DNA from: Rhizodiscina lignyota
Taxonomy: Eukaryota
Assembly: GCA_010015805.1 (NCBI GenBank)
Contig: ML978127.1
Location: 806,001 to 870,000, forward strand
Direction: 5' to 3'
Length of the DNA: 64,000 bases
In this document: piece by piece, positions 1 to 64,000 of the stretch
Layout: every line of letters begins with the position of its first letter
Numbering within the stretch: position 1 is the first letter of the stretch
Program-made: the position numbers and the translations under genes
Notes under the pieces: generated by a model
Databases searched by the model: none
What the model was told of the DNA's origin: nothing
What the model saw: only the letters and a program-made list of their open reading frames with translations

Positions 1-1342
1 TCTGCACGGGCTAAGTCTCCATCTATGGCTTCGTCGCGGTCATGATTTTTGAGCTTGACGTGCTTTGTGTACCAGATTTTCGCGAGCAGAAAATACAGTC
101 CTGCCTGTTCGATGGATTCATCGGAGGTGAAGAGTGGCTGTATCCATTGCGCTGCTTCAGCAAAGCGCTCTTGCATCATGTATATGTCCGCGACACGCTT
201 GCGTAGATGGAATCGCTCAATGAAAGGTCGGTCGCCGCGCTGTTCTAACCTCTCGCCATATATGATAGCTTTAACAACGTTTGGTTCGGTAGCCGAAAGA
301 TTGCCATCATCGAAATCTGTCTCACTCCGTTCGATACAAGCTCGCAATGACCATTCCAATGCCTCGGAAGGATAGTCCTCGCTCCCATTCGTACGACTCC
401 TAATTCGCGAGTGTCCAGCCAGATCATTCATTGCGACTGCCGAATATGAATCGAGATTCTCCTCCAGAATCCTGCTTCTTTCTTCATGTTGTTCGACCCC
501 GCTCTGTACGTCATCTACAGTAGAGAGGCCGTTCGATATCGATCCGGCTTCTAGAGACGACGTCGAGCCACTGCATGAGTAGACCTGTTCCGCAAACTCA
601 ATGCATCTCTTTAAGGACTGTAGGCCGAGAAGCTCTGGGTCGGCGGCCAACTGGGCGTCATGAGTACTTAAATTCTTCTTGCTCAGGCCTGGCGATGTGT
701 TCCCCTGTTGCAAAGTTGTTCCGAGTCTCTGTTTTGACTGAAGATGTTGTTGATCTGGATAGTCTCGCCAGCATGAAATAGCCTCCGCTTTCGTCAGCTC
801 CAGGCGCTTCATTCTCTCCTGAAGATGTTCATTGTCAAGGAATCCAAGCAAATCAAGCGATGTCTGCATAGAAAGAATGTTCATCTGCAGCGACCTTTCA
901 AGTTTCTGAATCGATCTGGCGGATAAGGTATATCGAACACTCTTGGCCACCTTAGATGTAAACTGGATCGGCTCTCCATTCCCTAGCCCTAGGCATTTAC
1001 GGGCCAGGTCCTTGGTTCCCTTTCGGCATGTTTCGCAGACGTCATTAGTGCTTTCCAAGACTCGAGCTTCAAAGGGTGTTATGCCATTCGGTCCTTGAGA
1101 CTCTGCTCGTCGCTGTAGAAGCTGTTTAACGTTCTCAAGGAGAATTGCCAAACTCTTTGACGTGTTGAAAAGAGTTTCCGCCTCTTTTGGTGCGTCTTTA
1201 ATCTCCTTAACTTTTTCGAAAGTCTCCCACAGTTCCTTCGCTGGCCGGTGTTAATGTCCAGAGCTCCAATGAAGCGATCGAGAAAGCACTTACTAATGCT
1301 GAATGCGGCGGAAACCGTCTGAAGTGCAGACACCGGATCCAT
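1..1342 (-). CDS. Partial gene (runs off left edge): fungal N-terminal helical domain followed by a TPR-like helical region
   Basis: ATG at 1342 (MDPVSALQTVSAAFSI). Intron 1293-1241 (GTAAGT...ATTAAC...CAG). The frame then stays open from 1240 to the window edge (TKELWETFEKVKEIKDAPKEAETL...RVADIYMMQERFAEAAQW...LYFLLAKIWY). The ORF track misses it because there is no stop in the window. Confidence 0.7.
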
Positions 1343-2473
1343 AGGGGAGAGTCGTCAAGGTATCATAGGAAGGATCTTGTAGACATCTCAAGGCTCACTC
1401 TAAGCACTACACTGTGCTATATTCATTAGCATGACAAATTTCAGCCCAGATTTCAGCCACATTCATAACTACGCGTCTTCGACACCCGGTTTGCAGTACC
1501 ACGGGAGTAGTGCCAGACGAGACGAGACGGAGAAGGGGGGAGCAGCGCATAGATGTCGGTTGATCATGCCATCTGATCGCTGCACCGCCACAAATGACCG
1601 CACCGGATTCTTGGAAAGCGATACCCAGAACCATTCTCCGCCGTTGGTGATTGATGGCATATGCAGTGTCCCATGGGGTGGCAATATCGAGATTTGAGCA
1701 ACCAATGAAAGTAAGGCTTGGCATGGAGGATTTAGGATAGCGTCAACCCTTTTGTCGATCTCCAGCTCTGCTTCCTTCTATCACCACAAGGCTGATGACG
1801 GGTCGAGCAATGCTGATGATTCGCCTAAAGGATGGCCAAGGCAGACTCACGTCCTACTGTAATATGCAAGCCACATTCTCCGCTTTACGCCCGACAGAAT
1901 ATCCTAGAGACTTACGTCATTATTCGATCCTCCTTGCGTGGCCTGTCGTTGCTTTTCCATACCCAGAGCGTGGATTTTGCTTTCAGCATGCAGGTCTCCA
2001 TGTAGGATTCATTGCTAAGGTGTCATGCGTGTGCCAATCACCGCTGAAATTGTCGGGAACCTCCGAGGCAACAGTGCTGACATGAATGTAGCTCCTCGTC
2101 TGGCTGCAGAATAATGCAAAAGCCTAGTCACTAACAGGTTTTGCAAAATCCTACATCGAGATCGAGGTCTGATGCAGGAAAGCTTTTCAGTGTGCAAAGA
2201 TTCTCCCGTAATTCCAGCACACTGTGTAAGGCTGGTGTCTGCCTTCCGATTATTGGAAGGTAAACCATGGCCGTGAGGAGTCTTACTATACTTCTCTCTC
2301 GAAATTCATCCGGAGTAGTGTGATAATTTCTCTCTTCCTGTTTTGATTTATTAATCAAGCGTATATCTTTCTTCCTCTCTTCTCGACTTGTAGGTTTAGT
2401 AAAGACGTAGGAAGTAAGACCCTTGCGTCATGTTCAAGGTTGTCACCAATGCTCACCAGATCTACAGAAAATC

Positions 2474-5041
2474 ATGGCCAGCGCTAATCGTAACCGTTGG
2501 GTGAGCTTGGAGAATAATGAGAGCTGCGAGTAAGCTATGGAGAGATTAATGATACGCTTTTCTGACGGAGTCTAGAATCGACAACCCGTTGGCCCATCTG
2601 TCGCTCCGCCAGCTTTACCAACTTGCAGAAGACTTCGCGATCAAAGCCAACCCAGACTCGCCAGATCATCGTTTGTGGAAAGTGGCGGCTCTCGTTGCGC
2701 GCTACCAGAATAACCCCACGAGGCGTCGAGGCCTAACAGATAGCGAGAAAGCATCTCTCGAATTCACAAGGAAAGCTGGATTCTGGAGCCAACCAAAAGC
2801 TCTTCGTATCACCATTGTAGTCCTGAGTATCGCAGCTGTTATCCAGGGATGGGTACAGACGGGTCTCAATGGCGCCAATCCACACTGGCCCTCAAACTTG
2901 CACGTTACCGAAGGAGACCAGATCCCGCAAACTCCTCGACAGGTGTGGATATACTCTGGTGTAAATGCTGCGATGTATTTTTCCGCCAGTCTCTTCGGCT
3001 GCTGGGTATCGGACCCAGTACAGTCGTTGATATTGGGCCGAAGGGGTGCCATAATTCTCTCGGCTTGTCTTTGTATCGCTGGAGCTATTGGCTCGGCTTG
3101 TTCCAGGACGTGGCCACAATTGCTTGGATGTAGAGTCGTCCTTGGTGCAGCGATGGGAGCCAAAGCCGCCGTAACTCCAATTTTTGGTGCTGAAGTCTCA
3201 CCGAAACATCTGAGGTAATGTCGATGTGCTCATGAACTACGCTCTCCGGCTTGTGTTTCTGACGTCTGTGACAAAAGGGGTGCCCTTGTCATGAATTGGC
3301 AATTATTCGTCGCTCTTGGAGTATTCCTTGGGTTTACTGCAAACCTTATCTTCTCACACAGCGGCCCTCCGAGCTGGCGATATCAGCTCGCATCAGCCTC
3401 ATTGCCTGCGGTGTGCCTTCTCTCGCTGGTATGGACTATTCCAGAATCACCACGTTGGCTGCTAAAGAAAGGTCGTTACTCAGATGCCTTTGCATCTCTT
3501 GTCGCTCTTCGACCAACACCATTACAAGCCGCTGCCGAGCTCTTTTATGCCAACGCACAGATTCAGGTAGAAGTCAGATTGCGTCGATCGAGAGGCAGGG
3601 ATCCAGAAAAGCTAGATCAAGACCCGCCCGGTCGCAGCTCACGGTCGTTCCAAAGTGACAGAGCTCAATCGAACGGCAGTTCATCTCACCAGGAGAAAAG
3701 AAGAACAGAAGACAATAAAGGCGACAAAAGAAAAAGCCGCGACCTTGGATGCCTTCCACCACACAAACGCATCCGGAAAATGATCAACTTTGTCACAGAT
3801 GAGAGGGACGACGCTGATCTCGACCAATTCCAACTCTGTGCCAAGTCTACCTTCTGGTTCACTCGTATCCGGCAGCTCTTCTGCGTGTCGCGCATCAGGC
3901 GTGCCACTGTCGCGGCGCTCGTAATCCATATTGCCCAACAGCTTTGTGGCATGTATGTACTTCCCCTTGCCGTAGGTTTGCTAAGCTGACTGGTGCCAGA
4001 AACGTCTTGCAGTTCTACAGCTCTACGTTCTTCCAAGATCCGACTGCGATATCACAGCCAGTGCGCGGCTTGTGGTTCAGCTGGGGTCTTGGGCTAGCGA
4101 ATTTTATCTTTACATTTCCCATCTACTATTTCATTGACAAACGAGGACGCCGATTCCTGCTCCTCGCTTCGTATCCTGGAATGATCATCTCCTTGCTGGC
4201 GGCTTCGCTGTCATATAATATAGATGATTCTGGACAGCGTCTCGCAGTTGTTATCTTTTGGATGTTTGCCTTCGTATTTTTCTATTCCTGGGGCCAAGGA
4301 CCTGGTATGTCCCGACAGAGCCTGATGACCAATTGATCTGATTGAATATAGTACCATTCGCATATTCCTCGGAGATCTTCCCACTTCTCAATCGCGAAGC
4401 AGGCATGAGCTTTTCTGTCTTCGTGAACCTTACAGGCGCTGGTGAGCTTCTACCTTCTTCTATGATATCCGATCTTCGGCATCCAATCATGCGAGGATAC
4501 TAATACCATATCCAATGTAGGCGTCCTCGCCCTCGTAGTTCCGAGACTCACACAAGTACTGTCCGATGATTCTTCGACGCATTACAATCCAAACGATTAC
4601 AACGTCGGTCAATCTCGACTCCTCGCGGTATTCACGGGCCTCAACGTTCTAGCTCTGATCCTCATCTTCTTCTTCGTCCCTGAAACAGCCGGCGCGAGTC
4701 TGGGTCTGGACGAATCAAATACCTTGAGGTACATATCGCTCGAGGAACTCAACTGGATATTCAGCGTCAGGACACGTAAGCACATTGATTACCAGCTGCG
4801 CTACATGATCCCATGGGCGTGGAAAATCCTAATTTGGAAATGGAGGCATTATGTGCTACGGAAGAGGGAGGAAACGAGGCCGGATGATCCAGAAGAGCCG
4901 TATATCTGGGTTGTCAACGAACAAATCGAAGAGTTGAATGAAGAACGGGAAGAAGGGGCAGCGGAGAGTGGAATTTCCCACAAGGCAAGCGCGAGTGAGC
5001 GTAATGAACGAGTCCTTGACGATAGGCATGCCTCTTCATAG
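2474..5041 (+). CDS. MFS sugar/polyol porter (Sugar_tr family), multi-exon
   Basis: Motifs LGRRGAI, AEVSPKHLRG, PESPRWL, QQLCG-N, IDKRGRRFLLL and FFVPET are spread over ORFs 2589-3218, 3291-3989, 3944-4336 and 4724-5041, joined by GT-AG introns. First exon ATG at 2474, first intron 2530-2575. Confidence 0.9.
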
Positions 5042-5277
5042 TTTTGACACCGACAAACCATGGATGGAGGGCCTCTGGGCAGGCTATATAATTATGAATG
5101 TTTCCTTGTGCCGAAGTTAACTTCGTTTCAGCAGGTCTCGTATGTCTAACTATGGCTTCATTCATTTTTCTCCTCGTCCGTTTTATGATATTGCGTTCGA
5201 AAGCCACCGAATGGCTTCATTCTATTTCCATATCTTGAATCTGTAGATCAAAACATGTACATGCTTCGTGGTTTGAA

Positions 5278-7279
5278 CTATTTCAAGTCGAATCTCTTGT
5301 CGTCCGGGGTAACATGCACAGTATCCACTGCCTTCCCATTGTCTTGAAGCAGCAAGGTATCAGAACGGTCGGAGGTCCTGTCTTCTGCTTCTCCTTCGGC
5401 GTTGTACTTGGATCGTGTTTCCCAGATCTGAAGTTGCCGGGTTGCAATGGCGGCCACAATCAGGATAGCCGAGATTATCGTAACAGCAATATAGCCCTTG
5501 TGGTATTTCGGAGCCTCGACCTGCTGCCAGACGATCAGAGGTAACCAAGCTTGGAACACATATGCCATTTCGTTCATGGAACCGATGACGATTGCACGCT
5601 CTTCATTATCCTCTGCGCAAATCTCGTGAGCCCACCTGATGCATTAGTTAGCGTGAGCAGCAAACGCAAAGAGATCATTGCATGCAACGTGGATACTAAC
5701 GCCATGCACAAGCCGCTGAGACCCCCGCCGCATCCAGCAAGTATGAAACATGCCCATTTCCAACCTGTGGGAATATCCCAAATAGCAAGCGAGATGTAGC
5801 AGATAATGTTCATCACACCACCAAAGATTATTGGCGGCCATCTAGCTCCCCTGAGGATAGAATCGGATGTCCCTATTGAAGAGTTTAGTGGATTGCAAAG
5901 ACGAAGTGATTGAGCCGGCGTACAAGCATATATCAATGTCGTCACCACCTGGACGCCGGACGTGGAGGTCGGATATGTGTTTATTTGGCTGACTGTGTAT
6001 TTTGGATTCGTCGAGTCCTTCAACCACCTGGATACCTTGAGTAGCTGAGTTAAGCGAAGGGACCACTGGTGCTTACTGTTGGAAGACGGGTTGCCCAGAC
6101 GCATTCCCATTATTGAAAGTCCTTCACATAGTATTAGCACGGTGCTTCCAAGATCCTAAACCCATTGTATCAGAACCGAGACGCACACGTATAAGAGCGT
6201 AAGCAGGTATATATGCCAAGAGCTCATGATTTTCTTGACCTTTGTCCAAGTATAAGGCGCCCTGTTCTTCCGTCCTTCCAGTTCCATCCTCTTCCGGGCA
6301 AATGCCACCTCCTGTTCTCATGTCAATATTACCACAAGCAATGACGGAGATGCTGTACTGGCCTCTTTCGAAAGATACCAGGGGTTAGATATTTCCGGCA
6401 CATCAGGCAAGACGATATACCCGAGTAGAGCGATTGGAAGAGATATGATGCCGTCGACGAGAAACAGCCTGTATGTCTGGTCATCCCGCTGAGAGTCTTC
6501 CGAGCCGAGCTCATGGACTTACCACTGCCATCCTTTAAAGCCTGCCTTCCCACCAAGGCTGTACACGCCTGCCATCAAGTAGCCAGAGAACATCGTACCG
6601 ATGGCACTGCTAGTGTGGAAAATACACGATCGTTTCGCGAGTTCGTCCTTTCGATACCAGGAGCCGATAATATACCTGCGTAGATAGATCAATTGCAAAT
6701 ACAAGTCTGTGTTTTCAAGAGACGTACTGCATTCCAGGATAGAATGTACTCTCAGCGAGCCCGATGAAGAACCGAAGGACGTAGAACTGGGTAGCGGTAT
6801 TGCAGCGAGATAGAGAGAATGTCAGGATAGCCCAGATGACTTCCATGGTCGGAATCCAATATCTCGGACGCACGCGAGTGAGTATGATGTTGCTTGGGAT
6901 CTCTCCAATCACGTAGCCCTAAATTACGCCGCGTAAATTAGCAAATTGGCAACAGTTTTAGCCTCATATTTCGTAGTACCACAGTCCAGCATGTCTGCAT
7001 GTAGTTGAGCTGGTTGCCGTAAAGTCCAAGGTCTTCTTTCATCCCCGACACAAACGCATTGTTGATGTTTATCTGATCTAGGTATTTGATGAAGTAGCCG
7101 AGGGACGCGAAAGTAAGAAGAGCAGCATCGATTTTGAACAGGAAGCGACGTTCCTCTGGGCTCTTGTCGAAGGTGTCCCAGAAGTAACTGACCCATCGTC
7201 GCTTGACCTTCTCCTGCACAACCTGGGCAGCTTTCGAGTCTGCTTCCTGTTCGCGGTCGATAGAAGCTGTAGTAGACAT
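5278..7279 (-). CDS. MFS transporter, anion:cation symporter family (Seo1/Fen2/Liz1-like), multi-exon
   Basis: [89 protein letters not shown] at 7279, stop at 5278. Confidence 0.9.
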
Positions 7280-8108
7280 ATTCGAAATTATCAATTTAGT
7301 GCTAAAACTGAGCCGATTACTCAAGTTGAATGGGCTTGAGGAAGAACTGGTAGAGGGCTACCGAACTGACAAAATGAATCAGGTCCTACCATGTTCTTGT
7401 GATGCTAAAATAACGTTAGAGGCAAATATGCAAGCTCTATGAGCGGCTCCTAGAGCCAATTAGGAGAACGCTTCAGAGATAACACCTGCCGAAGAAGGTC
7501 AGTTGCAAGGAGAAGCCTTCGGTCAAGTATGCCCTTGGGCTAGAGTCCGCAGCTAAGGCAGCGTCCTATTGCTCTGAAGAAAATTTGGCCAATGGTATAA
7601 AGTTTAGAATATGGCGTGCTCCGATACAACTGCGACGTCGAGAGTTCTATGGTTGCATCTTCACAGCTCGACATCTTTCCCCTCTCTTGCGTAATGATCG
7701 TAGAGCGGATCTGGCTTTGGCTGGAGCAGATAAGGATCATGCCGCCGGAAAACCCTGGATTGTGGAGATACGGGAATCATAGCAGAATAGGTTTAAGAGC
7801 ATGATATTGAACGGTGCTGTGGTTGTGAGCCTACAGAGTCGTCATGCAGGGTTTATGTTGCGTGCTCTATCTGTAGAGCGGAGGCCAGCTTGGCCAACCA
7901 TGCACTACCGGCACGATTTCTAACATTGAACTTTTTGTATGTTGTTTGATTTAAAGTGTGAAGTTATAGCGGTCGAGAACGAAGATTTGGATGGGTGCAG
8001 ATGATGAGAAGACGGCAGTTCACTGTTTGATAGGAGAACCGTTGGGCTAAACTTAATACGGAATAGCGTTATTTTGAAGTCTGTGCTGTGCTATCTGAAT
8101 TCTGCACC

Positions 8109-9805
8109 TCAATCTGTACAGTTGAGAACGGAAAGTTCTACAGAACCATTTGCTACATCACCGTTACCAGCGAACAGCTTCTGCATCAACGCGATCTGTT
8201 CCTTTTTCGCCTCATGCCATTCCGCAGAATGACCTTGGACTTCCTCGAAGCCTCTTTGAACCATATCATTGTTGATCCACTCCAAGAGTTCAGCGACATA
8301 TTGAACCTCTTCGCCTCTTATTGAATGAAATCGCTTCCCCGATCCCTTTTTCTGAAGCCTCTCTTGGTACTCCTGCCGCATCGCCTCCTTCGGTGGTAGC
8401 GTGGCTTTCTCGGAAAGAACTGCTGCCACTGCAATGGCTTGGTATTCGAAGAGAGTGAACGTGGCACTGAAGTATGGTACGCCGATGAAAATCAACGATG
8501 GGTCCGGAATGTAGAAGATATCTTTGTGTAAGTTGTGGAGTTGTGTCCCATCTGTCACAAGCACCGTTTCGTTGGCCTTCGCTGCTGGAATATCGTCATC
8601 ATGGTACTGCTGAAGAAACGGCAGAGTGATATGATAACCGGTGCAAAGAAGGATGGTATGTATGTTGCATATTTTTCTACCATCAACAAGAAGAATCGTC
8701 AAAGGGAGATTCTCGGTGTCCATTAAGGGTTCGTGCTGATCATCGTCGAGATCTTCACTACTTATTTGGCAAGCAGCGATTTCGCAGACTCGAATACCGT
8801 TCGCCGGAAGCATGGTTGCTGGGAATTCAAAGAATCCATCACGAGAAGATTGATACACCTTGTTGGCGACAGGCCCAAGTTCTCGCGCGATATCTATTGA
8901 TGAAGTTCCAGCGCCAACCAGCAGTACATTCTGTGCGGTCCATTGGTTACCGAAAATCAGCATTAAGAATCAGACAAAGTACCTTTCCCTGAAATTGCTT
9001 GGGGCTTCTATAACCTTTGCTATGCCAAATGCGGTCGGGCCATCTCCTTTTCGACTCCTTCAAGCCGAGAATATCAGGCACCCTCGGTGCGTGATAGTGG
9101 CCCGATGCAACGATGACAGAGTCAAAGCCCTGCTAAAGTCAGCCCAGGAATCGCATCGCATCGCATCGCACAAGACACACAGTCTGCTTCTTCTCTTCAG
9201 GCCTTGTCCCAATCACCGAGTCTCTTCGCAACTTGATATATGTCAAATCCCAAAGTCCATTAGTCTTTCTTAAGTCGGTTACTCGTGCGCCATAATTCGT
9301 GAACTGATCAAGTCCTTCCTGTTTCGCTATCGTTTGAATGTAGTCTTTAAGCATGTGGTGAGACACATAGTCTTCGGTACCAGGAGGCCAAGCGGAAAGC
9401 TTTGTTCGCATGAGTCGTGTTGCAACATTATTCTTTAGACCAAAATAACACGGGCTGTTCTATGAACGACATATCAGCTATCACCGAGCGGCGAATTCGG
9501 CACTTCTCCGACCTTGGTGGTGCATGTTCCAGTTCTGGCGATGTATGTGACGGATAATCTTCGCCTCTGGATGCTCGTATTGCTGGATAGAGTGGCTCTA
9601 TGGGACGGCGCTCGTCGAAGACCCTGTAAGCTTCAGTAAGTAACTTCTTTATGCTTCAAGAACATCTCACATACCAGACACCGCCGGCTTCAGATGATCT
9701 TTCGTAAATCTCCACATCAATACCAGCAGCTTTTAAATAAGCGGCGGCGAGCACTCCACTCACGCCAGCGCCAATTACAGCGACTCGAACTTTACGACGA
9801 ACCAT
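8109..9805 (-). CDS. Flavin-containing monooxygenase (class B, FMO/Fmo1-like), 4 introns
   Basis: FAD Rossmann motif VAVIGAGVSG, ERSSEAGGVW, VASGHYHAP, FMO-like signature RIWHSKGY, NADPH motif LLVGAGTSSIDIA, and CTGY. Introns have GT...AG and branch sites. Confidence 0.92.
9151..9170. repeat. (TCGCA) x4 microsatellite inside an FMO intron
   Basis: tcgcatcgcatcgcatcgca seen directly. Confidence 0.8.
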
Positions 9806-10406
9806 CTGTCTGGAGTGAAAACAGAGTCTTTGCCAGAACAACGAATAGCGAAGCGACGAAATAGATAAAGAATTCAGATCTAAAAATAATTCAGAAAACT
9901 GAAGAGAATAATTCAAGCAGAGAAGAGTAGCCCATTCCGGTAATTCCTTGAGACAAGTACCGGAGCGATGTCTGACGAGAGATTAGCAAGCACATTTGGC
10001 GGCCGCAACAGAAAGAAAAGCATCTATTGGATGAATTGGTCCGGATACGGAAATTCGTGTAGTGAAGGTGTTCATAGACAATTGTAGCTTAGGCTGATGT
10101 CGCAATATATGTATGCATCGCGACATGACCTTGATCGACAGGGTACTCAATCTCTACCCCACAAAACTCTCCACGTCTCTTGGACAGAGATAGCGTTGGA
10201 AGTGATGAGAAATTGTTGAACAGAGAACTCCGCGCCGATTAAGCGGCGCGCACCATTGATGCATCGCATGATGCGATCAACGTGTTCGACGCTTCTTTGG
10301 TCGATCGTCAATGAGGAGAACCTGAGACCAAGTGTATATCTTGAGAGCTGCTGAGTTCTTCGATTTCTCATATTGTGAGATTGATCTTTCAGTGATTGCA
10401 ACCATC

Positions 10407-11717
10407 ATGGCACCTATTGCGATCGAACCAATTGACCCGGCCATCAAAGACGTGGTGGTCCCGAAGAAGGATTCTTTGGGCCTCCCTCCAAATACGAGAG
10501 CTCGGTTTGAAAAGGCGGGAATCGATCTATCCGGTGGATACCCATATCGACCAGCTAGACCACTATACCTCGATGATGTGTACAACATAAGAGATAAGGA
10601 TCGTCCGCATGTAGATCCAGGTTCGCGAGCGGACCCTGAAAAGAAGGCATTATTTGGTGCAGCAAAAGAGGTCATCAACCTTACTTCCCACATTGGCACT
10701 GAGATTGTCGGACTGCAGCTCAAAGACTTGACAGACCAGCAGAAGGACGAGCTTGGGTTGTTAATTGCTGAAAGGAGTGTCGTGTTCTTCCGGGACCAAG
10801 ATCTTTCTCCACAACAGCAGAAAGCACTCGGCGAACACTATGGAGAGGTAGAAGTCCATGTGAGTATCCCGAACATCCAAAAATGTAGAAATGCTCATTT
10901 CGTTGCGAAGCCGCAAGCTCCACAAGTACCTGGCGTTCCCGGTGTATCAGTAATTTGGCCAGCTCTACAAGCGACAGAGCGTGCAGCACATTTCCGCAAG
11001 CCTGGCGGAGCTTCGCGATGGCATTCGGATTTAGTCCATGAGAGACAGCCGGCTGGTGTAACACATCTGCACAATGATACTATCCCAACAATTGGAGGAG
11101 ATACGCTTTGGGCGAGCGGCTACGCAGCCTACGAAAAGTGAGTTGCCATAATACGTTGCGAGAAGGCTGAAATGTTCTGATTTGCTCCAAACAATATAGG
11201 CTGTCCCCGGAGTTCCGTAAGATCATCGACGGTAGAACTGCAATCTATCGCTCGGCACATCCATACCTTGACAGGAACAATCCAGAAGCTGGACCAAAAT
11301 ATGTCGAGAGGGAACATCCTCTTGTGCGTGTTCACCCCGCAACCGGATGGAAGGCACTATGGGTCAATCGTGCTATGACCGATCGCATCGTTGGTCTCGA
11401 TAAAGCTGAGAGCGATGTCATTCTTGGATATCTTTACGATGTGTTCGAGAAAAGTGTTGATATCCAGGTCCGGTTTAAATGGACGCCTCGGACAAGCGCC
11501 CTGTGGGATAACAGGTGAGTTGAGGGAACAGGTCCAGATTCATGAAATTAGACTAACCATGGCTAGGATAACTATCCATAATGCTAGTTGGGACTATGAA
11601 GGCAACGAGCCACGACACGGCACCAGAGTCACTTCCCTTGCCGAGAAGCCTTACTTCGACGCCAATGCACCAACCAGACGACAGGCATTAGGCCTCGTAA
11701 GCCCCGGCGAACTCTGA
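10407..11717 (+). CDS. TauD/TfdA-family Fe(II)/2-oxoglutarate dioxygenase (sulfonate dioxygenase, Jlp1-like)
   Basis: IGTEIVGLQL, AERSVVFFRDQ, WHSD (HxD), GGDTLWASGY, HPLVRVHP, LWDNR, TIHNA, RHGTRVT. Three introns. Confidence 0.93.
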
Positions 11718-12105
11718 GCGTAACGGATCCTGCTGTATCCTAGGCTTTGTGGAGGAAGCTGCGTGTTCACTTTATTTCTGTGTTTATAGAAATGAATGCC
11801 ATCTCAATCTCGGAGGTAATCTTTGTGACGTTTGACACTTGATAACGCTTTTGTCATCGCGTAATTTATTCGGACTCCTGAAATTTGTGATGTGAGAGCT
11901 TTTGGGCATGGATCATATTCGTATTGGGTAAGTTGTGTTTTTGACAGGTTTCTGCGTGATGAGAGCAAACTCAAAATTTCTCCGAACGGAAGGTTCACCG
12001 TGCGCAAGCGGTACACCGTACCGCTAATTTCCAAGAGCTATTTTTAGAAATACTATAACTCGGCGGACAATATCCTTGTTACGAAAAGGACTGGATTCTC
12101 TCCCT

Positions 12106-13451
12106 TTACCAAACTGAATCAAGTCCATTGACACCCTTTGGGCTCTCTCCTAAAGTGGTGATGCGGAATCCATGTCTCAGACCCTCACCTTCATTGTTGA
12201 CATCATAGTCTGAGATGGCTGTATGCGCCGTGACCCTATTATCCCAAAGCGATACTGTTCTGTCGTCCCACTTAATTCTCACTTGGAAGTCCTGTCCTTG
12301 GGAAATGTGCTGCTGGAGTATTAATGATCGATGGTCCTCGCTGATGCGGACTGCTCCTTGCGGCAGAATGAACTTACCCTGAAAAGCAACTGAAGAATCG
12401 CATCTGACTCCTCATCTTTCAGACCGATGATGCGTCTCGTGAATCCTGGGTTAATGAAAAGTGCCTTTTGGCCGGTAGCCTAAATTGTATCAGCCTTCAG
12501 AATCTTTCCACTCTTACTGCAATTTGGGGCCTGCTCACAGGATGCACTCGCACAATGGGATGCTCCGACAAGACTGGTTCTCGACGAACAAATTTTCCAT
12601 CACGTCTCGCATTCTCAGCCTGCCGGAAACCACTATGCTCGGCGCGTAGTCCCTCGACCAGCTTCTTGATAGGCTCAGAGAGTCTCTCGTACGCGACGAC
12701 CTGCGAAGCCCAGCCGGTATCGCCTCCAGTTGATGGCACTTCCAACAGAGTCAGTATTGTGATGGCCGGCGGCTGGTGCTCGTAGGACACATCGGAATGA
12801 TATCCGGTTGTCGTTAACTTTGTTGAACGCTGCTGTGCTCGGTACAGATTGTCGGGACCGAGATATATACTGTGGAATTCGATATGATCTTTGACATGCG
12901 CGCCGACAGGCTTGTGGAAAGTCAGTTAGCGCTCGTTTCCCACAAGCATGACCGGAACGAATGTGGATAGCTCACATGAACGTGAAGTCTTCCAAAGTAT
13001 GACCCGAACTCCTTTTGCTTCTGCGGTCCAATATCCTTGAAATCCTGATTCCGGAAGACGACGACGCCTCGCTCTGCAATTAACAAAGCAAGCTCATTCT
13101 TTTGCGCATCAGTCAGCTGGGACAGCTGCAGACCTTCTATTTCAGTGCCAATGCGTGGAGTCAACTTCTTGATCGAAGCATTGCTGTTGAAGAGATTAGG
13201 TTTCTCTTTGTCGGCATCTAAGCCCCGATCGTGGAAGTCGAAAGGTTCTGTGGGAGGAAACTTTGTAGTCGTATCATATACGGGTAAGTAGTCATTGTAC
13301 TTGGACTAAGCATTCAGTCAATTACGTGTACCTTCCTGTGAGAGGAAGATTACAAGTGACGTACCCCTTGATGAACAGAATCATCATATGCAACTTGAAT
13401 TGTCCCTGCCACATTATTGGTTGTGGTCTTTGTTGTCGTTGTCGTTGCCAT
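12106..13451 (-). CDS. Second TauD-family Fe(II)/2OG dioxygenase
   Basis: TPRIGTEIEGLQL, AERGVVVFRNQ, YHSDVSYEHQPP, GGDTGWASQ, HPIVRVHP, WDNRVTAHTA, RHGFRITT. ATG at 13451, TAA at 12106-12108. Several introns. Confidence 0.92.
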
Positions 13452-13592
13452 TGCGAAAGAGACTTGTTGTGTAAGATGTTCAGTGAACTTCAGTAAGGGA
13501 TTTAAAAGATCAATTGGACTACTTAATATAAAGATGAAAAGAGACAGAGACTTATACAATACCCACGGAATCTCACAGCATAGCTCCCCTAG

Positions 13593-13643
13593 ATCACGCA
13601 ATGATATTCGTTAGCATCGAGCTGCGTGGCTGTATCACGCAAT
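13593..13643. promoter_or_regulatory. Two identical ATCACGCAAT boxes (bZIP-type, CYS-3/MetR-like) upstream of the second TauD gene
   Basis: Exact 10-mer at 13593-13602 and 13634-13643, 140-190 bp upstream of the ATG at 13451. Confidence 0.45.
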
Positions 13644-14475
13644 ATACCTCCATCTCTACGTTATCCTGCTCAACGTATCAGCCTGCTCACAAAGTTACTG
13701 CCCATTGGCAAGAGGCGCCGAGATATCCGTCAATCTGCAGGCGTTCTCTTTCGACAAACATCTAATGGAAACATGTAATATGTGCTCTTCGATATGATCT
13801 TCGAAATGATGTGGGGTCATCAGAGCGGGATGTCCTCCCTCCTGAAAGAAGATCAAGTTCTTCAGTTTCACATGGAATCGCTCTACATAGCGTAGGCACC
13901 AAATAGAGGGGTGTGAACGAGGAATTGAAGGATCAAAACAATGACGGCAGTATGTAAACTGTTATTAACCTTGACATGAACAGGAAAGAGGTCTTCCCAC
14001 GCCAGGAGAAAGCTTGTGGCTTGACGCTATACCTATTTAAGGCTTAGCTGCTCCCTAAATTTGTTGCCTAGCCCTCACCCCTGAGTTCTTCTCATCGCCA
14101 CATCTATTTCTCCATTCGTCACCTTTGAGAGTCAAGTTCCCATTCAGGAATGCATGTCTTGCCAAAATAGCATGTGCTCCTTTGAGTTTTCAATACTCCA
14201 TTCGGAGACATACCGTAGACAAATCTTCCGATCCGACAGGGTCTAGTCCCTTGCAAAGAGGTGTTTCCAATTCCAGCCTCAGCTGGATGGAGCTTTCGAG
14301 CGAAGATGGCTGAGCCGATTACTTTGTTTTCAGCTTACGCGCAAGCCTCGCAAGTAGTTCAGCAGCTCAAAAGCTTGTCAGAATGCTTATGTTTCTATTT
14401 CTTCACCATGAGTCGGAGCTTCATATCTATCCTTTATCATGAAAATTTTCACTATTGTCAGTCACGCGTAATGGA

Positions 14476-16140
14476 ATGAATCGACGCCAGGCCTTCAGTC
14501 TCTACGTCTGCCATGCTCTGTCGACCTGGAACGCTCGTAGCTATGAGTTCGCCGCGGTTTTGTTCACGGCAGCCGCCTTCCCAGAAGGTCTACGCGCGGC
14601 CTCGTTTGTCGGCATCGCGAACAGCATAGCTGCCATCCTATTCGGATCTGCTATTGGAAGATGGATCGATCGCGGACAGTCACGCTTACGGACGCTTCTC
14701 ACAACCATCTTGATCAACCATGCTGCCGTTATAGCTGCATGTACGATGTGGTTATTAATCGTTCAAGGAGCGGCGAACGATGCCGACGACGATCGCAATG
14801 CAGAAGTGCAGGATATCATCAACACTTCTATTCTGACTGGAACGCCGAAGATAATGTTCTTTTTAATCTTACTCGGCCTCGGAGTTGTCGAGAGTGTCTC
14901 TCGAAAGGCAAATCTCATCAGCATTGAGCGGGATTGGGTTCCTGTACTCGCTCCACCTACGGTTGCCGAAGGATACGACCTCACACATGTCAATGCGATC
15001 ATGGGCATGATCGATATGATGTGCAAGATGGTGGCACCTATTGTAGTTTCCCAGTTGATTGCCATTGTCTCCTCGAAGGCTGCAGCACTGATTTTGGCTG
15101 TTGCAAATGCGATTCCTTTTGGACTCGAAATCCTTGCTGCAAAGAATCTCTGGAGAGCGAACACTGCCCTTCGCGCTGAAAAGGAAAACCTTAAAGATTC
15201 CGATAACATGCATCCTGGACAGATGCAAGAGAACATCAGCGAAGCTTGGGCTCAGCAACCAGTTGTCTGGGTGTTCGACGTCGCACTTTCATATATGGAC
15301 AATCTCCAGCTGTATTTCGAATCGGAAGTTTGGGCACCCTCGCTCGCCATGTGCATCACTCACGGCTCGATCCTTTCCGTCACAGGAGTAACGGTTGTTT
15401 TCTTCCTCGACTCGGGTTACTCCTTACAGCTCGTCACCATCGCAGAGACAGTCAGTGCTTTCTTTGAGTTGAGCAGTACCCTTATTACGCCTTTCGCGGT
15501 CCATGCGATATCAAAGACGACGGATGCTAGGCTGGCTGCAGACATTCCGCTGATGTCAGTGGAGGACGTTGGGCGGCTCGACGAAGACAGCGGCGACGTA
15601 AATAATGGGTCGACCAAGTCAAGCCCTGTTGTTAATACCGCGATTACCCACACTGGTCTCTACGGCATCTCCACCATGTGTCTTATCCTGATATCAACCA
15701 TCCCAGCGCTCTTCTATCTAACATCCCAGCTTAGCTACCCGATTCCTCGCTCAGAGACCAAGCATGGCAGTCCAACGTTCCATTCCTACCCCTTCGCGAC
15801 AGTTATAATTCTGTCATGCCTCGCCATCTCACGACTGGGTCGCGGCATCTTTTCGCTCTCGACACAGCAGCTTGGACAGTCCCGGGTTGCATCAGAACAT
15901 CGGTCTAGCTTCGCAGGTGTTGAAGTAGGATTCGTCAGCCTTCTCGGGTTGGCGCATAACGTAGCTTCAGCCGTATTCAGTGAGCCGAAGGAGTTTGGGA
16001 TACTGGCGACTGGAAGCTGGATAAGTCTTGCCTGCAGTGCGGCGTTGTATATTTGGTGGCTGAGAAGGGAGGGAGTTCAGTTTGCTTGGTGGAATGCAGG
16101 TGGCAAAAGGAAGTATCAGCAATTGGAAGGCGATGATTGA
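14476..16140 (+). CDS. Ferroportin (FPN1/SLC40, iron-regulated transporter) homologue, intronless
   Basis: N-terminal LYVCHALSTWNARSYEFAAVLF, IGRWID, ISIERDWV and IDMMCKMVAP resemble ferroportin motifs. About 10-12 hydrophobic segments. Confidence 0.8.
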   Translation: MNRRQAFSLYVCHALSTWNARSYEFAAVLFTAAAFPEGLRAASFVGIANSIAAILFGSAIGRWIDRGQSRLRTLLTTILINHAAVIAACTMWLLIVQGAANDADDDRNAEVQDIINTSILTGTPKIMFFLILLGLGVVESVSRKANLISIERDWVPVLAPPTVAEGYDLTHVNAIMGMIDMMCKMVAPIVVSQLIAIVSSKAAALILAVANAIPFGLEILAAKNLWRANTALRAEKENLKDSDNMHPGQMQENISEAWAQQPVVWVFDVALSYMDNLQLYFESEVWAPSLAMCITHGSILSVTGVTVVFFLDSGYSLQLVTIAETVSAFFELSSTLITPFAVHAISKTTDARLAADIPLMSVEDVGRLDEDSGDVNNGSTKSSPVVNTAITHTGLYGISTMCLILISTIPALFYLTSQLSYPIPRSETKHGSPTFHSYPFATVIILSCLAISRLGRGIFSLSTQQLGQSRVASEHRSSFAGVEVGFVSLLGLAHNVASAVFSEPKEFGILATGSWISLACSAALYIWWLRREGVQFAWWNAGGKRKYQQLEGDD

Positions 16141-16337
16141 CAGTTTGCAACAGCGCAAGTCCATCTCATCATGTGCGCTTTGGGCCTGGCATTGGTAAAT
16201 ACTCGAGTCAGTGGTATTCACGTAAACCCAGATTATCGATTAAATATCACATCGAAATTTTCTAGAGTCCTTTCCAATAATACAGGATCATACGTTAGAT
16301 TTTCAATTTCCGCAAAGTTGGCTTCTACACTAAATGC

Positions 16338-18083
16338 TCACAGCCCATACACGAACGTCCACTTCCGATCAGAATATCTCTTATCTGTTCGCTCAGTCTC
16401 CTCATAAATCTCGTCAGGCGTCATTCCTCTGATCTTCTTTGCCTTGTACCGGTTCATGGCTCTCAGTTCCAAATTGTAGCATGCATATCCAACCCATGAA
16501 ACAGCCATAAGCCCTACAGTAACCTTGAGCGGGTATCGATAGTCCGGGCCGTACTTAGCCAAGAATAACTCTGATCCAATAATGCCACCCAGATTGCCCC
16601 ATCCATTGATACCCAAAATCATAGTTCGCTTACCCGGATCGGGAGTGTTTTGTGAGAGCCATGCAACGGTGATAGGTGCGCTGATGAACGTGCCTGCGAG
16701 AAGAACAACGAGGCCTCCATAGCGACCGTGTATGTTTTCCAGTGGCAATACGATGACGATAATCAGGCCGATGATAACGATCAGCAGGCCACCGAGGATG
16801 TGGTACGTCCGCTCGCGGAAGTGATCCGAAGAGTACGCGAAAGCAAGGAGCGTTATAGTTCCTAGCACGTACGGAGGGACAGTCATTAGGTTTGCTGTTG
16901 CGCCTTGGTAACCGAGGCCCTATGAGAGATGTTAATATCAATGGAAATGGAGCTTTGAACGAGCGGTAAGGGCTACCTTGACAACCTGTTATCACGCGGA
17001 GCAAGTCAGCACACTATTCAGCATCAAAAAGAGAGAGGAGGCCTCGTACTAATGGAAAAAATATCGTAAAACCCTGTGGGGCTACGCTCGCCAGAATGTT
17101 GAAGGGCAAAACGGCCCACAATTTCCAGTCGATGAAACCCTCAAAGACATCTTTCTTCGAAAGCTTGTACGTTGAGTCCCTATTCGCCTTCGCATCAATA
17201 TACATGCGCTGCTCAGCATACTCCTGTTCTGCTGGCTTGAGAAACCATGCTTTTCCGGGGCCGATAGCCAACCAAAATGGAGTTACGATCGAGAGCGCTA
17301 TCGTGATAGTCCCCTCAATAATGAACAGATACTGCCATCCGTGTAAACTGCCATCAATATGGAAGCATCCATATGCTATGAGCCCGCCAAATGCGCCAGC
17401 AATAGCGTAGGAGCCGTAAAATAGAGCAATCCGGAATGCGAGGTCGTAGCGCGGGTAAAAAGTGCTGAGGAAAGAGACACAAGTCGGATAGAAGCCAGCC
17501 TCGAAGACGCCAATTAGCAAACGGATGGCGATAAGCTGGGCCTCGGTCTTGATGAAGGCGTGTGAGAGCGTAAGGATTCCCCAACCCAAGCTGATGACAG
17601 CGATCCAGCGTGCCTGGCCAATTCGCTTGCCGATGGCTGCGGAAACGGGCTGTAGGGGAACATACTGTACATGAACGTTAGAGCTAGGTTCTGGCAGTAT
17701 CCGTTACCCTAAAATGGGTAGAGTTTGAATCTTACAGTGCAAAAGAAGAGCGACGTAGCCGTATTCACAGCTGAAGCGGGCATCCCAAGGTCCGTCGTGA
17801 ATCCATCAGTTTGCGCATTTCCAAGGTTGCTTCGATCAAGTCCGTTCAGGAGGTATATCAATACGCAGAATGGCAAAACGAAGAGGTCGAATTTAGCGTT
17901 TAGCGAGCGATGTCGACGTTTCTCGTCTGGGGTCTGCGGAACATATCCACCCAATCTCGAGTGCTCCAGCGCGGCTTGCAGCTGGATGACCTCCGCCTTC
18001 GCATCATCCTTCTGATCTAACGGAGCAACATTTTCAGTCTGATTGACGTTCTCTACCACGGAGGGTTTTTCCTGCGTAGCCAT
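16338..18083 (-). CDS. MFS transporter, allantoate/nicotinate permease (Dal5/Tna1) family, multi-exon
   Basis: KFDLFVLP, LDRSNLGNA, RLLIGVFEAGFYP, FYPRYDLAFRIALFY, GWQYLFIIEG, SDHFRER, GNLGGIIG. Confidence 0.9.
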
Positions 18084-18827
18084 TTTGTTGTCCCAGCTCT
18101 TGTCACAGGTGGTCTGATCTCCTGCCACCCCAAAGATGGGCACCAGCAGCTTATGAATTCCATAATTCTCGCGGTAAGAAGCAGAAGAGATATTGCCGAT
18201 CTCCCCGACACCGAGGGCACGGATTGCTGTTTTCTTGGTATCTGGAGTAATGCACCCCGCAAGTGTTCATGTTGGTGGTCGGTGATTGACGCGGTCGCAG
18301 TTATAATGTCGAGATGGCACCGTCGGAAATACAGCTGACTATTAACAGCATCGAGGGCGGATAAATCTTATAGGGGGCTTTAAGGTGGCTTCTGCTTCAG
18401 TTTATCGCGGAGGACACTGCAGCTCAAACAGAATAAATGTGTCATTAAACTTGGTGAAATTAGAGCATAAATATCCCAACTTCGCGTGAACGCGGCCCTC
18501 CATGTCTGAGTAAGGGCATTTTTTTTAATGGTGACGGCCTTAAAACCCGGCCGACAATCTAGCTACTCGCACTTTGTCCAGCCATTTGCGCCTCAATTTA
18601 GGCAAGCATGCTTCCGGAAATCCAAGACGGATAAAACCCCGGGCGTTGATGGTCATTCGTAGAATCTTAATGGTCGAGTCAAGTAAATGGACAGTGATAT
18701 GCCGAACTCACCGAATATCCGGTTACTGAGGATAGGTTTGCCTGATGTATACTTCTCAGGTATTCGAAGATCGTCGTAGCAACCCAGGATCAGAGCCTTG
18801 AATCATACTTTTGTGTGACATTCCAAC

Positions 18828-19929
18828 ATGGCGACAATACCAGTAGCATTTCCCGAGGACGTCAAAACCGCTCCTCTGGTAACACTGAAACTCGACAGAC
18901 TGATCCAAAGCGATGTTCAAGAGCAAGCGCGGTTATATGAGGCTAGCAAAGCACTCGGGTTCTTCTACCTTGATCTACGAGGATGCCCAGAGGGAGAATC
19001 ACTGCTTGCAAGCGCAGACATTCTGTTTAACGTTGCAAAGGATGTGTTTGAACTCCCAGTCGAGAAGAAGCTCACGTATGATTTCGCTGCCCAGGGGAAG
19101 TACTTTGGCTACAAGGGAATGGGCGCTGAAGTGATCGATGGTGCCGGCACTAGAGATCGGAACGAAATCTATAATGTTCGTTTAGCAGAAGTTATAACAT
19201 CTATTATATGCAATGCTAATCATTCTTTAGATTTCAAAGGATGACATTCTTGAAATCGGCGAGAGCTTACCACAACCCGGGCTGGTAAATGAGAGACGAG
19301 GACTCCTGAAAAGATATATCACTCAGAACAATGCTGTTCTCCAGACATTGTTCAACTCTTTCACCCAAGTCATGAAGCTACCATCATCATCATCCCTCGC
19401 CACTCGCCATCGTCTCTCCGCTCCCTCCGGCTGTCATGTGCGCTTTATCCGTGCTCCACCACAACCGCCCGAACAACGGCAAACAGCGCTCGGAGAACAT
19501 ACGGACTTTGGAAGCCTAACTATCCTGTTCAATCGCATCGGAGGTTTGCAGGTTCTGCTTCCCGGCTCGGAAGAGTGGGTGTACGTGAAGCCAATGCCCG
19601 GCTGTGCGATCATCAACCTCGGTGACGCGATGGTAAAATTCACTGCTGGACTGCTGAGAAGCAATCTGCACCGCGTAGTGAGCCCCCCGGGAGCACAGGC
19701 GGATCTGGTGAGGTATAGTCTAGTGTACTTCTGTAGACCAGAGCACGATATCAAGCTGGGCAGACTGAAAGGTGGTGACATCGACCTGGTTGAAGGCTCA
19801 GCAGAGGAAGCAGATGGCGAGAGCGCGCAGGAGTGGCTGAAGAGACGGCACCTGGGGAGGAAGGTCCAGTTCTTCAAGGGCAGTGAAAGCTGGGAGGGTG
19901 CTAAAGGTACGGAGGGGGCACGACTATAA
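18828..19929 (+). CDS. 2OG-Fe(II) oxygenase, isopenicillin N synthase-like (DIOX_N + 2OG-FeII_Oxy), one intron
   Basis: LGFFYL, EHTDFGSLT (HxD), GGLQV, INLGD, NLHRVV (distal His), RYSLVYF (RxS 2OG-binding). Intron ends at TAG 19230. Confidence 0.92.
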
Positions 19930-20184
19930 AACGCGAATGTTAAGGTAGGTTACCTCATAATTGTATCTACCATCATCACTTGCCTGGCTGTGATAGGAGA
20001 CTGATTTTCTGACTTGGAGACATTCACGTTTTGTTGCATCTTCATTGTATACTGGATAGACAGAATGAATGGGGTCCGTTATTTCTTCTCGCCTTAATCT
20101 TACACCTCGCCTTGCTGTAGTGATGCATCACTAACTATACTATACACGATCGATGAATGCCCTCCCGGGCAAAACCCATCCCAC

Positions 20185-23100
20185 TTAGTGAACCCCTACC
20201 CTCTCACCTCCGCTCAATCCCACCATCTTTCTATTTCTCTTCACTAGGCCAACAAGTTTCTTCTCAAGTGCTTCCGTATCCTTCCTACTCTCCACCACCG
20301 CTCTCTCCGCCTCCTGTACACTCGCGAATGCCGGTCCTGACCATCCCAGCTCAGGCACAGGACATTCCGCGTACGCTTCAAAGCCCCTCTTCGCACCAAG
20401 TCTCGTCTGCACAAGCCGGTCCATCGCGACCCACGCGTCAATGGTGCCAGGTCCGCCATTCGGTCCTAAGAAGCCTGGTGTTACAGAATGGAGAGATGTC
20501 GCAGACAGAGTTGCTGCGTTGGCAGTGGGGCCGATAGAACCAACAAGAGCAGGCTCGCCTCCAACGCCAACGAAACGGTAGGAGTTGCCATCGATAGCGA
20601 AGCCTGGAGCGTTGGCCCCGGCGTTAGTGCGGTCGCCTGTGGAACCGAGGTAGACTGCATCGGCGGGCTTGCCGGTCTGAGGATGTGGCAGTGAAACTGT
20701 CGGAAGAACGAACTGATTCACATACGACAGGGCCTCGTCAGCCGAAGGAGCCTTACTTGTCGCTGGGACGCCCATAGCAGGAGAGCCAGGGAGGACTGAG
20801 CCAGCTCTTTCGTCGGCTGCTGCCAGGAGCGACTGGGGATGCTGTGTCTGGATGTCTCGAGCGTATTGGTTGGGGTCGAATGTGCTCTCATAGAAGCGGT
20901 GGATATTCGGGATACTCGAGTTTGCGTTGACCAATTGCTGCATCCACTGTGACCGTGGCACTGGCGCCCACGATACTGGTCCACCATGCTCTGCATTCGC
21001 CATCAGGCTCTTCTCGAGCGCGATGTAGCGTTCTTCTTCTTCCGGTTTCAGCATCTTCAGCCATGTGCCGCTCTGACTGATCATATTTCTCGCGGACAAA
21101 CGTGACTCATCGACACCATTTGTCCATCTTATAGGCTCATGTTTCTCGAGCGAGTCAAAGTCCTCAGCTGCGAATGAGCGCGGTACAGTTGTCGAATTAG
21201 CGAAATCGACTTCTTCGAATGCCATCGTGGGGTCATGTCGGATTTGAGAAGATATGTTCGCGATACTAGTCATAAACATCTCCAATGAAGATGTTATGAT
21301 TTCACCACGTGCCACAAGATCCTTCAGAATAGAGGCTGAGCTGATAGACTTCCGTTCGGTGGCTTTACTCTGCGCAGATGCTGGCTCTGGACCTTGATTA
21401 GTAGTGCTCTCCGGAGCGGCAATTTCATCTTGCGTTGTCTCCTTGAAGCTATCAGATTTCTCCTTAACATCTGTAGCCTCTTCTTTTACATCTGCAGGGC
21501 CGGGTGAGGGTGGCCGACTTTCCACGGGCGTCTTGGACTTCGCAGATGCTGGTGCACTAGGAGTGTTTGCTTTCCTCTTCTCTTTCTTTTTCCGCCCAAG
21601 AATTGGTGCCTGTATAGGCTCTTCCTTCTTAATAAACGCCTCCTCCTGAGCTGCAAGTTTCGCCGCGGCCTTCTCCTTCCTCTCTCTCAAAGCCTGACTC
21701 TTGCTCTTCTTGATTGGCGCACTTCCGATTTTGCCTCCAACAGGCGGTGAACTCGCTCGTGACATTGTCAGAGACGCTGATGCAGAGGTGACGGATGCGT
21801 TGTCAGAGATGAACTCGCTTGGCGTTCCGGGAACATTGATGGACGCTATGCTAGCTTTGCGAGACGGACCGGAGAGGCCGGCAACTGCTGGAGCTGTGAC
21901 GGAGGTAGCTGAAATCGCTGAGGGCGGCGGCGGCGTCTCAGTCTTAGGGGTGGTAACTACGCGAATTGTACGCGGCTGGATGGTTCGCCGGATTGGAGAT
22001 CCCGTTGATATCGCGGCTGGAGTTGCGGGTCTAGAGTGTGCAAGCGTAGATGCCGTAGGTGGTTGAGATGATTTAACTATATCGTTTCTTGATGAAGCTG
22101 AGGTAGCTGGCTCGCTAGACCTCTCGGGAACAGTGGTAGCCGCTGCAATATCAAGCTTTCCAGGTGGTTGTCGTCTGGTCGGTTCAGGTGTTGCTTGCGC
22201 TATTGCCTTCGTTGCAGGGACATCACCTTTCACCGATTCTTTGACAGATACCATCGATTCATCTATCAAAGGTGCAGCTTTGTCTGAAACCTTGGGCCTT
22301 TCCGCGCTGTCATCGAGTTTACCTTCTGGCGCCTCTTGCTGCTTTAGCACTGCTTTACCAGATGATCGCGTCTTCGCTACGTCGATTGTGGTTTTAGGAT
22401 CTGCTAAAGGTGAAATAAAGGTCTGCCCTTCTGGACCGGACAGAGATGCGTCCTCATTTTTCACCTCATTTGCTTTGTTAGTGATATCTTTTCCCTCCTT
22501 AACAACGGATTGATTAGGCTTGATCTCCTTTCTCAGAGGTGTACCGACTCGAGCTGCGGGTGTAGCAGGAATCACGGGCACAGCGGGCATAATCGGATTC
22601 GAGATTGTCCTGGGCTTCTCGGGCATTTGCGTGGATTGCGACTCGTCAGGTACTGGCGGTGCTGGTGGTGCAAATCCAGGAGGAACAGTAGGCGTTGCAC
22701 GGCGCTGGGTGTCGCTGTTCGCAGGTGAGCCTGACGGCTGGGGCTGAGCTTGCGGAAGATCAAAGCCTGGCGGCGGCCTGTGAGTGAGCGAACCGAAGAA
22801 CAGGTCATCTGCGAACATTCATGTTAGCGAACACGTAAATTAAAAAGAAAAAAAGAAATCGGAGCTGATGCTGTGATGAGGGTGAATGTTGAACGGAATG
22901 CAACGAAGAGGAGGCATGGATCTATGGGTCTGGTCCTTTTGGTAGCAAGATTGCAAAGCGAGGCGCCGATGTCAGGGGCGGTTCTCTCATCGTCTTCGTC
23001 ACATCAGGAAAAATTGACAGGAAATTGAAGCCATCAAAGATCTACATAAGATTGCAAACTGTTGCCGAGCCCTCTCTCGGCTGGATTCGGCTCTGATGTG

Positions 23101-26100
23101 GAGCAATTAAGTACATGACGATGGCTTTGACGTTGACGAAGACGACGAGAGGTGAACCGACCGACCTAATGCAACGAAGCGAACGTGTCGCCCATAAGCC
23201 CGAATCGAAGAAGATGGAAAAGCGTGCAGGAAGGGTAGTGTGACCCGAGCACCAATCGCTAGCCAAATAAAGCCAGCAAAACAAAACTCCCTAGGCAGTC
23301 CTGACCGTTCACTGAGGTGCTGACATGCCTGATGCTGATTCGCTTTCTCCTTTGGTATGAGGTCCCGTAACGCCGCACGCAAAATGAGTAAAGGACACAG
23401 GCAAAAACATAAACGTCAACGTCAAAGGCCATCTTGTGTGAAATGCAATCTGGGAAGAAGGAAGGGGTGGATTTTGTAGGTTTTACCAACCCCGGCCGAA
23501 ACCACCGGCGTACATGGAGTTGTACCCACCTTGCCCAGCACCCTGACCTCCAGCTCCACCAGCGCCAAACAGTCCATGCCCACCGGCTGCGGCAGAGTTT
23601 TGATGCTGCTGCTGCAACCGCGCCGACAAAATACTCGGGTCCGCAACATTAACATCGACTACACCACCTCCAGAGGAGGAAGTGTTAGCATGCCTGTGCT
23701 TCTTCCCCTTTTTCTTCTGCTTCTGCGACGAGGCCACAGAGTCGGCGTAGCCGGACGCTGGCGGCCCATTGTACGGAGAGAAGCCGAGAAGACTGTGGCC
23801 AGGGGCAGGGCCTGCGGATGCTGGCGTGGTGGAGGTTGAAGGATAGTTGTGATGGGCAGGAGGTTGATGGTTGGGATGATGAAGGAGCGAAGAAAGATTA
23901 TACTCACGCTTTTGTGCGTCTGAAGCTTGACCCGCCGTCCCGCGTTGGCCCTGCATCATTTCTCTCAACAGTGCGTCTTGACGAGTTCCGGTATTGCCAC
24001 CGAAGCCGAGGCTGCTGTTGGCAAACCCATGACCTTGAGCAAACATAGCACCGCCACTCATAGGTGGAGTACCGGTTGTCTTTAGTCCAGGAGGAGGGCC
24101 TTGAACGCCACTTGAGAAGAATTGCGAGGACTGATTTTGGGAGAGTGGGTTGAAATGGCCGGCTTGTTGAGGCATCATTGACGACTGTTGATTCATGAGC
24201 TTGGGGTTGGCGACTGGCTTGATTGCTGCCGAGGATGAGGAGTCATTGGCAAATGAAAACCTCGACTGATTCCGTGCATGGCCAATAGCTCCAGCACCTT
24301 GCGGTAGTCCATGGTTCTGAAAGCTATTCAGAAGGCCTGCTGATTGGGGGGTGCCTGCGGATCTGAGCTGCTGTAGTAACACCTGTTGCTGCTGCTCACG
24401 AGGTGTAAGCCCGCGTCCGAGGTTCAGGTTTGAGATGTCGTCCGCAAGGCCACCGAGGCCTAGATGCGAAGAGCTGAGCTGTGAAGGTGGTTGAATGGCG
24501 TGCTGTTGCTGTACTAGATTGGCATCATGTCTCTCTTCCGGTTCGCCGCCAAGTTGCAAGCTTCCGCTAGCGCCTTCTGGGTGTTCATCTAAGTCTCCAG
24601 TTGCTATCGCCCTTGACACTGTTTGTGATTCAGCCTCCAATCTTCGACGTTCCGCTTCCTGCTCTTTGATCTGTCGTCGTTTTGCGCCTCCATTGGGATC
24701 GAAGAGTGGAGGAAAGTTGGACACGATCGTTAAGTCATCCTGGCCTAAGCTAGATGCGGCAAAGCAGAAATCAAGATCCGGGCTCGTGATCGCCTTTAGT
24801 AGACTGCTTAGATGGCTCTGTTGTGATGTTGAGGACTGCCTTGGAGGGTTTGTAGCTGGAACAGGATGTTTAGGAGCTTCGGTGACTTCTTCCGGCTGGG
24901 CTGCTTCCGACATTTCCTCTGCCGGAGAAATTACTTCAGACACCGATGGTGGTGCTTGCGATGCCGGCTCCGGCTTAGCGGCCATTGGACTTGCTGCAGA
25001 AGAGCTCGCAGTTGCTAGACTTGGTCTCCGACTTGTTTGAGCTTGCAAGGCTTTGTTTCCCCAATTCGCTGTTGATGGTAGGGCCGGGCCTTCCGCAGCA
25101 CTGCCGCTTGGACTTGACACAGCATCGCCACTTCCTTCTCTTTGCATCGGATGCGAGGCTGCACTGATCGGCTGTTGGGTCTGGGGAGGAGGCTGCGGTT
25201 GAGGAGGTCGAGTGGCGTTCGCGGTTGTTCGTGCTTGTTGTGGTTGTTGAGTGCCGATGACGTTCAAAGAAGACAAGTCATGCCTTGTAAAGCTTTCACT
25301 TTCTTCTCCAGGCTCGTGCAAGAACATGCAGTTCCTATTCGTGCAGTTTTCGCCACGTAAGAACGCTGAACAATACTTCGTCGTACCGTATTGCGCTCTG
25401 ATACCTGTTAGTGTATATACTTAAAAGCCTTGAACAAAATGCTTACCGTAACGTTCGATCTCCATTCTGCGATCCATCGACAGCCGCTATGCAGGTCGCA
25501 GCGTCTTCTTTCCGAGCGAATGTGACATAGACTCCCACCGATTGCGGAGGGTGCGATGCCTGCTTAGCTTTGCTGACTACGATCTTGATGATCTTGCCGT
25601 ATTGTCCAAAGTACTGTTCGCCTCGTAGTGTCTCCAACAACTGGTCCTCTTGTATGCGCGGGCTGAGGCCGGTGACATAGACAAGATTCTTCTGCACGAC
25701 GCGTAGGCCAGCGAGGTGTTTACGGTTCAGGTGGTCGGCTTCCTTTTTTTGCGCCTCCTTCTGCTTTGCTGCAGCCTGCTTCTTTTGTTTCGCTGCGTTG
25801 TCGGCCTTGTGAAGCGCCATCCTTGATTAAGTCAGTCGGCTGATGCTTCCAATGAGACGGTTGCAAGACTTACTCCTCTGGACTGACAGGCTTCCACTGT
25901 ATGTTTTTTTCGTCGTAGGGCCTCCGACATGCCGGACATAAGCCGTTCAGGGTGGTCTTGATGTTATTGTAGCAGAACTGGCATATCTGAACACAGTGTT
26001 AAGAGTCAGTGTCTTCGACCGCGTGATGAGTGAACATACCTGGTAGCCGCAGGGACAAGGCTTGAAGCTCTTGTCCATGAGATCGAACTCCTCGACGCAT

Positions 26101-26159
26101 AGTGGGCAGACTTCTTCCTCATCGTCGTCGATGAACTGGTCTTCTTGTATGCGCGACAT
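20185..26159 (-). CDS. NOT4: Not4 long isoform(s) using the 22808-20185 terminal exon (about 1699 or 1573 aa)
   Basis: Acceptor with polypyrimidine tract, GCTAAC branch and CAG ending at 22809. Donors G|GTGGGT (23529) and C|GTGAGT (23907) are both phase 1 and splice in frame into the 877-aa ORF, which ends in a coiled-coil-like EALEKKLVGLVKRNRKM. Confidence 0.75.
22979..23433 (-). other. Long-range inverted repeats (competing RNA helices) in the NOT4 intron / alternative 3'UTR
   Basis: 23414-23433 is complementary to 23120-23138 (19 bp, one bulge). 23134-23151 is complementary to 22984-23001 (18 bp, one G-U on the minus-strand RNA). Confidence 0.8.
23483..26159 (-). CDS. NOT4: CCR4-NOT E3 ubiquitin ligase Not4/Mot2, short isoform (about 840 aa)
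   Basis: RING CPLC...CPCGYQICQFC...CPAC, RRM (RVVQKNLVYVTGL...YFGQYGKIIKI...VYVTF), CCCH finger TKYCSAFLRGENCTNRNCMFLHE. Introns 26039-25987, 25873-25822 and 25446-25398. Ends YAGGFGRGW*. Confidence 0.95.
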
Positions 26160-26559
26160 TGCAGAGGACTCGAGGGAGGAGAGTGGCGGCGGACAAGGCG
26201 TGAGGAAGGTGAACGGCCGTGCACTTCTCTGAAGGGAAAGGGATTCAAAGTTATTAAGGTACACGAAGAGGAAGGCATATAAGGAACGCGTAAAACGTAG
26301 GACACGTGTGTCGGATGCGATTGTTTTGGGTTGGTGGTACAGAGATGAAGAAAGAGACGACGTGAAGCAGCTGCCCCAAACTCTGTACACGCTTCGCCGC
26401 TTGCCAAGCCTAGCTCGCCTTACATAAGCCGCGAGAGCTGTCGGAAGCTCTCCAGACGAAAGACATCACCGCCTGCATCTGCAGCAGAACAGCAATTGCT
26501 TTCCTCTGCAGCACGATTTTGCTCCAATGCTAATCAGAAGCCATTGACCTCCTCCAGCC

Positions 26560-27796
26560 ATGGTTCTTCGGCTATCCACAAGCCGCTCTCTGAGCGCTGC
26601 GGCGCGATCAGCCACCCGATCTCGCTCCCATATTACCGCACGCACATTCGCGTCAAGCGCAGTCAGAAGTAAAGATATTGCAGGAGAGAATGTGAACCTT
26701 CCGAACATGAGGGTATGTCTTGGAGCTCTCAGAGGCCTCGAGCTGCAGGCTGAGGCTTGCGAAGATCTCAACCTGTTCACAAGGGATTGCGCCGCTAACG
26801 TCAACATAGTTCGCCCAAAGGCCGAAGCAGGACGAGCAGTTAAAGGCTCCTATAGTGAATCCCTCCGACAAGTATGCAGACAAGGCAGAGGGCCTTCACA
26901 AATATGGCCAATACCTCATGTCATGTCTACCGAAATACATTCAGCAGTTCAGCGTTTGGAAAGACGAACTCACGGTCAGCTACTCTGACCCAGCAGTCTA
27001 CTGTGTAGAACTGATGTTCATTAGATATACATTCCCCCGAGTGGTGTTACTCCTGTATTCTCGTTCCTCAAATACCATACGGCCGCCGAATACACACAGG
27101 TCTCAGATATCACAGTGGGTCACAGTGGTACACATGATCGGTCGGGATTCCGCTAATATCCATAGTGTGTCGATTATCCCACTAAAGATCAACGTTTTGA
27201 GGTGGTGAGTTATTCTGTCTTAGAAGGTGAAATCCCGAGCCCTGCTAACTTGGCCTTGTGCTATAGGTTTACAACATGCTGAGTATCCGGCATAATAGCC
27301 GGATTCGTGTCAAGACATATGCAGATGAGGCTACACCCGTTCCGAGCATCACACCCCTCTATGATGGCGCAAACTGGTATGAGCGGGAAGCATACGACCT
27401 CTTTGGTGTCTTCTTTGTTGGACATCCTGATCTCCGAAGAATCATGACCGACTACGGATTCGACGGCCATCCTCTTCGCAAAGATTTCCCAATGACGGGG
27501 TGTGTATATCGGTGCTCCAGATTCTTAATATATGCTGACGAAGATTAGATACACTGAGATCAGATATGATGAGGAGAAAAAGCGCATTGTTGTTGAGCCC
27601 TTAGAGATGACTCAAGCTTATGTCAGTATGCTCACAGCCTGGATTTTGCAATCACTAACATCCACTGCAGAGGAACTTCAGAGGAGGGTCAGCTACATGG
27701 GAACAGGTTGGTCCTGGAGATGACCGCAAGCCAGATTCGTTCCAATTGCCGACACCAAAGCCGGAGCCACCGAAGGAGGAAGAAAAGAAAAAATAG
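26560..27796 (+). CDS. NDUFS3: NADH:ubiquinone oxidoreductase 30 kDa subunit (complex I), 6 introns
   Basis: Arg/Ser-rich mitochondrial presequence. [78 protein letters not shown]. Stop TAG at 27794-27796. Confidence 0.96.
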
Positions 27797-28467
27797 ACTT
27801 CTTCGACATACCCTCCTGTACATACTCTCGTCATCTATATATGCTAGACGCCTGTAAGATGTGTTGCTCGGCAAAAGCACAAGTGGAATGTAACAGGCTC
27901 CCGCCTTTGAACAAACGGACATGCTCCTTTGGCAGCCTCCCATTGCGAGGATAGCATTTCCACGCAAGTCTTCTGACCTCGATCTTTATATTTCCAGACA
28001 AATATGCAATTACGGTTTGTGAGTGGTGTAGTTTCTCGCAACAGTCACAGGCTCTATTCAATTTAGCTTGTCGAGCAACCCGATGTCCAAATCAGGTACG
28101 AATGTAAGTACGAAGAAACAACATTACAAAGCTAGAGGTAACGTTGCACTTCTCAGGACTTTTTGGGTTGCAGGTCAAGCTCGTATATTGAATTTCTGAG
28201 TCACTCCATATGCACGAAAACAACTTCCCATAACACGTGGCCGAGTACTCGGTCCGAGTACTTTCACATATATCCTTCTCACATCTCCTCCACTGGCATT
28301 TGAAGCTCTATGAATTACCCAGTCTCTTCCGATTTTCAATTGGGCTCCGCCAAGTACTTACAAAGCTCTTCCCCGCTTCTCGGCTGCTGATTCCCGATCG
28401 AGCTATCTTCAAGGCTCTTTTACGTTCATCGAAAAGCTCGTGGACACCGGTAGCAGATTATACTGAC

Positions 28468-29238
28468 ATGGCTCAATTCACTGTCAAGACGAACCCGGAC
28501 ACAGATATCTGGTAAGGGCCTTGGACTACCCTTAGCAGAGAATGTAGAATTGACATTACATTTTAGGCGGAAGCCTCCGTCAGCGAATGCGTTCAATTCC
28601 ACAGTCCACGCGCTTCCTGAGCATACCAGCCAGCCGCTCCGTAATTTCCAACACGCGAGGATTACGGTCAAAGCCGATTGGGCAGCACAGGTAAATATTC
28701 TGTGCCCATGCATCAGGTGTTTCGAGCTGAACTAACAAAAACCTTGGTAAAGTACGATCAAGGTGGCATACTATTGCACCTGAGCAAGCCTGGTCTCAAA
28801 TGCCACGGCTGTGATTTTAACCAGCCGCTAAAGTCGTCTGATCATGACCAGTGCAAGTGGCTGAAGACTGGCATTGAGTTGTACAACGGCTCGACACTCA
28901 TCAGTACCGTTTGCTGCGACAACTACGCTGACTGGAGCGTCCTACCAGTTGCAGCTACCTCAACCAACTTGAGCGAGGTGACGCTTGAGCTGCAGCGGGA
29001 GCAGGACAAGAATGGCAAGAGCCTTTGGCTGTATCAAATTCTTCCGGACGGCAGTGGGAGCGAGAAGAAGGTCCCATTGAGAGAGGTTGCGTGGATGTTC
29101 GCTTTGGATGACGAGTATAGCATTGGTGTCGGGGCATATGCAGCAAGGCCAGCCACTAAAGACGATGTGGCGAGTTTGGGAAAGAGAGATGGGGTGCTGG
29201 AGGTTGACGTTAAGGGCTATGTAGTAGACTTTGCGTGA
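28468..29238 (+). CDS. DUF1349 (concanavalin-A-like, Ree1-like) protein, multi-exon
   Basis: PDTDIW|RKPP, YDQGGILL, KWLKTGIELYNG, DNYADWSV, PLREVAW, VGAYAARP. Confidence 0.8.
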
Positions 29239-29284
29239 GCAGAAGCTGGTAAGGGTATATCAAGTGTCAAAGAGACCGTCTCGT

Positions 29285-29312
29285 ATCAAGCGCATCAAGC
29301 GCACCAAGCGCA
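29285..29312. repeat. Short tandem repeat (ATCAAGCGC) x3
   Basis: ATCAAGCGC ATCAAGCGC ACCAAGCGC just downstream of the DUF1349 stop. Confidence 0.7.
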
Positions 29313-29938
29313 TTGTCGTAGTCCAAAACAACATCATTATTTCTGAGAACTTTCGAGAACATCTTAGTCTGTCATCAAACAGTTCCTTTCAAATTTTCAG
29401 AGGGAACAATGAGCTCACAGACAGACCAGTAAAGCGAGATAGTCTTCAAAGCGCTGGTTTGAAACCGACTTCACCAAACCGCGAAGCGCATAGACATACA
29501 GGTTCGGTGTGTCAGTCATGCTGTCTCAAGGATGAATTGAGGTGACGCCTGCTGAGCACAACAATTTGCTTTAGGGTTTGGGAATAAAGATTCGAATAGG
29601 AGTTACGCATGAGCAAGTGTTACTCTGGAGACTCCAAGCAACGCTCAAGATTTAGAGACAATTTACATTCGATTTCACCTATAGACATATGCAACGCGTG
29701 ACGAGCACTATCCGGTAGCCCCGGCCAACGCACGATGGCAGTGGCCTGCCTGATGCAAGCCTGTACCAATGAATGTCTTCAACCAACTCCCGTGGCTGCT
29801 TTTCCGATACACACTCAACGCCAATCCCAATGCAAAATGCAAAATGCTTGTGCGCGTCGATCGAAAACAAACTGAGATGTAAGTGTGCCTTCCCAAGCAC
29901 GTACTGTTCGTTGGTCATACCTCGTAATCATAGCCTCA

Positions 29939-32900
29939 TCATCTCTCTTCTTCCTCGTGCACCACTGGACTTGCAGGTGCTGCAATACTTCTCTTGCTCC
30001 GCATGCTCATGCTCCTCCCCGGGCTTGCTGGCGCGATTGGGCTCACCGGGCTTCGTGGTGGAGTGCGCGTACTGCGTATTGAGCCACCGCTCAACTGCCT
30101 TCCATGCTGTGCGAGTGCCGTGTTCACAGGAGTGGTTGGTCGGCTTTTGGTAAGTTTTTTGCCACTTCTCGTCCTTGTAAGATTCTCTGGCACAAAATTC
30201 GAAGTATCTCGTGTGGCTTCAGTGATATTGCTTGCGCTAACACCATCGCCGGGCGCCGTGTTGCTTCGACTGCGCGTGCCGTAAACTTGGTTGAGGCTGT
30301 TGACGTATTCTGGGTGAATCCTGCCGAGGGAAATGTCTTCGTAGCTTGGACGGGCTGACAGACGGCCCTGACCTGGATGTGAAGTCATTGAAGCGTAACT
30401 TGACACGCGCGGCCGGTTTGTCAGGCTGTTGCTGCGGCTATGTAAATTTCGCCTCACAGGAGGCTCAGTGGCTTGCACGTCCGGAAAGGCTTCAGCACCG
30501 GACGCTGCCTGGTCTTGCGACTGCACGGTCTCCAGCTGATTCTGTGTAAATTCATCAGTGAAGTCACGGCTCCATGTGCTTCTATGTTGCCTTGCTCCAT
30601 ATGGTAGCGATGATCTTGACAGGTTAGACGTCATGCTTAGAGCCCTGCTTCGGCGGCTGCCAACAGCAGCTTTGTTGCTCGCGATAGCATCTTCCGTCTT
30701 CTCCGCTGATGAAGGCACTTCATCATTCGACTCTTGTACATCCTCGAGCGCCGCCGTTGAGGTCATCCCCTCCCCTTTGATTTCGGACATGAATTCACGA
30801 TCTTCATCTTCCACTTTTGCGATGCGTGAAACCCTGTTGACCTTGAAATACGGTTCTGTCGGCAAAGCTGGTTCCGAAACGACCTTCGCCAACTTCTTCT
30901 CTTTTTTAGGTTTCGGTGGTGGTGCAACACCAGTCGATGCGTACTCCAGATGTTGGAAATACCTGGTCCTAAACTTGAGCCACTTCCTTGGACGGAATTC
31001 CTCGTCTTTGCGGTTGCGAGTGACGCTGAACCATGAGCTGATCGCGCCCACCACAATAGCAATGAACAAAACGATAGTAAGGATCCCCTGGATCACAATG
31101 ATGACTATTCCAATAGCCGTGGTGGTGATGCGCTGGAGGTTGAAGCTCACATCAAAAGCTGCACTCAGTGCGACAGTGGCCACTTTGCTGAAGCCAAGAC
31201 AATACACCACCAGGGCGTTCAGTCTTTGTCCTTCAAACGGCCTGAGGTAGATAATGGCGATGAAAGCAATGATCTCAACCGCAAGTAGCCCGAAGACCTG
31301 AGTCATTGCATGCCCACTCGCACCCGCGAAGAAGCAAGCACGAACAAGCTCGTAGACCAGCCATGCTGCGAAGAACCACCACCTTGTGCGGCGGAAGCGG
31401 CTTGCGAGCCAACCAAACTTCCTTATGTACCCTTCATCTTCATGCACGTGCTTGTCGCCTTCCGGCGGGACATGGCCGAAGCGCCAAGCCGGAATCGATC
31501 CCAGGTAATGCGTCTCGGTTTCTTCGGGGTGCTTGCTCCGCCTGGAGACGCCGAAATATGGAAAGACATGCAACAAGTTCTTGCGCTCAAGCAAGAGGCG
31601 ATCCGGCTCATTCACCCACTTCCCGTATCGAAGGCGATAATAGCAAGCATATCCAGCAATGCCAAACATGCCAACCACGAATATGACGAAGACTATGGCT
31701 GCAATCGCAATCACAGCAGATGCGCCCCTGTATGTGGATTGGAAGAGAGTCAAGAACGTCATCATGAAAAATGCAATAAAGCATGTTCGTAGTGCCGCTT
31801 GAGCAGTATAAAGGAGCCAATGTCGGCGGAAGTAGTTGAATCGTTCGGATTTCATGGCCTTGAGCCTCGCTAGGGCTTCAAGAAGGAACTTGAAGGCAAC
31901 AACCGAGACGCAGACGCAGAGAAGTAAGATCAAAAACCAGATCAGACCGGTGAGAAACGCATTCGAGGCCGGGATTTTTTCGTCCCCAAGAGTACCGGCA
32001 AAGCCAGAAAAATTGCCTGGAAGAGGGAGGCCACGAGTGACTGGATTCCCGTACCATTTGAAGCCATCAGTTGAGTTGAGTAGAGTACGCTTTGCCAGGT
32101 GTGTCCCGGCCATAGCGGGTTTTGACTCTCCCAGGAACGTTTCCATAGCATTAGGCAGTCGACGCGTGTACAACTTGTCCTTTATCGCACTGAGTCCATC
32201 CTGTAATGTTGGAATACTTCTCTTCCGGTAGATTTGTGAGATGTCGTAACCACCACCGACATCAACAGTGGTGCCAGTGCCCGCAGCTCCAACCATTGAG
32301 GTATTGCCCACATTGTTTCCAATGAAGTTGCTGATGGAGTCTTGCATCGAAGTCACGTAGATCATGCCCGCGGACCACGCATAGTTGCTCCAGAAAGCAG
32401 GGAGGACGCTGGGCCAGTTTACGGAGAGTGCTCCGGTGAAGAAGATATGCTGGTAGACGGCAAAGACGACCAGCACAGAAAGCGAATGCGCGTAGTGAGT
32501 TCGCATGGTTGGAATTTCATCCCCATAGACTGTTGTAGCGAATGAGGCGACCAAGGCAACGAAGGCGAATATACCAAGGATGGGGCCAACGGATTGCGGC
32601 TGAGAGAAGGTGGCGCCGTTAGTCAATCTCGCAGAGAAACACCCTATTTGGTAGCCATCCGTGATTGATATATTTGCGAAGATACGCATGATGGCTTGTC
32701 CTTCGAAGTCCGGAATGCTGTAGGCGATACCTAGGCACGTTAGCTTCAAATAGTATTTCTAGAAGGGATAGTCTGCCGTACTGGGAATAGTGTCAAGTGT
32801 GTTCTGGCCGATCGGGATATTAAAGCTCGCCTCAATCGGTACACTCGCATTCATCGGGCACAGGCTGTTGATGTTGGCGTTGCAAGGATTGAATGGCAAT

Positions 32901-33308
32901 TCCCAGTATGTCTTCAATTGAAGGTTAGCGCATGTGTAGAGTGCCAATTGGCGGGGCCTCTACCTTTCCATATGCATATACCGCCAGGTACACCATCAAC
33001 GACTGGTTCAGCAATGCCGTTTCCCCAGCCCAGTGTACCAACACGGTCATATTGTCCGTGTATAGCGCCGCATCAAACCTGGTCAAATTGACCAAGCTGT
33101 CCCCCTCGCAGTCGCCAAAGTCACCAGTATACAACGCCGGTTTCCGAAAGTTGTTCAGCCATACGGACTGGCCCTGGCTGTTCTCATACGAAATCCACTC
33201 GCCACTTTTCGGGTTAATCGTGATCGTATCCCCCTCGACCGAGAGTTGTACATTCGAGAGAAAGGTGAGGAGGATGAGGAACACCGAGCGCAGTGAAAAG
33301 GCGGCCAT
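29939..33308 (-). CDS. Fungal TRP-like membrane protein (Flc/Pkd2 flavin-carrier family) with N-terminal ML-like domain
   Basis: Signal peptide. FNPCNANINSLCPM, GIAYSIPDFEG, GCFSARLTNGATF, GALSVNWP, FWSNYAW, KFGWLASRFRR, LRPFEGQRLN. Long disordered C-terminal tail. Confidence 0.88.
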
Positions 33309-35298
33309 TACGAATACGGTCGATTAGAAATTACTGTAGCTGAGCGAAGGAAAAGTGTCGAGCCGTCGACTTGTGAGTTGTCGAAGAAGATATGTCGGTC
33401 CTGGCCACTACCATTTACTATCTCGGGTTGCTCCAGAAATAGCGAAAGGAGGGATTGACCAGGGCTTGAAACGATTCTGGAATTGCTAACGAGGTTCTCC
33501 AGAGCTGTACAGGTGCGAGAGAATACCAGGCCGGCGCTGTTCGGGATGCACGGCGTGCAATTGTGTCCTTGCGACTGATGGACTATGGAGATAGCGGAGT
33601 GTGCGCGCCGGATATGGTGGTTTGGCAGCTGCGGGCTATTTGCTCAAGCTGCTGTGCAGACAAGAGCAGCAACGAAAGTGTTCAGCATTGGGAGCATTTC
33701 CCGGTGGTCGAGCGAAAGTAGGATGTCGGAGGAAGAGGTCACACAAGGAGAGCCAGTAGGTTGGGCGGGTGTGCTGGTAGTTTTGGCAGCTTGCGCGTGC
33801 ATGTGGATGCGATCCCGGCACAGCGGTGGTGGTGTCTCCACTCTCGTGTCAAGCTTCAAGCTTTGGCTCCCAAACGGCCGAGCTAGCTGCATCAACCGCA
33901 GCCACAGAAACGAAACAATGGCGTCATATGGATGGCTTTCCGCCCGCAAACTATCCAGCTATTCGCTTCACGCCCACTCCAGCGCCCTCTTCCCCGACAG
34001 CATACATACATACAGTAGGGGCACAGCGCCGGAGCGCTTCACACCACCGTTCTCCGAGCGGCCTGGATTGATTACGAAGTGGTCGATTTATCCCAACCCC
34101 CGGTGCGAGCACGTTCCCGGTGCGGCTCTACTCAGGAGAAGCTCCACAACAAATGATCCAGTCGCACGGTTCGTGCCCAGCGACTGCGCCCATTGTCGCT
34201 GCTCGAATGCGCAGTCTCAGTCTCAAGGTTGTTTCTGTAACACTGATGGCCTCTGCAAGCGCCGACTTGCTGCTCGTGTGACATGGACTTCAGTTCAATA
34301 TACCTCCGCTCCGCGTACAGCAGAGGAAGAGTGTTTGTCACTGTTCGTCAGCTAAGCAATGTATTGGATTGCCATGTACCTACCTATTTGTATTCCGGCT
34401 GATCGTATTCCTTCGAGCGCCTGTCGCCGCGCAGTGGGGAAACGTGCTCACTCCAACTCTCCACAGCTCTCGCGAATCCGCACATCGACTGTCCGTTAGC
34501 TGCATAAAGCTACCACAAGACCTCCGGCCGTTCCGCTGGCGAGTCTGTCGAAGCGAGCGCTTCTCTGGTAGAGCGATGCGTACACCCCGCAACTTCTACG
34601 ACGGCGTCGCATCGATCGGCTTTGCTTCTGCAAGAGTGCTTAAAAGCCGGTTTTCAAGACTGAAAATGGTGGCTGGGAGTACGAGCTTACCGGGCGGAAG
34701 ATTAACGCATCCCGAAAAAGGAAATCCGAGATCTATGATGTGAGCCACAGCAGTGAGCGGTTCGCCGATCTACGCCAGAGAACGCGGCGTGAGCGGGAAG
34801 ACGGGCACGCTACCAATCGTGGACCACCAAACGGTTCTCTGGGGCTGAAAGCCAATGAGCCTCATTGTGCGTTGATATTAGCTGGTTCAGAGTCAATGAG
34901 CTCGAAATGATGCAACAGTTGCGATCGTGAAAGTACTTACAATAGTCAGACCCATGCGCAAGACTTTAATCAAACTGACTGTGACTCCCTAGCAAATACG
35001 AAAAATATGAGTCTGGAGGCTTTCATCGACGAATCGAACGACTTGGAACGACAACTGTACTGTAGTGCTTGCCGAAGGATCTTCATGTTAACAAACCAAA
35101 GCTGGAAATCCTCCAGAGTAGAACAGTACAGTGAGACATATCATACTTTATTTCCGTGTTATCTGGGTATCAACCAAAAGACAATGCTGCTACTTGAATG
35201 CTAGTCGCTTCGTGTACTTCATATTCGAACGGATGCTTCAGTGATCTGGCCTTCCACTTGCCGTATATCCCGCATAGACTCATAGCTTCAGATGTATT

Positions 35299-38263
35299 TC
35301 ATCCGACTCGAATTACGACTCCAACTCCAGCTGCCCTCGCCTCCCTCACACAGCAGGCAAGGCACGTCACTCCCACTCTGCCAAGAACTGCATGCTCTCC
35401 TTTCCATGCGCACCACGCTCTGGCGAGCAACTCAAGCTCTTCCGAGCCTCTAGTGTCAAGGACTAGAATTTCTTTCTCTTGCGTTGTGCTCCCACTCGGC
35501 CCGGCGTCGGAGACGACTGGGTGCTTGAAAGACTTCTTGATCAAGTCGCCAGCTTGCACGACGCGGTACGGCTGGCTGACATGTAGCGGGTGTGCTGACA
35601 CCTCTGTTTCCACAGACTCGTTCTCTGGCAGTAAATGCAATAGGCGTAGTTTCTCTGGTGTAGGCGGTGTGCACGGAACGGCTGAGATGAAGTAGACATC
35701 GTATTGCAGAGGTATGGTTGGGCTGCCAATTTCGCTGGATAATGACATCGACGAGAATGCCAGAAATGCTTTGTACGTTGCTGGAGGTGGGAAATCATCG
35801 TCCTGTGCATCTACATCTTCTTGCTGGAGAACAACAGGATCAGGTTGGCGTTGGAGGCGTAGGCCATCGAACCAGAGCGTAGGCCTTGGTTTGTTGGGGG
35901 CGTCAACCGGTAGTGTGAAGTCGTCAGGTTTCAGCTCGGAGATCTGGTTGCCGGCTAGGACGTCTGAATCCCTCTCGATGCCTTCTTTTTGCTCGATTCT
36001 CACTGTCGTCTCTGTAGCCAGACCCACAATCCTGCCCGACGCTTCATCCGCAGCGACATCCAGCCAACCTTCACCAGTCCATTTGCCATTGACCGTAGGT
36101 ATCACGTACGTTCCGACCCATCCCCAGCCATCACTGCTGCCTTTTTTGCAGCTCAGAACACGGCCAACAACACAGCACCTGCTCCAATAGCTACGTTTCG
36201 CATAGACAAAGCCTCCATAGAGAGTTGCAGTAGCACCCAAACTGTCCATCGCGGCAGGACTGTTTTCGAGCAGCGCGGAGATCAAGTGGTGCTGCAAACT
36301 TTCTCCTGGTAAAATGAGACCTGTAAGGTAGGCCCGAGTGAGCCATCCAGTAGGCATTTGTTGCGGTTCTATATCCGGTACTCTTGGAGGGCTGCTTCTG
36401 TCAGACTTGTTGGTTAGTGCCGGCACCAACGGTGGTGTCAAGAAAAGTGCTGGTGATTGAAGCTGGAATGAGCGCTGAGTTGAGCAGCCACGGGAAAGTT
36501 GCGGCCGCAGCTGCGTACGAGATCGCGGAGGGGTGCTCGACCGTGGCTGCAAATTGAAGTAGTCAGTGTCTTGAGAAGGACTCCTTGCTCTTGGACATGC
36601 GAGGGGTGTAGCGTATATTGATGGCGACTTGAAGATACTAGGTCTCTTCGCTACAATAGGAGGGAACTTTGTCGTGAGAACGAATTCGAGAGCTTCTAAG
36701 TCGGACCATGCAATGGAACGAGCAAAGTGCTTCAAGCCGTCGAGCTGTTTCTCTTGGTTTCTCGGTAGCAAGAGAACATCCGGATACTCGTCAAACTCTG
36801 GTGTCCGAGGGGACTCCGTAGAAAATGGAGAGAAAAACCGGCGAAGCTGACGAGACGTTCGCCTCTCCTCTTTGCGCCTGGTGGTTTTCACCAGGACGTT
36901 GTCCAGGAACCGATGTGCCAGAATTAGATCCCACTTAGACTTGTTTGTTTGCAGGGAGCCAAAATTCTCCATATCTTGTTGCAACAGTTGGAGAGTATGG
37001 TAGAGATCCGCCTCATTCAGGTTGGATAGGGCATCCAGACGTACAAGCAGCTCGCAGGCAAGGGTTATCTGCAGAAGGAAAATCTCTCGCTCCGTGAGAA
37101 GTCTTCCACCGCTAGGTGTCGCAGGTTCGGACGAATGTACTTGCTCCCCCCACAACAATTGCCCCAGCTTTATACGCCACTCCACCTGACTGAAGTCGTA
37201 CCATATTCCCCTGATATTGAGAGTCTTTAGTAGAACCTCGATTTGGAGCTTAAGCTTGGCGGAGTCTTCCGCGCAGTCTTCCGCATCCGGAGTGATGAGA
37301 AGCATTTGGAAGAGGATCTCATGAAGTTCATCAGGTAGCTGCTTCTCGAGAATTTTGTTCGCTTTCTTCGACGTCCGACACTTCTGATACATCTCACTTA
37401 GCTCTGCAAGTCGATCAGAGACGAATGTAAGGTCCGGCTTCCGAATCCCAAGGCCCTCCGGATTTGACTGGAATAATGCTCTGTTCGCGTCATCCTCCTG
37501 GGACAAGTTGTCGTCAATGTCGGCGTTTTCGACGGAATTCAGGCTGTCAGACAGCGGTAGTTGTAAGAAATAACACAACCCTATAGACCCATTCTCTAGG
37601 CCTTGTGCGCAGAGCATACTGGGCAATTCCGTTACATTGATGTCGTAGCCCTTCTTGCTTCCGCAAGGACTAGTCTCTGTATCATCCACCATGAGGCTGC
37701 TTTGTTGTGTGCTCAAGGAGTAAGTCGGGTGCGCGATTGGCGTGCAATCTCGAGTGTCGTTGTCTGTAGGATCCGAATCCCATGGGAGGGAAACCTGTGC
37801 CTGTATTGTTCCATGAGCAGACACTGTGGAAAAGCGCGGCGCTCCAGCGAAGAGGTTTTGCATATCCTCATCTCCATATCTCTCGATTACATCTCCTGCT
37901 TCCATGTCCTCTGCGTCCACTTCGACCAAAGTATCTTCGCCTGGCGACGGGCTCTCAGCTTGTTTCGAAGAGGACTCATAGTCGTGGGTAGGCTTAGGTA
38001 CGGGAGTTGGGGATTTCTGTGGTGATATGGTATCTCTCCGATCAACTGACGTCGACTCGGTCTGTCGGACAGTAAGCTTAGGACATCTATGACTGTCGAG
38101 GTCCAAAGGAACTTGCAAGCTTGAGTTCGGCTAGCTGTCTCTCCGTAGCCTTTGCCGGGCCAAATAAATCACGCAGACTCTTACGCCTGGATTTCTTGTC
38201 TCCCACTCTGCCCTTGGTGCCATCATCGCGAGTTTTGGTTCGCCTTCGCCACAGAAGCGGCAT
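35299..38263 (-). CDS. Large conserved-looking hypothetical protein (about 969 aa), first intron probably GC-AG
   Basis: Exon 1 MPLLWRRRTK... (38263-38117) joins the 939-codon ORF in frame through intron 38116-38062. Ordered C-terminal region with GLILPGESLQHHLISALLEN, YWSRCCVVGRVL and LARAWCA...TCLACCVREA. Confidence 0.78.
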
Positions 38264-40747
38264 GTTGATAGATGTTCTGGCGTGTCGGGGAGGTTTGGGG
38301 AAGCATCCTGCAAATGTGCAAATCAAAGGAAGCACGTTGCATAGATGGCACACAAAAGGCGCGTAAAACAGGGCAAACAACCATGCTCTCGATAAGGGAG
38401 GCGATGCACGGACTTGGGAAATGAGCAGCGTTGGGATGAACTGTCTGTGGCGTGTGTGGCACAAAGGCACGTCATGCCACAGGGCTGAAGATCGTGATTG
38501 TCGCGTCGCCTGCGACGCGCGAGTCACGCATCGACATTGCGGTGCTCATCAACATCAAATCATCGATATTTGCGTGCACGGCTTATCTTTCTTCCTTGCC
38601 CTGGTAAACCCCATGCTTATTGTTTTAAAGGTCCTACAAACCTTGAATGGGAGCTGACAATTTACTCTATTCTGGCATTGTTGTTAAATTTAGGTCAGGG
38701 ATCTGCATGTATTGGCGCAAGCTAACCGATGAAACGTAGAACGCACTTGCATGGAAGCAAGATTGGTAGAGGATTCAATCCATGCCCTATGTGTAAATGA
38801 GTCTTGGGCTCATAACGAGACCAGTTATCGTACAGTGAGCCTAGCTTGGAAAACTTGACCATGAATGGTCACAGCGCGGAATATCTAACGAACCACTGGT
38901 TATCAGCATGCCAATGAATGACGTTTCACATCGTACCGTGCCTTGGAAACTTTGTCAAATAGCTCAAGTTCAGTGTAGAAGTTACTGATTAGTAGTACGT
39001 GAAGGTGCAATCCATCAACGGAATCCTGTTTGAGGCCACAGCAGATAGTAAGTGGACCAGAAGTGATAGGGAGCCCTTCTATGTTCCTGATGGCATTAAA
39101 CGTACTGGGATACAGACATGTGAAACGAATACTGGTCGATTTGTATTCAGGATAGAGAGCAGTGGTTATTCATCCTTAGTGTGAGGTGAACCCGATGGAT
39201 GGATGCCCAATGCCGATCGTTTACATCGGATTGAAACGCGCTCCACGGACACTCAGTACGAACGGTAGCCGCAGATACATACTATATATAATTTTATCCA
39301 TGGAGAATACTCCTCCGAGAGGTGGGTCGCGCTCGGTGCTATTGGATGGCCGTCTCCGCGGTCGCATGCCAATACTTGTCACCTTATGTGCTGGGATCTA
39401 GAACAGCTGAAACCTGTGTTAGAGACTCCCAACCATTGCGTTAATGAAGAAAGGCTTAAATTTCTTACGTAGAAGCCTCGTTCACTCTCCTATATGCAAC
39501 ACCAATCACTTTTGACCGAAGCTTGGGCTTCCTACGGTTCGCGAAAGGTCGTGGAGACTTAAGACTGCAGAAGGCCCTTTTTCCCTTCTCCGGCGTGAAT
39601 AAGGTGATGCCGAGCTTAAGTGGACTGAAGACGAGCGAGATATCGGAAGAGACTTGTATGCTCCAGAGTGGTAGAAAATTTAGACGTAACTAAGCTGGGG
39701 AAGAGCGAAGACATCTTGACCCGCCCCAAAATGGCACGCATGGTCCTGGGAAATCCATCTTCTCCATGACCTGGCTGGGAACGGAGGTGTATTCCTGCAA
39801 TAGCCCGAAAAGTTGTGTTACACGAGCTGTGGCTTGTCAATGGCTACATCGGCGAAGACGGAGCGGCTCGCAGTAATGAGTACTTCCCCTCAGAAGCTCG
39901 GGGATGAGCTTGACACTCCGTTGAGACAGCCGTGATGAGCGCCGCCGACTCGTCGAACAGTGAATACAGAAACATGGCAGGAAGACGAAGAGGCAAAGTA
40001 CTTGGTGGAGTAGGGGAGCACAGTCCTGGAATACGCTAAGTAATCCTCCGAGACAGGGCCGCAGCCCGTGCGCATGGACGACGACTTCTGATCAAGATTG
40101 TCTCCATTTGCTTTACCTACGTACACTCGTCAACTCTCGGCATGCTCATGACTACCATACAGACGGAATAGAGAGAACCTCCTAGTCAGTGGACCTGTTC
40201 CCATAGCACAGTGGATGGGACAAGTGAGGCAAACGATGAACTTCCTCAGCATGAAGGCCATCTAGCAGTCTGCCGCCGCAAATGCATATCATGACAACAG
40301 GCCTCCGAAGCAGGAACCTCTGCCTTTGTAACCTGAATGTGCTGCTCTTCAAGTCCGCCAGTGCGTACATCATAGGAAACATGATCAGTCTCGCCAGGAT
40401 CGGCCACAGCCGAGCCCTCAAGACGAGTACGACACAGACCGCCCACATGGTTTTAGCCACTCTCCGATGGGTCTAATTACTGAAATAGAATGCATTCTCA
40501 GGTGAACATGACATTCGAACGCCACATCTCAGGATACCCATCCCATACGTTGGCTCGAAGCTCTCTCCGTCGCTCTCTCCACTGACATATTGAAGTGACT
40601 GTACTGGAAGATTGAAAGCCCATTGTTGACCGCAAAAAACTCGTGCTGTGCATCCGTCATTTCATCATACTTCAGTCGATTTCGTGTCTCGCTAGTTTCG
40701 TCTCTTCGCCCTACCCTCTCAAGTTCGGGTGGTCAGCCCATGAGCCT

Positions 40748-41215
40748 CTACGCCTTTGAGCTTTTGTCATATTTCGGAAGAGGTGGGGAGCTGCTTAGCG
40801 GGCTTCCTTTGTGAGGTGCTGGAGGGCCATGAGGCTGGGTCCGCGATGTCGGGTTATCTCCGATGCGAAACACTGGTGGGAAGGCGATGGTTGGCAAGCC
40901 TGCCCCGATGAAGGCCAGATTAATGTTGTCCTGGGTAATTTTGGCAGGAACGTGGTCAACTTCATTGTCGTGACCCCAAAGACGAGGGGTACTGGCAGGA
41001 GGCGACGTTGTCGACTCCTGATCTCCGCTGGGAGGCTGTGATCCGCTCTGAGGGGATGTCGCGTTTGACAGTGACAGTTGCGAGCCCCCGCGCATACTTC
41101 CACCAGCAACGGCAGCTGATGATGAGACGGTTCTCGTGGCGGTGTCGGTGGACGGATCTTGGTTCGCTTCCAGCCCCATCAAGGGAGGCGACTTCCTGGA
41201 ACTTCTCTCTGACAT
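40748..41215 (-). CDS. Possible short orphan protein (155 aa, Ser/Pro-rich)
   Basis: Open frame from ATG 41215. Low complexity with no recognisable motif. A candidate upstream intron lies at 41580-41533. Confidence 0.25.
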   Translation of the reverse strand: MSERSSRKSPPLMGLEANQDPSTDTATRTVSSSAAVAGGSMRGGSQLSLSNATSPQSGSQPPSGDQESTTSPPASTPRLWGHDNEVDHVPAKITQDNINLAFIGAGLPTIAFPPVFRIGDNPTSRTQPHGPPAPHKGSPLSSSPPLPKYDKSSKA

Positions 41216-42336
41216 TGCGCAGATTCGACTTGAGGTTCTCGTCAACTCTGTCTGTGTTCTCGGTGCTCAGAGCGTATGAGATGGCAGAGGCCTTCAGATC
41301 TGTACTCTCTCGCGTCTGCTTTCCGCGATATGCGCTACATAGGCGCAGTGACGGTGACGGATTGGGCCGATATACTCAGGACGCAATATCCTGGTCCGTT
41401 GTCGTGTCACATACTATAGACACTTCCATCGGGTTGTGCCTTATTATTCAGGCAGGCTTGACGAATCAGGACGTTTGGAGCTGGCCGGCGTGCATCACTA
41501 GGTCGGGTTGGACGACTGCCCGATTGCGCTGACTGGTATCTTCCGGACGTTAGCATAGCCCTGAGACACTTCAGATGTACAGGACTCATCTTTTTCACCG
41601 TCCTGCCAGCAGAGACATGCTGTTCAACCCGGATCGGAGGACCAGATCGGGATGAACCCTATCTGCAGCATGAATATGCCCGGAGCATTTTACATGTAAT
41701 ACAAGAAACGGGTTTTAGGGCACCCAATCGGCCAAATTCCAGGCGCAACGGCGTTTCACAGCTTAAGCGCAAGGTTGAACGGCATTTTGGGGCTGCGAGC
41801 AGACTATATACAGCGAGGAACTATGCCAGCCTCCTTCTAATCAGCACACCATACTCCGTACTCCGTAACAAATCGAGATTTCTATGGCGATCCTGCAGAA
41901 CATATCAAGCGCGGCTTAGAGCGGGCATCGAGGCGCTCAAAAGAAAGGTCAGCCGTTCAGCTCTACGATCAGATGCATGCTAAAACGCGTTGAGTTCCCG
42001 ATCCGGAAGTGGCTTTTCTGTAATGGTGTGCAGCCAGGAATCAGCAATTTAGCCATCTCGCATCACGGCGCGGCACGCACAGTTCGCAGCCGAGCCGTGA
42101 GATCTAGACATTACATTCGCGCGAAATATGCATTCATCTGTTCTTGGAGATAGATGTGGCTCAAAGCGGGAATCTCACCCGCGATAATGCAATACTGCCA
42201 TCGCGTGCGCCACGGCGCTTCGTCGCGGGTGCGGCGGATGTGTACCCCATTTCATATGTGACTTCATCCAGTCAATGTCCCGAGCGCCAATGCCCAACCA
42301 TTCCGAAAATCATTTACACATTCATCCGTGGTCTTC

Positions 42337-43338
42337 TCAAGGACCCTGTTCAGGTTTTCTCCCGTAGCAGACGTAATATGGAACATACGCGTGCATTTTG
42401 CCCGATATCAACTCCTTCCTCATCCGATAAAGCAGTATCTCCAATCCTTCTCTCGACTTGCCCATCTCTTTCGTGTAGCCTTTCACCAGGAAGCCTTGTG
42501 CCCCTTGCAACACGTTCATCAACTCGAATGCCCCGATTTTTTTCAACCGCTTATCTTTCGCCCAGGGAGAACAGGGTATATAGAATATGCGTTCTGTCAC
42601 ATCTACAAATCCTGCCTCTTCAAACCAGCCTTTCCACTTCTTGGCCGCGTCGGGTTCTGCATCAATCAATTTGGCAATCTCCTGAAATGAAGATGCCATC
42701 TCCATATATGCAGAATCTTCCGGGATCGTGTCGTCGTCGCATGCCGGGACCGGATATACAGCAGCAAATTCGAGATAGCCTCCAGGCCGTACCGCACTAA
42801 AGGACTGCCGTATGAGCCGCGGCCAGTCTCGAACTGCCTGGCAAAAGTCTCTGTTATGAACAAGGTCGAAAGTATTATCGTGAAATGTCCAGTCTTCTTC
42901 CGCATCATCAATTTGGAATGTACAATTTGGCGGAACCCAGGACGGCTGTATCGGGGCAATATCTGTGCCAATTACGTTTGCGGATGGATATTTATCGGCA
43001 ACTTCGATCGCCCAGATTCCTGTTCCCGTACCTAAGTCCAGGATGTTCTGCGGATGATCGCCAATCGGCGCAAGGAATAGCTCGTCGTTCTGCACCATCG
43101 TATACTTGTAGTGATTGAGGTCTAACCGATCCAGTTCGTCATCATCCACAGGCATGTAATACGGGTTCTTTCCGTAGGTGGCCCATAACCGACCATGCTC
43201 TTCTTTCAACCTCTTCACCTCGGACGGGACGCTGGACAATAGACTTGATGCTGATGACTCCGCATACCCTTCGTCTTGGGGAGAATCCGGCTCGATGATA
43301 TTTTGCCCAGTCTCTTCTGCACCATCCACCTCTGCCAT
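42337..43338 (-). CDS. SAM-dependent methyltransferase, LaeA-like/TAM-domain family, intronless
   Basis: EEHGRLW, YYMPVDDDELDRLDLNH, LFLAPI, ILDLGTGTGIWAIEVAD, DIAPIQPSWVPPNCTFQIDDAE, RPGGYLE, GRKP. Confidence 0.93.
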   Translation of the reverse strand: MAEVDGAEETGQNIIEPDSPQDEGYAESSASSLLSSVPSEVKRLKEEHGRLWATYGKNPYYMPVDDDELDRLDLNHYKYTMVQNDELFLAPIGDHPQNILDLGTGTGIWAIEVADKYPSANVIGTDIAPIQPSWVPPNCTFQIDDAEEDWTFHDNTFDLVHNRDFCQAVRDWPRLIRQSFSAVRPGGYLEFAAVYPVPACDDDTIPEDSAYMEMASSFQEIAKLIDAEPDAAKKWKGWFEEAGFVDVTERIFYIPCSPWAKDKRLKKIGAFELMNVLQGAQGFLVKGYTKEMGKSREGLEILLYRMRKELISGKMHAYVPYYVCYGRKPEQGP

Positions 43339-44880
43339 GAGAACCGCAGTTTGTGGTCTAATAGCCACGTGGGAATGCAAGGAAAAATAAATGCGATATC
43401 CTGGGCCTAGCCCTAAATTTGTAGCTGACGGATGCTAGGTTTCGATGAAACCGAGTCGCTTAAGTGGAGGTGCACCGGTTGATCGGTGCGCGAGCGCGAA
43501 AGAGATATCGCTGCAGAATCGTGAAGATAGTAATAGGGAGACTTTCCGTCGGAGTCTTCGTTTCGCGTGAGACCAACGTCGTTTTGAATAGACAGAGGCC
43601 TTAAAATCAGGTGTTGAAAGTTGAAGTCCACGCCCGATTCGACAGTGCCGGGCACAGTTCCGCTGAGCTCGCTAGGCAAACATCCAAGAAACATAGGGCA
43701 ACTCTTTTCCCGCTGTCCCAGAGTCTCAGAATGGAGTCGGGAATGCGCTTTGAGTTCCAGATGAACGGTATTCGGTTGCAAAAAGCACCACGGCCAATTC
43801 ACGACCAAGAAACGCCCAGAATCGCTGAAATGCAAGCTGTGGGGAAAGGGATTGGCGGGAAGCGAGAATAAGCCACGAAAGGAGAAAATGGCAAAAGAGA
43901 GCGAGAGAGGCGAGGTAGGCTTTTCTGCACGCCATCATTATAACTTCTAACCATAAATCCTTCGCTTCCCCCCTTACCGACCCTCTGGATCTCATCCACG
44001 CCGCATTGCCAGAATCTCTTACGCACAAAAGCCCAACCTTTGCGATGCTTCGGAATGGGCGACACGAGGACCCGAGGATCCATACATCCCGCTCTACTTC
44101 TGCCCTCTGAAACTCAAACCAGATCCCCAGGCACCGCAGCACCCAGTAGGATGCAAGCAGCCATAGATGATCCGCAGCAAATCTTGAAAATCATGTACAA
44201 TTTCGAAGCTCAATCGGCCTCTTTGATCTTCAGCGTGACACCGCGCATCCTACCTGGACCCCTGGGGCCAGCCCACGAGAGGATCTGGCGGACCGCACTC
44301 CCACCCGCGTTGCCCAGAAATATCCCGGTCAGAGCAAGATGCATGGAATGGAGTGGCCGACGCCTTGCCCCCGCTCCACCTTCCCGAATGTGCCCTCCAC
44401 GCATATAGCACGTGAACACTGAACAGAATCTCCTCCAGTCTGTCCCTCGCTAGCCAATGCGTGCTCTTGCGGGACGATCTTATCGCGGTCCACAGTTCGT
44501 CCAGAATCGCCTGTTGCATGGGCTTGCAGGAAGCAACCGGTCTGCCAAGCCAATGAAAGTATACAGTTCATATGCGGGACCGGAGGGTTTCGCACTCATT
44601 AGATCTCATATGTGCCTGAAATGAGATGCTTAGTCTGACGTTGGACGATAAATTCCTCCGTGTAGTACCATCATTTCGCTGGCGTGATTTCTTTAGAGAC
44701 ATTCCCTTCGTATCTGTGGCTGGGAAGAAAGTCATTCTCTCATTCCAATTCGTCGTCTCCATTTCCGTGCCCGCGGTCCGGGAAAAAGCAACAAGGTAAC
44801 TGCTCTGGGGACATCAGTTTTCTCATCTTTCAGTAGGGAAGTTTTGATATCGACATTTTAAGAGAAAGGCAACCGTAGAG

Positions 44881-46427
44881 ATGTCTAGTGATATAGACTT
44901 CCAGCACGTTGCGAACCTGGCTTCGGAGCTCAATGAGTTGGCTAAGGACAGCCAAGGTTTCTCAGATGGCTTCAGAACAACTCAGATGAGAGAAAAGGCG
45001 CGGCAAATTCTCAGCGCCACACGAGATCCCGAGGCACAAGCAGAAGAGTACTCGATATGGGTCTGTTCGCGAACCTATATGTCTTTCTCGGATATTACAA
45101 ACTGATAACGAGCCTCCAGATGGGTGAGATGGCCGCTGTGAGGCTATTTCATGAGATATACGCATTTCAGAAGATACCCAAAGAAGGCAGTATTACTTAC
45201 AAAGAGCTCGCGGAGAAAGTGGGTGCGGAGACACGGCTTATTGGTTAGTGCAGAGGTATTTGGACACTGTGAAGCTCCGAATTGACTAAAGGAATGCTAG
45301 AAAGAGTTGGCAACATGCTCGTTTCTGTGGGAATCTTGAGTCTTGAAGGCGATGATCAAGTCTCGCACACGCCACGGTCCCGAGTATATCTAGACATGCA
45401 CCCGACCGGGCTCATGGCATGTGCATTGTACGTTCGGAATATAAAGATAATGGCAGAATCCTAATGACATCTGCAGTTACGACGTGATGAACGTGGGTTC
45501 CTCACGCTGGCCCGACTACTTTGGCAAATACGGGTTAAAAGAGGCGGGAGAATCATTCACCACCTCGCCATTCTCTTTTGGTATGCATGCCTCGCCACGG
45601 TCGCGATATATTGCTAACATTCGAAAGCGTATGGACAGCCAGATAAGAACGTGTGGGCCATCATGTCTGAGAACAAACGCCGCATGGAAGAATTCAGCAT
45701 AGGAATGAATCTCTCGGAGAAGTTCTTGCCGTGCCTGGGCATGTATGATTTTTCTGGAATAGCGGAGTACGCAAAGAACGGACCAGATAAGGACAGGAAA
45801 CTGTTCGTAGACGTTGGATGCGCTAAAGGACACTCTTCGATTGATATTTTGACGGAGAATCCGGAAATACCTGCTGAGAGGTGTGTCCTCCAAGATAGAC
45901 CGGATGTGATTGAGCATGTGAAAGAGATGGATAATCCAGTTCTCAGACCTGCAGAAAAGCAGGTGATTGACTTCTTCAAAGGGCAGCCAGTCAAAGGTCT
46001 GTCGACGACGAGCAGAGTAGTTCAAGGCAGAGTACTGATTCGGCAACAGGAGCGCTGGTCTACTATATCCGGCGGTGCTTACACGACTGGTCTGACGATT
46101 TCAGTGTGACTATTCTCTTGCATCTAAGAGAAGCATGTGCAGCGGATTCACGAGTTCTCATTTGCGAGCAGCTCTTAGCTTCGCCACCAGTTCCTTCGCA
46201 AACAGCATTAGACCTTTGCGTGCGTAACAAGATTTCTCTGAATATAATTTTTGACTTATTACTGACCATGTCTTCAGATGATGGACATAGGAGGCTGTGA
46301 ACGAAACGAGAGCATGTTCAGAGAAGTCGCGAATCGAGCTGGACTCGAAGTCGTCGGGATCCACCGAGACAAGCAGACGCCAGTCGCCGTCATTGAGTGT
46401 GTCCGCAGCGATAGCGATTGCAGATGA
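44881..46427 (+). CDS. O-methyltransferase (Methyltransf_2 family with dimerisation domain), multi-exon
   Basis: ITYKELAEKVGA, VSHTPRS, LFVDVGCAKGH, VLQDRPDVI, DFFKGQPVKG, YYIRRCLHDWSD, RVLICE, GGCERNE. Stop TGA at 46425-46427. Confidence 0.9.
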
Positions 46428-46473
46428 CTTATTTCGTGCTTTTCGTATATTCCGTCTGCTGGTCATGATGACT

Positions 46474-49105
46474 TCATACAAGCTCCCATCTTGCCACTCT
46501 ACCGACGCCTTGTCCAGCTTCTCGGACAATGCACAGGCGTTGATGTGCTACCACTTCGGTCGATTTCACACTTTGAGCCATTTTGCTTAATCTTAAGGAT
46601 CCGATTCCAATTCCTTTACCTTCTCCTAGATTGAAGTTGCCTGTCGTAATGAACCCAATGAGATCTTCTTCGGCCGGAACGTCGGGATACGCTTTGCTTC
46701 CCGGGGTTGGAGGCATAGGATTCAACAATGACGTGGCGAGGTACCGATTCTGGACATGTGTGGGTGCTGGCAGACGTTGAGGACGAACTACTTGAGCAGC
46801 TATCGAATTCGGTCTTGGGAAAAGATCAAGCCATTTCCTTCGCAACTCTTCATCTTCCGTCGGAAGCCGGTATAGCCGAGCACATGTTTGCGGGACGCCT
46901 TTGGTAAGTAACGTTATTTTTACGACGACAAGGCCGTCTATTTCGTTGGTTTCTCGATTGGACGCATTTGTCGAGCGTATCATTTCACTGGCGACATCGC
47001 GAGGTATATGTTTTGGCGGATATTGCGGGTTGGTTATGTCGCGGAATAGGTATTCCCAGTCACAGGCCCATCCCATACCTACCTCTCCCTTTCTTCCTTT
47101 GCCAAGAGGAATAGTATCCCACGAAATCCGCTTTCCCTTTGGTCTCTTCTCCCAGTCTGCCTTCTTTTGGCTCCGCTGCTCTTCCTCCCACTGGATACCT
47201 GCTTTGGTACCTGGATAATCAGCAGGGAACCAGGGTAGACTAGCCTCAAAGGCAACCTGTCTCTGTTCACGGAGTCCTCCAAGTCGTACCTGGCCTCCGG
47301 TAGAAAGAGGATAGTACATTAAAGATCGCCATACAGATCCCAAACATTTCCATGGCATAAGTACGGTCCATTTTGCTTGTGAGCCACTGCCACCGCGGGA
47401 AGCAAAAAGAAGAATGGGAATATGAGGATCAGTAGGTAGAGGTGTTGGATAGGTTCCCGGAATAGCCATTCCTTTGCGACGATCGATACTTGTCTGACTT
47501 CGCATACTTCTCGCTGCTACCAGTCGAGTACCTGTGTCAAACAATCCTGTCGGATCTTGGCTCTCGTCTAGGGGCCACTGCGCGCAGTACTGGAGGAGAT
47601 TCTGGTGCGCCAGCGGATCCTGCAGATTCTGCAGAGCACGAGGAGGAAAGCGCAGGCGAGGATCAGACACATTGAATGCTAGGAGAGCATTTGCTGGGAG
47701 CGACGCCGCATTAGTGGCTGGTGCAAGACCGCGCCACACGGATGCAGTTTGGTTTTCATATTCGACTTCGGTGTCACCTTGCTGTGCTGCTCGTAACGTC
47801 GCGACTAATGCTTCTGTGGATTGCGGACCAATGACTTCAATGCTTCCAATCTCGAACCGTAAGTCTTCCACTGTCACTTTCGGCTTCTGGACCTTTGAGA
47901 GACGAAGCACTTCTTCCCACAATTGCAGAAATGCTGACGGATGTAGGCGTACGAAGAGTTTGCGCCTCGATTTTGTTAGTGGCGTTGAAGTCAATCCATC
48001 GGTATCAGTCAACCCTTGGGACTGAGCTGGCGGACACCATATGATGGTGACGGGTGCAATCGGATTTGTAAGAGCCTGATTTCGATCATACAGCCAGCCC
48101 TGCCACGTTCTTGTACCCCTCCTCCACTTTTGTCCTTGTCGTCCCCACGTGGATTCATAAGTACCCCCAGCACCCACACCAAGAGCCTTTAATAAGCCCT
48201 CGATACTTTTCTCCGGGCCTTCTAAGCTAATTGTCGATATGTAGCTCATATCCCATGCTACTGCGCCTTGCGCTGTGCTGGCTCTGTGCGTTGGCCTGTA
48301 CCCTTTCATGGTAGGTGTGAGAGGGATGGCGAATCGCCAAAGTGGGTTTTTGGGAGGTGTCATGTGCGCGCGCTTCGAGTGGTATATGTGTGTGGGGAGC
48401 CATGTCTTGTTGATTTGACGCTTTCTAAACTTTGCTGGCGGCTTGCCGGGGGTTCTTAGAGCGTTCTTCTTGACTCGTGGTAATCGAATTTTCACGCCTG
48501 TAAGCCCTTCGAGCTTGTGGGAAGATTTGCTCTCAACCGCTCTCTCTACCGTGACCTCCATAGCCGCTTCTGTTTTCCGCTTTTGTTTCCTCGCTTTTGC
48601 CTTCTCCCCGAGTAATTGGAGTCGCCTAGCAGTTTCGAGACGGAGGTGAAGGTGCGGCGTAGGTTCTCGTCTTCGTCGTGTCACGGTGGGCGTATTGTCT
48701 TCGATCATCTAAGCCCAGTTAACATCAATACTATGCTTAGGACACCATGATATGAATTACCTCTCTCGCAGCTCTCCGTCTAAGTCTCTTAGGCACCTTC
48801 TTCACATTGTGACTCGCAGTCCTCCGCCTCAATTCTCTGGGGACTTGCTGAAATGCGCGCTGATTACTCGATTTCCTGGATTTCTGCATGCTGTCCTCTA
48901 ATGCCCGTATTTCAAATTCTCGGGCCTGGACAAATTTTGCCACGTCCAGCTCTCCATCTTTGAATGCTTGGTCGGCTTTCTGGGCTTCGATGGTGCGTGC
49001 ATGTTGAAATACTTTGACACGCTTTTTCGGTCGTGACGGTTCAATGGGACCTTGTTTGCGTTTCTTTGATTGCTCCGCGCCTTTTGGAGGCATTTTCGGA
49101 GGCAT
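46474..49105 (-). CDS. POP1: RNase P/MRP protein subunit Pop1
   Basis: FVQAREFEIRAL, RAFQQVPRELRRRTASHNVKKVPKRLR, WLPTHIYHSKRAHM, WDMSY, EQRQVAFE, WFPADYP, WEKRPKGKR, LIGFITTGNFNL. One intron near 48759-48709. Confidence 0.95.
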
Positions 49106-50239
49106 CGATGGGTCGAGTTATATCTGCTGTGAGTAGCTTCATGCAAGACGTTCACCTCCGCAAAAAATAGTCGCGAATTCTTGGCGGCGGTCGCGTTGTC
49201 ACGCGACGTCCAAATTAGGCTTAGGATAGGGCAGAGGTAACCTCTTCACTTGCTCTGCATGATCAGAGGGCTCAAGCGAATGCCCCGAAGTCAATCATCT
49301 GTCCGATAGTAGGTGCGGTGTGAGGGCTATCAGTTATTAGTCCGGCCGTATGACACTGATGAGATTAGTTGAGGGAACGTGTCGGCTGAAGTGGTCTCCG
49401 TCATGTCCAGGAGTGTAGGTAGGGAGCAGTCTGGAGCTTTTCAAACTTAATGATAGCACGGTAAATTTCACGTACACCGTACTTAGCTTTCTAACTGCCG
49501 GAATGCGTGAAGAATGAACAGCGATGACGAACTTCTCGCGTTGTCAGGCGTCTGCTACCCAATTTTGACATGGGTTACAGAGACAACAAGCGGACAAGTC
49601 AATGGCAAGCACGTTTTATATCCGTTTTCTCTTTTTCTCTTTATATCAAAAATTCCATTTTGATGGTTCACCTCTCGAGCTGTTAACGTATCGTCACTCT
49701 TGATGACAAAATCCACGGCTCGATTCTGACCTTGCGAAGCCAATTTGGTGCTTGCAAGAGACGTGGCAGTGATGGCATAGTCAAGTGGCATACACTGACA
49801 CCTAGCGTAGAATGTTAGAGGAGTTCGGTCAAGTCGGGCCAACATTGAGGTGGCTCCTGCGCTAGCCGAACGCATCGCTCTGCATGAGTTCACCCAGTTC
49901 ACCACACCACTCAATGCAAACGCGATCGGCCCCATATCTAATCTAGAGTAAACATATACTGGTCATTTCAAGGCGGATAGCGTAATTGTAGTTGCTGGAT
50001 GAGCTGCGTGAGACCTACACGATGCAGCGCGAGGTGGTTACATCAATCTTTCAACAATCCGCTCGTTGCTATCCTATCTTCGACACTTGCGAACATTCGC
50101 CGAGCAGCAAAAACAACACTGCACGGACAGCTTCCCCGCCAAGGCTGCAGCAAATAACACTTGCTCAAACGCGCTATAAAGCTTCTCTCTCCTCACCCAG
50201 TATTTCCACTTCTGAACTCCACAAATCGCCCTTTCCGCG

Positions 50240-51723
50240 ATGGCAGATGAAAGACACCTGGATGTTCGTATCCTCTATCCTGCGCTTGGCCTGGTAGGTG
50301 ATTGTTGTCTGTTCCACGCATATGGGATCTCACTAACGGGGGCCAACGCAGTTTACAACGCACTTGACAATAGCAGGCCCAAAATATGCTCACGACGCTG
50401 CACTATGCTGGGATCAACATGCATGGTTGGCTCTCGTCTTCTCAACATACGGAGCATGCCTATCAGGAGTCCTACTCGTAGCTAGCGTCACTGCTGCGAC
50501 TCTGGTTTACGATGTGACATCTCTTGGACCAAATCACAAAAGCTGGCGGACAACGATAGTAGTTTTGGACTCTATACGGGTAGCTTCTTTTGTAAGTAAT
50601 AATGATCGACATGCCGCCTGATATATAAGACTGCTAATTCCTAAAGACCTTATGTTACCTGACTTTCGCCTGGGTCGTCCTCTCTATACTGTTACTATCG
50701 AAGTCGAATATGTTCATGTTTGTCATCTACATAAGCATCATGATCGTATTCGATAGACTGGAAACGACAATCATCTCGCTTGCGGAATCAGAGAGACAGG
50801 AAACTTTGGTAGCTCGGCTGGCTACTATGAGAAATTCGACGCCCGAAGCTACAGAGCAGTTGGACTCCGTGACCAAGTCAGTATTTGAAGAGATACTTGC
50901 AAAAAAGCTCTCAGTCGCTCTTTTCCTCGAGGCTCTCAAGCAATGGGTGAAGTATGAGGGCGGCTTGGCCAGGCTCGAAGCACAGGAGCATGCTGCATTG
51001 ATTTTTTTCACACACCACATAACCAACCAATACCGAGCCAGAGAGTGCGAAATTCGCATGTTGAAACGCCGAGAATCCAGCGGAAATCCGAGTCAGCTGT
51101 CTTACAAGCCGTCGACTCTCGACCTTCTCCTGCAAAACCAAGAGGAGCGCCTAAATATCAGTCGGGGTCTGATGATCGGCTTAGACCTGCGACAAGAGAT
51201 ACGGGGAAAATATTTGCATGAGAAGCAGCGTGCTGCCAAGAATCTCAAAGACCTCGCCCCAGCTGTGGAATCAAAGCTACAGCGGATGTGTGATTTAGCT
51301 CAAGCACTATCAAGTCTTCAAACGAGGCGCATGGACCTTGGGGAATCTTACGACAATGTCAATGGACGTTTCAAAACACTGCTCGAGGAGGTACTGCATG
51401 GTTCAATAGACCAAGCCAACTTGGAAAATATGGGCGATGAAGGAGCAGACATCAGAGCAGATACATCGGACCTCCATGAGGGGGTGACAGCTTGTAAATG
51501 GGACGTAGATCAACTGGAACAGCATCGACTGGATGAACGAATCGCAGAGCGAGAGGAGCGTAAAGGATTCAAGGAAGCGAAGGGCCTTTACGATGCAATG
51601 GAGAAGCGGTTCGACGAGGCGAACGATGAGTTTGAGAGCGCGAAGGAAACTGGCGTGGAGGCGATTTTGGCGCTTGAGAAGGCATTTGACGATCTTCTTG
51701 TTATCTTCGACGGTGAAGTTTGA
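50240..51723 (+). CDS. Hypothetical protein: N-terminal hydrophobic segments plus long coiled-coil C-terminus, two introns
   Basis: Exon 1 50240-50293, intron GTAGGT...CTAAC...CAG. The middle exon ends before a GTAAGT...CTAAT...AAG intron whose acceptor at 50646 joins the 50710 ORF in frame. Tail is E/K/R/L-rich with heptad-like spacing. Confidence 0.65.
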
Positions 51724-52364
51724 CTCAGCATCGAATCGTTCAATGTTGCGATTGAACAGAGAATGGCACCCTCTTCCATAGGACTCACTCGTGCATTTTC
51801 TGGTTGGGGTAGAACCATAGCAAATTGAACGCTTCCGGATTATACTTTCTTGTCAAGTGAAGTGCTTATTTACATCCATGCATAATCCCGGGCAGCTGCA
51901 AACGTGGCTTCACATCCGAGAGGGTCGAATAGTGAGGCGGTGACCGCTAATCTCTGACCGGTGCCTTGCTTGTGAATGCGTGCTCAGCGCGGTATAGCAT
52001 AACTAGATATATTCACTATTGCAACGCGCTTTGGTTTTCAAGTTGCAGGGCTGGGTCAGTAGTGTATGAAAATTGGTGGCACACGTGAAGCTGCGATCGA
52101 CGCGGGCGAAAGTGGTGTTGGAGTCGGCGCGCCACAACTGCACTAGCGGCTCTACCCCCGTGCCTCGATTTTCATCCTCAAATCGAGCGTAGCTGCCTTT
52201 TAACTTCACCTCGCACAACTCTTCTATACCCCAACACATCTCTCTCCACCAGCTGGATTTTCCTTTCAACCTCTACATCTGCCTTTCTTCAACCACTTTG
52301 ACCAGAAAGCGCGATACACCAGCCGGTCACGTCCACTCTCAAACACCCGCGACTGCGCTCTCTA

Positions 52365-54647
52365 ATGGCTTCCGTACGTTGTATATCAATTATCTCGTGA
52401 TCCCTGGGGCATACTATCTGACACGAACAGCAACCATACAACCAGCAGCGTCCCCACCCACAGACATACCTTCCTAATGGCGCTGTATCTTCTGGTCCTA
52501 CGCCTGGAGCAACACCTCTTCTTCCTAACCAGGGACGTGTGATTCAGCAAGGCAGCACGCGAGTGCTGTGCGTCGCAGATGTGCGAGGTACGTTGAGCGC
52601 GTGAAAGATAGAAATGATTGACGTGAATGGTGTGTGAGCTAACATAGAGTAGGAAACCTGCAGTCACTCAATCAACTTGCGGCAGACGCTCGCGCAAGTC
52701 ACATCATCCATACTGGCGATTTCGGCTTCTACGATGAGCGCTCCCTCGATCGGATCGCTGAGAAGTGAGTTCTGCCTTTGCGCGTCACAAATGTCTCCGT
52801 GGCGACCGTAGCTAATGATGTTGGAACCATGCAGGACCCTCAAACATGTCATCCAATACTCGCCTCTACTATCGGAACAGATGAAGCGCCAGATCGCTCA
52901 AGCTCCTCCCACCCCATCCATCAAGGAGAGATATTCTCGCGACCAGCTCCCGCTGTCTGAGCTACCACAATTCTTGACCGGCCAGTACAAGCTCAACGTA
53001 CCTGTCTACACTGTGTGGGGCGCGTGTGAGGACGTCCAGGTGCTGGAGAAGCTTCGTTCGGGAGAGTACAAGATCGACAACCTCCATATCATCGATGAGG
53101 CGCACTCGAGGTTGCTAGACGTAGGTGGCGTGAAGCTTCGCCTCTTAGGTCTTGGCGGTGCAGTGGTTATGCATAAGCTCTTCGATAATGGCGAAGGAAG
53201 GACTACGATTGCAGGCGGCCAAGGTACGATGTGGACAACACTTCTGCAGATGGGAGAGCTTGTGGACACAGCCAATCGCGTCTACGACCCTACGGAGACT
53301 CGCGTCTTTGTCACCCATGCGTCGCCGGCTCGTGAGGGCTTGCTCAACCAACTCACGGTAACACTGAAAGCGGACTTTTCGATATCTGCAGGTCTCCACT
53401 TCAGATACGGCAGCTCTTACAACGAGTTTAGCGTCAATCCTTCTCTTGACCACTATCGTGGCAAGCTTGCAGCGTCGAAGGCCTCGTTTAACGATGTCTG
53501 GGAGACCGTTAAGAGCGAGGTTGAGCCAGCAGTCGCAGAGAACGAGGCACAGCAACGTCTTCTCCAATACGCGATCGAAATTGTCAACAAGATGCCAACT
53601 GTGGCAAACGGTGGTAATCCCTTCGGTGGCCAGGCTGGCCCAGGAAGTGGTCAAGTTGACGAAAGCGCCTTCAAGAACATGTGGAACTTCAACCTGGCAG
53701 ATGCTGCTTATGGATGGTTGGTCCTTGACATCGACAACGGCAGGATAGGAACGGAGATGCGTGCGCAAGGTTTCAACTTCTCCCATCGCAGCGGCAAGGT
53801 GGCACCAAATCAGGCTCAGCAAGGTGCAGCATCGACTCCCACAACCGCTGCTGTAGCACCAATTCCCCCCATGCAGCAACAGGGACCACAGGTCCGTCCA
53901 ACTCCAGCTGGCCCGACACAGCCATTCTCTCCAGCTCAGCAGCGACCACCTCAGACGCAGCAGCAACCTCCTAACCGTGCACCAATGCCTCCGCAGCCCA
54001 ACCGTACTGGCCCGTCGCCTGCGCCCGCAACACCAAGGGACATTCCCAAGCCAGCAACTCCAGCATCAGCCGCGTCTGGCTCTACTCCAGCTCCTGAGAA
54101 GCCTGCTGAAGCAAAGGCAAACGGAACTGGCCCTTCCGACAAGCCTACCCCGATTCCTGCTGAACAGAGTGAGCTGCCATCGACCGCGCTTTTCATGCGC
54201 AACGTCAAGGACGAAGACGAGGCGCGTAGCGTAGTTGCCGAAGAGGATCGCTCCAAGATTACGCGTGTGGAGAGGCGCGGTGCCAACCATGTCGTCTTCT
54301 TCAACAACAACGAAGAGATGCTGGGAGCATTTAACAGGGTTAGCAGAGACCACAAGGGCAACCAGCCAGACAAGCCATCGGTGAGAGTCTACCAAGAGAG
54401 GAGCACCCGTGGTGGCTTTGTGCAGAGAGGCGCCACACATACCCAGGGTTACAGGAGCGGCGGTGCCAGCGATAGCGAAGGTGGACGTGGTGGTAGGGGC
54501 GGCTTCAGAGGAGCGCGCGGAGGTGACAGGGGTGGACGAGGTGGTCCTCGTGGCGGACCGCGAGGTAGAGGCAGCTACCAGAAGGGTGAGGGCAGTCCGG
54601 CAAGTCCGGCAACAGCTGCGCCAGCAGCGACTGGTGGAGAATCCTAA
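52365..54647 (+). CDS. Conserved fungal protein with calcineurin-like metallophosphoesterase-type fold (DUF2433-like) and C-terminal RGG region
   Basis: RVLCVADVRG, HIIHTGDFGFYD, VYTVWGACED, FVTHASP, FSISAGLHFRYGSSYNEF. These are followed by a P/Q-rich linker, a possible RRM-like segment (ALFMRNV...HVVFFNN) and RGG repeats. Three 5' introns. Confidence 0.8.
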
Positions 54648-55582
54648 ATGAGTACCCAGGGCGCTTCGGATGGACTCTTTTCTTCTCACATTCCATCTGT
54701 ACCAAAGCTTGACACTTTCTTTTTCTTTTTCTTTCTTGCTTGTCACACTTAGCGAAGTCACCACCGGCGAATGTGTCTGGGCTGCTCTGGAGCGTTCTCC
54801 GACGGGAAAAAGAGATCCATTTCGACTTTTGTTTTAATGTTCTCGGTAGCCGAGCTGCATTATCCTCGGTCTACTCTACTGGTACTGGCGGCTTGCTATA
54901 GATCATCGGCTCTTTTCTGCAGATTCTTTTCTCGTGTCGTTCGGGGATGGGGTTGCTTGCATGGAACGGGTGAGAACTCGTGGGCGAAGGAAGTGGATTC
55001 TCTGTATTCTAGTGCTAAAGAAGGTAAAGAAAGTCGAAAAGTACATGAAACCATCATAATTGCAATCAAGAGCTGCACGCGATGCGCGGTCATGAAGCCC
55101 ACGTGGTGCCTTACATGCGTGCCTGAAAATGGTGTACCCCAGACTCGCTAAGGCTGGGTGACGTCGATCATCCGCAATCCGAGTTGCAGCTGCAAGTTCC
55201 GTCCGATAAATACCTCACAGTCACCTGCCGCCCACAAACGACGACATCTACCTCTCTCTTCCAATTCCCTTCCCTCAACAACGCTCGAAGATCTCACGAC
55301 TGGCCTCTTAGAGCTTCCTCTTCAATACACGCCGCACCAGACTTCCACTCATCCGGAACGTGCTCTTCTTCCCCCGGAAGTTTCCTTGACGGTCGCCACG
55401 TCATTGACTTTGGGCAGGCGCAGGCCACAATCTCACAATTTGCGATCATCCACAAGATCCTTTCATCATTCTCTGAGGCATTGCGACTCTCTATCGTTGT
55501 TTTGCCAATCCTGCTCGTGGCTCTCCCTTGCAGAGGGCTCTGCGAACCCTTGGGGCTCTGGTGAGATTGAGCGTGAGGCGTC

Positions 55583-58500
55583 ATGCGGAGCAGCTGGCAA
55601 TTCCTGTTAGGCGCTTCTACGGTGCTATTGCCATTTGCCCATGCGGAGCCGAGCTTGACAGATAAGCATGAAGCTGGGAGATGTGCGATTCGAGGACATT
55701 GTGGGAAGCAAGGTTTCTTTGGCTCAGACCTGCCCTGCCCCGACAATGGTTTGGCTGAGGAGCCGACGGCAGACGTGAGAAAGAAGCTGGTAGATGTTTG
55801 TGGTGATAAATGGGATGATGGCAAGGTCTGCTGCAAGGAGGAACAGGTATGGAGAATCGGAGGGTCCACCTATTATACTTTGGCTGACATGATATAAAGC
55901 TCGATGCTCTCCAAACGAACCTCAAGCGCGCTGAGTCAATCATATCGAGCTGTCCAGCTTGCAAAGAAAATTTCTTCAACCTGTTTTGTACCTTCACCTG
56001 CTCGCCCGACCAATCGCTCTTCGTAAACGTCACGAATACAACCCCGAAAGGAGACAAATACCTTGTTACCGAGCTAGACCAGCTCATATCTGACGAATAT
56101 GGCGAAGGATTCTACAACAGCTGTAAAGATGTCAAATTTGGTGCAACAAACAGCAGGGCCATGGACTTCATTGGCGGCGGGGCGAAGAACTACACCCAGT
56201 TTCTCAAATTCCTTGGAGACAAGAAAGTCCTTGGCAGTCCATTCCAGATAAACTTTCCAAGGCCAGACTCAGCAGACTGGCCGGATATGGAGCCTATGGA
56301 CGACTCAGCAAAGGCTTGCAACAGTACCGACGAGAAATACAAATGTACTTGCGTAGACTGCTCGGCTGCTTGTCCTGCGCTTCCTGAGGTCTCGGGAACG
56401 AAGTACTGCCATGTCGGAGGGCTAGCGTGCCTCTCATTCGCAGTCATCATCGTTTATTCCGTCTTCATCCTGCTATTAATCGCTGCAGTCTCTGGCCACG
56501 TCGCGTACAGGCGGCATGCGCAGTCGAAGAATGAGCGCCTCAGACTTTTGCAGGATGCAGCTCCAAGCGATGATGAGGATGAGGGCGATGTGGTCCACAA
56601 TACCGGGCTGCTAGACAGGCCGCAGAAGCATTACGCTCTCAATACCGTATGTGATGCTGCTTTCGGCCGGCTGGGCTACATTTGCGCACGATTCCCTGCT
56701 ATCACCATTTTCGTCAGTATCCTAGTCGTAGGCTTGCTCAGCCTGGGATGGATACGCTTCGAGGTTGAGCGCGATCCAGTCCGATTATGGGTAGCGCCAG
56801 ATTCGGCTGCTGCGAAAGAAAAGGAATTTTTCGATGACAACTTTGGCCCGTTCTTCCGCGCGGAGCAAGCATTCCTTGTTAACGATACTTTGCCTTCTGG
56901 TCCAGGTCCAGTTCTCAGCTACGCTACGCTGAAATGGTGGTTTGGTGTAGAAAATCAGATCTCCAGGATGATGTCGCAACAAGGCAGCATTACATTCAGC
57001 GATGTGTGCTTCAAACCCACCGGAGATGCCTGCGTTGTACAATCCATAAGTGGCTATTTTGGCTCAACATCATCTCCACCAGACGAGGGAAGCTGGCAAG
57101 ATACCCTCGAAGACTGCGCGAACGAGCCTGTCAATTGCCTGCCAGACTTCCAGCAGCCGCTGCAACCCAACATGGTCCTCGGTGGATACAATGGAAGTGT
57201 TCTTGATGCACAAGCAATCATTGTCACCTGGGTTGTAAACAATCATGCTGAAGACACAGAAGAGATGCAGAATGCTATGGATTGGGAAAATAGCCTAAAG
57301 GAAATACTACTGGTCGTACAACAAGAAGCCCAAGATCGAGGATTGCGGCTCTCGTTTAATACCGAGATAAGCCTGGAGCAGGAGCTCAACAAATCTACAA
57401 ATACCGATGCGAAGATTGTAGTGATCAGCTACATAATCATGTTCATCTACGCATCACTGGCCCTTGGCTCTACTACTCTGACAACAAGGACTGTTCTCCA
57501 GAATCCTGCAAACGCGCTGGTCCAGTCAAAATTCATGCTTGGCGTCATTGGCATTGTCATAGTGCTGATGTCTGTCTCGGCCTCCGTTGGACTCTTCTCA
57601 GCTGCTGGCATCAAAGTTACGCTCATCATCGCTGAAGTCATCCCATTCTTGGTCCTTGCTGTTGGTGTCGACAACATTTTCCTCATCGTCCACGAATTCG
57701 AAAGGGTGAATATCAGCCATTCTGATGCGTCGGTGTCTGAACGCGTATCAAGAGCTCTAGGAAGAATGGGCCCTAGCATCTTACTCTCTGCTACAACTGA
57801 GACTGCCGCATTTGCACTTGGTGCTGCAGTTGGGATGCCAGCTGTTCGTAACTTTGCGGCATACGCAGCAGGTGCCGTCCTCATAAATGCGCTGTTGCAA
57901 GTCACAATGTTTGTGGCAGTGCTGGCGCTCAACCAGAGAAGAGTCGAAGCTGGCCGAGCAGACTGCGTACCTTGCATTCGTGTAAAACAAGCTGATTCGG
58001 TCTCTGTCAATGGTGCATACGCATTTGATATTCAAGATGAGGGCGCCTTCCAGCGCTTCATCCGCAAAGTATATGCTCCGGCGCTGCTGGGCAAAAAGAC
58101 GCGGGTTGTCATCATTGCAATTTTCCTTGGAGTCTTTACAGCTGGTCTTGCACTGATTCCAAGTGTCCAGCTTGGACTTGACCAGCGTATTGCCATTCCT
58201 CGCGACTCGTATATGATTAAATATTTCGATGATCTGTACGATTACTTCGATGCCGGACCACCTGTCTACTTCGTCTCCCGCGAGCTCAACGCCACTCAGC
58301 GACCTTATCAGAAGGAGTTGTGCGGACGCTTCTCCGATTGCATGCAATTTTCAGAATCCAACATTTTAGAGCAGGAAAGCAAGCGCCCAGAGGTCTCTTA
58401 TCTGGCGACTGGCTCCGCAAGCTGGATCGATGACTTCTTCCTCTGGACACTCAGCGACTGCTGCACATCCAACAATGATGGCAAATCGTGTCTTCCCGAA

Positions 58501-59506
58501 CGTGATCCAGACGCAAACATCGCGCTCCAAGGTCTTCCTGAAGGAGAGCGTTTTGTTGAACTTCTGGACATCTGGCTGCATACCCAAACATCAGAAGAGT
58601 GCCCACTGGGTGGTCAGGCATCATACGGCAATGCTATCGTCTTTGACAAGGAGCACGTAACCGTCAATGCATCCCACTTCCGCACTAGCCATACTCCACT
58701 TCACAGTCAAGCTGATTTCATCAACTCCTACGCCGCGGCCCGCCGCATTGCTTCAGACATCAGCGATCGCACTGAGACAGAAGTCTTTCCTTACTCCAAG
58801 CATTACATCTTCTTCGACCAATATGCATCTATTGTACGGCTATCTTGTGCGTTGCTGGGATCTGGTCTCGCCATTATCCTACTGGTCACCACCATCCTCT
58901 TAGGTTCGCTACAAACCGCCATCGTTGTCACTTTCACAGTGGCAATGATACTCATCGATATTGTCGGCACGATGGCAGTGGCTAATGTCTCACTGAATGC
59001 CGTCTCCCTCGTCAATCTCATCATCAGTCTTGGTATAGCGGTCGAATTCTGCGCACACATCTCGCGAGCCTTTGCGTTCCCTAGCGCTACAGTCATGGAG
59101 CGAGCCCCAAGGCACAAGTATCGCGGGAAGGATGCCAGGGCTTGGACAGCATTGGTTAATGTGGGTGGGAGCGTGTTCAGTGGGATCACCATCACGAAGT
59201 TGCTCGGTGTCTGTGTGTTGGCCTTTACCAGGAGCAAGATCTTTGAGATCTACTACTTTAGGGTATGGTTGGCGCTGGTGTTTTGGGCGGCCTTGCATGC
59301 CCTTGTGTTTTTGCCGGTCGCATTGAGCTTCCTTGGAGGGGAAGGTAAGATTAGCACTCTATCTCGAAGTCCTGGTACAAACTACTAACTCGCATCTTCT
59401 AGGCTATGTCGATCCCGAGTCGAGTGGAGGGTTGGAAGAAGATCTGAGGTCGAGGCGATACCCGGCGCTTCTGGCAGATGAGGATTATGATAGCGATGAT
59501 ATATAA
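55583..59506 (+). CDS. NCR1: Niemann-Pick C1-like sterol transporter
   Basis: Cys-rich NPC1 N-terminal domain (CPACKENFFNLFCTFTCSPDQS), DPVRLW, FGPFFRAEQ, sterol-sensing domain EVIPFLVLAVGVDNIF, GIAVEFCAHI, FEIYYFR. Last exon 59403-59506. Confidence 0.96.
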
Positions 59507-59789
59507 GTCGCCGGACCTTTATAGAGGGCATACATATTTAATATCAATGAAGATATATTTCAATCATCATGTTCATACTAGTCAGTGCAATGTATTGCCG
59601 GAATTGTGCTGTCCGTATACTGCCCAAATTTGGAACCGGGTGGCGAAAGGGTCTGAGGACATATCACCTGTCACAATTATCGTGAGCACAGCCAACTTTC
59701 GAAACTTCTGTTTCATTACATTCGAGCCTCAATCCCTTCCAATAACCAATTTATATAATTTGCGACCTTGCGAAAGACCGTTATTCAAA

Positions 59790-60371
59790 ATGACAACCGC
59801 ACTCATCATAGTTGACATGCAGCGTCTCTTTCTCGACATGACCGACACGGCACTTCCCAATATCCTTAAATTGGCTTCACACTTCAAGAGCCGAAACTTA
59901 CCGATCTTCTTAACACAGCATGGACATGCAAAGAGAGACCTCAAAGACCCAAACTATAAGAATCAGCTCGTCGAAAAAATGGGCCGAGATGAGTGCTTGG
60001 TCATGGGAACAAAAAACTGGGAGTTTCTGCCCGAGATCAAAGCCATTATCCCAGCAAAGCCAGAATCCGGAGATGGTGGAGATGTGAGAGTCATACCAAA
60101 GAATACGTACGACTCGTTCATCAACACTGGCCTTGAAGGGATTCTGCGAAGCAAAAGCGTGGAGAGGGTGGTCGTGTGTGGCGTGATGACGAACTTTTGC
60201 TGCGACACAACGGCGAGGAGTGCTTTCAACAGGGGCTTTCAGACGTGGATGGTTAAGGATGCTTGTGGGAGTGCAAGTAAAACGCAGCATGAGATAGGAT
60301 TGAAAGCGTTCGAACTCCTTTGTGGCGGATTGGTTACTACGGACGAGGTGTTGAACCGGTTGGGTGGCTAG
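59790..60371 (+). CDS. Isochorismatase-family cysteine hydrolase
   Basis: TALIIVDMQ (Asp), PKNTYDSF (Lys), VCGVMTNFCCDTTARSAF (Cys), KDACGS. Confidence 0.92.
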   Translation: MTTALIIVDMQRLFLDMTDTALPNILKLASHFKSRNLPIFLTQHGHAKRDLKDPNYKNQLVEKMGRDECLVMGTKNWEFLPEIKAIIPAKPESGDGGDVRVIPKNTYDSFINTGLEGILRSKSVERVVVCGVMTNFCCDTTARSAFNRGFQTWMVKDACGSASKTQHEIGLKAFELLCGGLVTTDEVLNRLGG

Positions 60372-60828
60372 GTAGTATCTCGGGAGCGATAGGGGTGCAG
60401 GAGGCGCTCCGAGATCAATCAAATTCAGGGCCTTATCCCACCTAGAGTTTGGTACCATACCACCCAATTTTTCGAACCATTGCTCCTGAGATATCGGTCC
60501 CTTTGTATATGGTGGATTACCAGGCACTTGATTCTCGGCCACGAGACTTGCAGGTTCAAAAGGCAATTGTTTGTCAGCTCCAAGGCACGATCCTCACTTT
60601 TCTAGGTGAATACTACATTAATGAAAAAAGGTCTTTGTAGCCTAATAGACTCCTGGTCCTCAATGCGCAAAAAAATTAATCTCGCTGAAACAGTTCGCAC
60701 GAACTGCGGTACCATTATCTCATATACTTGAGATAATAGAGAAGCAAAACTTTAAGTTCTACATGTGATATACTTTTGATCACTGTCAACGATTGGCAGT
60801 GACATTTGCAAGTACGTGTTGACCATCT

Positions 60829-62753
60829 TCAGATCCTCCCCCTTTCCAAGAAGCTGTTCGGGATCTCAACAAACTTGGCCCTCAGATACTCAGCCACATT
60901 CTTTCCTAGAATGTCATAGGTGCTGCTACTAGCGACTCCTCTATCCAAGTGGTCGAACAGCAAGAAGTGGACGGCCCAGATATTGGGCAGCTCGAAACGT
61001 TCTACAAGCCCGCCATTGTAGTCCTCGCCCAAAAGCTCCTTGACCTTGCTGATAGTCAGTACCGAGCGAAGCCAATCAAACTCATCCTTGGATCGGACAT
61101 AGAATCCAACATTAGCATTAGAAGACTTGTCTCCGGAACGAGCATGAGCTACGTAGCCCAGAGGAGCGAGAGTAGTAGGCCCGAAGGAAGGCAAGGGTGC
61201 TGGATTTTCCGGATCATACGACGGTTGGTGACGAGGGTAGACTTTGGAATTGGCTGGAGTTGGGATATCGATCGTACGGTTTCCAATGTGGACACGCTGA
61301 GGTACCAAGTTTTGTGGGATCAAGGCGGCCCAAAATTCCTGAAGATACTCGTCAGTGCATGCTTGCCTCTCTGGCATCACAATCTATGATACTTACATAG
61401 TAAATTTTAGGTTCGCCTAGGCGCAAATCGATGCCAAATTGCGCACCTGGATATGTCTGCATCACCGTATCGACGACTGGCTGGAGAAAGGTTTCCTTCT
61501 TCAAGTCGTTCGCATCCCTCGCCTGGGCAAAGATGCGGATGTCGCAAGTCGCAGACTCTTGATTTCGAGGGTTCGGGAGCGAGCGGCCATTGCGGGACAC
61601 CCTGAAGCAGTGGTATTTGTCGACGGGAAGGACATTACGGACCTGGGTCTCAAGCATGGCCGCTTTTTCATCGATATCAAGTCCGACAGCGTAGAAATGC
61701 GCTTCGGCTTGATACCCACCGACTGCAGTGATGCCGACCTTTGTGGTTGCTGGTGCCGCTGTACCCTTAACGCCAGATACCTTGACGCGATCTTTGCCAA
61801 CCTGTTCAAAACTGATATCTGTCAAGTTCGCTACGACATCCTGGAGACCCTCTGTGAGAAACAGGACAAGTAGACGTTCATTGTAAACTTACCGAATTGA
61901 AATACCATGGACCTTGGATCTCGTATAGAAGCTGGCTTGTACATGTACTAGTTGACACGGTACCGTTTGTATTTTTCTCTTTACCGATTATAGAGGTGCC
62001 GTCGTTTGCGAGTTCAGCGATGGGATAGCCCAGACCGATGATTTGCGCTCCTGTCCCGAGCGATTTGAACCCCGACCAATTTGCACCACAAACGTAGGCT
62101 CCGCACTCAATCAAATGACCTAAGACCAGAGCACCAGCTAGCTCATCAAGTTGAGATTCACCCCAGCCATGCCACCATATGCCGGCAGCAATGACAGGAG
62201 CGGCATCTGCGGTGCGACCGGTGATCACAATGTCTGCTCCTTCAGACCAAGCTTTTGCGATGCCCTTTCCTCCCAAATAACATTGAGCATAGATAGGCTC
62301 AAAGTCCCACGAGGAGAGGTCTCGGTCAGTAGTGAGACTCTGCACTCCATCGCCCTTCTTTTGAAGGGCCTTGAGCTGTTCAATGCTGACTTCGTCACCC
62401 TCGAGCCATGCAACTTTCAGATCAAGCCCCTTGGCCTTGATCATTTGGCTAACATGCGTTGCTAGGAGCTCAGTGCTTGAGGCACCTGCATTCGCAGCGA
62501 TCTTGAGCTTCCTGGCCGCAATATCCTCCAGCGCCGGCTCCAAAGACTCAAGGAACACCTCTTCGTAGTTGGCAGCGTCTTTGTCCTTGAGTTTACCCGC
62601 CCCACGAGTCGTCATATTGTACTCGCTCATCCAGTCTCCGAAAATGACATCCACGTCTTCGTTTTTGGCCATTCGTGCGAGGACACCATGGCGATCGGTA
62701 ATGCCTCCCTCGCATCCTCCAATTCGAACTGCTCGATCTGCAACGGAAGGCAT
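60829..62753 (-). CDS. AtuA/DUF1446 (acyclic terpene utilisation) family protein, two introns
   Basis: VRIGGCEGGITDR, GDWMSEYNM, NAGAS, GADIVITGRTADA, GHLIECG, QLLYEIQGP, AHARSGDKSSNANVG, DILGKNVAEYLR. Confidence 0.92.
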
Positions 62754-63522
62754 CGCGTCTAGGGGCCTAGGACTTGAAAAAAAGGCTAAAGGACTGCTTT
62801 TCAAGCTGGAAGATAGTAAATGAACTCCTACCGTACCGTCATTCAAGTATTTATGAAATACATCCGCTGTGAAACCCCCTCATTATCCCGGTAACGCGGT
62901 CCGCACGCCGAACCCCAAGGATGAGATGGAGATACTATCTCGCTGCGACTACGCAGAGGAGGCGATTATGCAGAAGGGAAACCGGTAGAAAGCGTTAAAG
63001 GGAACAAAACAATAAGGCAGGAGGATAGAGGAGTACCTGATCTGGAATCGTTCAAGGGCGCGTGGTACACACATATCAGATTAAGCTACGGATAGTGGAA
63101 TAGGGCTGAGGGGCGAGGGGGTGGGCTAGACCTGCCCAGCTTCATTGCGACATTGAGGCTCTCCGGGCTCAAGGTCGGTTATGTCCATTGAAGGTGCTTT
63201 TGAATGTGCTAAGTTATGAGATATGGCGTCCACCCTGCATATGTAAGCCTTGGCGTGCAAATGGCGACGCGTTTGCGGTTGGACGAACGGAAAAGGAGGC
63301 GAACGCGCCACGCGCCGGCTATCACTAACCACCACACCCCGCAATGTCAGCCCTACACGACCTCCGCTAGATACTCTATAGCCCTGTGTACATCTCATTC
63401 TGCACGTGTAGTGGTGTATGTGTTGTTGGAACTTCAGCCCCTTGGCGTATTGATTTTCAATCATCGGCGCGTATCCGCCTTTTCATGTCCCTCTCTGAGC
63501 ATCGAGACGGAGACAACCCATT

Positions 63523-64000
63523 ATGCCATCGTCAAATCGACGGTCCAGCGAAGCCGACGCTGTCTATCGCCCTGTATCGCGGGTGCGGCAGGCATGCACG
63601 ACCTGCAGGTCAGCCATTCGCTCGAGCGCATACGGCCCCATACTGCACGCGTAGAGTTCGACTGACTGACTTTGAAAGGCTGAAGAAAGTACGTTGCAGC
63701 GGAGAGAAGCCGAGATGTGACAATTGTCGTAAGACAAAACGAGGTAAACTTCGGATATAATCGTTGTCGGGCTCTAGTTCATTCGAGGCAGAGTGTGAAT
63801 ACCCCGAGAACCATCGGCTTTCAAAATGTGATTACCACAACTCTACGCACCTCGTAATGATCTATTCGGTTCCTCTGTGAGCCAAGAGCTCATGATTTTG
63901 CAGGAAAACTTGCCGGCCATATTCTCCCACTTTGAAAGTCGCCTCTCTGGTATCGAGCAACTGTTGACAAAGCTCGTCAATCGGCGCGAGAGGTACGCGT
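63523..64000 (+). CDS. Zn(II)2Cys6 transcription factor, 5' part only
   Basis: Spliced reading MPSSNRR...RVRQACTTCR|LKKVRCSGEKPRCDNCRKTKR|ECEY gives all six cysteines, followed by the dimerisation heptad FESRLSGIEQLL. Runs off the right edge. Confidence 0.88.

Follow-up and report, generated by a model that had tools for sequence, protein, structure and literature searches.

The minus strand of the 64-kb window (the whole stretch of DNA analysed, Rhizodiscina lignyota ML978127.1:806001-870000) encodes NOT4/MOT2. As the initial annotation had it, and as judged from an RRM_1 match (E 5.9e-9) and orthology to annotated Not4 proteins, the gene is that of CCR4-NOT subunit 4. Its best homologs bear the names Not4/MOT2 with domains PF14570 and PF00076, and the window's RING exon was read in the ORF list. 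The features that concern its isoforms are the following.

20185-22808, minus strand: exon 2, which gives the long isoform its C-terminal extension of ~875 residues, without a Pfam domain
22809-22828, minus strand: branch point GCTAAC (22828-22823) and 3' splice site AG (22810-22809), common to all alternative 5' sites
22809-23529, minus strand: the whole alternatively processed intron from site B, 721 nt, or 1099 nt counted from site A
23483-23530, minus strand: short-isoform tail GGYNSMYAGGFGRGW and TAA stop (23485-23483), read only without intron removal from site B
23524-23529, minus strand: site B, 5' splice site GTGGGT in codons Q-G-G-Y, start of the 721-nt intron
23902-23907, minus strand: site A, upstream alternative 5' splice site GTGAGT in codons K-R-E, in phase 1 as site B

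The gene's other introns measure 53, 52 and 42 nt, against 721 nt for this one. We compared the region with 18 metagenome loci that hold an orthologous NOT4 (L numbers below), in which the orthologous introns span 599-908 nt (12 loci). Both 5' splice sites are conserved at synonymous codon positions: AAGC/GTGAGT at site A is identical in 18/18 loci holding the region (17 metagenome loci and the window; the L013 contig begins downstream of site A), and CAAG/GTGGGT at site B is identical in 16/18 loci and the window. In the window and 13 loci, an in-phase AG is preceded at 15-22 nt by a CTRAY branch motif. Some homolog gene models jump from site A to exon 2, and homolog proteins are collinear across the junction of site B with exon 2. 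By its GTGGGT, GCTAAC and AG signals, phase 1 and conserved position, the region is classed as a spliceosomal alternative intron.

Homologs are found in two lengths. Long proteins number 444 in the search range 1130-3225 aa, and the best 120 of these are mostly 1400-1730 aa (range 1170-2184). Near-length proteins number 736 at E ≤ 0.001; many among those listed are annotated at ~780-836 aa and end at the short stop, and 115 of the best 120 of the 736 carry a C-terminal RW or GW. The in-frame short tail is kept in 18/18 metagenome loci, with the stop directly after RW in 17 and after RWQL in one, while the tail Arg codons are of either the CGN or the AGR type and each of the three stop codons is used. 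The initial annotation had described a long NOT4 intron that doubles as the end of a short isoform, and the fixed splice signals, the kept tail and stop, and the collinear homologs bear this out.

Complementary boxes and a conserved hairpin

The pairing elements within the intron are listed below.

22971-22975, minus strand: CTGAC, branch-point-like by sequence, just past the D arm
22979-23001, minus strand: D arm, the 3' arm of helix 2, pairing with the C arm
23028-23035, minus strand: inner 3' partner GATGGCTT, pairing with 23127-23120
23107-23115, minus strand: motif T/GTAYGTWA, here TGTACTTAA, 5 nt past the helix 1 partner, at the hairpin loop's 5' base
23120-23138, minus strand: 3' flank of the C arm, whose partner is the upstream box (helix 1) or 23035-23028 (inner helix 2)
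23134-23159, minus strand: C arm, the 5' arm of helix 2 (the conserved hairpin), pairing with the D arm
23414-23433, minus strand: upstream box, the 5' arm of helix 1, pairing with 23138-23120

The initial annotation had given the central segment 23159-23120 two alternative partners, and both segment and partners read as it described. Helix 1 joins 23433-23414, which begins 50 nt past the short-isoform TAA, to 23138-23120 through 19 bp with one bulged C (duplex -29.6 kcal/mol). The core of helix 2 joins 23001-22984 to 23151-23134 through 17 Watson-Crick pairs and one G-U (-31.1 kcal/mol); adding the extensions 23159-23155/22983-22979 and 23127-23120/23035-23028 brings the duplex to -51.3 kcal/mol. 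The only pair that is not Watson-Crick reads G-U in sense and C-A in antisense, and the core duplex is weaker in antisense (-27.1 vs -31.1 kcal/mol). The two helices overlap and cross, as had been claimed, but they exclude each other only partially, because 13/18 core pairs of helix 2 can coexist with helix 1; nucleotides common to both affect 5/18 core pairs and 8/8 pairs of the inner extension.

The pairings in the window are far beyond chance. The whole 64 kb contains only six local inverted repeats (at least 14 nt, at most one mismatch, at most 700 nt apart), and helices 1 and 2 are two of the six, with one arm shared. The 18-mer of helix 2 is the longest inverted repeat in the window, and 20 block shuffles never gave one above 16 nt. 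Folding the intron against shuffled controls, as had been suggested, gave z = -2.79 for the sense strand (0/20 shuffles as stable) and z = -0.53 for the antisense strand (8/20).

Counting the window, 11 of 17 evaluable loci have a significant hairpin at this position. The observed hairpin energy was reached by 0/200 shuffles in the window, L005, L004, L007 and L013, by 1/200 in L002, L017 and L011, by 2/200 in L006 and L018, and by 3/200 in L015. The other six (L001, L003, L008, L012, L016 and L009) have no significant hairpin and keep the motif; the first four look Eurotiomycete-like by best protein hits. Instead of the C:D hairpin, L009 has a 28-nt helix between the region of the stop codon and a site 60 nt ahead of the 3' splice site (0/100). 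The C-arm core TCGTCTTC is identical in eight loci, and the D-arm core GAAGACGA is found also in L004, L007 and L013, with variants in L002, L005, L006, L015 and L017. Arm sequences vary by lineage, those of L011, L018 and L015 differing from the TCGTCTTC group, and the inner pairing GCCATC:GATGGC recurs in L005 and L017. The loop spans 50-190 nt, and the 3' arm ends 100-170 nt ahead of exon 2. The branch-point-like CTGAC past the D arm has (C)GTGAC as its counterpart in several loci.

In a MAFFT alignment of nine sequences, 79.5% of cells are paired, compared with 29-62% when the partner columns are slid; 7/18 pairs are altered on both sides, and the covariation score is 0.222 vs 0.156 in shuffled alignments and at most 0.093 in slid ones. 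An alignment of 11 sequences, fitted to the structure itself, has 79.8% of cells paired (0/500). Cells changed on both sides number 11 (5/500) in the former and 12 (0/500) in the latter. The covariation score was reached by 7/500 shuffles in both, with slid controls two- to five-fold lower. At this depth of 9-11 sequences, neither the number of pairs changed on both sides (35/500 and 53/500) nor that of further pair types (99/500 and 167/500) is significant. About 14 G-U cells in both alignments would be mismatches in antisense, and the sense score equals or exceeds the antisense score in 6/6 introns with a significant top helix, being greater in five. A covariance model recovers L016 (35 bits, E 1.7e-6) and L014, both outside its training set, and gives a single sense match in the 64-kb window. 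On this comparative evidence helix 2 is an evolutionarily conserved sense-strand RNA structure, recurring at the same place with compensatory changes and strand specificity.

Helix 1 has a narrower distribution. Its score was reached by 2/300 shuffles in the window, and comparable upstream helices were found in L013 (0/300), L017 (8/300) and perhaps L015 (13/300), giving 3-4 of 15 loci; no helix-1-like pairing was found in the other 11. The topology is common to the window and L017 only, with a different sequence in L017, while in L013 a perfect helix of 17 bp starts from the same position past the stop. L005, the closest relative by its C box, is without helix 1, and in a looser duplex test across loci helix 1 was significant in the window alone (4/150). 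As judged from these orthologs, helix 1 is restricted to a few lineages and is no general feature. In the transcript as far as nt 490 it has a pairing probability of 0.97, which falls to 0.000 once the full intron is present; at equilibrium it stands at ~0 against 0.94-0.99 for helix 2. Any switch would have to be kinetic (co-transcriptional). Of the competing-helix switch first put forward, the competition in the window and the conservation of helix 2 hold, but the upstream competitor is neither widespread nor populated at equilibrium.

Candidate routes to short and long Not4

The 5' arm of the hairpin ends 4-22 nt ahead of the near-invariant U/GUAYGUWA. Over 18 distinct loci the positions of the DNA motif are conserved as T 18, G 18, T 18, A 18, Y 18, G 16, T 18, W 18 and A 15. 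By its sequence the element could serve as a third 5' splice site (site C) or, alternatively, as a UGUA-type signal. The fifth intron position, where a G is important to a 5' splice site, holds another base in the motif of the window (GTACTT) and of L013 (GTACAT). The invariant T before GT fits a UGUA element equally. This splice-site-like motif in the hairpin, which the initial annotation had not seen, offers another candidate route to the short isoform.

The reading we prefer, for which our confidence is evenly balanced, is that sites A, B and C share one 3' splice site, that the conserved hairpin sets the ratio of short to long Not4, and that helix 1 is a lineage-restricted addition. NOT4 pre-mRNA across Pezizomycotina would carry an alternatively processed region in which sites A and B, within the coding sequence, join one 3' splice site over an intron of 600-1100 nt. 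Splicing from A or B would give long isoforms with the ~875-residue extension; RNA unspliced from A or B would be translated to the conserved ...RW-stop, yielding a yeast-like short isoform. The motif, as putative site C past the short-isoform stop, would use the common 3' splice site. Acting in cis, the hairpin may tune the reach of C, and of the far A and B, to the common branch point and would, we propose, thereby set the isoform ratio, a proposal that takes in both the effect on isoform choice and its direction. Helix 1 in the window may form first in transcription and hold the hairpin's inner face, to be displaced once the D arm is made, so that its role would be a possible kinetic delay and not an equilibrium switch. 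The 3' UTR of an mRNA spliced from site C would itself be spliced, and such an mRNA might undergo decay instead of translation.

A somewhat unlikely alternative is that the hairpin encloses an intronic polyadenylation signal, which it presents or hides, and that the short mRNA ends within the intron, the last point being one that the initial annotation had proposed. Its upstream elements would be UGUAYGU and the loop block UAUAGCAU/UGUAGCAU, UGUA- or UA-rich, and elements of these types are described as poly(A) cis-elements (PMC12667328). The UGUA is invariant, including the U before G, in 18/18 loci, a second UA-rich block and a UUCUCACA block lie in the loop of several loci, and many public gene models end at the short stop. 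However, the G and U after UGUAY are conserved as well, which a 5' splice site needs and a UGUA element does not, and neither a conserved A-rich positioning element nor a cleavage site was found. Gene models ending at the short stop, among them many of those listed from the 736 near-length proteins (E ≤ 0.001), at ~780-836 aa, would also suit two genes, with NOT4 ending at the RW-stop, the downstream ORF independent, the 'intron' an intergenic spacer and the hairpin a 3'-end or promoter element; the window's ATG 8 nt ahead of the 3' splice site points the same way. We hold this to be extremely improbable, given two 5' splice sites conserved at synonymous codon positions, a branch point likewise conserved, an AG in matching phase, 444 long gene models and an A. 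fumigatus Not4 described as about twice the yeast length (PMC7773993).

The remaining alternatives concern the helices themselves. That helices 1 and 2 form a true two-state switch or pseudoknot, toggled by a factor in trans, for example the Not4 RRM, would agree with their overlap and crossing, with the high probability of helix 1 in the partial transcript, and with the L017 helix of like topology (8/300) and the perfect L013 helix (0/300). We consider it unlikely: 11/15 loci lack such a helix, it is missing from the closest C-box relative, L005, the ensemble favours helix 2 by ~11 kcal/mol (-220.0 vs -209.1), most helix 2 core pairs (13/18) tolerate helix 1, and neither an aptamer-like conserved core nor an Rfam match was found. 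Conserved mutually exclusive pairings, as in a riboswitch or two-state switch, were not found among the 15 loci, where the competitor is confined to the window, L013, L017 and, at 13/300, L015. The complementarity could instead be a DNA-level by-product, an inverted duplication or transposon remnant without RNA function, since the upstream box is the reverse complement of the central box but for one base, like a recent duplication, and the three boxes resemble copies of one 40-nt unit. For the locus as a whole this is very improbable, as no other copy lies within the 64-kb window and helix 2 occurs in 11/17 loci of several classes (inferred from best protein hits), with compensatory changes and G-U pairs in sense only; for helix 1 alone, the by-product reading may stand. 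A MITE or inverted-repeat transposon remnant was considered separately and set aside on the lack of a further copy in the window.

Returning to the hairpin as a splicing element, it is retained with compensating changes in many distant filamentous fungi and probably helps to decide between short and long Not4. A wider claim, which we regard as doubtful, is that filamentous ascomycetes split Not4 into short and long forms by an ancient RNA-structure device that responds to a cellular signal as a conserved autoregulatory switch. If true, the device would consist of three competing 5' splice sites, the hairpin and lineage-specific competitor helices; possible signals would be, for example, the RRM of Not4 itself, the speed of transcription or decay of the site C product by the nonsense-mediated pathway, and the switch would act on a master regulator of mRNA turnover whose long form is specific to filamentous fungi.

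Relation to known systems

In long yeast introns, helices bring the 5' splice site and the branch point together. The NOT4 intron is similar in that complementary boxes loop out sequence (50-190 nt) in an unusually long fungal intron and cut the effective distance to the branch point, the structural hallmark of a splice-site-approximating helix, and the 28-nt helix of L009 is a clean example of the yeast type. The NOT4 helix differs in lying in an alternatively processed region, in flanking an extra splice-site-like motif and in having a core sequence conserved across lineages of apparently different classes.

A search of Rfam 15 gave no match in the window region at E ≤ 10 and none in 11 orthologous loci at E ≤ 0.1, which sets aside a riboswitch with a known aptamer class. 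An intron-hosted snoRNA or other known ncRNA was likewise rejected, with only two sub-threshold chance matches (19.7 and 14.8 bits vs gathering thresholds of 64 and 37). Covariation screens of fungal mRNA (Gao, Jones and Rivas 2021, PMC8216456; Li and Breaker 2017, PMC5640933) describe structures of the same kind, in non-coding parts of Pezizomycotina pre-mRNA. NOT4, MOT2 and CCR4 are absent from the main texts of both, and a structure whose coordinates are given in a supplement could be the same element. A description of the element was not found in the fungal literature searched.

The gene family and the long form are shared with A. fumigatus Not4, whose reported length is about double that of the yeast protein and whose C-terminal domain is found specifically in filamentous fungi (Shwab et al. 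2020, PMC7773993). Truncated forms reported there include Not4(1-693), which ends slightly before the would-be end of the natural short isoform; growth with it was close to normal, and truncated Not4 accumulated to much higher levels. The text of that report makes no mention of an intron, splicing or a natural short isoform ('intron' and 'splic', 0 occurrences).

The closest architecture is that of the TPP riboswitch of N. crassa NCU01977, described as lying in a large intron with several alternative 5' splice sites and long-distance pairing (Li and Breaker 2013, PMC3597705). Like it, NOT4 has a large fungal intron, alternative 5' splice sites and a long-range helix arm beside a putative 5' splice site, and both architectures are conserved across fungi. 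In NCU01977 the helix alters site use, whereas the effect on NOT4 splicing is putative. Unlike NCU01977, NOT4 has no TPP or other aptamer, as judged by the lack of an Rfam match, and the partner of its helix is a simple complementary box.

The long NOT4 intron and its 5' splice sites

The exons upstream of the long intron, on the minus strand of the window, carry an RRM. The 645-residue open reading frame (ORF) ending at 23483 matches 444 longer homologs, the best of them 47% identical. Among the best 120 of these 444, most are 1400-1730 residues long (range 1170-2184), and those listed with a source name are Not4/MOT2, RING-type or RNA-recognition-domain proteins, or hypothetical proteins. 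The long intron proposed in the initial annotation is borne out: it has splice signals, and the homologs run collinearly into a downstream ORF of 877 residues (20185-22818), the flanks of the window intron lying only a few residues apart in the best homolog. Most gene models in an alignment of 40 homologs join directly after a conserved G-Q-G-Q.

Features of the NOT4 intron region (slash, splice position)
23902-23911, minus strand: site A, GTGAGT inside K-R-E codons (AAG-CGT-GAG-T, i.e. C/GTGAGT)
23529-22809, minus strand: long intron, site B to the shared 3' splice site; 721 nt, GTGGGT, AG, phase 1
23107-23115, minus strand: site C, candidate 5' splice site in the motif T/GTAYGTWA
23433-23414 with 23138-23120, minus strand: helix 1
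23159-23134 (C arm) with 23001-22979 (D arm), minus strand: helix 2
within 25405-26039, minus strand: the other three NOT4 introns; 53, 52 and 42 nt

The long intron has a GCTAAC branch point 13 nt upstream of its AG and joins exon 1 (ending ...GAGQ) to exon 2 (starting DDLFFG). The alternative intron is 14-26 times as long as the other three introns of the gene, which have the 5' sites GTATGT, GTAAGT and GTAAGC and the branch motifs CTGAC/CTAAC.

Orthologous loci came from a scan of metagenome contigs in which the query was an alignment of the KKKGKKHRHANTSSS...PSILQA segment, conserved directly upstream of the intron. This yielded 18 loci (L001-L018), of which L009 and L010 are identical in sequence. 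Reading past site B leads into GG(Y/F)N..M.Y... in all 18; the stop follows RW directly in 17 loci and RWQL in the remaining one. Arginine codons of both kinds occur, CGN and AGR, as does each of the three stop codons; the short tail is therefore under selection at the protein level. The synonymous positions of CAA-GGT-GGG-T at site B are identical in 16/18 loci and in the window, so the splice site is under selection too. Site A lies 328-427 nt upstream of the short stop in the same phase as site B, and its synonymous positions are identical in all 18 loci holding the region (17 metagenome loci and the window). Some annotated homologs, e.g. Alternaria models, splice from site A; its use would give a long isoform without the conserved end of ~100-140 residues (KKKGKKHRHANTSSS...PSILQARL). 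In the ortholog loci, exon 2 is located 440-850 nt downstream of the short stop, preceded by a CTRAY branch motif and an in-phase AG, and the complete introns (12 loci) measure 599-908 nt.

An RW or GW ending is found in 115 of the best 120 shorter database proteins. The conserved short end and the fixed splice signals together imply that the short form (roughly 800 residues) and the long forms are both ancient, and suggest that a conserved short, yeast-like Not4 is a further product of this gene. One database protein (P0122), from an assembled sequencing run, is 86% identical to the NOT4 tail region of the window. Site B is absent from one locus (L017:4088-4180), where CAA-AGC-GGT-TTC replaces CAA-GGT-GGG-T; site A, the short tail, the GUAYGU motif, the hairpin and a helix-1-like pairing are retained there.

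Helices 1 and 2 in the window

The initial annotation read three boxes on the minus strand, and their letters are exactly as it stated. An inverted-repeat search recovers 22984-23001/23134-23151, arms of 18 nt with a single non-Watson-Crick position, and 23125-23138/23414-23427, an exact match of 14 nt that grows to 19 bp if one C is bulged. The predicted energies agree with the pairings claimed: the helix 1 duplex of 19 bp with one bulge reaches -29.6 kcal/mol, and helix 2 reaches -31.1 kcal/mol for its 18-bp core and -51.3 kcal/mol with both extensions. The odd pair of helix 2 is a G-U on the sense strand, as had been noted, and the antisense core is weaker (-27.1 kcal/mol). Only six local inverted repeats of at least 14 nt occur in the 64-kb window; two of them are helices 1 and 2, which share one arm. 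The 18-mer of helix 2 is the longest, 20 block shuffles never exceeding 16 nt, and no further copies of the boxes were found elsewhere in the window.

The sense strand of the intron folds more stably than its shuffles (z -2.79, 0/20 as stable); the antisense strand was not more stable than its shuffles (z -0.53, 8/20). In the full-intron ensemble of the window, helix 2 forms with a pairing probability of 0.94-0.99 and helix 1 with 0.000, and forcing either helix gives -220.0 kcal/mol for helix 2 vs -209.1 kcal/mol for helix 1. In a window transcript ending upstream of the D arm, helix 1 has a probability of 0.97. The proposed competition thus stands in part: helix 1 prevails before the D arm is made, but 13 of the 18 pairs in the helix 2 core can coexist with it. 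Any switching would therefore be kinetic and partial.

Conservation across orthologous loci

Whole-arm duplexes between the post-stop region and the remaining intron gave chains of weak helices spanning everything, and intron self-duplexes were likewise uninformative; they were replaced by short-arm duplex tests and a gapless helix score. For this score, the observed value was reached by none of 100 dinucleotide shuffles in the window, L002 and L009, by 1 in L004, 2 in L013 and 4 in L007; it was not significant over 100 shuffles in L001, L003, L005, L008, L012, L015 and L016. Helix 2 ranks first or high among the helices of the window, L002, L004, L005, L007 and L013. In the hairpin, TCGTCTTC, identical in 8 loci, forms the basis of the 5' arm and GAAGACGA that of the 3' arm. 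Shortly 3' of the 5' arm stands T/GTAYGTWA, a motif that no distinct locus lacks; over 18 loci its positions are matched in 18, 18, 18, 18, 18 (C 15, T 3), 16, 18, 18 and 15 cases.

In a test anchored on this motif, the 45 nt before it were folded against the region 25-280 nt beyond it, and the downstream part was shuffled 200 times; L014, cut by the contig end, was left out. The observed energy was reached by 0/200 shuffles in the window, L005, L004, L007 and L013, by 1/200 in L002, L017 and L011, by 2/200 in L006 and L018, and by 3/200 in L015, giving a significant hairpin in 11 of 17 evaluable loci, window included. It was not significant in L001 (102 of 200), L003 (66), L008 (116), L012 (66), L016 (125) and L009 (72). 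The hairpin arms of L011, L018 and L015 are of quite different sequence, so the helix is kept while its letters change. Judged by best protein hits, loci with the hairpin resemble Leotiomycetes, Dothideomycetes and Lecanoromycetes, and the four that appear Eurotiomycete-like lack it.

In a MAFFT alignment of nine hairpins the rows of L005, L017 and L015 have misregistered 3' arms; these rows were retained and count against the structure. In this alignment 79.5% of cells pair, vs 29-62% with the partner slid, and both sides have changed in 7/18 pairs. Changes on both sides affect 11 cells (reached by 5/500 shuffles), and the covariation score is 0.222 vs 0.156 shuffled (7/500) and at most 0.093 slid. 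The number of pairs changed on both sides (35/500) and of further pair types (99/500) was not significant in this alignment. The covariance model derived from this alignment detects two loci outside its training set, L016 (35 bits) and the truncated L014; it gives a single sense hit in the window and a weak one in L011 (E 0.23), and finds nothing in L001, L003, L008, L012, L009 and L018. The model-fitted alignment of 11 sequences, which leans towards the structure, has 79.8% of cells pairing (0/500), 12 cells changed on both sides (0/500) and a covariation score reached by 7/500. About 14 cells are G-U pairs that would be mismatches on the opposite strand. Covariation among orthologs thus supports helix 2 (9-11 sequences); helix 1 is not generally conserved. 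Very probably helix 2 is a genuine RNA structure of the sense strand, conserved within a region of NOT4 whose alternative isoforms are themselves deeply conserved.

When the post-stop region was tested for duplexes with the C-arm region, only the window stood out (4/150); L012 gave 10/150 and the other 13 loci were not significant. A sharper gapless test of helix 1 gave 2/300 in the window, 0/300 in L013, 8/300 in L017 and 13/300 in L015, with no significance in the other 11 loci. The L017 pairing is window-like in different letters: the partner of a box 34-54 nt after the stop lies between C arm and motif. From the same post-stop position L013 forms a perfect 17-bp helix, with its partner just 5' of the C arm and no competition, and L005, with the C arm closest to that of the window, has no helix 1. 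L009, which lacks the C:D hairpin, has a 28-nt helix (L009:3254-3281 with L009:3759-3786, 0/100 shuffles) joining the stop-codon region to a site ~60 nt upstream of the 3' splice site; it would place site B beside the branch point, looping out GUAYGU. Helices from the stop region are therefore recurrent, yet differ in partner and letters and do not form one conserved element. We consider it unlikely that helix 1 acts as a functional switch.

Other blocks of the intron are also shared. A block (U)AGCGAGCAUGG lies ~110-160 nt after the short stop in L004, L006, L007, L009, L013, L015 and L018, with a diverged counterpart in the window at about 23323-23346 (minus strand). The hairpin loop contains the motifs UAUAGCAU/UGUAGCAU and UUCUCACA in L003, L004, L007, L012, L016 and others. 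Directly after the hairpin 3' arm stands (C)GUGAC or CUGAC (window 22971-22975, minus strand), followed by GGACCAGAC in the window and L004 alike. The loop motifs and the two elements after the 3' arm may be either poly(A) elements or an internal branch point with its 3' splice site.

Isoform choice and comparison with known systems

GUAYGU may represent a third 5' splice site, C. It is located after the short stop, so all isoforms could share one 3' end, and protein output would be set by which of the three 5' sites joins the shared branch point. The hairpin would shorten the path by 50-190 nt and place a stable helix 4-22 nt from site C, and should thereby shift the competition between 5' sites. 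Isoform choice appears to be written into codon-embedded splice sites and a conserved hairpin. That the helix 2 structure governs this choice is plausible, and we judge it about as likely as not.

The main rival explanation is an intronic poly(A) signal, formed by UGUA and the UA-rich loop blocks and held in the hairpin loop. It would account for the invariant U before the G of the motif, and for the missing fifth-position G in the window (GTACTT) and L013 (GTACAT). Other readings of the region were rejected. A coding micro-exon around the C arm, for which an in-frame stretch of 51 nt is discernible by eye in the window, would need an upstream AG, and the 60 nt preceding the arm in L004 contain none; no codon wobble pattern is seen among the 8 contiguous invariant bases, and 0/40 homolog models contain the insert. 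A box C/D or H/ACA snoRNA was suggested by GAUGAUGG and CUGA, but these boxes are only ~10 nt apart and have no Rfam match. As a PUF-type site, UGUAYGUWA would lack the terminal AUA of the consensus.

Not4 is the ubiquitin ligase among the subunits of CCR4-NOT, a complex central to the control of mRNA decay and to translation quality control. The preferred reading, isoform choice by splice-site competition around helix 2, would if true provide a concrete handle on how the long Not4 domain is deployed. A study of A. fumigatus Not4 reports a long protein and a more abundant truncated form, with no mention of an intron or splicing, and describes the Not4 of filamentous fungi as double the length of the yeast protein, its C-terminal domain being unexplained (PMC7773993).

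The initial annotation knew of no description of this element, and we found none in the sources covered. Comparison with Rfam 15 gave nothing for the window region (E<=10) or for 11 orthologous loci (E<=0.1). NOT4, MOT2 and CCR4 are absent from the main texts, as distinct from the supplements, of two screens for structured RNAs in fungi (Gao, Jones and Rivas 2021, PMC8216456; Li and Breaker 2017, PMC5640933), and a search for Not4 with intron, polyadenylation, isoform or splicing returned nothing on it. Among the sources covered, the nearest mechanism in print is the TPP riboswitch of N. crassa NCU01977, in which base pairing over 530 nt occurs beside a 5' splice site in a large intron (PMC3597705). 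The NOT4 element resembles it in having a long-range helix and alternative 5' sites, and differs in having no aptamer. The NOT4 element would join the few fungal pre-mRNA structures with covariation support.

Follow-up and report, generated by a model that had tools for sequence, protein, structure and literature searches.

The Not4 gene and its long last exon

The window, a 64,000-nt stretch of the Rhizodiscina lignyota contig ML978127.1, contains a Not4 gene on the minus strand, where all features described here are located. Translation starts at the ATG at 26159, and the part common to all forms (23908..26159) encodes a RING domain, an RRM, and a C3H zinc finger followed by a low-complexity region. 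It consists of exons 1–4, separated by introns at 26039-25987, 25873-25822, and 25446-25398, whose lengths (53, 52, and 49 nt) agree with the size of about 50 nt that a preliminary description of this DNA had given for introns other than the outer one discussed below. The spliced translation has the C4C4 cysteine pattern of the RING domain and full-length homologues carry PF14570; exon 1 searched alone against Pfam gave no match. The RRM is recognized as RRM_1 (E 5.9e-9), with weak CCCH matches (E 0.07–0.3). Homologues with PF14570 and PF00076 are named Not4 or MOT2, and by orthology the protein would be the RING E3 ligase of the CCR4-NOT complex (Mot2/CNOT4), binding Not1 and having ubiquitin ligase activity. 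The locus is matched without differences by DNA run X1, the only public run containing this DNA and probably the source of the assembly.

Without further splicing, Not4 has 840 aa and ends at a stop codon (23485-23483) 15 codons past the donor D2 (CAAG/GTGGGT at 23529; donor, short-form tail, and stop together at 23483..23529). D2 and the acceptor at 22809 are both in phase 1, and joining them leaves the Not4 frame open for 1699 aa. The outer intron between them (22809..23529, 721 nt, phase 1; 546–1029 nt in relatives) forms the 3' UTR of the short mRNA if retained. The acceptor region (22809..22858) comprises a T-rich pyrimidine tract (22858-22842), the branch point GCTAAC (22828-22823), and the CAG acceptor (22811-22809); the ATG at 22818, with which an 877-aa ORF appears to begin, falls inside it at a position that is not conserved. 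These elements agree with the preliminary description, as do the intron length and the two protein lengths.

The same description had proposed that the 877-aa ORF is an alternative terminal exon of Not4 (20185..22808, 874 codons), and the acceptor phase, the conserved donors, purifying selection, and the lack of a conserved start all agree with this. The first RCTRAY+YAG in the open frame of the ORF is in phase 1 in all 50 related loci with the ORF, compared to 26 of 58 for such sites deeper in the last exon. Of 80 unique loci, 75 have the GT of D2, and the codons at this site are CAA in 76, GGT in 74, and GGG in 67 of the 80, against backgrounds of 46%, 31%, and 14%, respectively; the compared loci are related to one another, so binomial p-values overstate the significance. 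Donor and acceptor are thus in frame and conserved beyond the need of the protein, as in an alternative last exon. Judged by dN/dS values of 0.08–0.25 in 11 of 13 pairs (the other two are saturated), the last exon is under purifying selection. An in-frame Met within the last 15 intron codons is present in only 6 of 41 loci, and the first Met of the last exon lies 0–406 residues past the acceptor. The preliminary description had also stated that long annotated Not4 proteins of filamentous ascomycetes end similarly. The last exon is matched by 116 of 120 long Not4 models; all of the 120 entries listed among 397 long hits are NCBI-sourced. The tail of the short form ends in RW in 55 of 80 loci. 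Sequence comparison supports the conservation of both forms across filamentous ascomycetes; the regulation of these isoforms that was proposed earlier is presumed.

The last exon combines conserved Pro/Ser/Thr-rich motifs with a basic patch (~21606-21574), a folded module, and a terminal helix. The exon had been described earlier as largely disordered, but AlphaFold predicts an alpha/beta module at ORF residues ~494-646 (20854..21357, mean pLDDT 79; 86–94 over residues ~551-610). The coiled-coil-like C-terminal helix (20224..20319) described earlier is present in the model (residues 834-865), and its E..E.K...N pattern is conserved. No Pfam family was found for the last exon among 43 members, its best hit to sequences of solved structures (E 0.44) is no match, and its only Atlas matches are uncharacterised ascomycete clusters at 0.85–0.86. 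The folded module has no Foldseek match at E ≤ 0.001 and no fold match by VIA-align (best Z 3.9), which is no proof of a new fold.

Upstream donor, nested intron, and RNA stem

Three conserved parts of the locus were missed in the earlier reading, namely the donor D1 with its exitron, a nested intron, and an RNA stem. The exitron (23659..23907, 249 nt, in-frame and stop-free) extends from D1 (AAGC/GTGAGT at 23907) to a TAG acceptor at 23659, and its branch point GCTAAC (23689-23684) codes H-A-N. The D1 codons are invariant in 53 of 53 loci, and a phase-1 YAG is found at most 48 nt from the HANT motif in 64 of 72. The exitron also encodes the basic patch KKKGKKHRH (23690..23716), a putative NLS-like element present in 119 of 120 short homologues. 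In the relatives' contig L034, the exitron is removed exactly (192 nt, GT..AG) compared to the 99–100% identical L017 and L089, and it is retained in L037, L062, and L066. In relatives, it is thus a stop-free segment of the coding sequence, a multiple of three in length, that is both retained and spliced, as defines an exitron, and it may be expected to be spliced in R. lignyota too. A cassette-like exon of 129 nt (23530..23658) with a conserved DPSIL(Q/S)AR motif extends from the exitron acceptor to D2. D1 is kept in all five loci without D2 and in six loci without the exitron acceptor, where it would still need some acceptor.

The nested intron (23042..23114, 73 nt; boundaries assigned by homology) has a TAG acceptor and a weak variant donor, D3 (CAT/GTACTT). 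This D3 is non-canonical in the window, and 48 of 50 relatives have a canonical GTAYGT at the matching place; the intron is removed in the transcript-derived contigs L031, L081, and L037. It is flanked by a short stem, P2 (23127-23120 with 23035-23028), and by a longer stem, P1, whose 5' arm (23134..23151) and 3' arm (22984..23001) were identified by folding and covariation counts. The P1 duplex has a z of -8.8 in the window and is found at z ≤ -3 in 27 of 41 loci; it is weak or absent in the remaining 14, including all six Aspergillus/Penicillium-like loci. Two-sided changes in P1 number 30 vs. 12.0 ± 2.6 in shuffles, counted in an alignment of 24 loci hand-picked for a visible stem and with the structure derived from the window. 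With the 3' arm misaligned in the loose alignment A1, RNAalifold gave only five pairs there, and a narrower hand-picked set was then re-aligned. Searching Rfam yielded a single chance match (E 1.9) for positions 20000-26500 and none at the gathering score for 17 loci, so that a TPP riboswitch or other Rfam cis-element was rejected for lack of a covariance-model match in the window or these loci. The structure model of the element finds one site within the window, and a DNA search of the organism's own genome found this site only, with distant copies being possible.

A proposed splicing switch

We consider it likely that the locus is a single Not4 gene whose 3' end carries a conserved block of alternative splicing, giving rise to short and long proteins. 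Three 5' splice sites (D1 23907, D2 23529, and D3 23114) face three acceptors (23659, 23042, and 22809). According to the transcript contigs of relatives, the intron D1–23659 is spliced or retained, D3 can splice to the inner acceptor, and the outer intron is retained, giving a short protein of 840 or 757 aa with or without the NLS-like patch. From the sequence, up to five in-frame products can be formed, and the 1699-aa protein is only one among them because the stronger in-phase donor D1 can also reach the last-exon acceptor. A minority of transcripts would join the last exon to D2 (1699 or 1616 aa) or to D1 (1573 aa), and in the long form the E3 ligase would be extended by a conserved module for interactions.

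Every transcript-derived contig seen in relatives (L037, L062, L066, L034, L031, and L081) keeps the outer intron and encodes the short form, and those with a spliced exitron or nested intron have near-identical unspliced twins. L037 and L081 continue from Not4 past the acceptor into the last exon, which points to the short mRNA being made by retention rather than by intronic polyadenylation. No sequence of transcript origin joins D2 or D1 to the last exon in any of 111 loci, with a search pattern that excludes D1-skipped forms by design. Among the 120 proteins listed of 165 matches, and among the Logan members viewed, none is a junction-spanning sequence of transcript origin, and all ten spanning representatives checked are NCBI gene models. 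The join 23530/22808, suggested earlier as a check, accordingly has no transcript-derived crossing in the relatives' sequences searched. For R. lignyota, no RNA run containing this DNA is listed, and X1 shows no splice joins, neither of which bears on expression. A phosphopeptide of A. fumigatus Not4 (pS919, PMC7773993 Table 2) matches a motif that, in the long models of Aspergillus, lies ~120 residues beyond the junction. Together, conservation, gene models, and this one phosphopeptide lend indirect support to a long form being made.

We think it improbable that the long form comes only from D1 (1573 aa, without the NLS-like patch and the cassette exon) and that D2 is an exon-definition or decoy site. 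D1 has a perfect consensus besides its invariant codons, and in 19 of 120 long models the join lies at D1 or ahead of it, whereas D2 is non-consensus and missing in 5 of 80 loci that retain D1. However, D2 is held at three synonymous positions in the other 75, in phase with the acceptor, and is used in 63 of the 120 models according to a crude regex applied to gene models, not reads.

It is also very unlikely that the short mRNA serves only as a regulatory dead end, by being degraded or left untranslated, so that only long Not4 matters and its level is switched on and off via NMD. In favour of this, an intron in the 3' UTR and a 3' UTR of >3 kb, both present in the short mRNA, are named as NMD triggers in Neurospora in a passage of PMC7746235 citing Zhang and Sachs 2015. 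Against this, the short form is encoded by all transcript-derived contigs and is thus the commonest assembled path, its RW-ending tail is conserved as protein, and it contains the RING, RRM, and zinc finger. In A. fumigatus, moreover, growth with Not4(1-693) is almost normal (PMC7773993), so that this truncation is nearly sufficient, which also counts against the favoured explanation given above. Finally, we give almost no credence to the ORF being a separate gene with its own promoter in the 721-nt gap. In favour of this, many annotations list it as a neighbouring locus, some Dothideomycete models give it a first mini-exon, MAI-x-Y, that runs up to the inner donor, and no junction read was found. 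Against it, its start is not conserved (only 6 of 41 loci have an in-frame Met close to the acceptor), the upstream peptides are unrelated to each other after the D3 splice, five separate models are flagged partial, L037 and L081 span Not4 into the ORF, 8 of 14 Eurotiomycete models have no Met between the junction and the S919-like peptide, and the conserved in-phase donors would be unexplained.

For a single gene with short and long products, we tentatively propose a mechanism, at somewhat less than even odds, in which D3 competes with D2 for the last-exon acceptor and stem P1 steers the choice. The weak D2 would face rivalry from the strong inner donor D3 over this acceptor, and P1 would keep D3 beside the nested intron's own weak acceptor. 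Splicing of the nested intron would take away the competitor and leave a junction in the 3' UTR of the short mRNA, and a join of D3 with the last exon would commit the transcript to the short form. As P1 would position D3, its opening and closing would set the short:long ratio. Against the favoured explanation as a whole stand the lack of transcript-derived joins to the last exon, the loci with a weak or absent stem, the non-canonical D3 of the window, and, in F. graminearum, alternative splicing that is seemingly uncoupled from NMD. More doubtful is the idea that the Not4 pre-mRNA of filamentous ascomycetes carries a conserved, undescribed RNA switch, in which the stem around the nested intron responds to a small molecule or a protein, possibly Not4's own RRM or zinc finger or CCR4-NOT activity. 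Donor choice might then switch the E3 ligase back and forth between two states, a short form resembling that of yeast and a long form carrying the unclassified folded module, and the exitron might toggle nuclear targeting.

If true, the proposed block, conserved across several classes and containing a structured RNA element, would represent unusual functional splicing in fungi, in a protein central to the regulation of mRNA decay and of ribosome quality control. It would be a defined, mutable switch and would explain the split annotation as one long gene in some genomes and two in others. In published A. fumigatus work, tags on the long C-terminus may reveal no more than a minor isoform, and the much higher abundance of GFP-tagged Not4 truncations (PMC7773993) would then be expected. 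Estimated from Aspergillus homologues, the 1-693 truncation probably stops shortly upstream of D1, and the NLS-like exitron would therefore be lost as well.

Comparison with known systems

MGG_11229, possibly the Not4 gene of M. oryzae, is not counted as evidence here. The M. oryzae locus matching it is listed as alternatively spliced, with three isoforms (PMC8942408 Tables S1-S2). We found no paper on Not4 isoforms or on this RNA element in filamentous fungi, although published gene lists such as that of Zhang and Sachs 2015 may already record the isoforms. A. fumigatus Not4 (Shwab et al. 2020, PMC7773993) likewise has an N-terminal RING and RRM and a long C-terminal region, and the specificity of this region to filamentous fungi, with its S919 phosphopeptide, is already in print there. 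Unlike the isoforms proposed here, it is treated as one protein in that study, whose main text contains no "splic-", "intron", or "cDNA" and mentions "isoform" only within a reference.

As in the spliceosomal twin introns (stwintrons) and nested U2 introns known from filamentous fungi, the Not4 block has one small U2 intron within another, larger intron, and two-step removal is therefore possible. In the part of the stwintron literature drawn on here, it is the donor, branch point, or acceptor of the outer intron that the inner one splits. The Not4 inner intron was rejected as a stwintron because it leaves the outer signals intact, with 415 nt separating it from D2 and 233 nt from the acceptor. 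Unlike in stwintrons, the outer intron of Not4 is usually retained.

In fungal TPP riboswitch introns (NMT1, THI4), a conserved RNA structure accompanies two 5' splice sites that compete for the same 3' splice site. These introns and the SDC motif share with the Not4 element competing 5' splice sites, one 3' splice site, and RNA structure, and Not4 is not among the 15 motifs of that study (PMC5640933). The Not4 element differs in sitting 3' of the main ORF and in selecting protein ends instead of uORFs; one long stem is supported, with no sign of a ligand pocket and no Rfam match.

The closest parallels to the separate parts of the block are exitrons, retention with an alternative last exon, and the NMD-linked 3' UTR introns of Neurospora, with which Not4 shares an optional in-frame coding intron, short and long C-termini, and a spliced junction downstream of a stop codon. 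It differs from these systems in uniting all three in one block, across several ascomycete classes and together with a covarying stem.

The 877-residue frame as a terminal exon of Not4

The Not4 gene, on the minus strand, has three introns of 53, 52 and 49 nt, consistent with the preliminary description's estimate of about 50 nt for introns in this window, and encodes 840 aa without splicing after exon 4. When donor D2 (23529) is spliced to the CAG acceptor at 22809, a phase-1 intron of 721 nt is lost and the frame stays open for 1699 aa; all of the coordinates in that description are correct. It had also read the downstream 877-aa ORF, present as one copy in the genome, as a terminal exon of Not4, and the relatives' loci bear this out. 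A pattern scan of metagenome contigs yielded at least 111 loci (110 with a complete tail, 80 unique), whose counts are not independent trials because the loci share kinship. The GT of D2 is present in 75 of the 80 unique loci, and its codons CAA, GGT and GGG in 76, 74 and 67 of them, compared to background use of 46%, 31% and 14% elsewhere in the same ORFs. The downstream ORF was seen in 50 of the 60 unique loci with at least 400 nt past the short stop; the remaining 10 stopped 404–1106 nt past it. The first strong branch point and YAG within the ORF frame lies in phase 1 in 50/50 loci, vs. just 26/58 of the deeper sites in the last exon. With dN/dS values of 0.08–0.25 in 11 of 13 pairs (two saturated), the ORF is, on sequence evidence, a translated exon.

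Databases are divided over Not4 and the ORF, which is annotated as a neighbouring gene in other genomes (five such entries are flagged partial). A gene with its own start is very unlikely: the first methionine lies 0–406 residues into the exon at a position that varies among loci, and 6 of the 41 de-duplicated loci show an equivalent of the window ATG. Searching with the last 419 residues of exon 4 returned 998 matches of 350–1117 aa and 397 above 1117 aa, of which 120 each were analysed. Nearly all of the 120 short homologues listed have a Gly-rich C-terminal tail carrying RW, and 116 of the 120 long ones match the ORF, in agreement with the preliminary description's remark that long annotated Not4 proteins of filamentous ascomycetes end similarly. 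By a crude regex, 63 of the 120 long models join at D2, 19 at or before the upstream donor D1 and 18 after first reading the short tail (20 unclassed); long and split entries alike are gene models, not reads. Named matches listed include Dothideomycetes (the nearest), Eurotiomycetes, Leotiomycetes, Sordariomycetes and lichen fungi.

The exon had been described as largely disordered with a terminal helix. AlphaFold assigns low confidence to 613 of the 877 residues and predicts helices at 373–397 and 834–865, together with a folded module at approximately 494–646 (mean pLDDT 79 as an isolated fold) that departs from this description. Sequence and structure searches found no family or fold match, and conserved short motifs suggest a role in protein interaction.

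Several genes flank Not4. A 2OG-Fe(II) oxygenase gene (18819–19929, plus strand) converges on the last exon 255 nt from the Not4 stop, and their 3' ends may overlap; an MFS transporter (Pfam MFS_1) lies at 17014–18266 (minus), and upstream of Not4 is an exon (27267–27548, plus) which we take to resemble the complex I 30-kDa subunit. The only public run that contains the window DNA is a genome-scale contig set with base-for-base agreement, and is probably the source of the assembly.

The exitron and its donor

The feature is real and bigger than first described. The preliminary description overlooked a second event, at D1 (23907, minus), where a perfect donor is spelled by the codons AAG CGT GAG T. 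These codons are identical in 53/53 scorable loci, vs. 17% use of CGT among Arg codons elsewhere. Downstream, the conserved peptide HANT doubles as a branch point (GCTAAC in 48/53 loci), followed in 64/72 loci by a phase-1 YAG, almost always TAG, with V, L or I as the encoded residue. In the window, this optional intron, or exitron (23907–23659), is 249 nt without a stop and contains the basic patch KKKGKKHRH. In contig L034, precisely the corresponding segment is missing (192 nt, GT..AG) compared to the 99–100% identical L017 and L089; L007, L085, L092 and L096 lack it likewise with no unspliced twin, which may reflect genomic loss.

D1 is kept in 5/5 loci without D2 and in six without the exitron acceptor, which argues that it can also splice to the last exon. 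Six Pleosporales-like loci (L019, L031, L037, L064, L079 and L086) have lost the exitron branch point and TAG and kept D1; as L064 also lacks D2, D1 is its sole obvious path to the long form. In the lineage of L035, L047 and L072, the exitron apparently gives way, upstream of the matched motif, to a short conventional intron that lacks the basic patch (in L047 with a GTGAGT donor 59 nt upstream of the motif), and D2, the inner donor D3 and the stem are all still there.

The whole is a conserved splicing block in which the exitron and a cassette-like exon are followed by a retained intron, with its nested intron and stem, and by a long last exon; possible in-frame products in the window are 840, 757, 1699, 1616 and 1573 aa.

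The nested intron, its stem and the retained intron

A canonical GTAYGT lies 222–343 nt upstream of the acceptor for the last exon in 48 of 50 loci (expectation from shuffled introns, 0.39 each); the exceptions are L007 (GTACAT) and L037, already spliced there. D3 in the window (23114) is a weak GTACTT. A weak branch point (mainly CTCAC or CTTAC) and YAG follow D3 by 50–91 nt in 33/41 loci, with no call by this regex in the window. The nested intron has been spliced out of L031 (53 nt, vs. L079), L081 (55 nt, vs. three 100% identical loci) and L037.

It is surrounded by a long helix, P1, whose arms pair better than shuffled arms (z ≤ −3) in 27/41 loci (window, −8.8); all six with Aspergillus/Penicillium-like tails, a lineage assigned by peptide likeness, are among the 14 that fail. 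Across 25 sequences chosen for a visible stem, 18 pairs taken from the window were 82.8% paired (slid registers, at most 63%), with two-sided changes at 10 pairs and in 30 cells vs. 12.0 ± 2.6 in shuffles (0/500), figures tilted upward because the sequences were picked and are related. A P1-based model found 25 of 38 other loci at E ≤ 0.01, six weakly, and missed seven. L004, L049, L068 and L074 keep the inner donor without the usual stem, and in L004 an alternative local hairpin folds over it. Small hairpins occur within the nested intron at 23093–23060 (minus); in relatives, the equivalent position has a C-rich run followed by a short hairpin of unrelated sequence.

An RNA origin is clear for six contigs (L037, L062, L066, L034, L031 and L081), and all six reach the short stop by reading through D2. 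Two of them, L037 and L081, extend beyond the acceptor into the last exon for approximately 420 and 780 nt, so the short form, the commonest assembled path, arises at least partly through intron retention in these relatives. L062 stops 22 nt and L066 510 nt beyond the short stop, neither with a poly(A) tail. L034 lacks intron 1 and the exitron and still has intron 2, so it is either a molecule in which splicing was incomplete or a mosaic created in assembly. The long junction was found in none of the 111 metagenome loci examined, and none of transcript origin was found among the protein matches listed or the spanning representatives checked, which does not prove nonexistence because assemblers discard minor paths. 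Of the proposed short and long isoforms, the short one is backed by transcripts of relatives and the long one has no junction sequence among those searched; the regulation proposed for the two is putative.

Relation to known Not4 proteins and RNA elements

Rfam returned no match to the stem element, and Not4 is not among the 15 fungal RNA motifs in the sections covered of PMC5640933. Neurospora NMD is triggered by 3' UTR introns and long UTRs (PMC7746235, in part). In F. graminearum, splicing is apparently uncoupled from NMD, and the main text, as far as covered, does not mention Not4 (bioRxiv 2021.11.08.467853); the part covered of PMC10970525 held nothing relevant to the block. We found no printed account of the isoform structure or RNA element in the literature covered. 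The long C-terminus itself is already known: according to the sections covered of PMC7773993, A. fumigatus Not4 has roughly double the yeast length with a C-terminus specific to filamentous fungi, and Table 2 includes a phosphopeptide at S919, a motif approximately 120 residues beyond the junction as counted in Aspergillus models. In the same study, a 1–693 truncation had a mild phenotype, and truncated proteins were far more abundant and altered in localisation (PMC7773993).
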